Shown one piece after another: positions 1 through 64,000 of a DNA stretch of 64,000 bases. The stretch comes from Antechinus flavipes. Taxonomy: Eukaryota. Each line of letters opens with the position of its first letter. The first letter of the stretch is position 1. Below the pieces are notes generated by a model. The model was not told where the DNA came from. It did not search any database and saw nothing but the letters and a program-made list of their open reading frames with translations. The stretch covers positions 501,022,001 through 501,086,000 of the forward strand of contig NC_067399.1 in assembly GCF_016432865.1 (NCBI RefSeq). The letters run 5' to 3'. Both the position numbers and the translations under genes were made by a program.

Positions 1-1070
1 TCAGTTCTCCATCAGTGTCAAAGGAGGCCTAAAATAAGGTCGCCACAGGTCTTCATCGTGGTCACCAAGGATGCCCAGCCCTCCTCGGAACTGCTGGAGC
101 AGAACTCCCAGGGAGAAAACCCAGACGTTCCTGTCTGCAGGTGAGTTAGTTGATTGCATGAAACTCCTGAAACCTGAATGATTTCCCAAAGAAATCAATA
201 GTGACTCAAAAAACAAAACAAAACAAATAAACCTAACTAACTACACAGAAAAGACCAAAGAGTGGTCTCAGAATTGCTTTCATTGTGAACCCTTTTGAGC
301 AAAAAAAAATTGGGGAAATGCATCTTTCATATATACATATTAACTTATAACAAATTATAACTTAAAAAAATAAAAATAAACAAATTATAAAACCAAGGTA
401 CATATTAACAATTGTGCATATTATGAAACTGATACGAAAATGCAAATTATAAGTGAATGAGATAAAGATAATAAAATGCTTGATTCTCCAGTCAATTGGG
501 AGCCACATGAGTAGGGGAATGTCATTGTTAGATCTGATTAGAAATCTCAATGTGGCAACTATACAATATATTGATTGGAACAGGGAGAGACTTCAAAAAA
601 GAAACCAATTAGGAGGCTATTGCAGTAGTCTGGGGGAAGTCTCAAATAGGTGTGTGAATAGAGAGAAGGAAAAAATATATATGCACTCTGTGGAGGTTGA
701 ATTGATAAGACTTAGCAATGGATTGGATATGTAGGGTAGGGAAGAATGAGGAGTTAATCAAGAGACCGAGGTTGCAATAATGGGTATATAAGCATTTTCT
801 AGTACCTTTAGTAGAAATAGGAAAATTCAAAAGAGTTTAGGAAAAAAGATAATATAAAGAGATCTGGTATACAGCTAACAACTCCCTAATATATGTTTAT
901 TTTGTGCAAAACAAAAACAGAACAAAAAGGGAGACTGCAAGGCTTCTTCAACATTCATTGTCAACTCCAGACATTAGATGATCCAGCCAGCCAAGTATAT
1001 ATAAACTGAAGGCAGGGGGAATTTTTTCTGGCATATCTGCTAATACAGCTTCCAGACTGAGGATAACTTC

Positions 1071-2219
1071 TTTTATTATTAAAACTTTTTTAACTTTCAA
1101 AAGATATGCATGGCTAATTTTTCAACATTAACCCTTGCAAAACCCTGTGTTCCACTCCCCCCCATTCTCCCCACTCTATCCCCTAGATAGAAAGTAATCC
1201 AATATATTTAAATGTGGTAAAAAATATATGTTGAGTCCAATATATGCATACATATTTATACAATTATCTTGCTGCACAAGAAAAATCAAATCAAAAAGGA
1301 AAAAAATGCAAGCAAACAACAACAAAAAGAGTAGTGAGAATGCTATTGTGATCCACCCTCAGTTCCCACAGTCTCTCTCTAAGTGTAGATGGCTCCCTCC
1401 ATTACCCAGGTCTGAATCGTATCATTGTTGGAAAGAGAATTAATCATCAGATAATCTTGTTGTCGCCATATATAATGATTTCCTGTAATGTAATAATGAG
1501 CTCATTTCACTCAGCATCAGTTCATGTAAGTCTCTCCAGGCCTCCCTGAAATCATCCTGCTGGTTGTTTCTTACAGAACAATAGTATTCCATAGCATTCA
1601 TACAGCACAGTTTACTCAGCCATTCTCCAACTGATGGGCATCCACTCAGTGTCCAGTTCCTGACCACTACAAAAAGGGCTGCCACAAACATTCTTGCACA
1701 TGTGGGTCCCTTTCCCTCCTTTAAGATCTCTTTGAGTGGATAGAGCACCAGCCCTGAAATTAGGAGGACCTGAATTCAACTCTGGCCTCAGACACTTACT
1801 ATGTCCTAGCTGTGTGACCCTGGGCAAGTCACTTAACCCCAATTGCCTCAGCAAAAAAAATAAAAAATAAAATAAAATCTCTTTGGGATATAAGCCCAGT
1901 AGTAACAGTACTGGATCAAAGGGTATGCACAGTTTGATAACTTTTTGAGCATAGTTCCAAAGTGCTCTCCAGAATGGCTGGATGTGTTCACAATTCCACC
2001 AACAATGTATCAGTGTCTCAGTTTTCCCGCATCCCCTCCAACATTCGTCGTTATCTTTTCCTGTCATCTTAGCCAATCTGACAGGTGTGTAGTGGTATCT
2101 CTGGGTTGTCTTAATTTGCATTTCTCTGATCAATAGTGATTTAGAGCACCTTGTCATGTGACTAGAAATGGTTTTAATTTCTTCATATCAACTCTTTGTT
2201 CATATTCTTTGACCATTTA
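1071..2219 (-). mobile_element. 5'-truncated L1 (ORF2 3' end plus 3' UTR)
   Basis: Translations EMQIKTTQRYHYTPVRLAK / CWRGCGKTETLIHCWW are L1 ORF2 C-terminus; TSD gaggataa(c/g)ttc at 1059-1070 and 2220-2231. Confidence 0.92.
1735..1876 (+). mobile_element. tRNA-derived marsupial SINE (WSINE1-like) nested in L1
   Basis: gtggatagagcacc...ctgtgtgaccctgggcaagtcacttaacccc, A-rich tail, TSD atctctttg at 1726-1734 and 1877-1885. Confidence 0.88.
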
Positions 2220-2691
2220 GAGGATAAGTTCCAAGGGCCTTGAAGAGCCTATGCCTGGAATAAAAGAAATGTGGGAACTTTCATAGTTTTGGGATAATAC
2301 TAGCAGGAGGAGGCAAAGTGGAGACATTATAAGCAATACTAGATAAAAGAGAGTAATGGGGTAATGTTGGAGATGAGCCCTATGACGGGTTATCACAGGG
2401 AAGGTAGGATAAGATACATATTCCCACCTTCCAATTAGTTCTAGACTTTGATTGAGTTGGATGGACAATCCATAGAGCCTGCCTTTTAATACATATATCT
2501 TAGATAGATACTGCAAGTGGACGATAAAATGTACCAGAATAAAATAGAACAGCTTATATTTCATTTGAAAAATGGTACAATGCTTTCTTTTAATGACTAC
2601 AAGTTTGTTCTTAAAACAAAAGCCATCATTTGAAACATCAGCATTCTTTTGATGATGCTATGTGACTGTCAGTTATGGAATATCACAGTTT

Positions 2692-2843
2692 TTTTTTTGT
2701 TTTTTTCCCCTGAGGTAATTAGGGTTAAGTGACTTGCCCAGGTCACACAGCTAGGACATATTAAATGTCTGAAGTCAAATTTGAACTCAGATCCTCCTGA
2801 CTTCAGGGCTGGTGCTTTAGCTACTGAGCCACCTAGCTACCCC
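2692..2843 (-). mobile_element. WSINE1-like SINE
   Basis: Reverse copy of the same SINE, TSD cacagttt at 2684 and 2844. Confidence 0.85.
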
Positions 2844-3299
2844 CACAGTTTCTAAAAAACTAAAACTGAGCATAACCCAAAGGACAAAGAAAAAGCACAT
2901 ACTGAACCTGAGCAGGCCACAAGCCATTACCAATGAGGGTTTATGTAAGAGAAGGGATTAAAAAAAAAAAAAAGGATATTATCAGGAAAAAAATGTATGC
3001 TTGAGATAGGATGATCAAGTATCAAGTTCAAGGAATAACCCATGGTTGGACCATGGGCTCCACTGCTATCGGTATATACACAATCTCAAGTAAATGCTAG
3101 AAAAGTCCTCAATCCTAAAGAACATCCCCTCATTTTCATTTATTTGCCTGTATTTTGTCTACAATATTTTATCTCGACTTCTCTGTAGAGTTCTTTACAA
3201 ATACTATCTCATTTTATCCTCACAACAACTCTGGAAGGTAAGTGCTATTATCATTCCCATTTTACAGATGAGGGAACTGAAGTTGCAATAGTTTAAATA

Positions 3300-5430
3300 G
3301 GGGCAACTAGATGAGACAGTTCCAGGGAGACAGTTAAGAGAAAGAGAGATGTTTGAATGCAGGACTGGCAGTTGTTTGAGGAGAAAAATGAATCAGGTAT
3401 ATTGTAAAGGTAGAATACAAATAAATTTGGGAGGTAGAATTGACAAGTCTTTTCAAATGATTAGAGTATTGGGGTGAAAGAGAAGGAAAAGTCAAGGATG
3501 ACTGAGATTGAAAAACTTGGATCATTTGAAGTGCTGATCCCAACAGAAAGGAAAGTAAGGAATGAAGATAGGAGAAGATGGAGAATTCTGTTTTAGACAT
3601 GTGGAGTTTGAGATGTAGATAAAAATCCAGTTGCTTCAGAAACATCATCTAGGAATTTTTCTCATGAAAAATCATCATGGTCCATGGATATGCTTAGCAA
3701 GAATTTGGATGAATTTCTAGAATAATGAACACTAGGAGAGAGAGTTTGTAGGTTATATGAAAGCATTTTCTCCTTTCTACATTACTATATAAATATTTCC
3801 CCAAACTCTTGCCCCATTTCTTTCATTCATTCAACATGCTTTAATTAAGTACCTGCCATATGCTAGATCCTGGAGGTGAAAATATAAAAACAAAGCAATC
3901 CTTGCCCTCAAGGAGCTGGTGTTCTGCTGAAGGAGAAGCAATGCTCACAGAGAGAATTCAATATAATATGTCATATAGAGAAAATAAATTGTGAAGATCA
4001 ATTCTGTGGTGAAGATCAAATGAGGAAATATATGTAAAGCCTTTGCAAACTTTAGAGACTATAAAATGTCAATTATTATTATGTTAATCCCAGTCGGAAG
4101 GGAAACACACATCTTTGAAAGTACCAGCTTATACTAAAGAGCTTAGAGATAGGGAAAAAAAGCCAAGTCCTCTTTGGGGCTTCTCTCTGCAGAGAATGGA
4201 AATTCTAGGCCCTAGATAATGAGCTTTAAATGCTGTGACAATAGAGAGAAGAAAAGTTGCATAATTAAAAGTGGAATGACTCACTGGTATCCACTCCAAA
4301 TGCTTAGTCATTGCCCATTCTGTAAAAAAAATGAACCAAAAAAGCAATTGTCAGTACTCATTCTTTCATGCCTTACAGTATTGGTGGTTGTTGAGTAGTT
4401 TGCTTTTTTTTTTCCCCAGGTGTCAGATATTTTTCTAGTTAAAGAAGGCCAGTTTGGGTAAAGAGGGGAGCCCCAGGATTCTTTGTAGGCTACCTCCCTG
4501 GGACCAGCTTCGTTGAGCTCACTGGGAGAATTCCCCAAACCTTGACTACCTTCTTTCATTCATATGACATGCTTCTATTAAACACCTGCTATGGAAAAGG
4601 TTCTGTGTAAGGTCCTGGGAATGAAAATATGAAAATAAAACAATTCCTGCCCTTGAGGAACTGGCATTCTGACAAAAGAAAGGCAAAATTCATAAGGAAA
4701 AATGCATATAATATATGATATAGATGAAATAAATACAAAGTAATTTGATGGGAAAGAGCATCAATACCTGGAAAGAGTCGTGAAGAACCCCCTGTAGGAG
4801 ATGGCAGTGAAAATGACCCTTGAAGGAAACCAGGATTTCTAAGGGGCAGAGGTGGAGTGAGTACATTCCAGGTGTGGGGGATGTTTTCTTGCAAAGGTAC
4901 AGAGTAGGAGGAACAGCATGTTCTGATCAGGGAGACAAGAAGGCCAGTTTGGCTGGAACGTAATGGATGAGAGAGGAGTTAAGTTATAGCCACATAATGA
5001 GTTTACAAACTAAACAGTTCATTTTATCTCAGAAGCAGCAAAGAGCCAGTGGCATTTTTTTTTTCCAACAGAGAGGTGAGATGCTCAGACATGTGCTTTA
5101 TTGTCTGTCAGCTGTGTGGAAGATGTTCTGAAAAGAAAAGACTGTTAGGAGGGTATTGCAATAGTCCCTGTGAAAAGTGAGAAGTGTCTAAACTAGGAGG
5201 GCAGCTATATGAGTAGGAAAGCTGGGGGGTGCAGAGGATAAAGCACTGGGCTTGGAATCAGGAAGACTCCTCTGAGTTAAAATCTATTCTCAGACACAAG
5301 CTGTGTGACCCTTGGTGAGTCCCTTAACCCTATTTACCTCAGTTTCCTCACCTGTAAAATAAGCTGCAGAAGGAAATGGCAAACTGCTCCAGTATTTTTG
5401 CCAAGAAAACCCCAAATGGGGTCTTTAAGT
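3300..5430. repeat. Old L2 and MIR/MAR1-type fragments
   Basis: ttcattcattcaaca...aagcacctactatgtg and ccctgccctcaaggagct L2 motifs; MIR-like cores. Boundaries approximate. Confidence 0.6.
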
Positions 5431-6722
5431 ATTGAAAAGCCCAGATAAGAGAGGTATTATAGACGCTGCATTGATCAAAGTTGATAACTGTTGGGATGTG
5501 AGGGCCAACGAGAGCAAAGAGCCTGATATCTGATTAGTTTCACAAGTCCCATCACAGCAACTCTGCCTCTTCTTATTGAACATGATCCATGATCCTTCAG
5601 TTTTGAAGGGGCAGCAAGATTTCCACTTATTTATTTCCTATTTCTTGTTAGCCATGTCAATTTGCTTGGCCATTGATTCTTTCTGTCTCTCACCCCATAA
5701 GACATCCCTGAATCTCATATGGACTTTAAAAGTTTCTGTTTCGTACTGCTAACATTAGTCTCAACATAGTTCCAGCAACCATCCATATTCTAACATGTTC
5801 TAAAGTTAGAGCCTGTCAATGGAATCAGCTCATGAATAGAAATGGAAAAGGGGTGAAGCAGTATTGAAAAGCAAAAAGCTTATATGTAAAAGCATTGTCA
5901 GGAGAATGTGAATTAGGGAGAATAGGACCTAAAAGTCTGCATTAAACCAATATTGACTGTAAGATTCTGTTGATTATATTTCTGGTCATTGACCAACTTT
6001 TTGTGTGTGAGGTATGAAGAATATAGCATTAAGGCCTCAGTTGTATTGTAACAAGTAAATAACATAAGGGCAGCATCCTGGTCTAAAGTCCTTGTTCTCT
6101 GGACAACTCAAATTAAAACCCTCATTAGTCTTTCTTGAATTGAAGTCTTTATTTCAAAGAGGGAACTTAAATCCTTCAGACTAAGAGTTTGTCTAAGTGT
6201 AGAAACATCTTTTGGTTTAATCTAATCCTTAGAGATATCTCTTTGTTCATCTTTGACCAAATTGAAAGGGAAATCTTTAGAGGAAGCGGTATAGCAAATG
6301 TTCTCTCTCAAGGTATCCTCCATTTATATCACTATGGTTTTACTTAGTAACTCTAAAACTCTTAATTTCATTTATGTGTCTTCTTTTTACTTTGCTTTGG
6401 AATTTTGTCTTTGGGTTCACAATTACTATAATTGTTCAAGGACTAGGACCATGCCTTGAATACAAATTACTCTGGCTCTCATTGAGTGACCAATAATAGA
6501 TCCCAAGCTAAGCCACACTTGGTCATAGTTTAGAGTCTAAAAAGAGATGAAAAATTGTTGATGAGACTATTCAAAGCTTGCAGGAATTATTGGATTCCTG
6601 GCACATGAACTAATAGATAATGGATTCCTTTTGGACTATTTCTAGGACTTATGGACATGTATAAATTCTCATGTTGATTCATGTTATTTGTTACATTACT
6701 ACTAGCCTGTGTTATATTGGGC

Positions 6723-6914
6723 CAGGGGTCCTCAAACTTTTTAAATAGGGGGCCAGTTCACTGTCCCTCGGACTGTTGGAGGGCCGGACTATAGTAAAAA
6801 CAAAAACTTTGTTTTGTGGACCTTTAAATAAAGAAACTTCATAGCCCTGGGTGAGGGGGATAATCGTCCTCAGCTGCTGCATCTGGCCTGCAGGCCGTAG
6901 TTTGAGGACCCCTG
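6723..6914. mobile_element. 192-bp non-autonomous hAT transposon, OposCharlie1 (OC1)-type MITE
   Basis: Perfect 16-bp TIRs CAGGGGTCCTCAAACT (6723-6738) and AGTTTGAGGACCCCTG (6899-6914); family assigned from remembered TIR. Confidence 0.85.
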
Positions 6915-7240
6915 CTAGACCCTGATTGGCTTGGAGAAAATGTAAATAGCAATTGTTTCTGTTTTGAAACCCACAGGGTCTTCCCCGCTCAGATTGATTT
7001 TTTTTTTTTTTTGACTTGGTAAAAGAAATTCTCTGCTTCATTTTTTCACATAGCTTTAATCACTGATTGGGCATTATCTCAGTCAAACTGAAATGTGTTA
7101 AAAACCTTACCTTACAAAGGCCAAAGCCTCCCACTATCATCTAGGGTCATGTCTAGTCATCCTGATCTTTATCTTTCCACTGGACCCAGATGATTCTGGA
7201 AGAGAAAGTGAAGCAGATGGCTTAGCACAATCCTCCCATG
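6915..7240 (+). repeat. Marsupial RTE-related SINE (WallSI/Mar3-like) hosting the MITE; second copy on minus at about 13900-14180
   Basis: aaatagcaattgtttctgttt...gggtcttcccc...cagattgatttt aligns in reverse with 13900-14180. Confidence 0.55.
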
Positions 7241-7660
7241 GGATTCTTCATGACCCCATTGGGGTTTTCTTGGCAAAGATACTGAAGCGGTTTACCATTT
7301 CCTTCTGCAACTTATTTTACAAATGAGGAAACTGAGGTAAAAGGGACTCACCGAGGATACCACACAGCTAGTGTCTGAGAGATTTTAACTCATCGAGGAG
7401 TCACAAACAACAGCTACAAAATGTAATTTGTAAATTGCTTAGGCAGAGAAAGAATTCTGATTATCAGGGTGATTTCTTCCAGCATGAATCTATCTTCAAA
7501 ACTAAAATGTTTGTTGACAGACTTGGGTTAAATTATAATGTACAGAATTTTTCTTCTGTAGGGGAAAGTTCCCCATAATCTAACCCCTATCGAAATGAAA
7601 ATCCTTTTTCTAACAACCAACCTCTCTTTAAGCATCACCATACCTTTTACTTGATTTCTG

Positions 7661-7953
7661 GTTGTTTTTTGAGACTAAAACTGGGGTACCTTATCTCACC
7701 CAGGCTGGAAGCACAGTCATTCACAGCCTTACTGCACTCTTATTCAATATGGAAGCTTTATTCCACTTCCTCAGTTTAGTTTGCTCTTTCTTCAGCAGCC
7801 TGATGGTCCCCCAGCCTCAGATGCTCACCATTTTAGCATTGAGCTTCGTGTGATACCCAATCAACTTAGCCGACTTCAGTTTAGAACTCCTGAATTCAAG
7901 TGACCCACTAGCTTCAGCTGCTCCAATAGCAGGCATTAGAATATACCTCCACC
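7661..7953 (-). pseudogene. Degenerate full-length 7SL (SRP RNA) retrocopy
   Basis: Reverse complement follows 7SL collinearly through Alu and S domains (e.g. atggtgagcatctgaggctgggggaccatcaggctgc vs ATGGTGACCTCCCGGGAGCGGGGGACCACCAGGTTGC; ccagcctggg; gtctc plus A-tail). Confidence 0.85.
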
Positions 7954-8741
7954 AACTGTGAACGAACCCAACCATTCTGGAGAGCAATCTGGAATTATGC
8001 CCAAAAAGTTATCAAACTGTGCATACCCTTTGATCCAGCAGTGTTTCTATTGGGCTTATACCCCAAAGAGATACTAAAGAAGGGAAAGGGACCTGTATGT
8101 CCCAAAATGTTTGTGGCAGCCCTGTTTGTAGTGGCTAGAAACTGGAAATTGAATGGATGCCCATCAATTGGAGAATGGCTGGGTAAATTGTGGTATATGA
8201 ATGTTATGGAATGTTATTGTTCTGTAAGAAATGACCAGCAGGATGAATACAGAGAGGCTTGGAGAGACCTACATGGACTGATGCTAAGTGAGATGAGCAG
8301 AACCAGGAGATCATTATACACTTCGACAACGATACTGTATGAGGATGTATTCTGATGGAAGTGGATCTCTGACAAAGACTCAGTTTCAATTGATAAATGA
8401 TGGACAGAAGCAGCTACACCCAAAGAAAGAACACTGGGAAACGAATGTGAACTATTTGCATTTTTGTTTTTCTTTTCGAGTTGTTTTTACCTTCTGAATC
8501 CAATTCTCCCTGTGCAACAAGAGAACTGCTCGGTTCTGCAAACATATAGTGTATCTAGGATATACTGCAACATATCTAACATATATAGGACTGCTTGCCA
8601 TCTAGGGGAGGGAGTGGAGGGAGGGAGGGGAAAAATCGGAACAGAAATGAGTGCAAGGGATAATGTTGTAAAAAAATTACCCTGGCATGGATTCTGTCAA
8701 TATAAAGTTATTATAAAATAAAATAAAATATTAAAATATAT
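7954..8741 (+). mobile_element. 5'-truncated L1 inserted into the 7SL copy
   Basis: L1 ORF2 end (LGLYPKEI...), 3' UTR, A-rich tail; 13-bp TSD atatacctccacc at 7941-7953 and 8742-8754. Confidence 0.92.
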
Positions 8742-9469
8742 ATATACCTCCACCCCTGGTTATTTGTTGTTAAATATAGTGAAATTCCATTTTAAAAAAT
8801 TTTGAAATCATCCTAAAAAAATCTTCACTTTGTGAAAGGAGAATTCCTCCTAGACCACTACATATACTAAATGTTGAAGAAAAATAAATTTTTACTCTGG
8901 ATGCAAGCCAACAACTTCCTTTATTGAGCCCTGTGTTTTTATATTCATGGCGATAACTCCAAGCTTGAAAGAATCTGAATTTAAATCCTGGCCTTTATAC
9001 TTATGAACTGCATAACTCTGGGTAAGACATTTATCTGTGTCAGACCTTGGTTTCCTCATATGCAAAGAAGTTTTGGATGTGATGACCTCCAAGGTTCTTT
9101 TTAGCTCTAAATCTGTGATCTATGATGATATTATGAACATCAAGGGTACAATAGACTTTCATCAAGGGTACAATAGACTTTTTTGCACAAAATTTAGTCT
9201 AGGTATTTGGAATTTAATTCTGTTAACAGAAGTTGTGGTTTCCAAAAATTATTTCTGGGCTATGTGAAAATCTGCTTAAAGGTGTATCATCAAAAAAATA
9301 AATAAATAAATTCCTAACAAACTCTTTAGAAAGAAAAATCTAGAATAAGGTAAATAAAGGCAACTGTTTTTCTTCTCTGCCCCCCCCCCCCGCTTAAAAG
9401 TAGAAAAACTACTTTTCTAAAAAGCAGGTAGTTTTCCCATATTGGATTATTTTCTTTTGTCAGATTAGA

Positions 9470-9755
9470 TGTTTCTGTTCCAATCATTCTAAAGAGCAAT
9501 TTGGAACAATGCCCAAAGGAGCTTTAAAAACTGTGCATACCCTTTCATTTAGCAGTGTCTCTATTGGGTCTATATCCCAAAGAGATCATAAAAGAGGGGA
9601 AAGGACCCACATGTGCAAAAATGTTTCTAGCAGCCCTTTTTGTAGTGGAAAAGAACTGGAAATGAGTGGATACCCATCAGTTGGGGAATGGCTGAATAAG
9701 TTATGGTATGTGAAGGTTATGGAATATTATTGTTCTATAAGAAATGATGAGCCAT
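9470..9755 (+). mobile_element. Older L1 ORF2 3' fragment
   Basis: Homologous to the other L1 fragments (GYPSVGEWLNKLWY..MEYYCSIRND). Confidence 0.8.
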
Positions 9756-10485
9756 GAGAGCAACATAATATAGTGAACAAGACACTCAGAAAAACACCAT
9801 GGTATAGTGAATAAAAGATTTTGCCTAAGAGTCAGAAAGAATCCAGTTTCAGTTCTAGTCCTACCTTTGATATTAGCTGGTTGTGTGACACTAGGAAAGT
9901 CATTTACCTTTTCAGTACTTCTGGCAACTAACTGTTAGAAACAGATGCCAATTGTGGAGCAAGTATGAATCTATGTTGGCAGAGGATGTTCCTTACCAGG
10001 AGCTTCCTACATTTATATTACATTTAAATGACATAAAAAATTATTATTTTTAAAAATTATTTATGTTGCTTTTACAATATCCTTTAAAAATTCTATTTTA
10101 ATTCTTAAATTTGATTACAATGCACCTAATGTATGTATATAGTATTACATGTATGTTTATTATTAAATAAATAAATATCTTTATGTTGAGAGTATATATT
10201 CAATTTTTTTAAATGATCAAAAAAGATAGGAATTTGAAAACCACTGTCCTTTAAGCAATGATCTCATAAAACCTGTAGAAGAAAAATTATTCATCCCAGA
10301 GATATCAGCACCATCTAGTGGTAGAAAAATACATCACACTCATGCTAAAAGTTCATGCAAAGCTCAAAAAGGTTTCCTTTCAGATAAATGGAAAGTTTTT
10401 TCAGCAGCTTCCTCAATATTGAAAGCATTTCTAATTCTCAAGCTATGTTTTGCCATTTTCTGAGGCATAAATGCTCATGCTGAAA

Positions 10486-11368
10486 TTCTTTTTTTAGCTT
10501 TTTATTTACAAGTTATATGCATGGGTAATTTTACAGCATTGACAATTGCCAAACCTTTTGTTCCAATTTTTCCCCTCCTTCCTCCCATCCCCTCCCCTAA
10601 ATGGCAGGATGACCAGTAGATGTTAAATATATTAAAGTATAAATTAGATATACAATAAGTATACATGTCCAAACCGTTATTTTGCTGTACAAAAAGAATC
10701 AGACCCTGAAATAGTGTACAATTAGCCTGTGAAGGAAATAAAAAATGCCAGCAGACAAAAATATAGGAATTGGGAATTCAATGTAATGGTTCTTAGTCAT
10801 CTCCCAGAGTTCTTTCCCTGGGTGTAACTGGTTCAATTCATTACTGCTCCATTGGAACTGATTTGATTCATCTCATTGCTGAAGATGGCCACGTCCATCA
10901 GAATTGATCATCATACAGTATTGTTGTTGAAGTATATAATGATCTCCTGGCCTTGCTTGTTTCACTCAGCATCAGTTCGTGTCTCTCCAAGCCTCTCTGA
11001 AATCATCCTGTTGGTCATTTCTTACTGAACAATAATATTCCATAACATTCATATACCACAATTTATTCAGCCATTCTCCAATTGATGGGCATCTACTCAC
11101 TTTCCAGTTTCTAGTCACTACAAAGAGGCCACAAACATTCTTGCATATACAGATCTTTTCCCCTTCTTTATGATCTCTTTGGTCTATAAGCCCAGTAGTA
11201 ACACTGCTGGATTAAAGGGTATGCACAGTTTGATAACTTTTTGAGCATAGTTCCAAATTGCTCTCCAGAATGGCTGGATGTGTTCACAATTCCACAAACA
11301 ATGTATCAGTGTCCCTGTTTTCCCACATCCCCTCCAACATTCCACATTATCTTTCCCTGTCATTCTAG
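10486..11368 (-). mobile_element. 5'-truncated L1
   Basis: L1 ORF2 C-terminus and 3' UTR; TSD tcatgctgaaa at 10475-10485 and 11369-11379. Confidence 0.92.
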
Positions 11369-12879
11369 TCATGCTGAAAATTTAACAATCAGCTCTTGAA
11401 TCAGCTGACTTTATTATAACCCAATTTGGAACAATTTAGATTTTAATTAATTCTAACATGTAAGTTATCATAACTTTTCAGTTATTCTCTCTCTAGGTCT
11501 CCATTGTACATTTTTTTTGGTACATATATTCTCCTTCACTTATTTTCTTATATGGTCTCAGTACATAATTTGGTTTTTTGTCATTATTCATTATTTCATG
11601 AAAGTTGTTCCAAATTTCTTTGTATTTCTCAAACTTACCAATCTAAATAATATCATAATAATGTGTCACTCTTGTTTTAACCTTTTCCTTATAGTGTTTT
11701 TTAGAATTATATATAATGCTGTTCTGAAAATTTTTGTATGGGCATCAATTTTGTTTCCAATAACATTTTCAGGGCTTATTTCCAGCCATGAAATCATCAA
11801 ATCACAAAGTGATGATATTTGTAACTTTAATTGCATCCTGAGAGATGAACTATATTAACTCTTTACTTTTCCCTTCAGGACAGTCATTGGAAGGGCCTGA
11901 AAGAAACAATTCTCTTTGGTAAAAATACATGTGTATTGTACTGGGCCTTAAATGATTTATAGGAGTTAGAAAAATAATATGCTTTGCCATTTAAATACTT
12001 AATTAATATTTGAAAAATTGAATTTGATGAAATGTTAAATTGAAAAATGGGAGCATCATGGGAGCAAGAGTAGGGCAACAGCATGAATAAATGGTGAGCC
12101 TAGACTAAGAATGTCACAGTTTGGGTCAGAAAAGAGACTGCCTAGCTTTAGTGGGGAAGGGTATTCATGTTAGAGAGTAGTAGAAGATACAAAGAGCATT
12201 CATTATAAATGAGCATTTAGGAAGTCCCTGAAATATAGTTTTCTGTATGAGTTAGAAAGTATAGTCATTTCCTATTTAAAGTGATACTATTAGATAGGGA
12301 TTGTGACTAGGATAATCTAATCAGATAACCTAGTTTCATATTTGATTTAGGGATACATGATGTAATGTATTTGGGCACCACATTTCTTAATTATGTTTTG
12401 TTTATTAAATTAGTTTCCACTCCCTGAGCAAACACCACAGCTGAAAGTTGAAGGAAGTTTACCCAGATGGTGGGGGAAGCAGCCAACCTGGCAGTGAAAA
12501 TGGATTGTAGGTAATCCATGTGTAGACAATTGAGAATTAATTGTACATTAAAACATTATTCTTGTTTACCAGGAGCCCACATACTAAAAGTTGTCTCCAT
12601 GTTTATTAGATAAGATGAATAGTCTGTTCCTCTATCCATCTTCATTTATACTCTACATTATATAGCCTCTACAAGAGGCTGGAGGGACATGCCTGACACA
12701 GTTAAGAAAAAAAAAATAACCTATCATGTTTTAGTTTAGCTTAAAACATAAAGTGAGAATTAGAGCATTTTAGAGCATGTTTCAATTATATTCTTTTAAA
12801 AAGGAGATTCAATGTGTTGTGATTGAAATTCTGAGAATAAGGAAAATTAAAGCAAAGAGTTTTGAAAATGATCAATTTA

Positions 12880-13576
12880 TTAGCAAGACTAGTAATTGCC
12901 AATGAAAGAGATCCAAGTGATATAGACTTTGAGCTTACTCTCTTCCCTTGTCAGGAAGAAGCCCAACCAGCTATTATTAAGCATAACCAAGTCCCAGACT
13001 ATCATATTTGATTGTAAGACTTGGAGCTCTTTATCAGCCTTCATCATCTAATCCCTTATACCTCTGGGAATCTTTAAACAACCTTTGAGATATTGATGGG
13101 CATAGCCAGGTCTGGAACCTGGTCTGCCAGGTACATTTTATCAAGGTCCTCCTTGATCCCTCAAGCTACCAAATTCTTCCTTGGTACTTCCTCTCCTCCT
13201 CTGAGAAACCACCAAGGTTATATTTCCTCTATGAAAGATACACTCATAATAAAGATCTTTGCTAAATCCTTCTTCCCTTTAATGGTGTCATTGGCTGTAC
13301 TATAGCTAACTGCTAAACTCTTCTATGGATTTAACCTGCCAGTAAATAGCATATCCAGGCATAGTCCTTCAATGGATTCTTCCAAACTCCTTTCCTTGTA
13401 GTCCTATTACTGCCCCAAATCTATTTCATATTTATTGTGTCTGTTGCCTATTTTATCTCTTCATTTTATCTGTAATCTCTTCTCCTAAATAAATCTCCCT
13501 TTTGGCAAAGAGAATGGCTATTGAAAATTTGTCACATGTTTATTTTGAATTAGTAATTGTTACCCTAACTTCATCA
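12880..13576 (+). mobile_element. Solo ERV LTR (family A), start approximate
   Basis: Aligns in reverse with 17260-17915; AATAAA at about 13488; ends TCATCA. Confidence 0.7.
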
Positions 13577-14699
13577 TAAGGATCCTCAGTGGCCAAGGAT
13601 CCTGAACTGAATTTTAAAAGCATTTTTATAAATCATAAATGAGGAACATCAGAATGAGAAACAAAAACAAAAAATGAAGAACATTGATCCTAATTGAAGA
13701 ATGTGATAATCATTCTCAAAAGAGTTCACACTTTCTGACTGGTTGGGGTATTTGGGGATTTTCTATTGTCAATATAGAAAGCTGTCCTGTGTCAGGAACA
13801 GGAAACTTCCACAGCATTTGGGGCATGGAGATTTTCCAGCCCTACGTGATCTATAATTTCTATTACCTATAAGCTAAATTGCAATGGGAAACTTTGGTCT
13901 TTTTAAGCTAAGGTCTTTCCCAGATCTCAGTTTATCTGAGGCAATGCCCATTCAATGATTAAGGCTGGGTAGAAATGAGGCAGAGAATGGCTTTTTACCT
14001 AATCCAAAAAAAAAAAAAAAAAAATCAGTCTGGAAGGGGAAGACATTCAGGGTTTCTGGCCAAAACAGAAATAATTGCTCTGAGCCATCAGAACCCAAAC
14101 AGTGACCTTTGATCTGAGACCTATGTTGGCTAATCAGGGAGACTCATAATGATTGAGGCTTAAGACATGGTCCTTAAAAAAGAAATCTAAGCCATAAACC
14201 CCAAGATATCTTTTGAGTTTTCAGCAATCAAAATTTATATTCCTTTGGGTAGAACACCTGAAGGTAAAGATATGATTCCTATGTCTACAGAGGAAAAGGA
14301 GGTAAGGGAAGGAGAAGAAAGAAGAGAAAGGAAAAAAAGGAAGGAAGGAAGGAGCTTTGTTGCCCACCTGGAACTGGAAATCTTAAGAGTTTTACAGAAT
14401 AGCCTTTAATATTTAGATATGCAACTCCCACCTTGGTCTACCCCATAGAGAAGAAGATGAATGATGGGATATGGAGTTGCAGAAGTGCTGAACCCCAGAA
14501 TATATTGGAGTTTCAGGAATTTCAGACTCCCCATACAGTCCATTAAATATTTGGGAGTAGGAGTTTGGATCCCAAAAGTATATTGAGGTTTCAGATTTGT
14601 GGAATTAGACCTCCAAATCAAGAGGCAAAGCTTTTATTATTACACCATTGACTGTTGTGCTAAATTACAATGATGTGTTAGGTGTGGTTAGTAGAGGAA

Positions 14700-15368
14700 C
14701 TTATTTATCTCTGGGGTAATACGGTTGAAGGCTCTGATAGAGATCAGTTTAGCTCCTTGGTCCCTCCCTTTGGGGAGGTATAGAATCTGAAATCCAAATT
14801 ATGTCAAATACCCTTTGTAAAGTCTCACCTCATCATGTCCTGTCATCAATTCCAGTCATGTCCCTGCGACTATATTTTCTCTATAAAATCTAGTTATAGG
14901 CTATCCCATGGTTGCTGCTTTCTTTTGGGTCAGTTCACCAAAGCATTCTGCCTCATTGTGTCTTTTCTCTTCCCCTTTCCCCATGTCACATGGTATCACT
15001 CTTGACTCCCTATGCTTCCCAAGCCCACTTCTCCTCCTTAAAGCTGACTCTTTTAGGGTGCTATGTCCCTTCCAGGACTTAGCCTGCCAGCTAAGCACAG
15101 GCCCCAAACTCATGGGATGCTCCCTTTCTACTGGGTAATTGTGAGTTCCACTGAGGAGCTTGTCTTTCATATGCTCTCTCACTCTATTTCATATCCACCA
15201 TTCCCGGTGTCCATTGTATCCCTTCATTTTGTTTGTAACTTATTCCCCTAAATAAATCTACCTTCTGCCAAAGAGAATGGCCATTGTGAATTCTTCACAT
15301 GACCAAACTCCAACTTTTGGTGCCTGCCAACTTTTGGTGACAAACCCCACATCATAGGTCACATCACA
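14700..15368 (+). mobile_element. Solo ERV LTR (family B, shares R/U5 with family A), start approximate
   Basis: 5' part aligns with 25050-25990; 3' part (ctaaataaatct...caaagagaatgg..attgtgaattcttcacatgacc) aligns with 13480-13540 and 18930-19087; ends CACATCACA. Confidence 0.75.
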
Positions 15369-15890
15369 AAAGGTAGTTTTAGCCATTAACAAGGGGAAAA
15401 ACAGAAGCTAAATTCTCTAGCTAAACTCACAAAAGACACCATGGTGGGGGGTGGATAAGGGGGTTGGGGGGGTGGTTTGGAGGGGTTGGGAAGTGGAGAG
15501 AGTGCCATAAGACAGACAAAATTAATTTGCTGCTACAAGGTAGGCAATTCCTAATGGACCTGCAAAGAAGTGGGGAATTGGGCCATTGGCAGGTTAACCC
15601 TAAAAAGGATTTAGGGCCCTAATAGACATTAACAAGCAAGTGAAGTATAGGTAGGTTTTTTTTAAGAAGAGAAATATCTTGGGGGTTGACATTATAACTT
15701 GGTCTTCTGATTAGAAACAGTAACTATAGGGTTTGTCAGAGCAAGGAATTGAACAAGGAATTCAATCAGGGACTATAACACAAAAGGTCTAATCAAAATC
15801 AAAAGGTCCACTTAAAGAGATAATTTTATCAGTAATTTGGGTCCTAATGCCCCTTCTCAAGACCCACCCCACTACCAAAGACCTAGTCTT

Positions 15891-16335
15891 TGTTGAGGTT
15901 TTTTTCATCCTCATCAGAAGTACTTCTAGCCACTTTAACTGGACTTCAGGCTTGAATCAATCTCCAAGTCAAGGGCAAAGTTTATTATAATTGTAATGCT
16001 AATTGCAGGGGGCTAACTTCCAAAAGGATTTAGCAAAGAACCAAGAGCAAGAAGATACAGGTATAGGAAAAAGATAAAGAGATTGGGTGTTTCATGTCAC
16101 TGATATTCTAATTTTACAGGTTAAGGTAAAATTGAGGAGTGGTCTAGTATGTACCTCATTATTGAATTTTATGGTCCAGACTGGTATGCACCTCATTATT
16201 GTCTCAGAAACTTTGTTATTACTGACCAACAGACTGTTATCTGGCAGCCAGCATTGTTTGTGGAATGACAGTACTCCCTAGGTGAGGTGACCTTAGAATT
16301 ACTACCACATCTCCCCTGGAAGCTGTACCTCATCA
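15891..16335 (-). mobile_element. Solo ERV LTR (family C)
   Basis: TGTTGAGG...CCTCATCA termini; collinear with 22633-23101; AATAAA on minus. Confidence 0.75.
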
Positions 16336-16547
16336 AAAGCAATGAACAAATTTCAAATAGGATATAAGATGAGGTCTGACTACCATAAGAAATGGAAGAA
16401 TGACAAGTTGGTTAAATATTTGTCCTGGAATCAATTTATTCTTTCCGTTTTTCAGGAAATGCTTAAACACTCACCCTGGGAGCTTAAGTTACCATAGTAA
16501 GGCAAATGTGATGTTCCTAGATGGTCTTGATTAGCATCTTTAAGGTA

Positions 16548-17226
16548 CCTAATGAAGAGGGGACCCCGAAACTCTAAAAATCCTTAAAGGAGAAAATCTC
16601 CTTCAACTTTGCCTCAGTGAGGGACCCTGCCCCGAGGAATAGTTTCATCCTTGTTAAATGGGTGGTGTCAACTCAGTCCTGAAACTCATTGAATTCAATT
16701 CAAATTCCAGCTCAAGCTGAAACCCAATGATGAGCCAACTTGGGACTCCACCCATGAGTTCCTTTCAGCTAAAGCTCCCATTACAAAAGAGCCAAACTAA
16801 AACTCTCTCTTTGCAGAGGTTCCAAACATGCCAGCCCTATGCTTGGCACCCCAAGCAGCTTCTGCCCACTGGAATACTCTTTCCAGTGCCGTCCTCTCTT
16901 TACCCTCACCTATTTCCCTAACCAGACACCTATTTCCCTAACCAGACTTTATGCCTCTGTCAGGATTTCTAACCTTACTTCCAATCCCTATAATAAACCT
17001 CTTTTATCAATCTAGGTTTTCAAGTCTGTAAATTCTTTTACAGAGAACCTCTGTGCCACCAAAAGGGAATCCCCAAAACTAGCGCGGAATCCCAAGGGGT
17101 TGCAGGGGAGCCAAACCTCTCCATTTGGTTCCCTGAACTCGAACCTGCCAGTAGATCTTATCACTTAACTCCCTGACCACCAGAAAACCTAATTTCATTT
17201 TGGTTCCCTAAATCTAAACCTCATCA
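16548..17226 (+). mobile_element. Solo ERV LTR (family C-related)
   Basis: AATAAA 16992-16997, ends CCTCATCA, aligns with 19180-19805; contains a perfect 20-bp tandem duplication 16907-16946. Confidence 0.75.
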
Positions 17227-17259
17227 CTATGATGAGAAACCAGGCTTTCCCAGACTGCC

Positions 17260-17915
17260 TTTGTTAACATCGTTCATAAAAATAAGAGGTGAAATAGGCA
17301 CAAGGATCGGCAAATATGAAATAAAGTTGAGAGAACACATAGTTAACAAGGAAAAGACAAATTCCCAAAGGAATTCACAATTAACCAGGAGAAAGGAAAT
17401 ACTCCATGAGGTGGAAGTAAGCCATTGACTTAGCAGGTTAGATCCATAAAGGAGTTTAACAAATTAACCAAAATTAGCTAAAGAGAAAGGTGCCATTAAA
17501 AGGAAGGTACTATGAGGGAGATAAAGAGAGTGCCTGATAATAGTCTTAGCAAAGATCTTCATCATAAGCAGATCCTATATAGAAGAAATACAGCCTTGGG
17601 ATTTCCCAGGCAGGAACTCAGAGAAAGGATCAAAGATCAAAGGAAGTACCAGGGAGCTCAAAGGTAGGGGGATAAAGGAGCTAGATGGAATACTTCTGAC
17701 AGACCAAGTCCCAGACCTATCTAAAGATATGCTAGTCAGTATCTCAAAAGTTGTTTAAAGATGCAGAAGTTGGGGGACAGACTAAAGAGTTCCTTGCTCA
17801 CAATCACTCTATTCAGACAGAATAGCCGGGGAATTGGTTATATCTGATAATAACCTGTTAGGCTTCTTCCTGACAAGGGAAAAGAGTAAGTCACATCAAA
17901 AGTAACCTTTCATTG
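17260..17915 (-). mobile_element. Solo ERV LTR (family A), inverted relative to 12880-13576
   Basis: Reverse complement tgtcaggaagaagcctaacagg...atctttaaacaacttttgagatac matches 12949 onward. Confidence 0.72.
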
Positions 17916-18859
17916 TTTTAGATTTTCACATGGTTCACAAGATACTATGATTTTACCAAGCATGATGGATCACAGCTCATGGAGGGAGGGGAAGGAAGTT
18001 TCCCTTTTATTAATCTTCAATTTTTTTTATTAATCTTTTATTAAATCATAATAATTCTATATTTTAAGAAAAAATGTACTTCATTATAATTTTTCAAAGA
18101 CTATTATCACATTCATTTTAATTACTCATTAGGAAGGAGGATTAAGAGTATTTCACAATAATTTAGAAAAAATTCAGAGCTTATAATTAAAAGCATGTTC
18201 TCTTAATCATAACAGAATTCACATTTCTAATCACCTCTGATATTCTCCCAACTTCCACAATACAAGAAAAATTATAAGCTGAAAGAATAATATGCTTGTT
18301 TTGTTTTTCGATTTTTTCCAATTTTTAAAATTTTATTTATTTATGTAAAACAACTACAAAATAGGAAAAAAAGACATTGCCATGTAAACATTAAAACATA
18401 ATAGAGCATTCAAAATATGAAACAATAAATTTCCATTTCAAGAAAGCCTATATAATTAATACTACTCATTGTGTTTAGAGCTGTTCATCTTTTCTTTGCT
18501 TCCTTGTACATTTTCTCTTGTTTTCTGCTCTGCTTTTTATTTTGTTCTTTTTTCCATTTTCTTTTCCCTTCCCTATCTCCCCAAAAAAGATTGCAATTAA
18601 ATATGTACATATTTAGTTGTCTATACATACATATATATATACATAAGATATCTATAATCACATACATATATATTTATATATGTATATGAAAGATCATACT
18701 ATACTTGTCTGTCTTCTGTTTTTCTGAAGGTGGATAACACCATCCTTCATAAATCCAAGTTTTTCCATATTTTCCATCATTTCCTATACCTTAGCAACAT
18801 TCCGATCTTATTCCACTAGGAAATTTTCCCTTTTCATCATTAATTATTTAAAACCCCTT

Positions 18860-19805
18860 TCTGTGCTCTTCCAACTCTATTTCATAGTTATCATTCCAGT
18901 GTCTATTGTATCCCTTCATTTTGTCTGTAACTTCTTCCCTAAATAAATCTACTTTTTGTCAAAGATAATGGCAATTGTGAATTCTTCACATGACCGAATC
19001 CCAACTTTTGGTGCCTGCCATCATATGGTTTTTACATTACCCATGTTGGTCCTCAAACACATCATTTGGTGTCAAATCACACATCACAAATCATCTCATT
19101 AAGTACAGGTCTTTTTGCAATAAAATTCTGAAATTCCGATATTTCATTGAATTCCTAACTGTATTGAGTTGGAAATTAGCTCAGAGACACTCATTCAATT
19201 CCAAGATTTTCTATTCTGATTCCAGATCAAACTGCTCCCAGCCCCAACCAAGAGCTGTCCCCAGCTTCTAGCTAAGGTTTCAATTATAAAAAGAGGCAAC
19301 TTGGGCCTCATTCCTTGCAGAGGACTAACATGCCATACCAAGGAACCTCTCTCTCTGCTTGGCATAAGCTGCAACCCTCTGCCCACTGAAATGATATTCT
19401 CCTTCAGCGTTACTCTCTCTTTATCTTTATCTTTCTGTTTCCCTAACAGGACTATGCCCTCTTTCCCTCCTTGCTGGGATTTCTCTGCTAGAGGATTTCT
19501 CTGTTAGAAACTTTCCCTCTGCCAGGACTCCTCCACTAAAACCTGTATATCCCTCTGTGGGGACCTTGCCACAAAGGAATTCAGTTTTTCTATTCATGCA
19601 TAGCAAAGGCTGACTTCCCAATGCTTCTTTTTGCCAGCCTAGCTTTTCAAGTTTGTAAATTCCTTTACAAAGGACCTCTGCGCTGACCCAAGGGATTCCC
19701 ACAACTCCCAACCCTGCACCAAACCTCATTATTTGGAGACACAACCCCAAACCTCTTCATTTGGCTCCCTGACCACTGGAATTGAGAGGAGCCAAACCTC
19801 TTCAG
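18860..19805 (+). mobile_element. Two adjacent LTR pieces (family B R/U5 18860-19087; family C-related 19180-19805)
   Basis: Internal alignments to 15170-15368 and 16700-17226; repeated ccaaacctc units in U5. Confidence 0.7.
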
Positions 19806-19899
19806 TGATCAGTGGATTTTTTCTATTTTTACTTTCCCCTTTTGTTCTAACACTTCAAGACAAATTTAATTATTTCTTATATTATTGTATAAGATTCTT

Positions 19900-20940
19900 T
19901 ATTTTATCATAGTTTTCAGGTAGAACAATTATTCTTATTTTCTCTTCTTAATTCTACAGATCTGTAGTTTTTCTTATGAGATGTCTCACATTTTTTCTAT
20001 CTCTTTATTTTTTATATTTTGTTTTATTATTTCTTGGTCTCATAATTTTGTGGCTTCATCATGTCCAATTCTAGTTTTCAAGGAATCATTTTTTCCCCTT
20101 AAGATTCTGGATCTCCTCTTCTAATTGGTTGACTTTCTTTTCATAATCCTAGGGTAGGGATTTCAACAATCTTTCATTTGATTTTTAAAGTTTCTTTGAG
20201 TTCTATGAATTCTTTTTGGGCAGGTTACCATTTGACACATCTTTGGGGTAGGAGACACTTGTTTTTGCTTCAATATCCTCTTTTGATGGCATACTTCATT
20301 CCCATAGTAACTTTCTATGGTAAAGTTCTTTTGTCTTTGCCTGTTTTTGTTTTTTAATTTAAGCAGATTGTTAGTGTAACCACCTTTAGTCCTGGGATAT
20401 AGAGGATGGTACCTTCTTGAATTCTCCCCTTTAACCTGGAACCCACAATCAAGAACTCAATTCTCCTGTAAATGATCATAGCCAGCCCTTTGCCTCACTG
20501 ATTCTATACTCATCAGGATTGTGTCAGTTCCTTCTTATAGAGTCACTTCTGGGCAACAGAGCTGGGTCTGTTGTCTCTTATCAGAAGAGGTTCCCAAAAT
20601 CTTCCCTGACACAATTCCCTGACTCTCCATACTATCTGGAGATGAAAATTCCTGTGGCTGGGGCCAAAGCTACCTCCCAACCCAGCTAGCCCCAGGGTTC
20701 CCCTTTACCATTTCAGTATAACTATCTTGGAGATGTTTACATTACATTCAAGAGCCAAACCTCAGTTCTGGTATATTTCTTAGGTCTTCCCAGATTGTCC
20801 CAGGAGAATCACTGTTTTGCCCCAACTCTTATTTGTTTATACTTCTCTGCGTTTGACTTGAGGCACTATTTTATCTTGTTTGTGGGGAAAATCTGGAGAG
20901 CTTGGAAATTTCTGATCTATTCTGCCATCTTCTCAGAATT
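19900..20940 (-). mobile_element. Degenerate L1 5' UTR/ORF1 region
   Basis: T-rich decayed ORF1-like sequence ending in an L1 5'-end-like ctgccatctt motif; boundaries approximate. Confidence 0.5.
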
Positions 20941-22632
20941 TTCTCTGTTGAATTTTTAAACATAAAACTTCTCAAATTTCACCTATGTACAAAATCTTAA
21001 ATTATCCTTCTTAGAAAATCATTCATGTGGAGTGCCACCCCAACATTGAAACTTACCCTTGCCTAAACTTAAAAGCTTAGATAATTGAAAGTACAGCAGA
21101 ATCCTTGGGGCCCACAAGGAAAACTGCTATTTCACTGTAGTCCACATGACTTAACCCACCTGTCCTCAAGGACAACACGAGACATCCTCTTGGCTACATG
21201 CAAAACCCCCATAGTTCTCTACTCCCTCATGTACCCTTCATGCACAAAGGATAAGCACAAACTCAACATCCCATGCTCAATTCCTTTGCAGGCACCTGTT
21301 GCTCCTTGACAGGGAAATTACAGTAAACTCTCCTTTTTCTTAGGCCCATCAGGGTTGCTTTTCAATCAGGGGCTCCTTTGTTAATTTTGGAACATCTTGG
21401 GCAGCATAAGGCCTAAGGACATCCCTAGATAAGAACAAATGGCTGGCTTTTTGTTTCTGTACAACTTCTAAAATGGCAATAAGGACCCTCTCCCTCATGG
21501 TTCTTGCTCCTTATAAGCTCAACTCTCCTTCCATTAAAATCTGCTCAGATTTGGAACCCTTTTTCCCCCTTGTAGCCATACCCGCAAATCAATAAATCTC
21601 ATCAAATTCTGTCTTATCTCACATCCCTTCCCGCACAACATATTACCTTCAATGTGTTACTTAATCTAAAACCCTACAATACTTAACATTTATACAGTAC
21701 CCAGTAAGCAAATCACTTTAGAATAATTTTATTGCTCCAACAAACTTTGGGAGGTGGATGCTAAAAGAAAATTGATTAAATTATCTAATATGCCATAATT
21801 ATAATGTAATTTCAGAACAAAATTTTTGACAAGCTCAAATTCATATTTATAACCCCCAATAAAAATATTTAAAACCTAATTTTTCTAAGAGCCCACTGTT
21901 TTCAGCTAACATGCTTTAATTTGTTCAAAATTCAATGTTTTAAATATAAAAACACAAACTTTCTTAACTCCATAAATTAAAAAATGATGCTGAGCCTATA
22001 ATTGCTAATATTCAATGAACAGTAAATATCACTTTTGTTCTAATTATGAGGAATTAACTGAATGAAGATATTCTCATGGGAATATAGCCTTAAACTATAT
22101 CTTAATTGTGATTTTAGACTTTATAATAACAAATAGAGCCATAGCTAAAAGTTGCAAGTGTTTGTCCTCTCTTATTTTTCTATCACCTCTTAACAGTTAA
22201 GTAACTCTTGTAAAAGTGATGATGGCTTTGAATTCTCTTATCTGGCTTGTATTGCAGTTCTTTAGGAAATTTAAATTAAGAGTTTATTATTGTTGATTTG
22301 TATTCTTTTGTTTCTGAGTTAGAGTTCCATGATTAGAATGTAAGCTTAAACTCCCCCTAACAATGGGAGAGAATGCAAGCAAGAGTAGGGATTTCTGCCT
22401 TCAGGGACCTATTCAATCTTGTGTTTTGCAGTTTATGCTTTGTAATTCCTTGTTGACAAACACCTTGTCAGAAGGGAGATGTACTTTCTTGTGAGGTTGT
22501 AATAAATCACTTTTTTTGCTTTTTCTTACTCTGAGAGTTTCTGATTGTTTTTGTGGATGATGCTGTCCCATACATAATTTTAAAAATCAATGAAAGTTAA
22601 ACAAATTTAAGTAAACAACTGACACATATCAG

Positions 22633-23101
22633 TGTTGAGGTTCAAAAAAGAGATCCAAAAGGTTGAGGTATCAGACCCATGTTGCAAAGTATCTCAAAAG
22701 AATTTGCAGGCTTGAATCCATCTCCAAATCAAGGAATGAAGTTTATTGTAATTGTAATGCTAATTGAAATGGGTTAAGTTCCAAAACATTTAGCAAAGAA
22801 CCATGGGCAAGAAGACAAATTTATCTAGTTCTTCTTGTCACTGATATGCTAATTTTATGGTCCAGAAGAACTGAGGAGTGGTCTATTTACTATTGTCCCA
22901 GGAATTTGTTTATCATTGTCCAGCAGATTATCTGACAGTCAGCAATATTTGTAGGACTGTCCTGAGGCAGAAGACTTTAGAATCATTGACATCTTGATTC
23001 CCTGGGGCGGGTCTCTCAGGAGAGAGCTTCTCTGAAGGGGTTTCCCAAGTTTTCCCCCCAAAGTCTAAGAGAGAAAGTGAGTTTTGGGGCTCCCCTCATC
23101 A
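22633..23101 (-). mobile_element. Solo ERV LTR (family C)
   Basis: TGTTGAGG...CCTCATCA; collinear with 15891-16335. Confidence 0.75.
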
Positions 23102-24329
23102 CTACAACTTATAATATACTCTTTTTAATTTCATCTTTTGTGATTTGAGCCTTTTCCACATAAGGTGAGCAACATTTAATGAATTGTTTAGGTAAATTAC
23201 ACATTCAAGGGAGAAGCACTTAGCAAAATCTTCCTTAGCTCTCATTAAAAATATAGAAGCCAACTCCCAAATAGTAGTGTAAGTCATTAACATTTCACCT
23301 TTCTAGATTTTTTGGTAATTACTGCAAAAAAGTAAAAATCTTTAGAGTTCTTTTTTTTTTTCTTCAGGAGTCCTCTAGGTTTCCCCAAACTAGGTAAATG
23401 AAAAGGGGGGGTGGGGGGGAGGAGAGGAAGACTTCCCAGTCAAAATAAGACAAAGAGAAAATATTCTATGTCTCTCTAATGAAAACAGATAAAGGGAGAA
23501 AAAAATTTTCTTTGTCAATATAGTACAAAGGGAGATTCCCTAGGGATTACCTGGGTTCAGGGTGTAGAATTAATCTAGGTTCTGAATTTACATTCAACAG
23601 GCATAGTCTTAAAGAGGGTAGGTACAAATTTACTATTGTTCAGAATCTTGATTCAAACAAGATTTAAGAGGAAACTCACAGCATGAAAATAATGTGCAAT
23701 TAACAAACATGGTAATCAGCAAGACAATATAAGAAACAGACAGCATACAATATACATCATCATCACTATGAGGAAGCACCAACATCTGAATTCCTTTAGC
23801 TGGGAGAATCCGGGTCTCAGCTATTCAAAGTCTCCAGTGGGAGACTATTAAGCAAGTGGCACCAAACTTCCTGAGTTTCATTGATCTTCCATACTTTCCT
23901 GTCTGATAAGACACTTAACATACTTAACATACTCAATAACTCAGTAGAGTTTTACTGGACTTGGCTTTTGAAACTACATCACCTTTTAAATATAACACAT
24001 TAATCAAGGAATTAAACTGAAGTTGAAGGTAAATGTGGAGGAAAACAAAGTGCTTTTTGAGTTGTAATAGAGAAAAGAAGTAGAACTAGTAAACAGAGTG
24101 AACAGTGATAATATATGATAAATAGAACCATTCAACTCATTTTCTCAGACTAATAGAATGATTTATGGTTCAGAAAATCAAACAAAATATCTAATATGGA
24201 GTTGAAACCTAGGAGATGAGCTCTTAGCTTTTCTTGATAAGTTATGAAAAACTATACCCCAAAGCATAACAAAAATTGGAAGATGTGATTGCAGATCCAT
24301 TGTGCATATTTTTGAAAGATTACATAGAA

Positions 24330-24860
24330 TGAAAGAGGTGTTGCAAGTACAAACAATGCAAATAGCCTAATTTTTTAAAAATGGAAAAGAGTAAACAAAC
24401 AAAAAAAACCCAGTAGCCTAATGCTTCTTATTTCAAGTTCTGGCAAAAATCTAAAACGCATTATTAAAGAAATGGTTAGTAAATGCCTAGAAAAAGGAAG
24501 AATTGGTCAAAAAAACACCCTGCATGGTTTTATCAACAGGTTACATCAGGCTATCTTCATTTATTTTTTTTAACAAGATTATTAAAAGATCAGATTGGAG
24601 AAAATGCTAGGAAGAGTTTAGGAAGATTTCTACAAATTCTATTATACTGTTCTTATGGACCAGATGGAAGTGGGAAGCCAAAGGATAGTATAGATAGGTG
24701 GGTATAGAACTAAATGGCTTGATAAAAAATATGATCAATTATGGCTCAATTTAACTTATATAAAATTTTTAAATGAAATGTCCTTAACTTGGTTTTTCAA
24801 AAAGTTTGTCATTTAGATCATATAATAAAATCTGAAGATGACTCAGAGCTGGGATAGATA
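24330..24860 (+). repeat. CR1/L3 reverse-transcriptase remnant
   Basis: Decayed IFKNGK...S-I-SSGKNLKRIIKEMV pattern typical of CR1 ORF2. Confidence 0.55.
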
Positions 24861-25049
24861 AAAACAAACATTATCCATAGAATTTTTCTTACGTAAAAAG
24901 GGGAATTGGTGCCTCATGAGACAGTTTTCATTACTATTGAAGACTTTTTTAAAAATGGGAAAATAAACCAACTAACCTAAGTGACTAGTAGTGATGAGGT
25001 CCTTAAAGATGTTTTGGACAGAGAAAAACTAAAGAACTGATCCCTGAGG

Positions 25050-25990
25050 CAAGCAGAGGGAAGGCACTGATAAAGATCAGTTTAGCTCCATGGTCCCACT
25101 GTAATGCCAGAGAAACTGAGGCAGGATAGAGACTAGAAAGTTTTTAATATTTTGAGAGAAAGAGATTGTGCTGGGGATATATTGCCCCCAGCATTGATGT
25201 CTCAAAGCATCCAGCAGCGAATGTGTGTTTCCCATGACATATATATGGCTCTAAGCTCGGAAGGACAATTCAGGGAAATTGAGGCAGTACAATTAGGGAA
25301 ACTGAAGCAGGACAATTAGAGGAGACTTGCACAACACCACCTTCAGAGGAGGTCTCTGGAATCCAAGTTATGTCAAATCCCTGAGACCCATTCTCTGTAG
25401 AGGTCTCAAACAGTCTTACCTTGGCCATGTCCTGTCAGGAATTCCAATCATAGCTAATTCAGTTTCAATTGATCAAGGATGGACAGAAGTAGCTACACCC
25501 AAAGAAAGAACACTGGGAAATGAATATAAACTGCTTGCATTTTTGTTTTTCTTCCCAGGTTATTTATACCTTCTGAATCCAATTCCCCCTATGCAACAAG
25601 AAAACTGTTCAGTTCTGCATATATATATTGTATCTAGGATATACTGTAACCTATTCAACATGTAAAGGCCTGCTTGCCATCTGGGGGAGGGGGTAGAGGG
25701 AAGGAGGGGAAAAATCGGAACAGAAGTGAGTGCAAGGGATAATGCTGTAAAAAATTACCCTGGCATGGGTTCTGTCAATAAAAAGTTATTTAAAAAAAAA
25801 AAAAGAATTCCAATCATGTCCCTGAGGTTAAATTTTCCCTATATAATTTACTTATGGGCTATCCTATGGCTGCTACCTTCCTTTAGGTAAGCCAGCCATA
25901 GCACTCTGTCTAATAGCATCTTTCCCTTTCCCTTTCCCCCATGCTACACTCCACTATGCTTCTGAAACCCATTTCTCCTCCTTACAGCTA
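25050..25990 (+). mobile_element. Family B LTR interrupted by a mini-LTR (25100-25336) and an L1 3' end (25452-25804)
   Basis: Removing both insertions restores collinearity with 14730-15050; TSDs ccac and gaattccaatcat. Confidence 0.85.
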
Positions 25991-26091
25991 ACTCCTTATA
26001 GCATAATACTTTAATGATTATCTAATTCAGTCTTCTCATTTTACAGAGGAGGAAACAACTAGCAAGGAAAGTAAGTAGTCAGTGTCAAGTT

Positions 26092-26743
26092 TGTGAGAAA
26101 TGCTGAAATGTTGGGTTTCCACAGTGTTGCAAACTTTGAGGTAGTGTGCGATTGGGATAGTGGGTATACCATACCAAGAGCTATGAGAGGTTAAGGAAGA
26201 TTAGGATTCACAAAACAATTAAGTGATCAATACATGCCGTGAGCACACAAGAAATTGAAGAACTAAGAAGGCGCAGGTAGATTCAACCAATCAGAAAGAG
26301 TCTTATAGTTTTGAGAAAACCACAAATTTAAGATAACTCCAAACTAGTTGAGATCAGTGACCTGATAACCAAATCACTACTGTGCCTGCTAATAGCTAAT
26401 TGAATATTAAATAACACACCCCAGAGGAGGAGTTTTCCGGCATTTTTGAACATGGGATATATGATGGGGGGGGGGTATGTTTTATACATGTTAAGGGGAA
26501 ACATGTAGTAGGCATATCAGAAAGACTGTAACGTGGATAAAAGGGACCAATCCGTTCTCTGAAGGGAGAAGCTGCACCACAGGAACAAGTATAAAGGTTG
26601 CCCCATTTCTGTACTTGCTGCTCCCTCTTCCCAAAGAAGAGTGGGGCCCACTTCTGGCCAGAAATGTTAAGATGATTCTTTAAGATTCTTCTTTAATTTT
26701 CCTTGATATCTAATTTTCAGTGTAAAGAGTGTTACTCCTAACA
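26092..26743 (+). mobile_element. Solo ERV LTR, 652 bp
   Basis: TGTGAG...CTAACA termini, 4-bp TSD AGTT at 26088-26091 and 26744-26747. Strand is tentative. Confidence 0.75.
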
Positions 26744-28579
26744 AGTTTATAGTAAATTCAGACTCATTTCTTCTAAGACCAATGTTCTTTTGAGACTGAA
26801 TATATCTTCCTCTTCAAAGTACTGGGTCTTCCTCATATTTTAATCTTCCCAAGGATATGTAATTTATCATTGTGAGCACTGTTCTCATCAGTGCAGATCA
26901 TAAGCCAAATATCTATAAGCAAAAAAAAATTCATCTGGTGGCTGTTGATTGGCCTTTCCATACATAGCTAGGCTGTTTCTCAGAAGAGAAATCTTTTTTC
27001 TGTAATCATTTTTGGGCTGATATTTGAAATCTTTCCAGATTGATAGTTGCTGATAAAGCTTGTAATTAGCTTTCATAGTTGACCTTAATAAATATTCATT
27101 GATTTAAGTAAAATTAAATCATAAACATCAAACTGGGATTCCATTGCAATGATGTAAAGAAAGAGCTCTGGACTCAAGAGTCAGGAGGTCTGTATTCTAA
27201 TCCAAGTTCAGCCAACTCATAAATGTTGGTATTTTTCTTTATTTCCTTGGTTGCCATAAACAAAATATTTATCACCTAGTGGCAAGTTAGGACCATTTTT
27301 TAGGGTGGTCCTTGGAAAAGTGTTTGTCACTGAGACTATGCTTGAAACTTTTTTTTTTAAAGCATTATATTACTTGTTTTGGAGGACACTCCTGAGCACC
27401 CAAGGTTGCTTCCTTGAACCAAAGTCCTGGTACTTTAAGCTAGATACACTTAGGATCTTGGAACCTAGAGTTGGAGGAAATCTTAAAGATCGTTAAGTCC
27501 ATCCCCTTCATTTTACTCAGAATGAAAATGGTATAAGGAAAGAGATGAATTATAATTCTTCATTCACTGTAGTCTGAGGGTTCAAGGCATTTACTAGCAC
27601 ATTTTAGAATTGGATGTGACCATAATGAATATCTGACCCAATCTCATTTTTTTTTTTTTTTTGATGAGGAAAGCACTTGAGAAGCACCTTGAAGGAGAGA
27701 TTCTCCTTGAACCCTGCCTCTGTGACACCCACCCCAGAGATTCAAAACAAAATGGTTTATCTTGGTGGGACTTGTAGAAGTAATCTCATTTTATAATTGA
27801 GGCCTTGGCTACAAACTGGGGTTAGAATCTCTCTCCAGACTCAACTAGCCCCACCTAGATAATAGAATGAAGCTGATTCTGTTGTCTTGATTCCCTGGGG
27901 AGGGTCTCACAGAGGCAGGATTCAAGGAGAATCTCTCCTTCAAGGAGCTTCTCAAATGTACCTCTCCTTATTTTTACATTTAAGGATAGACATCATCAGC
28001 AATGGCCTTGCCACTGCTCAGTCGGATTTCTTCCAATATTAGCATTCCTCTAACATAATATCCAAAAAAACAACCTGGGCTTCTCCCTAACTGAAAGTCT
28101 TCAAACAAAGGTCACTTGACCTTGGGTAATTTTGTCTAGTGCAAGATTAAAATAGGAGACATGTAAGGTTCCTTTCAACTCAGATTCTGTGATCACTAGG
28201 CCTCGTTCTCAATTTTCTTGAGTTTCCAAGCTTGTTTTGTGACCATGGATAGGGCAAGGTATACAAAGTTCTTCATATCCATTGCCTCAATTGATCTTCA
28301 CAACTTCCTGTGAGAGAAGGGGCAGCATCTATCCCTCCCTCTGCTTTTTACACAGAAAGCAAATTTCTCTTCCACGTGGTAAATTCTGAGAATTCAAACC
28401 CCAGTCTTCTTGACTTTAAGTCACAAGTTTAAGGCCAGAGCAAGGCTGTAGGGCGGTGATCGGCATTCTACCCAAAAGGAAACTGAGGCCCAAATTAGTG
28501 CAGAACCTATACAGTTCCCAGTCTCACCCTTCTGGTTCCTCCCCAAATTAAATCATTTCCCTAATTTAATCGCTTTATG

Positions 28580-29500
28580 TCACGAGTAGTAAGCAGATGA
28601 CGTGGGATTTAGGGGTTCTACCCAAAGCCCTACTACGCGGGGCTTCCGCGCACAATCACGGCGCTCTGGCTGCCCCGCCGGTATCTCGGGGACGCTCCCA
28701 GGTGCATAAGCGCCTGTCCCTAGCCCCGAAGGAAGGAGACAGAAGGAAGACCAGCCCGGTCCTAGAAAAGCCGCTGTTCGGCTTCCGGACATGTGAGGTT
28801 GGACGGCAGGAAGGCTTGGTGGGCTGGACGTCTGGGCGAAGACATCAGGAAGCCATGCTACTCCCAATCCCGCACTTCCGCCCAGATGGTCGTCGCATGC
28901 CCCTCACAAAAATGGCGGAATCTAGGAGAAAAATTGTCTCCTCCTCCGCTCCAAACAAAAATGGCGTCACAGGAGGAGGGTCTCACGCGCCTTTTGGGAC
29001 TAGCGGAAGTGACGCGGAGAGCAGAAGCCCGGCTCATGGAGCCCGGGCTGCAGGGCGTGCTGAGCGAGGTCGCGATGGGACGGCTCCGGCGGCCGATTCT
29101 CCCACCGTTGCCACCGCTGCTTCTGTTGCTGCTGTTGTTCATGGCTCCGGCGGCCGAGCCGTTCGAGCCCATCAGCGTGGGCATCGCCATCGGCGCCGCC
29201 TCGGCCCTCACTGGCTACCTCTCCTACCCAGACTTCTACTGTCGCTTCGTAGAGTGCTGCCGCGAGGAGCAGCCGCTCAACGCCTCGGGTAGCGGGCTGT
29301 GGCCGGGCTGGGAGTCGGGGAGGCTGGAGAACGGAGGGGTTGTGCCGAGGCGAGGCGGCGTGCGCGTGCGGGGAGATCCCGGACCGCCACGATTGCAGTA
29401 TGGGGGGGCGGAGGCAGCTGCCAGGCAGAATTCGGGGTGTGATGGACCGTGCAGCAAATGGGGGCAGGGACGAGATCGCAGCCCCCGGTGAGGGTCAATG
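28580..29500 (+). promoter_or_regulatory. TOR1B: TOR1B CpG-island promoter
   Basis: CpG-dense; ETS CACTTCCG 28873-28880, YY1-type AAAATGGCG 28909 and 28958, ETS-CRE composite GCGGAAGTGACG 29003-29014. Confidence 0.85.
29075..29288 (+). CDS. TOR1B: TOR1B coding exon 1 (signal peptide, hydrophobic N-terminal domain)
   Basis: GCGATGG Kozak at 29075; [11 protein letters not shown]...[11 protein letters not shown]; phase-1 donor G|GTAGCG. In-frame upstream ATGs at 28961 and 29036 make the start slightly uncertain. Confidence 0.9.
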
Positions 29501-32500
29501 GGACTGGGAGGACACTAAAGCGACTCTTGGGTGGTTCGAGCGCCGAAGGAGTGGATTATCTCCGTCAGGAAGAGGAAAGGGCGATGGGGAGAAATGCACC
29601 TCTTAAAACAAGTGAAGATAGTGGATTGAATTAAATTAGGAAAGTCACTTAGTTTGGGGAGGAACTAAGAGGGGAATGACTTGGAACTCTTGGACTAGAA
29701 AGCCGGAGTGGTAGTTTTTAATCTGCACCTAATCCATCATGTTCTTATCCCAGTTTGACACTTGGCTTTAAGTTGCAGATTGCAGAAGTGTTGGCTGGTA
29801 ATACCTTAACTGATGAGAACTCAGATAAGACCTTAAATTCTACACGTCAAAAGAAACTAAAATGATAGCACTTGGGAGTGATAATTGTTTTATGTTCTCT
29901 TCCCTTAGCTTCTTCCTTAAATGCTAGTCTTGGTAAACTTTTGGAATAAGAATCCTGTTGAATCTGGTAGAAAAAGAACAGTTGCACTTGGTTTCTTTCT
30001 AGGGGATATAGAAGAGGCTTAATTGGGGCAGAGAATTTTCTTAATTCTAAGAAAAGAAACTGGGAAGAAAGTAGTGATACATTTGAGTGCTGTGTCTTAG
30101 GATGAAACTGGCTAATATGAATGAAGATATATGAAAAAACACTTTACAGAAAGTGGAGATACAATCAGAGTGGCTTTATTTAGCATGCATAATTGGGCTT
30201 TATCTATGGGGTGTATCAGAAACCCTTCAAAATTTTTTGATCACTAACCTTAGCCAAGAATCCCAAGTTAGCAGAGCTAATTGTCATCATCCTGTTGTGT
30301 TTTTAATGTGTGTGTATCTTTTTTTTTTTTTTTTTTTTCTGGGGTGGTTCATTCAGCACTAAAGTTAGATTTAGAAGAGAAACTGTTTGGACAGCACCTG
30401 GCTAGAGAGGTGATTCTCAAAGCATTGACTGGCTTCAGGAACAACAAGAATCCAAAGAAACCTCTAACTCTCTCTTTACATGGATGGGCTGGCACAGGCA
30501 AGAACTTTGTCAGTCAGATTGTGGCTGAAAGCCTTCACCCCAAAGGACTCAAGAGTAACTTTGTCCACCTGTTTGTTTCCACTCTGCATTTCCCGCATGA
30601 ACAGGAGATAAAATTGTATCAGGTAAAAGAATTGATTGTTTTCTGATCCATATATGCACGAAATTTAATCTTGGCGATCTGCTAACTCATACTTCTTCAC
30701 TGAAGTTCCCCTGATTTCCTTTGAGATTTGCATTTTCTAGCTGTATAATGAAACACTTTTTTAAAATAATTTTTTGTCCCTGGTCCTCTTGTGTTCCTTT
30801 CTTTTCTCTTTATGGAACTAATTTGGGTAAAAGTGAACCTTAAAGGTCCCACTCACCTACCCCTTTTCCATTTCATTTCTTTGAAAGTGTTCATTAGGCT
30901 CAATTTTAAAGTGTGTGTTCATGTTTTCCTATGAGCAGAAATTAACTTCCCAGTAGAGTTAAGGATTATGCCCCTTTGGTTGAGTTCTTGTTTCTAAGAA
31001 ATAGAAACTTAACCAAACAAGGAAGTGCAGTTAAAAAGTCTGGTTATCACAATAACCTTTAAAAAATGGAAACCAAAATAATATAAGAATTTGGAAAAGA
31101 AAACTGTTCTTCCAGATCTTTTCCTGATATTGGTGGATTAGCAAAAGTAAGTGAATGTGTCTTTTGAAATGTTATCCTATTTCATTTAAGAGAATAAAGA
31201 TAGGACTTTTAACTTTGTCTTTTACTCAATGGCCTCAAAGTAAGTAAATGTTAACTTAGCCATTTCATAAGATATTATCTCCTTCAGCCTGTGAATCTGT
31301 AAAAAGTTACCTTTGTGACTTTCAGCAAGTCATTTTAATTCTCTGGGCCTCAGTTTCTCAATTTTTAAAATAAAAAGATTAGACAAAGTGACATATGGTA
31401 TTTCATCTTTAAATCATGGGATCCTTTATTAAAGTCATACCTATTTATTCATGTAGGCTTGTTGCTCACTGGGAATTTTTGTTTCTATATGAAATCTTAA
31501 AATTATGAGTTAGAACCTAGAATTGATTTCTCCCTAATGGTGAAAATTTTTAAATGGATTTTTTCTTCATCATGAGTTCAAATCTGTCCTCAGATGCTTC
31601 CTGGCTCTGTAACTCTGGGCAAGCCACTTAACCCAGTTTGCCTCAGTTTCCTTAATTGTAAAATGAGTTGAAGGATGAGATGGCAAAGCACTCAAATGTC
31701 TTTGCCAAAAAAGTCCTAAATAGGGTCATGAAGAGTCGGACACAAATGAAAAACAACTGAATAACATCAAATTTCCTCTAATATAGTTCCCTTCTAGATT
31801 TCTTGAAAGGTACATTCAGAGTGGTTTTAGTGAATAAATTGCCATGCTCTTGAATTTAATCAATGAAAGTGTGTAAAACACAGTATGATTGATTTATCTT
31901 TTCAAACTGAATATAGAGCAAAAGGCTTATAAATGGTTTTTTTCCAGGAAAAAAAAAGTTTGTATTTGTACTGAACTTGTAGTCAGGATTGACCTGGATT
32001 TAGAACCAACTTTTTCTGATATCTAGCTCTGTAACCTTAAACAATAATGCAATGTGCTGTGGATAGAGCACGGGCCCTGGAATCAGGAGAAACTGAGTTC
32101 AAATTCAGCCTCAAACTTTTAATACTTCCTAGCTGTATAGTCCTGGACTGTGGTGTTCTTGTTCTTCTTTTAAAATAATATAAGAAGGTTCTCTCTGGGG
32201 GAGAGAGCAGATTTCTTGGGGGAGGTTTTTCTGGAGGTAGTCTTAATATCAGTTCAGATCAATAATCACCCCAAATGCAGCCAGCTGGTAAAAATATAAA
32301 CGTTTATTTCTCCTTCCAAGTCTTGTCTCTTTTCTTGGGCCCGAATTGCTAGATTCTTAGAGGCCTATCTCTCTGCTTGGTTCCAAGAGCTCCCTCTGAA
32401 TGTCTCCAAATACAAAGGTTTGATCTTCAGCCTCTGCCTCTGCTTTCTTCAGTCTCCAGCCAGCTCTACTCTTCATGTAATTCCGCTGAAATCTGTCCAA

Positions 32501-35500
32501 GAGCCTCTGTCTGTTTCTTTTATACGAGAGAGGAATTGTGGGATACGAGAGAGAGGGATTATGGTTTTCTCCCATAGTCCTCTCTGGCCCCAAGAGCTTC
32601 AAGGGAGGTATGAATTCACAAAGTTACAAAGTTTACTTTGTGAATCTCCCATACTTGTGAACTCCAATGAGTAAAGGTGTAAACAGAAGCATTGTATCAA
32701 TTAGTTCTACTTAGTATCTTGTTTCAAGTTCTGGCCCAAAACATCTTCTTGTAAGATCAGATCAATAATCTATCAACTCTAATGAGTTAGCAGTTTGTAA
32801 AGATTCCAACACTGGACAAGTCACTTAAGCCCAACTGCCTTGCAAAACCAAACAAATAAATAACGCACTGATCCAAACCTCAGTTTTCACATCCATTATG
32901 CTAGAGATGGGAAGAATAATGCTTATATTACTTACCTCAGAGTGTCAAATGTAATAAATGTATGTGAAGCACTTTGTTAATCTTTCAGGCACAGCACAAG
33001 AGAGGCCTCCTCCAAGGAACCAAATATGCAGGTTTTAAATCAAGAAGTGCATTCAGATCTATTGCTTATTAACTTGTCTTCAACAAGTCACCTAACTAAC
33101 CTCTTTGAACCCTTATTTTCCATCTGTAATATGAGATAATGGCACCTTTAGTATTTGCTTTCTATCAGTTGTGAAGTCTTTATGAAGTAATCTATTAAAA
33201 TACTTTAAAAAGCTTAAAGTTCCATAGAAATGAGAGATCTCGATGGTAAGAATCAAGAATGCTCTTCCTTCTTAGTCACACTGCTTTCAGCCCATTCCCA
33301 TTCCCTCTGCTCTTCACTTCCTATGCAGGGTTTCATATTTCCTTTTTGTTCTTCGTATAGGAGCAGCTGCAGAAGTGGATTCGGGGCAACGTGAGTGCAT
33401 GTGCAAGATCTGTTTTCATATTTGATGAAATGGATAAATTACACCGTGGGCTCATTGATTCCATCAAGCCATTTCTAGACTACTATGAGCAAGTTGATGG
33501 AATCTCTTATCGGAAAGCCATCTTTATCTTCCTCAGGTTAGGATGTGGTGGAGAAATTTGCCTTGTTCTTTTGATGGGTAATACAGTACTTAGCTGTAAG
33601 GAAGGCTTCTGAACTTTTTTCCCTTTATTCCATAAATGCTGAAATCCTAGTCCTCAGTCTGGTCCACGTTCAATTTTATATCAACAGTCTATGAGAGAAG
33701 ATTGAATCGATTAAACTGGAAACCCTCTTTGTGTCTGTTATGGTGTGGGGTATGGGAAATAGAATATCATAGAACAGTAGACTTAGTGGTGGAAGATAAC
33801 TCTGATCTTCAAGTCCAGCTTCATTTTACAAATAAAAAAAAACAGGCCCAGAGAGAGGTAAGGACTTGCCCAGGGTCAGAATGTTAGCAGAGCTAACATT
33901 TGAACTACAGCCTCTTACTACAGGATCCAGTGCTTTTTCTTAGGATCAGGCTTGTATAACATTTCAATGGAGTTTTGTTATAATGTATTAATATATTGTA
34001 AATATTAGCATTATGATGAAGGGGTTCGGGATATTTACCCACAAAAGAATCTAACATGCAGATAAAATAGTGATTATTTACATATAGAAGGTTGTGTGGC
34101 AAGGAAGGGGTAGGTAGGGAAGTGTGTATGGAGCATTTTTGTCTCTTGCTTTACCAAAGGCCTTGAAGTAGAATTCCTGAATGTACACATCCTGCTTCAT
34201 CAATACAATAACAGTATGACTTGATACACATCCATCAGATTGACAGTTTGTCAGAGTACAACAAAAAATTATGTTGAAGAGAAAATTTCAACTTTGACAC
34301 TTGATAGAATCAAGCCTTGAATAAATTTTACAATCTGAGCCTGACAGCTGTGCTTCCTAATATCTTGGCCATATGTACTAAACCAGTGAATTTAAGTACA
34401 AAACTGCCCAGTCAGTTATTAAATATCAAGTTTTGTTAATAGGCATTTATGAAAAGCCTACCTGTACAAATTGCCATTAATGGTTAATAAATTAAAGATA
34501 ATCTCTATAATATAATAGTCACAAAAATGGAGAGTAATCTTTGTAGAGACCGAGGCTTTCACAGCATCCAGTAGAAGACCATACATATATTAATAGCTTA
34601 GTAAATGTTTGTGATTGAAAAATAGCAGAATAGTGGAGGAAGGCATCATTCTAAACTTTTAACTGTTTTATCTTGGGTTCTAAAAATAACATTAAGCTTT
34701 TCTTCTTCACCCTCCCTTCTCTTCTCAAAACTCAGCAATGCGGGAGGTGATCTTATAACCAGAATGGCCCTTGATTTTTGGAGGGCAGGAAAAAAGAGAG
34801 AAGACATTCAGCTCAAAGATTTGGAGCCTGTGCTATCTCTAGGAGTCTTCAATAATAAAAACAGTAAGTATGCATAGCAGTTTCCTTGACTTGGCCAAAA
34901 GTCTTCTCTTGACATGAATTTTTTTTTTTTAATATGAAATTCTATTGTTGGACTTGGTTTGATTATTTGCTCTTCCCCTACCTGAAGCTGGATCAACATC
35001 CTTTTTATCCATTGATACAGTCAACATTTATTGAAAGCCATTAGACACTAACTCTTTTGCAGGTAACATCATTAGTAGTCAGATTCCATTGTTTTGCTAA
35101 AGAGTATTTAAGATAATGAATATTTCAGTGGCATAAGGAATTGCCAGGAAATTCTCTTACCAATGTAGGCTGGTATTTCCTGTAACCCATTGTCATAGAA
35201 AATTTAGATTCTGAGAATGTCAAAGCTGGGACTTAAATCCAGTTTTTCTTGTCTTTAAGGTAATCTCTTTACCCATTCCTCTGCCCCCCTTGGAGATTAT
35301 TTACCTTCATTACCTTTATCTTACATCATTGTCTCATTAATTATTATGTAAAGCTGTCAAGCAGAGAAAAAGTGCTGAAAGGTCCTACCAAGATGGAAAT
35401 AGAAAACGGTCCTAATGATGAACTGAGTCTCTTATTATATCCAGCCAAAATAAATTTGAAATGGATCCTCAACAATTTGGTCAAAGAATGCTGATTTTTC

Positions 35501-35925
35501 CACTGCAACAAAACTTAAAGATTGTAATACTAAGTTATAGAGAAAAATATTGTTATTCTTTTTCACACTGTTAAAATTACTGGTCTTTGTGACATTGAAG
35601 AAGTATTTAAAAGAGATCAACCACAAGTTGAATATCATTTCTCCTTAGACTTTTATCTAACTCAACTGTGATTTGTTTTATAGGTGGCTTGTGGCACACT
35701 AGTCTGATAGACAAGAGCCTCATTGATTATTTTGTTCCATTTCTGCCCTTGGAATACAGACATGTGAAAATGTGTGTGAGGGCAGAGATGAAATCAAGGG
35801 GTTTTGCTATAGATGAAGAAGTTGTTACAAGAGTGGCAGATGAAATGACATTTTTCCCAAAAGAAGAGAAAATCTATTCTGATAAGGGCTGCAAGACGGT
35901 TCAGACAAGGCTGGATTTTCACTGA
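29075..35925 (+). CDS. TOR1B: Torsin-1B (ER-lumenal AAA+ ATPase), 5 coding exons, 341 aa
   Basis: Exons 29075-29288, 30357-30622, 33361-33536, 34736-34863, 35684-35925 (214+266+176+128+242=1026 nt) join in frame with GT-AG introns. Signal peptide, [22 protein letters not shown], torsin Walker A GWAGTGKN, Walker B IFDEMD, sensor-1 FLSN, sensor-2 GCK, C-terminus RLDFH match TOR1B. Confidence 0.97.
30357..30622 (+). CDS. TOR1B: TOR1B exon 2 (Walker A)
   Basis: ttcag| acceptor, [15 protein letters not shown]...IKLYQ, CAG|GTAAAA donor, 266 nt. Confidence 0.97.
32149..32811 (-). mobile_element. Solo LTR (663 bp, 6-bp TSD, ERV2/beta-like) inside a SINE in TOR1B intron 2
   Basis: TG...CA termini, TSD CTGGAC 32143-32148 and 32812-32817; TATAAAA and AATAAA on minus; SINE halves at about 32050-32148 and 32812-32860. 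Confidence 0.88.
33361..33536 (+). CDS. TOR1B: TOR1B exon 3 (Walker B)
   Basis: gtatag| acceptor, [14 protein letters not shown]...AIFIFL, AG|GTTAGG donor, 176 nt. Confidence 0.97.
34736..34863 (+). CDS. TOR1B: TOR1B exon 4
   Basis: ctcag| acceptor, [23 protein letters not shown]...FNNKN, A|GTAAGT donor, 128 nt; missed by the ORF track. Confidence 0.96.
35684..35925 (+). CDS. TOR1B: TOR1B exon 5 (sensor-2, stop)
   Basis: ttatag| acceptor, [10 protein letters not shown]...[18 protein letters not shown]. Confidence 0.97.
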
Positions 35926-37478
35926 GCTTTTTACTGTGAGAGGCAACCAGAAGATGCAGGTCTTGCTGTTCTGAAGCACTTTTTGAAGACCCTTTTTAGG
36001 AATCTGCACATTTGCACTTACTGACTTTTGGGAAAATAACTTTCTAAGAAGAGTGGATTTTAAAAACATATCACTAAAAAACTGCAGCCTAACTGATAGT
36101 TTTCAGTTGAAGATGGTACTTGAAAAATTCCACTCAAGCTTGTCATCCCTAACTGCCTTAAGTGGCCTTTACAACTATTTGTGTTTGTAATTATTGCTGA
36201 CTCATAACGTCTGCTATGCATCAGAATGACTGTCTTAACTGAAGGGAGTTCCTTGGGGCTGGCCCTAATGTTTCCACGTAATATTAGGTGTTCATCGGAA
36301 AAATTATAGATTGGATTATTCTGTTTACTTTCTGCTCATTACACGTAGAACACTTATAACTTCTGGGAATGGTCATTTAAAATCTAGAGCACTCCGCAAC
36401 TACAAAGGATACTAGGTGAGAGTATATGACCACATGTGTTCTTGAACTTGAAGAATTGTGCCATTGAGGAAACTTATCTTATTCTACAATCAGCCCATGT
36501 TTCCAAAGTGGAGGATAGAATCTCTTTGACCTTTTAGTCTGTCTATTCCTCCTCCTATGGTGACGTGGAGCACTGAGGTCATCTAATATAAACAACCCCT
36601 ATTGATTGATTCAGTGTCCAGATCACAATGCTCTCACACACTTTTTCTGGTCAGAAAACTGCATTGTACCTCTAAACTTCAGCCTCATGTCTCTGAAATA
36701 CATCTCCAAACTCTGGTACCAAATTCAAATTGCTTTGGGTGATTGGGTCACTAGTTCTAGTAGTCAAACACTTCTGCCTGTTACAGCTTATATAACAGTC
36801 AATCTTGGAATTTGGTCCCTGCAACTCTAGTATGAAATCCACAGGATTTGTAAATTAATAATGAATGACTCATACCTTGTATGAACATGCAAGTGACTCA
36901 TGTCACTGAAAGGTTATTATGTCATAACTAGTATTTTCAAAGATATATTTTTGATAGTTCTGATATATGAAAGGTGTGAAAAACTATTTGATATAAGGAA
37001 AAATATAGAATGGAGTTAAAATTTATCCCTTTCTTCATACGGACTCTTACACTCAAGTGTAGTTTGAATTCCCATTACAAACTTTATAGTAATGTGAGTG
37101 AAAATTAAGATCTGATATGGTGGCTAGTTATAGTCTGCCTTGCCATGGGAACCTGAATAATATCAATTCCCCTACATGGACTGACTTAGTTGCCTCTTTG
37201 AGGGAAGTAAGAGTTTTTTTATTCCATGTGGGAACTATAGTTGCAGTGCAACTAGTTAATTGTGCAGCCTTTTTATACATAAAGTTAAGAGAATGAATAT
37301 TTTTGTAATATGTTAAACATTAGAAAAATTTTAAAGCACCAAATGAGTCTTTTAATAAAATTCCCCCAGGATGGCACTTTCTATATTTTTAATATACATT
37401 CTCAAATTGGAATAATTAGCTTTTTTTTTTATCACCTTGTGGGTAGTTGGTCTTATGGTGACCTGTTTATTCTGTTGC

Positions 37479-37484
37479 AATAAA
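37479..37484 (+). terminator. TOR1B: Candidate TOR1B polyadenylation signal
   Basis: AATAAA followed by a GU-rich tract (ctttggactgttgtttctg); other AATAAA copies nearby, so not unique. Confidence 0.4.
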
Positions 37485-39153
37485 CAGAACACATTAGTAA
37501 CCTTAGGCCTTTGGACTGTTGTTTCTGATTTATAACTTAGAAAACCTGCAAGTAATTCTCCTGTCCCCTATCCCTCTATTCTGTTCCCTTAAAAGATGTG
37601 AATGAGAATTTTAAAGTATAAATAAAAATAAAGATGAAATTTTATCATTTGATATATGTCTTCCTTTCAGTAGTTTGTTATTTAGCAATTTTTAAACAAA
37701 AACACTTTTTTACTAGTTCTTTAATTAAACTGACAATTTTTATGAGATTTAGCCTGAGAAACGATTTTAAACTTATTTTAGGCTCTAAAGTTATAGAAGT
37801 TTGGAGAATAAAAATTGTATTTTTTCATAATAGCTTAGTAATATTGGGCAGACTCACCATACCTATGAGGAGTACAAAGCTTATTTTCATTCATGTAAGC
37901 TTAATCATTTGGGGAATCAAAATTGTTACATACAATGTTTTTGTCAGAACTTACAAAATCTTTTTCTACATAAAATACCATATTCATAAAACTCTTTGCA
38001 AACTTTTAAGTGCTATACAAATGCTAGCTATTAGGAGTAATGTTTAACAGCACAGAAAATGATTATATACAAAATGTGTGAAAACCTGGTGAAAAATTGA
38101 AAGCAAATTGATGTTTCTTGTCGTGATTCAGTTATATAGCACTTGTCTTTTATAAAGCATTTTTGTCATTTCACCCTAAAAAGAGATTATCTTAATTTTT
38201 TTACAGATAAGGAAATAGGCTCAGGTAGGTAAAATCATGTGGGCAGTGGTAGAGCTGTTAAGTACCAAAGTCTGAATTCAAGCCAGGCTTTGGAATTCAG
38301 TCTTGCCACTCTGCCATGCTGTCTCTTAGCCATATACAATTTGGAATCAAACTATGTTATTAGACATGTAAAGGCCCTCTTAAACTTAGGCATGACCTCC
38401 GTGCTGATTTGAGATAAATGTGTGGCTGTTTTCAAATAACTGAAAAGTTCTTAAGTGTGATTTAGTGGGAAAAGTACTGGCTTTGGGGTTCAAAGATCCA
38501 GGTTTCAGTTCCAATTCTATTACTTAAGAACCTCTCTGACTTTGGGTAAATTCCACTCTCCACTTCCAGTCTGTTTCCACATCTGTAAAATGAGGAATGG
38601 AAGCAGAAGAAAGGCAAGAAGAGTTCCTTTTAGCTCACAATTCCATGGCACTTTGTAGCATTTGTAGATTTGTTTGTAGCAGAAGTGCTCAGACCTAGGG
38701 CCAATGAGCAGAAGTTAGAATGAGGCAGAGATGTGCTTTGTGGACACTGTTCACATGGTAAAGTTACAACTTTTCTGTTACTGTTTGCATCTTGGTTAAA
38801 TGATCATCTGTCAGTGAGGTTTTAGAGTTTTGATTTAGGTATGAGGTCAGACTAGATATCCTTCTAAAAATCTAAGACTGTATGAGTTCTAGATAACTGT
38901 CTTTTAGATGCAATTCCTAAAAACTTATTACCAAAAGGAGGGTGTATCTCCATGAGGCAAAGTTTTCTTCTAAAATGCATCATAATATTTAATCTCAACT
39001 ACTTCTAGCTATCAAACAAATGTTCAGAATTTTTCTCTTCATTCTAACCCAATAGTTTATATATCTTAATGATGTGTGAAGTGTACAAGGCAAGGGCTTT
39101 CAGGACTTATTTTTTCCCCTGAAGAAATGTATTCACAGATTAGAAAATCAAAT

Positions 39154-39159
39154 TTTATT
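39154..39159 (-). terminator. TOR1A: Candidate TOR1A polyadenylation signal
   Basis: AATAAA on minus about 1.15 kb after the stop, U-rich downstream; a second AATAAA lies about 50 nt upstream. Confidence 0.45.
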
Positions 39160-40149
39160 GAAAAACCAGTTATTTATAAATAAAAACACTATCCTCAGCA
39201 TCTTTATTAGATGCATGTACATTTCCAAGGTTTCCAAGCCAAGGAAGAAGATGGTTTTGTTAATCCCTTTATCATAAAAGCAAAAACTGGTCATTATAGA
39301 GAAGAGCTTTAAAATGTGGCAGAATTCACCACATATAAATAAGGAATGCAGGTACATAAAGAGTACAGTTGCTCTTCCTTCGGAGCAAGGCATCATGAGT
39401 AAAAAGTGAGATGGACACAAATGGGATATTATTTGGCCTTCCTTTTCATGTTTCTAGTCATATACTGAAAACATTCAAAATGCCATGTTACTTTCATTTG
39501 AAGAACAATACTGTTTTTACAAACTCACTGTTTCAGTTCTTATAAGTTTTGCTAATTACCAGTTTTAGTACCACTGCAATGAACTTGCTTGAAAAGACAT
39601 TTTAAGGCTTTTTGTGACACAAGCACAGCCTCAAAAGTTCATCTTCTCAAGTAGTTTTCCTTTATTTAAAAACTCTCAGCTCCTGGGGGCAGAAGTGACA
39701 ATTTCAATTACCCTCTTCTCACAGATTGCTTTCTCTCTATTCCTGTCCCTGGGCTACACCAATACAAATCTAGGAAATGCCTTCCAGATTACTGATGCTT
39801 CTGTACTAAAGACATGATCATTATCAAGTTGGGGTTTGTTGTTGTTGTTTTTGTAAATTCTTAAACCTCAAAATTTAAACTCTCTAAGCATAATTTCTCA
39901 TGATGTTAAAAACTATTTTGAGTCAACTCATATTTTTCATAAAACTTACTTGTCTTCTTGAAACAAAAACTTGTCATTTGAAACTTGATTTAAAAAAATC
40001 ATAGGCACTGTTATAAATATGTTAAATAATGGATGACTTCTTTCATTGGTGCTGTTCCCATATAAGTGAGGGAGGCAGATCCAGGTTTTTGAAAAGGTTC
40101 GATGGGTACTGCAGATTCTTCTGAATAAAAAAATGCAAGGAGAAATCCC

Positions 40150-40183
<34 letters not shown>

Positions 40184-40301
40184 CTCAAAATTCATTTTCC
40201 TCCTCATCTAGGAAAAGGAATTTGGAAAAAGAAAAAAAAAAACAAGTGTTTCCATTTTGAGTACTTTCTTTTTCAATGCAAATAAATGCATCCTGAAATA
40301 T

Positions 40302-46580
<6,279 letters not shown>

Positions 46581-47026
46581 CAGGACTATTTTACACACTT
46601 AAAAATTACTGAGGATGCTAGCTAGACCTGGAGAGAAGAAGACCTGAATTCAAATACGACTATGTTTCCTTGGCAAGTAAGTCATTCAACCTCTGTCTGC
46701 CTTAGGTTCTTCAACGCAAAGTGAGAATAGTCATCCAAGTCAGGGCAGCTATCTAGAACCTGGACTCAAAACAATGTGCACTTTTTTGTTTCATGAAAGG
46801 GGGTCGTTGTTAGCCCCCATTACCAAACTGCCCACCAGTCATGTGAATCTCACTCCCATGATGTCACTTACCCTGCAGTTCTTCATTCTACTTCCCAAAT
46901 CCCCATAAATTTACCTGCTTGCTTCTTACTCTTTTCCTCTCTTGAAATTTAGCCCACTTTAATTGGTATTACAATTATAATAAAATTTTACCTCGGCTTA
47001 GAAATTATCCAAGCTTCCAAATTCTT

Positions 47027-47175
47027 GGGTGTTTTTTTCTCCTGAGGCAATTGGGGTTAAGTGACTTGCCCAGGGTCACACAGCTAAGAAGTGTTAAGTG
47101 TCTGAGGTCATATTTGAACTCAGTTCCTTTTGACTTCAGGGCTGGTATTCTATCCACTGCACCACCTAGCTGCCC
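47027..47175 (-). mobile_element. Young WSINE1-like SINE upstream of TOR1A
   Basis: Perfect 18-bp TSD ccaagcttccaaattctt at 47009-47026 and 47176-47193. Confidence 0.9.
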
Positions 47176-50100
47176 CCAAGCTTCCAAATTCTTTTGGGAT
47201 ACCTGAACACCAGTCCAGGATCCCAAGATATTTTAGGGATACCCTCCATCCTGAACCCCAAGAACATCCCCATTTTTTTCATTTTACAGATGGGGAAACA
47301 GGCTCAGGAAGGTTAAGTGCCTTGACGAAAATTGCATAGGTTGTAAACTATTGCTAAGATTGGATTTAACCCCGCCTCTTGGTCTCCAGAACCAATGAGC
47401 ATTTTACAAACTAGTCAGGCCCAGAAAAGGTAAATGCCCAAGAAATTAAGGATAATAAGTAGCAGAATTTTGATTCAAGACTTTGTTTCATTCCCTCACA
47501 GATCATCTAAGCACCTGTTAATATAGTGCTGCCAATGCTGGGTCCATGACCACCTCTTAAGGATCATTGGGTAGGCATTATGCTGAATTCTAAATATTGA
47601 ATTTAATAGAACCACTGTTAGCATAGAAAACATGAGGATAGACTTCAATACCCAAAGTGGCCACATACTTCTCAAATCCACCAGTCAAGTGATGTAAACA
47701 TTTGTAAAATGTGGTTTTTTTCTACTGCTGTTATCCCCAACACAAGCTTGAACTGAATGTAGAGTTTTCCTTGGGCATCCTTGGTGATGTTCTAGAAGCA
47801 TCTGCCTTTGCCTGAATGGATTCCAAGTTAAGTGCATTTCCCTCTGCACATTGCCTTAACTTCAATAGGACTGAGTTTTCTTTTCTATAAAATGAGGTAA
47901 CTGGCCTCCAAGATCTCTTACAGGCCTGAGGTTGTGTGATTCTTGACACAAAAACTGACTAGATGGTATTACTGCCTCCTACATACTAAAAGTGTTAGGA
48001 ATACAAAGATTAAAAATGAAAATATGCCCTTAAAAATCTTACAATGACATTCAATATACTGAAAATACATCTCCATAGATATATACAATATATTTTTTTA
48101 ATACCTGATGTGTAATTTCATAGGTATGCAGAACTCTCCCTACCAATGTAGATTGGCTTGTCAGTCAATCAGCCATCAGCCAATAAACATTAAGTGCCCA
48201 TTACAGACCAGGCAGGGTGCTCAGGGTTAGGGATACAAAGAAAGGTAAAGCAAAATCTCTGCCCTCAAGGAGCACACAATCTAAAGAGGTAATCATGTAA
48301 AAAAACTATGTACAAAGTACGGACAGGATATACTGTAGATAATCAATGGAGGACAAATATGGAAATTTAAGATCATTGTACATGATAATCAATGGAGGGA
48401 AGGGATTAGAATTGAGGGAATGAAGAAGGTTCATATAGGTGGGGATTTAGCTAGAATTTGAAGTCAGGAGGTAGATATGAGGAAGGAGAGCATTCTAGGC
48501 ATGGGAGCAGCCACAGAAAATGCCCACTGAAGAGATGGAATGTCTTGTTCAAGGAAAAACAAGGAAGTCAATGTCCCTGGATACTAGAGCATATGATGGG
48601 ACAGAGGTGAGGGCCTTCGTTCTAAGGCATAGTTAAGTCAATCATGTCAAGTCTATCACTTATGAATGAAATGCCTGGCTTATGAATGCCAGGGCTAGGG
48701 CTCAACACCTACAAAAATTGAGATAAATGTCATCTTCAAGCAGGTTATAGTTTTTTTTAAAAATAGTTTTGTTTATATCATTTTCATATCACCTATTATA
48801 TCCCAATGTTCCTTTTTTTGGGGGACCCCCCAGAGAACCTTTCTTTATAATTGTAATAGGACACTGACCAAAGAGGATTCACTCTTCCTGAGGTTAATTG
48901 CCTGTTTGATAAGCTTGCTTCTCAGTGTCAGCTACGGAAGAAAGGAAGGGATTACTCTCCTATTCAGCATACCCTGGCCATTTTATGCTCATTTACTAAT
49001 TACTCAACAAAAAAAAGGCTTTTTTAGTTGCTTGCTAAGCCACAATGCATTAGGGGCCACACAAGGTTTTTTTTTTGTTTTTTTTTTCCTCTTCATGGTG
49101 GACAAGGTGATATCTGCTCTTAAGCATCTAGATAGTAGAGGGAGCATGAGGGCTAGCAACCTGGTCTCACACCTGGCTCTGAATAGGTCTTTTTCTTTTG
49201 TCCACTTGAGTGTGTCTTTCTTGATTTTAGGTGATGCATTGGAAATGAACTAAGCTGTGGACCCTGTAAATTTTGACAGATCAGAAGAGTCACAAGTGAG
49301 CAAGGATCTAGAGTCCATCCTAGAGTCTGTCATTATCATCAGCAGTAGCAGCAGCAGTAAAGAAGCATCAGCATTGCTATTTGGAGTGAACTGCCTGACC
49401 TCGTCCCAGCAGTGGTTAGATTAATAAAGAAGTAACTTTTTCAGCAGGTAGTTCACATTCCCAAGTAGGCTTGTGGGGCAAATATTTCCTGGCAGCAGCT
49501 CTAAACTGAAGCTCACTCTCTTCAGGCACTGAAGTGGTACAGACCCTATTATGAAAGGGATATTTGTCTTTCTCACCAATGTGTCTTCTCAGCAAATATC
49601 CTTTGGTAAAAGCTAACTGATATTATTGGTTAAATGATACCAGGATGCTCATCACTAGAGCAATAAATACTAATTGGGAAACGTGTTGGAATAGGGGATT
49701 GAGCCAATGATATTAGACATTTCCAACTCTTCAGGGATTTATTCCTATTAACCAAAGGAGAGACGGAGCCCGCCCTCTGGGGACCTGTCTGCAGTAGGGA
49801 GGCAGAGTGGGAGCAGGAGCTGGAATAACAATCCCAAGTGTTTAAGGACTACATAACAATAAAAGAGGAAAAGAGTACCGCAAAACTACACAACACATTT
49901 ATGTTATCTGACATATATTCAGTGTCCACACCCACAGTCCTCCACATCTGTAAAGAAATGGTACCTTCTAATATCTCTTCCTTGGGTTCAAGGTTGGTCT
50001 TCATAATTTCACAGTATCCAGTTTCCATTGTTATTTCCATTTCCATTGTTCAATTAATTATACATTTAATTTCCTGGTTCTGTCAACTTCAGTTTACACC

Positions 50101-52269
50101 ACTTGATATTTTCTCATGCTATCACCTTAGCTCCCATCTTCTCTAACTCACTACCATCCTTTTCATTTCTTCTTCTTAAACTTTATTCAGATCAATACTA
50201 CCATTGCTTTTGGAAAGAACATGTCAATTAAATGTTATTCCCCTCACCATCTCTGAGACTTTGCAAACTAAAACAACCTTTCTTAGCCACCACTTCCCCC
50301 CTTAGAATGTTACTCTTTGAAGGGCAGGGACTGTCTTCACTTTTTGATATTTATATCTCCAGTGCTTGGCATATTGTAAATATTTGCTAAGTGCTTTTTA
50401 AATACATTTATTTCAACCTTAGATTGCTCCTTGGAGAAAAGTTCATCACTGTAATCATACTCACACCATTACAGCATAAAAGATTCTGCCAGACTCCTCT
50501 AAAACCCAGGTCACCTCCTGCCACACACAGCATCAAAGCAGGACTTTAGTGGAAGCCAGTCCTCGCTGAATTATCAGATCATGGAATTTTAGAGACCCAT
50601 TTTCCTTTCTGAGCTGATCTCTACACCTCTCTCTGAAAGGCACAGTAGATACTGATTGAATGAGGGCAAGTCAATAAAGGAGTACTAATACATCTGTACT
50701 ACAATAATCACCACTGTGACCCAGAGCAAATCATTGAATCTTGACAAACCTCAGTTTCCTCACTTGTAAAATGAGAAGATTGGATTAGACGACATCTATT
50801 CAAGCGCCATATCAACAATCTTATAATACAGCTCACAAATCTATAGCACTTCACAACTAATCACAAAACACTTTCCTCACAAGCCTGAGGTAGGTAGTGT
50901 AAGTATATTATTAGTTTAATGAATGAATGAAAAAGCATTCATTAGATGCTTACTATGTGTTAATCTCAAAAGGCAAGGTGAATAATCCCTCACATTTGTA
51001 AAGTACTTTACATTTATTCTCTTGACAGGCCCTAAAATATCACATTTTGGACCTGACTTTCCTTGAATCAAAATTTTCAGCCTGTAGCACAAACTTTTGG
51101 GAGCATTTTAGGAGTTTTCAAGCCTCCTATTTCAAGATGATCACTGACTATTCCTTCCAGAAGGAGGCCTATTTTGAAAAAAAGGAAGCCTACAATCCAA
51201 GTGGCAATGTTTTTTAATATCAAGTAATTTTGTGAAACATCAATTCCTTATAAATCAGGTTTTTAAAAAATATCTTTTGAGGGAGATTTGAAAGTTCATT
51301 TTAGTCACTCAGGTTCACCCCGGAGTTTAAGAATATAAAACCTTAGCTCCCTGGGCATCCGAAATGCCAGGCACCAGCAGATCTGGCAGAAGGTAAATAT
51401 CTCCCAGATAGATTTGAAGTGTCTGGTTTTAATTTCTATTTAAGAATTATGAATTATTTTATGTAATTATTAAAACATCCAGTTATAACTTCTTGATAGA
51501 GAAATAAATTGTATAGAACAACCAATAAGATTCTGGGAAAGTCAGAAAAGCCACTGTTGTCTCCTTAACTCTATCCTGGATTTCTTTGCTGTTCTTGTTT
51601 TCTTCCTTTTAAAAAACAAGCACTACAGGATTACAAAGTACTTACTTGATTTTCACAACACCTTTTGAGGTAAGGTAATATAGTTATTAATCACCCCATT
51701 TTACAGACAAGGAAAGTGTGGCTCAAGGGGAAAGGAAGACTTACTCAAGGTCACACAGCAAGTGACAAATTTCTGTCCTGTGAATACTTCTTAAACAAGA
51801 TTTCCTAACTAAGCTAAGAATCAATACTTGGGCATAAGAAAATAGTTTAAAGAATAAAATCACATAAATCCTGTGCCTATTTCACATGACCCAAATATCA
51901 AAAGAAAACCAACTTATTTACAAAAGAGATTTGGAAATAGGAACAAGAATACTATTTGACCAAAAAGAAAAAAAAAAGGAAAACCTCACAGCTTAATGAG
52001 GTTAATCCATATCTTAAGAAAACTTGGCAGGTAACATGCAAGATCATTACATTTGAAGTTCATATGTCACATTCATAAACATACTTATTTGCAAAAAAAA
52101 AAATTAGTAATAATTTTTAAACTCTAAAAAGATTATAAAACTACACAGTCTAAAGAGATCAAAAAGAAACAAACTTTTCTTTCTGTGATATTTACACTGC
52201 ATCTTGTTCTTGACAAAAAATAAACTCTCTGCAAAAATCCCCTCCCCACCTACTCCCATTAAGTTAATA

Positions 52270-52361
52270 TCAGTATCGTCTGTTCATCTTCTTAAACTTC
52301 TCATAATGATAATCATCGGTTGCCTTTTCATTGGGGGGGCGCTTTCTATTTGGAGGAGACT
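52270..52361 (-). CDS. C9orf78: C9orf78 exon 9 (stop)
   Basis: tttaag| acceptor, KSPPNRKRPPNEKATDDYHYEKFKKMNRRY-TGA. Confidence 0.96.
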
Positions 52362-53991
52362 CTTAAAGAAAAAAAAAAGAAGAAAAATATGTCAGCCATA
52401 GCTTAAAACCGAACATCTTAGGCAACAAATATCAGCAGTTACTATGCACTTGGTTAAGGTGAAGGGAAGATGGCAATGTTCAAGTAGGAGCTTCCAGGAC
52501 AGATTCCTGTGATTTTCTTGCTAGGGGATTCCCTACAAATGAGAACTGGAGAGGAGAGTCACAGGAGATAAAAAATTCTTCTCTTTTGCCACTCTGATCA
52601 CATGCCTCTTAGAATACAGCCAAGGGAACCTCAAGGCCAATCCCACCCAGTAACAGATGTCAAGAGGACCAGGCCAAACAAGCAGACATGGATTAAATAG
52701 CATTGTTTAAGGCCAAAAATAATAGCAGTCAAAAGAGAAAGAAAATAGAAAACTATGATTTTTCTATTTAGGATAAAAGGAAAAGCCTAATAGTGCTGGG
52801 CTTTTGGAGATAAAGAAGGTAGGGCAGAGTCCCAGAGCACCTCCTTTCAGGGAACATGTTCAGGAGCAACTACCAATGGGGGCCCCTTGTCTGCTTAGTT
52901 TGCTGGGTTTTCAAGAGAAATATGCAAGATTTTGAAAGGGTTATAACAAAATCAGCCTTAGATAAAATATGCAGAACATAGTCTCTAAAAAAAATCTTGC
53001 TATTGAATGCCTTTTTCTTCTCTTTCCTGTCCTTGCCATTTGTCAAGGACTCCCCCCTAAATTCCAAAGCAAGGAAGTACAGAGACACTTGCTCTTACTC
53101 TCAGGTTCTGGCTTCTCTGTGTCTCCCACCCTGAGAGGTCGGGTTTTCGGCTCCTCTTTGTGCCTCCGAACTGGGGCGTTGAGCTCTTCATGATAAACTA
53201 ATAGGGAATAATTGAACAACAAATTCAGCAAACATTGAGAAGCACCTACTGTGTGCAGCTCACTCACAAGTTAAGGACTCCAACTATGTTCCTGCCCACA
53301 CAGTGGAACAGAAGTAAGAGAAAGGGCATTTGGCCTGGCCACTGTGGTGATCTGAGAGAGGAAGGCGGGGCCTGAGAGACACTTACATCGGTTGTGTTGC
53401 ACATAATTCACAGCCATGTTGGTGGGAACAAAAGACGTTTCACTGTCTTTCTTTTTGTTCTGTTGCTCAGCCAGTAGGCGCGCCTTGGCATCCTCTGTCG
53501 AAATGATATTTTTTATTTTTGCACTATAGGGAAGAGAAGGAAAAATCACTTTATCTTAAAATATGGGAAATTCAAAAGCAAGAGTTAAGCCTGCCACCTT
53601 CCCTTCACCCTCACCAAGTGCACAAGAGACAGAAGATCATGAATTAGAAAGAAGCTGGGGGAAGAGTTCTTTACTAAGATTTTAACCAAGTCCACATGCA
53701 GAGGAGACCTTAAAGAGAAGGTACACATCCACATAAATAATTTTTGATTAATATATTGGTTTGTTACTATCCATACTATATTGTTAAATACATGTACTTG
53801 GTTACTATATTGATTTGCATTATTTTCTCTCTTTTAAAAAACAGCTGTTTTAAGCTGAAATGAAGAGGGATGATTAAGAAGGAAACTGAACTAATTGCTA
53901 CCAATTTCACTGTTAAGAAGAAAGTCGGAGGCCTCAAGGATCAAAATGCCTTGTTGAAAGCAATATTTAAAAACACTTTTACTTTTAACCA

Positions 53992-54073
<82 letters not shown>

Positions 54074-57000
54074 TTAGACTAACTTTGTGATTTTCACTGA
54101 CATAGGGACTTCCCAGGAAACTTCCACTTCCAATGCAGACTGGTACCTGCGCTGCCACTTCTAGCTTCTGAGTTACCTGGAATACCAAAAGGTTCCTTGA
54201 TTTGCCCAGAGTAACACAGCTAGTATGGATCAAGGGCAGGACTATTAACTCTGAAACCAATTCTTATCCCACTTTACTTTTTCATGGGAGGGAAAGATGG
54301 GGAGAAAGAAAACAACTTCAAAGACTGGGTTAAAAGAAGTAAGTGCTAATCAGCTCTCCAAACCACAACTTGTTCAGGGTATTGGTCCAGAATCCTTGTT
54401 AGCCCTCTCCAATTATATTTGCTATTCTTGAAGTAGCATGGAATGAACTGGGGACATTAAATTTATTTTTTATTTTTGCAACACTCCCCTTAAGTTCTAT
54501 CTAATGTGAACTGGTCAGTCAGGTAGCAGTATATAAAAAGTTCTAGATTTGGAGTCAAGAGGGCATGAGTTCCAATTGTGTCTCAGACACTTACTAGGTT
54601 ATAACATTAGTTAAGTCAATTAACTTCTGTCTACTTTATTTCTCCCATCTGTAAAATGAAAATGAAATGAAAACAGCACCTATTTCCAAGGATTGTTGAA
54701 AGAATCAAATGAACATAAATTGGAAGGTATTTTCCAAATGTTAAAGAGATATATATGCTAGTTATTAGAATGATTATTTTTATAAATATATTATTTCTAT
54801 TGATTGAAAGGATAAAGTAAGAGAATGAAACCTACTCAATGCCTAAGTCCACCTCAGGAATGCCACTCAGCATCTGGTTGGACAGCATCTCTTCTGTTTT
54901 CTTAGCTGAGGAGACTCGGATGCTCTCGGGGAGTTCATAGAGACAGTCTTCAGCATTCTTCAACTTCACCTTCAGTTCTTCATTTTCCATAATTCCTTTT
55001 CTCTTCTTTAATTCAGTTTCAATGTATTTCATCCTAGAATATACCAAGAGACAGCAAGTAGCTTACAAGGTAGGCTCTGATTTATCACCCTTCGGTTGGT
55101 CCAGCAGAAGAAAAAAGCATATTGAGGGGATCTTCAGGAACTACAGGGTAGGTAGAAAAGGTTGGGAGAATGGAAGACAGAAAGGAAGATGATTTTGAAG
55201 CCTTCTAGAAATTCCAAAAATTTCCCTTGCTTTAGTTGGGAAATAGGACTTAGAATCCACAATAAAAAGGTAATCTGTTCACACCCTAGAGAACAAAAAC
55301 ACTTACATGTCAGCATCTTCATCTCTTCGATTGGTTTCTGCTGAAAATGATGTCCCCAAGTTGAGATCCTCCTCTTCATTAATCCTAAATGGAGATAGAA
55401 GTATCTTTAATGTTGCTTTGGGGGAAAAAAATTATTCAGTTCATTTAAAAAAAATACATTGAAGAACATTTTGTCAGTCCTTTTTTCACACCTGCTGTTT
55501 CTTCCAATCTCTCTGAGGATGTACGTGAGTCTTCCTACTACTATGAGCAATCAAAATTGAGTACATTCACAGGAAGAGAAAATGTTCTCAACAGTTTCTA
55601 AAAATGTTTTCCACCAACCTGTCCTTATTTCTTTCCTTAATTTTCTTCATGTCCACCATTCCACCAGTGTTGATATTAAAGGGATCATCCTACCAAAAAA
55701 GAATGATGATAATGAAGACCAAATATGGTTTGTAAGTTCCATGAGAGACAATGATCATTTCTTATTTGTGTTTTTTATTACCTATAGTATAATTATCAGT
55801 GTTTGAACAGTACTGAGTGCTAGACTCTAAAGCACTTAGGATTCTGAATAAGTTACATCAATAAATGTTGGTTGATGTAGGACAGATAACCTTTTTAGAG
55901 GACAACCTACTTTCTGGAGGACAAATATGCTTTACTGAACTATAAACCACACTTTTAAAACCTACTAATCTTCCAGGGTCATCCTTCCTAGCCAAATATC
56001 ATGACATTCATCAAAGATGTCAGCAAAACTCACCACTAGAGTTGTTTCTTCCTGTACTTTCTCCCCAACCAGAAGGGCTACAGCACTGGGGGAAAAATGT
56101 GGGTACAATTCAAAGACAGAAAAATATAAAGCAGTCAATTCAAAAATTCATTACCCAAGCTGACAAAAAAAAAAAAAAAAAAGCTCATGTGAATAATGGC
56201 AGCCAAAAAGGCATGTTAGGAAAGATTATGTTTAAAAAACAAAACAAAACAAACAAAAAACCAAACCAACAAGACTAAAAGTGATACTAGATTTCCAACT
56301 TTACCGGTATGTTCTTAGGATTTAGAGGTAACCTCATCCAAGACTCCATTCCCTCCCACCCAAGTCACAAAGATAAAAAGGGCCAGCACTTGAACCTAGA
56401 TCTTGTGATTCCAAATGCAGCCCTCTCTCCATGATCTTTCCAAATTGAGAGGGACTCAAAATTTCTGCCAGTTCCTTCAGTTCCACAGGATGTAAAAAAT
56501 AAGATCGTGGTATCCCTCATATTCTCTAAATAATTTTTATCATGTCATTTTCAATGCAAAGGTCATTCCCTTGGTAGAGAAAACGGAAACAAAATACACG
56601 TTAAGCACCTCTTTTGTGTACTCTGTCTACTTCTCATTCTGAACTATTGACAAATGCCTAGAAAAAGCAGGGGAAGCCAGGTGGTAGATGAAACGCCTTA
56701 GTGTACAGTTTAACAGGGAAGATAGGCTATTTCAAGTAGTTGTACATTTGTTACAGCATTACACAAAGAGGACCCAGACATACTTTTCATCTTTTCTTCT
56801 GACTGTGGTCCACAATCCAAGGTGCCGGACCTACCTCACCCCTTTAGGTCGTCTCCTCAAGCTCTGAACTTCTTTGGTTTCCTCCAGTTTCAACCTGAAG
56901 ATAACATAGAGAAATGATTAAGCAACTCAAAAATCAAAATGAAATAAGGTCTGACTGTGAGGCTCTTTCCCCAGGGATCTATATTTCCAACTAAAGACAG

Positions 57001-57933
57001 GTTAAGGAAATTTTCTTACCTGCTGTGGGACAACAGCCCCAAAGTGTAGCAGTTTTCAACCTTACCGATGTGTGTGTATCTTCATAGGAGAGGATTAGGG
57101 GAAATTTAAATGGAGTGCTAGGAATTAATTTTTGTTACACTGACAAATTAGATTTCAATATCTCTTTTATCGCCCTTCATTCTCCTCCTTTATTTCCTAT
57201 ATGTAACACTGTTCCCGTTTCTCTCAAAAGAGAGGAAGTTTAGTAAATCTCCTGAATACTATGGGATAGGATATAACATACATGTACGTCTATATATGTA
57301 AGAAGGAGAATAAGGTTCCAGGTGCCCACTTCACAGGCTCAAATGAGGTGACTCTGTGATGTAGCTGTCAGATACGACAGACACCGAGGAAAGCATGGCT
57401 ATGCTGGCGACGACATTGGGAAGAGAACACACAGTATCTACTTTAGGAATACTAGGCACCCAACACAGTTTCCTGGCGAGACAACAGGCACATGTCCTGG
57501 ATACAGAGAAAGGCAAAGCCAGAGTGTCCTCAAAGAGCTGCCATTCTCCTGCAGGGGCGGGAGGCGAGCAGAGAAACCAGGACTGGCCGGGGTACAGGGA
57601 GGAAGGACCCGGCGGCACTTGCCCAGGGCGGGCAGAGGAGACGACCACCCGGATAAAAACCAGGGAGCAAGGTATCGAACAAAAAGGCTCGCGGTTAGGG
57701 TCAAAGGGTCGGCTGCCCTCAAGTCTAGGCGGAGGTCTCCCAGGTCTGCAGGGAGCCACCCAGACCCGGGGCTCGGCAGTTTTCCGCAGGTCTTGCCCTG
57801 GGTCAGGGCTCCTCCGCACCGCAGTTCTGCCGCCCTGCACCCCGCTGCCCACTCACCGGACTTCTTCACTGTCCTCGTCCTCGTCCTCGTCCGAGTCGCC
57901 GTGGTGCTTGCGGAAGGTCTTGCCGGGCCTCAT
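52270..57933 (-). CDS. C9orf78: C9orf78 (splicing factor, HCA59/TLS1 family), 9 coding exons, 287 aa
   Basis: Exons 57933-57857, 56894-56835, 56085-56034, 55689-55619, 55384-55307, 55033-54836, 53523-53387, 53197-53099, 52361-52270 (864 nt) join in frame with GT-AG introns. Peptides RLKLEETKEVQ, DLNLGTSFSAETNRRDEDADM, VPTNMAVNYVQHNRF, EKATDDYHYEKFKKMNRRY match C9orf78. Confidence 0.97.
53099..53197 (-). CDS. C9orf78: C9orf78 exon 8
   Basis: YHEELNAPVRRHKEEPKTRPLRVGDTEKPEPE, 99 nt. Confidence 0.97.
53387..53523 (-). CDS. C9orf78: C9orf78 exon 7
   Basis: AKIKNIISTEDAKARLL...NYVQHNR, 137 nt. Confidence 0.97.
53995..54072. repeat. Perfect (GT)39 microsatellite in C9orf78 intron 6
   Basis: 78 uninterrupted bases. 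Confidence 0.97.
54836..55033 (-). CDS. C9orf78: C9orf78 exon 6
   Basis: MKYIETELKKRKG...GIPEVDLGID, 198 nt. Confidence 0.97.
55307..55384 (-). CDS. C9orf78: C9orf78 exon 5
   Basis: INEEEDLNLGTSFSAETNRRDEDADM, 78 nt. Confidence 0.96.
55619..55689 (-). CDS. C9orf78: C9orf78 exon 4
   Basis: DDPFNINTGGMVDMKKIKERNKDR, 71 nt. Confidence 0.95.
56034..56085 (-). CDS. C9orf78: C9orf78 exon 3
   Basis: AVALLVGEKVQEETTLV, 52 nt, GTG|GTGAGT donor. Confidence 0.95.
56835..56894 (-). CDS. C9orf78: C9orf78 exon 2
   Basis: LKLEETKEVQSLRRRPKGVS, 60 nt, canonical splice sites. Confidence 0.95.
57857..57933 (-). CDS. C9orf78: C9orf78 exon 1
   Basis: ACCATGA start, MRPGKTFRKHHGDSDEDEDEDSEEVR, CG|GTGAGT donor. 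Confidence 0.93.
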
Positions 57934-58169
57934 GGTCCCCCGCACCCGGGCTTCTCCCGGGGCCTGTCGCGGGGTCCCCACGGCTCTGCTTCCAGGTCTC
58001 GGACCTGCGCAGATGTTTGGGGCCGGTTCCGGCGCAGGCGAGTGCGGTCAGAGCTGCGTACGGAGTCCGCGGCTGCGGGCCCGCCTCCGGCTGCCAGGGC
58101 CGGCGCGGGGCGCTCCCCATAGGGCCGCGCGCTCGAGAGCCCGCCCTGCCCTGGCCGACCCCGCCTCTA

Positions 58170-58248
58170 TTCTGCGCTGCCGCCGCCGCCGCCCGAGCCG
58201 CGGGGGATGGGAAGGAGCAGCGGCGGCTCGGGAGCCCGGTCAACCCCG
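58170..58248 (+). other. USP20: Probable first exon 1a of USP20 (divergent from C9orf78); 5' boundary approximate
   Basis: GC-rich segment ending in CCG|GTGAGT donor about 300 bp from the C9orf78 ATG. Gene identity rests only on the known head-to-head C9orf78/USP20 arrangement; no USP20 CDS seen. Confidence 0.55.
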
Positions 58249-59304
58249 GTGAGTTTGGGCTCGCGGGCTGATGGACGCCAGTTATCCTCGTAGAGCCGTG
58301 GGGCTGGGGAGGGGAGGAAGGCTGCGAACTTCTGGGAAGGACCCTTCCCCTTCCCCTCTCCCCGGGCTTCCCTCTTCTTTCATTCCTCTCTCCTCTCCTT
58401 CCCTCCCTTCCCTGCTCATTCCCTTCTCTATTCCTCTCATTGAATTACCGTCTTCTCTTTTCTTTTTCTCCCCTATTCTTCTTCTCCTCTAGTTCCCCTC
58501 CTCGCCTTTCTTCTTCCTATTCCTTCCACCCAAATCCCGCATGAGCAATTGTCAAAGTAATATCGATGTTCCAAATTCCGCGCCCTCCCCCCCTCCAAAA
58601 AAAGATGCTTTCCAACGGATCAGATTTGGGCAAAATAAAGTCCTAGAGATCTCCTTGCTGCTCAGAACCAAACATCTTCAATTTGTACCATTGATTCTAG
58701 TACATTTTAGTAATTATTTAATTCAGATGGTAAAGAACTATCTATTAAAAAATGAATGAGATAATACAAAATAATACTTTTAAAAGTAAATTTGGAGACG
58801 TAAAAGATTTTCCCAACATCCCACAGTCCTGAGATGAATTTTTTAAAAGGAAAAAAAAATTACACCTTTCCCTCCTGTTATTTTAAACCAAACACCACTA
58901 ACATTTGCGTCAGGATCCAGACCGCTATCATCCCTAACCAATCAGCAGAGAGTTTTCTGTAGTTTTAGTTATCATTAGTATAGTAACCCAATGCAATTGG
59001 ATTCTGGAAGGAGAAGATTCTGTACTTGATTTTAATATTTACTTGTAGTTGCCCTTAGCCAAGTTGTTTAATAATTCCACTTGCTTTCTTTATGGGTAAA
59101 TGTCCGAAGAGCATAAAATCTCTTTTTCACAAATTCTGTGAGGATTACCTTCATCTTTTAAAAGTGGGTTTTTATTAGTCCATAGTAATTGTTCATTTTT
59201 TTTTTAAACCATAGGGGAGGTTATTCTGGTAGTTTGGGTCTTCAGCTAGCAAATTGTCCCAGTTTTAACAAAGTGGGTTCCCATTTACCTTCCTTTTCAA
59301 TTGC

Positions 59305-59450
59305 CTTTTCCCCCCCCAGAGGTAGTTGGGGTTAAATGACTTGCCCAGGGTCACACAGCTAGTAAATATTGAGTGTCTGAGAGGTCGGATTTGAACTGAG
59401 GTCTTCCTCACTTCAGGACTAGAACGCTATCCACTGCACCATCTAGCCCC
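59305..59450 (-). mobile_element. WSINE1-like SINE
   Basis: TSD ccttttcaattgc at 59292-59304 and 59451-59463. Confidence 0.88.
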
Positions 59451-60502
59451 CCTTTTCAATTGCTTTTAAGGTATGCACCAATGCTGATTTTTTTTTTTTT
59501 TTTTGGTGCCAGATCTCATATCTTTGAACTGCCAATGTTGACTCGTACCTGGGAAATAAGGTATTTTATTCCTCTGAAAGGATAAAGCTTAACCTGCCCT
59601 GAGCTACAACATACTACAATATATCACACTAAGCCTGTAAAGTAAATGGCACTAGATAATCTTTAAATACAGATGAATAGTAGATATTGAGATTGCTTAG
59701 CTAACTAGCCCCTCCAAAAGTTCTTCTCAACTCTAACTTTGGCTGTAATCTAGGCCCCTGCACACTGACTATGCCCTTCAATTGAATAGGTAGCCTATCT
59801 CATAAGTTGGTACTATGACTAAATGATTGGCAATTTTGGTTTAGTGGAATTAGCACTGGACTACAAATTAGAAAACCTGAGTTTGAATTCTGGCTGTGCC
59901 GCTTGTTTGCTACATGATTTTAAAGAAATCACTTAAATTTGATGCTTCTGTTTCTTCATCTGTAAAGTGGGGATGATATCTGTATTACCTACCTCACAGA
60001 GCTGTTATGATGTAGATCATGGATGTAGATGATGGGGATATAAAGCATTTTATAAATCATAAAGTGTTGTTTTAATGTCAGCTTTTGTTACTATGAATTT
60101 AGATTTAATGTTTGTTGGATTGAATTGTGAGAATATTTTGATTTTTTTGTTTTGTTTTGTTTTAGGAGAGATATTTGTATGGTTTGAACTGGTTAGCTAG
60201 CTGTTTGCTTAAAAAAAATTGGTTTAGGTTAAAGGTCAGTAAAATTAATATTTGTCTTCAGGAAATTAGTATTTGTGATTCAGCAAATTGGTATCATTTG
60301 TGCTGATTCCTTAGTTGATTGGTAGGATGGTGAAAAGAGCACCAGAAATGGGTTCTGCCATTAACGTTCAGGGTGAATCTAGCCCTCAGTTTCCCCAAGA
60401 CGAACAGATTACTAGCTGATGTATCATCATGGGCTTTCTAGCTCTAAAAAACTACACATATATCTAAGTGCCTGTTTAAAAGTCTGAATGATCTCTCTAG
60501 GA

Positions 60503-60716
60503 CAGAGGTGTTTAATACAACACACACAGTCAGCATGTACAAGGCCCCAATATTCCTCAGTATATTAGAACATGAAAATTGGAAAATGTTTAACAAAATA
60601 TATAAAAATACAATATAACATTAATAATATATGGTTTTCTTAAGTCCGTATTTGTTCTAAAAAGATCCTTATGTTTGGTTTAGTGGTCTGGTTTCTATTT
60701 GAGTCTGACACCAGTG
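60503..60716. mobile_element. Possible old hAT-type MITE
   Basis: Imperfect termini cagaggtgt / acaccagtg, left flank ctctagga resembles an hAT target; no TSD match. Confidence 0.35.
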
Positions 60717-60881
60717 TATATAATAATAATTAAGCCAGATCAGAGAGCTTTTTATATATATTTCATTTGATTCTCACAATGACCCTGACAAGTAGGTGCT
60801 GTTATTATCCCCACTTAATAGATGTGGAAACTTGAGGCAGATAGGTTGAGTGACTTGCCCTGGGTCTCACAGAAAGTTTTC

Positions 60882-61112
60882 TTTTTTTCTTTTTTTTGTT
60901 TTGTTTTTTTGTTTTGTTTTTTTGCAGTTGTTATGTGATTTATTTATTTATTTATTTTTTACAACATTATCCTTTGCACTCGTTTCTGTTCCAATTTTTT
61001 TCCCCTCCCTCCTTCCACCCCCTCCCCTAGATGGCAAGCAGTCATTTATATGTTGGATATGTTGCAGTATATCCTATATACAATATATGTTTGCAGAACC
61101 GACCAGTTCTCT
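60882..61112 (-). mobile_element. Short L1 3' end inserted into a MIR/MAR-type SINE
   Basis: 15-bp TSD tcacagaaagttttc at 60867-60881 and 61113-61127; T-rich tail on the left. Confidence 0.9.
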
Positions 61113-62329
61113 TCACAGAAAGTTTTCAAGGCCAGAATAGAACTCAGGTCTTCTGACTTTAGAGCTTTATCTACTGTACCACCTAGTTGCCAAGGAATGC
61201 CTAATGTATATGTTGTTTGTGATTAAGCTTTGTGGATTTTCCCTATCCCTATCCAGTCCCCTTGCACTGTATAGGAAAACCCTGGCTTATCAAATCACTG
61301 TTTCTTGTGCAGAACAGTAATGTTGGATACTAAAAGGTTTTAGAATTACAAATTATGGTCTATGCCCTCAAGAAATTTACAGTTTAGTTGAGCAGTCTAG
61401 ATCCTCACAAGTTAAATCATTCCCTTAACTAGTATTTATTGAGTTCCAACTCTGGATAAAGTACTGTGTCAATCATTGAAGACGATGAACATGACCTATG
61501 CCCTACTCCCAAGGACCTTCACTTTAATGAAGGAAATAAGATAAAAGGAGTAGAAATAACAGCAATAATGTTTATTTATTATATTGCTTTAAGTTTTAGG
61601 AAACATTTTCTTTCCAATAATTCATAACTATAATGCAAATTAAAATATCCCCTGTCCTTAGATTGTTGTTCGAATTTTTGTATTCTGGGCATCTTTGATA
61701 ATGCCTTGAAGCAATAAATATTTAATAAATGTTTGCTGAATCGAGTGTGTAAAAATATAAATATTCATATTGAGTGTAACACTAAAAATATTTAAAGAAC
61801 AGTCCAAAGCAATACAAGATGTCATAAGGTCATAGCTGATTGTGCAGCTAATTATGTAGCAAATAAATGCACCAGGAGCCCAGCCATCTCTGGGAATTGG
61901 GCAGGGTTGAGCTAGTCCTTGAAAGCTTCTTGGAGAAAATAGGGCTGGTGCCAGGTCTGGAAAGTTAGGCAAAATCCAGACCAGGAGAGAGAAGGGAATT
62001 TTGTTTGCTTTACCGTAACGGTCCTGTGCCCCTACCCCAGTTCCCCCAGGATTTCTAATACTCTAGTTGTCAGTGCTGGGACAGTTACTTTTGCGGGTTG
62101 GGTAGTGGTCTTTGACTTTCAAATGACTGGGAGATAATAGGTGCTAATTTTGCTTGCAAAAGCTATGATTGCTTTTCTTTTTAGTAAGGTTTTACTGATT
62201 ATCTTAAAAAAAAAAAAAAAGTCATCGTCACTTTCCAGTGATCCCACCGATTGCATCGACCCCTATAACAAGTAAAGTCTACATGCGATCCAATCTTCGG
62301 CCAGGCCTGAAGATGTATTCATTGCATGT

Positions 62330-62900
62330 ACCGCTCCTGAAGTCTCGCATTTCTGCAGAAAGGTTAAGCACGGTCCCTTTTCCCGGGAGGAGGTAACCAG
62401 GGCACTGGGGGAGAGGGCCACCCCAGTAAGCCCCAGGAGTCCCCGCCTCTCGGGCTCCGAGCTGGGATGCCTGCGGGCCCCGCCTCCGCCCTTGGCCTAG
62501 GAGCTGCTAGGCTTCTGCAGCTCGCGCCTCGAGCTCTAATGCTCGTGGGCTAGCTCTCCAGGTAGGAGGCACTTTTCTGCGCCCCCTGTCCCTACTCAGT
62601 TCGTGGACCAGCCCGGCGCGGCGCCCCTCCTCCCCAGCCTTCCCTTGGATTCTGTCCTGGTTCTGAAGGGAGTCTTTCCCCCTCCCTGAGCCCCAACCTC
62701 TACCCACGAATCTGCTTCTCTCCGCCCCGGGCGCAGTCTCGGACCCCCGGCCTCGGTCAGAAGGCGGGCGGAGCCCCGGGACCCAGGGTGCCGCAGCCGC
62801 AGCCCGAGGCCGGAGAGGCGAAGCGAGGCGAGGCGGAGCCCAAGGAGGCGAGGCCGGAGGAGGGGACCGGTGAGCAGCCGGGGCCCCATTTCTTCCGTTG
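62330..62900. promoter_or_regulatory. Second CpG island about 4.5 kb downstream of the first
   Basis: CpG/GC-rich with several CCCCGCC boxes and a strong splice donor. Confidence 0.7.
62780..62869 (+). other. Second CpG-island exon candidate (alternative first exon 1b, probably USP20); 5' boundary approximate
   Basis: GC boxes upstream (62441, 62479, 62764), exon-like segment ending in CCG|GTGAGC donor at 62870. Confidence 0.45.
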
Positions 62901-64000
62901 GGAGACTAGGGGGAGGGGAACCAAACCCACCGCTTTGGAGAGTTGGGGTACAGGGGACAGGTTAAGGGGATTGAGAAGGGTTGAGAGAGAAAAGGAAAAA
63001 TGGGGAGGGTTGTGAAGGTGAGGACACGGTAGAGCAGTCTGGGAGTGATATTTGGGGAGGTGCTGAAAAGGTTTAAAAGTAATGGGGGATTGTGGATGGA
63101 TGGATGGCCTATCTCCTCTCACCTCAACTCCCCTCTTTCCCCCCAGATGAGGAGAAGTTTGTTAAACCTCGGCGGAAATGTGAGGGTTTTTTTTTTTTTT
63201 TTGGTGGGGGATGGGAAAGAGTGGTTAAGGTTAGTAAGAAGCAAGATATTTATATTTGGAAGATAGAATTGAGGGAATAAATCGGGGCGGGGGAAGCAAA
63301 CTAGGCAGTTAGCGTTTGGAGCGGGGGATGGTTTAGGAGAGAGGCTGGAGTTGTGCTGGAAAGGGGATGAAGTGCATTGGTAAATCGGGTAAAAGAATTA
63401 AAAGATTAAAGCTGAAAGCAGAGTAGTCAAGAAATGTGTAGTACATGCAGAAACGAGGTAGAAACCAGAAGGAACTGGTGATTCCCGACAGAATTAGTTA
63501 AGATAGTTGCTTGGGACGAGAAGTGTTTCCTTAGGGGCTGCTTCTTCAGTCCTCTGTTCAGTTTTTGCTCTGCTGCAGTTCTTCTCTAAGTGAGCATTTA
63601 TGGGCTGGGTCCTAGGTCAGTTAACCCTCCTTGGACTCATTTTACTATTTTTTGTTTACATGCTAATGGAAGTAATTCTGCAATTCCAAAGGCTGCTATC
63701 ACAGCAAACACCTGTGTGGACTAGAATGATGCAGCAAAAGCTCTTTGAGAAAATGATGAGTAACACTCTGGGCAACAGGCTTCCTGGGTAGAGCCCTAGT
63801 TCTGTTGGAATTTGATGCTTGCTCATGGGCCTGCCTCCTCTAGACCCAGACCCTCCTTTGTCTAGGAGTAAAGTATGACAGCTGCAATTGATCTCTTCTG
63901 AAGGAGCATTTATCTTCACCTGCAGCCTCTCTTTTGAAATCTTAATTGTGTAACCTGGCAGCCTCCAAAGGAAGACTGATTTCACTATGAAAGCTCAGTG

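Follow-up and report, generated by a model that had tools for sequence, protein, structure and literature searches.

In the window (the whole stretch of 64,000 nucleotides analysed here), the C9orf78 gene carries one arm of 34 nt in intron 6 and a second in intron 8 that are complementary to each other in the sense transcript, and we hold with moderate confidence that the two arms form a dasyurid-specific long-range pre-mRNA helix that arose from a templated insertion, has had its pairing kept by selection and may act on splicing. According to this reading, a reverse-complement copy of about 36 nt of a conserved G-rich element of intron 6 would have landed in intron 8, and the two copies would pair as a helix of 30–34 bp with about 1.1 kb looped out. 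Pairing in the sense transcript would then have been kept by selection, as suggested by changes of the G-U type in the stem lineage and, later, by two compensatory double changes.

The helix and its place in the C9orf78 gene

Nine coding exons of the C9orf78 (TLS1/HCA59) orthologue were found on the minus strand by three-frame translation, which reproduced the exon borders proposed in the sequence-only reading of this DNA (54836; 53523–53387; 53197–53099; 52361). Exon 6 (54836–55033, minus strand) ends at the donor GA/GTAGGT, so that read-through into intron 6 hits a stop codon immediately (DLGIE-stop), and it is followed by exon 7 (53387–53523, minus strand; 137 nt), exon 8 (53099–53197, minus strand; 99 nt) and the coding part of exon 9 with its stop codon (52270–52361, minus strand). 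As had been claimed, exons 7 and 8 together comprise 236 nt, and an in silico join of exon 6 to exon 9 reads ...DLGIEVSSK-stop, an out-of-frame skip product of 183 aa whose frame stops 15 nt into exon 9. Two annotated proteins of 183 aa, from a colobus monkey (P0071) and a perch (P0113), were considered as exon 7–8 skips and rejected, their common GIEYV end having the look of intron 6 read-through. Among the matches listed (15 of the 41 cluster members), the Sarcophilus isoforms are X1 and X2 (alternative first exon), neither of which is the exon 7–8 skip form. Intron 6 also contains a (CA)n microsatellite some 85 nt long (window 53990–54078), and MIR-like fragments are seen at about 54560–54700, 54190–54250 and 53230–53300, and also near 51700–51765, downstream of the gene.

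The upstream arm, arm U (53591–53624, minus strand), is purine- and G-rich and lies in intron 6, 68 nt before exon 7, and the downstream arm, arm D (52443–52476, minus strand), is pyrimidine-rich and lies in intron 8, 82 nt before exon 9; both distances to the acceptors, taken from the earlier description, agree with the exon map. When the letters of the minus (sense) strand were paired anew, the arm coordinates and the composition of the duplex held good, with 33 of 34 positions paired as 29 Watson–Crick and four G-U pairs and a single G-A opposition. On the plus strand the same arms give 29 Watson–Crick pairs and five mismatches, the four G-U pairs turning into A-C, and the claim that pairing is better on the transcribed strand is thus upheld. 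The calculated duplex energies differ in the same direction, at −58.3 kcal/mol for the sense strand in the window and −56.8 kcal/mol in Sarcophilus, against −48.9 and −47.6 kcal/mol, respectively, for the antisense strand. The helix is present in both the MFE and the centroid folds of a 1271-nt stretch of the window, and a repeat search scored the arm pair as 31 nt with 90% complementarity, 1116 nt apart. The segment of about 1.1 kb that is looped out by the helix comprises exon 7, intron 7, exon 8 and most of intron 8.

Each arm lies in or close to a conserved block. Arm U is contained in the conserved 3' block of intron 6 (53524–53690, minus strand), which corresponds to all of intron 6 in Sarcophilus, and is followed by a putative branch-point-like motif, CTTAAC (53584–53589, minus strand), that starts 2 nt 3' of the arm; the longer GCTTAAC begins 1 nt after the end of the arm, CTTA is invariant in the alignment of the five marsupials described below, and cattle have TGGCAGAGCTCTAAC at the matching place as the counterpart of CTTAAC. 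The conserved 3' block of intron 8 (52362–52429, minus strand), with a CTGAC branch-point-like motif and a pyrimidine tract, begins 13 nt downstream of arm D and about 10 nt past the insertion that carries it.

Fragments of a dispersed repeat, SINE- or MIR-like, that had come to lie in opposite orientation by chance would also give a complementary pair, and both the MIR-like fragments in the introns and the fact that most inverted repeats of the window are pairs of transposable elements (TEs) speak for such an origin. The 30-nt arm pattern, with up to three mismatches, has only two sites in the 64 kb, namely the two arms (none expected from shuffles), and none elsewhere in the five orthologous loci. 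A sensitive local BLAST search with each arm and its 150-nt flanks found no third copy and no homology outside the arms, and the homology and the complementarity end sharply at the borders of the 34 nt. Moreover, arm U is orthologous and in the same position across about 80 My of marsupial evolution, and the 36-nt insertion that carries arm D has exact borders. A TE-derived inverted repeat pair was therefore rejected within the window and the orthologous loci, and chance placement of dispersed repeats is extremely improbable; the earlier remark that the arms were not recognized as repeat-derived is borne out for the 64 kb and the five orthologous loci.

An old arm in intron 6 and a young arm in intron 8

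Orthologues were reached from the N-terminal 90 residues of a 165-aa lizard match, by way of full-length proteins and a 90% cluster to the encoding loci. Intron-containing loci were obtained from the wallaby Notamacropus eugenii (L002), Sarcophilus harrisii (L003 and L004) and the opossums Monodelphis domestica (L005) and Gracilinanus agilis (L006), which together with the window make up the five marsupials compared. Intron identity to the window is 92–93% in Sarcophilus and far lower in the remaining loci, which places the window among the dasyurids. Searches with fragment proteins, using the open reading frames of exon 7 and exon 6, returned eutherian, bird and fish fragments only, with no dasyurid and no marsupial contig among them, and a metagenome scan with the conserved flank of arm D gave no match. 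Intron 6 varies widely in length, being 168 nt in Sarcophilus (L003/L004 4659–4826), 1312 nt in the window (53524–54835), 1738 nt in the wallaby, 1195 nt in Monodelphis and 868 nt in Gracilinanus, and little more than the conserved 3' block with arm U is left of it in Sarcophilus.

The loci of Dromiciops (L001), the echidna (L008 and L010) and the Sarcophilus protein P0200 (L011/L012) were rejected as intron sources: they are intronless and therefore say nothing on introns. They have intact frames of 282–288 aa and are apparently retrocopies annotated as C9orf78. The N-terminus of the Sarcophilus retrocopy P0200 (UniRef: two Dasyuridae) is more ancestral than that of the intron-containing parent. 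In the dasyurid parent gene, the N-terminus (window 57856–57935) is diverged and acidic, reading MRPGKTFRKHHGDSDEDEDED..., and that of the wallaby and opossum proteins (P0203/P0207) reads MRAGK.FRKRR.DSESESDEQD...; the diverged dasyurid segment falls inside the BRR2-binding region of the human protein.

The two arms differ greatly in age. The 3' end of intron 6, about 170 nt long and inclusive of arm U, can be aligned across the five marsupials (mean column identity 72%), and orthologues of arm U are found in the same position in Sarcophilus, the wallaby, Monodelphis and Gracilinanus. In Monodelphis (L005, about 6330–6360) the G-rich core of the arm has grown to a run of about 25 G. In the alignment of intron 8, arm D is present in the window and Sarcophilus only and is missing from the wallaby, Monodelphis and Gracilinanus. 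In pairwise alignments with long-gap scoring, the wallaby and Gracilinanus each show a single gap of 35–36 nt whose position coincides exactly with arm D, the sequence on either side being aligned, and in the window the inserted segment of about 36 nt relative to the wallaby and the opossums (52440–52475, minus strand) is a reverse-complement copy of arm U. Sequence from close by has thus been copied in reverse complement to a site where the outgroups have nothing, as is characteristic of a templated insertion. Judged from these alignments, one insertion in the dasyurid lineage is more parsimonious than two identical deletions, and arm D is most likely a template-switch or templated-repair insertion copied from arm U. 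The insertion would have taken place after the split from the wallaby lineage and before the split between the window species and Sarcophilus. Opposite position U28 the insert has T, the complement of the outgroup A, and the copying therefore came before the A>G change in arm U.

A conserved partner of arm U was also sought in the outgroups. In intron 8 of the wallaby, Monodelphis and Gracilinanus, the best partner of arm U pairs no better than the shuffled-arm background, whereas in both dasyurids the U–D helix lies about 9 SD past that background, and a conserved partner in the outgroup introns was rejected. The duplex is not conserved across marsupials: with arm U in five marsupials and arm D in two, both arms are not conserved across distant species as they are in structures of the PCCR type, and the duplex is thus new to one lineage instead of being a switch of long standing.

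Substitutions in the arms of two dasyurids

In Sarcophilus, the arms form 28 Watson–Crick and four G-U pairs, with two mismatches near one end and 30 contiguous pairs; folding of 1333 nt places the helix in the MFE structure, and 30 bp of it have pair probabilities close to 1. The spacing from arm to splice site, 68 and 82 nt, is identical to that in the window, and the arm sequences are identical in both Sarcophilus assemblies. Between the window and Sarcophilus, seven of the 68 arm positions differ, as against 70 of 1022 in the flanking intron (transitions to transversions 53:17). The arms are thus not slow-evolving, which indicates that the pairing has been kept and not the sequence.

Four of the seven differences make up two compensatory pairs: at U5/D30 (53620/52447) the window has C-G where Sarcophilus has U-A, and at U20/D15 (53605/52462) the window has A-U where Sarcophilus has G-C. 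From the states of arm U in the outgroups, T at U5 and G at U20 are ancestral, which places both double changes in the lineage of the window. The other differences are at D22, where A in the window gives the G-A mismatch and Sarcophilus has C, and at two adjacent positions in Sarcophilus, where the changes disrupt the pairing of U31 and U32. Protection of the helix is imperfect, as seen from the internal G-A mismatch in the window and the terminal mismatches, two in number, in Sarcophilus. The two species have the four G-U pairs in common, which are therefore older than their split; these pairs go back to a single A>G substitution on the side of arm U and, it appears, to C>T substitutions on the side of arm D. 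The polarized local spectrum (A>G 8, T>C 6, C>T 13, G>A 14) has no strand bias favouring G-U.

A neutral simulation, simple and ignoring template switching between the arms, gave at least two covarying pairs with P = 8e-4, or with P = 0.002 given seven differences, and conditioning on an intact window helix, which allows for the way in which this case was picked, gave P = 2e-4 to 9e-4. These values bear on the reading of the pair as a neutral relic, in which a templated inverted insertion gave two complementary arms whose helix has not decayed and has no selected effect on splicing. Inverted repeats are indeed common in the window, with 47 pairs of at least 28 nt within 5 kb, the arms evolve at least as fast as the flanking intron, mismatches are present in both species, and a window helix of at least 33/34 is not improbable under neutrality if the helix was intact at the species split (P = 0.44–0.63). 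We nevertheless regard a relic as unlikely, given the two compensatory double changes (neutral P about 0.001–0.002), a stem lineage in which the inferred changes are only of the G-U type and none is disruptive, and the survival of both helices through 11 inferred substitutions, for which the neutral P of about 0.009 is low, though not extreme.

Repeated template switching or gene conversion between the arms would mimic compensation without selection on RNA, and such concerted evolution has some plausibility in that template switching is a known source of hairpins and a proposed means of their maintenance (PMC8794818), and in that the insertion itself resembles a template-switch event. The compensated pairs are, however, flanked and separated by sites that are mismatched at the DNA level and have not been homogenized (U2/D33, U13/D22, U15/D20 and U28/D7), so that two tracts of less than about 12 nt would be needed, acting across 1.1 kb on 34 nt of homology; the events covered in PMC8794818 have distances of up to 8 bp between source and target, compared with the 1.1 kb between the arms. 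Concerted evolution is accordingly given a low probability, below that of a relic.

Still less probable is a function at the level of DNA or protein binding, with a duplicated G-rich motif, such as an intronic enhancer of the hnRNP H/F type or a transcription-factor site, of which each copy is kept separately. Arm U is rich in G-runs, is conserved in all of the marsupials compared and is expanded to poly-G in Monodelphis, as such a site might be, but the transcript of arm D is the C/U-rich complement and not a G-run, and independent sites predict conservation of sequence and not complementary covariation.

The best reading of the substitutions is that selection has probably acted on RNA pairing in the sense strand; both arms are present in two species only, and the covariation therefore amounts to two events in a single lineage. 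The earlier proposal of selected RNA pairing is thus supported by the two compensatory double substitutions relative to Sarcophilus; across marsupials at large the duplex is not conserved. Likewise, the proposed comparison of orthologous introns for compensatory changes yielded two within the dasyurids, with arm D missing in the wallaby and the opossums.

Predicted effects on splicing and relation to known structures

Of the possible effects of a selected dasyurid helix, the most likely would be on splicing of the exon 7–8 segment. By bringing the exon 8 donor to the exon 7 acceptor, the helix would favour a 236-nt circle of exons 7 and 8, and by drawing the donor of exon 6 close to the acceptor of exon 9 it would favour the skip form of 183 aa with its shifted frame. 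The helix may in addition cover the stretch immediately 5' of the branch site of intron 6, where 34 bp of duplex beside the branch-point-like motif could hinder the anchoring of U2 snRNP on intron 6, and it may compete with local pairing of arm U to the pyrimidine tract of exon 7. In four of the five species, arm U is predicted to fold into a local hairpin with the pyrimidine tract and 3' splice site of exon 7. This hairpin does not surpass shuffled sequences (z from −0.01 to −2.1) and has no covarying pairs, and on these two grounds it was rejected as a selected structure and retained as a possible competitor only. The kinetics call for some caution: transcription reaches arm D about 1.1 kb after arm U, and intron 6, which in Sarcophilus has a length of only 168 nt, may be spliced before the helix forms.

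Judged from its sequence features, the putative U–D pair belongs with the long-range intronic complementary pairs, both those associated with circRNAs (ICS) and those of the PCCR type. In reporters, inverted repeats of 30–40 nt suffice for circularization (Liang & Wilusz 2014, PMC4201285), and G-U wobbles lowered its yield (PMC4201285). Similarly to these repeats, complementary arms of about 30–40 nt flank the looped exons of C9orf78 near splice sites, with arms in both flanking introns (6 and 8) and a stable duplex of 34 positions in the MFE and centroid folds, and a downstream donor is brought to an upstream acceptor; in contrast to them, the C9orf78 arms are not derived from Alu or SINE elements, are known here as genomic sequence and form a helix that holds four G-U pairs. 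The structures of the PCCR catalogue (PMC8052449), ATE1 (PMC7797038) and Drosophila (PMC2724269) resemble the present helix in that an intronic long-range helix loops out exons, compensatory substitutions keep pairs (here in two species only) and one arm lies in a conserved intronic block, whereas one of the C9orf78 arms is a young lineage-specific insertion and the structure is conserved within dasyurids only. Stems formed by template switching (PMC8794818), including those of de novo miRNAs (PMC10710096), share the one-step reverse-complement copy, the sharp borders and the absence from outgroups, but in C9orf78 the source and target are 1.1 kb apart in different introns and form a long-range bridge, not a local hairpin.

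Autoregulation of C9orf78 through the duplex is imaginable by analogy with the known activity of the protein. In human cells, knock-down of C9ORF78 alters exon skipping and the choice of 3' splice site, and the fission-yeast homologue Tls1 promotes 3' splice sites distant from the branch point (PMC9508853). Human BRR2 is bound by residues 5–58 of C9orf78 (PMC8894380), which are kept in the skip product, so that the truncated protein would still be expected to bind BRR2. In its most speculative form, to which we assign only a slight chance, the helix would be a newly evolved autoregulatory sensor in which the level of C9orf78 decides whether the duplex beside the branch site of intron 6 becomes resolved, the outcome being either the full-length mRNA or else the 183-aa truncated form, BRR2-binding and escaping NMD, or the exon 7–8 circle; an intact intronless dasyurid retrocopy could buffer the gene. 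If this were true, a single templated insertion of 36 nt could build a feedback loop in a core splicing factor.

The birth and upkeep of a long-range RNA structure can here be read from five genomes, in the source, the empty site, the borders, and the G-U and compensatory steps, and the helix lies in the gene of a core spliceosome factor, around exons whose loss truncates the protein. The wallaby and the opossums, which naturally have only one of the arms, are suited to a comparison of gain and loss of the helix. If the dasyurid helix is functional, it would mean that lineage-specific regulation of splicing can come from one small templated insertion, without a transposon.
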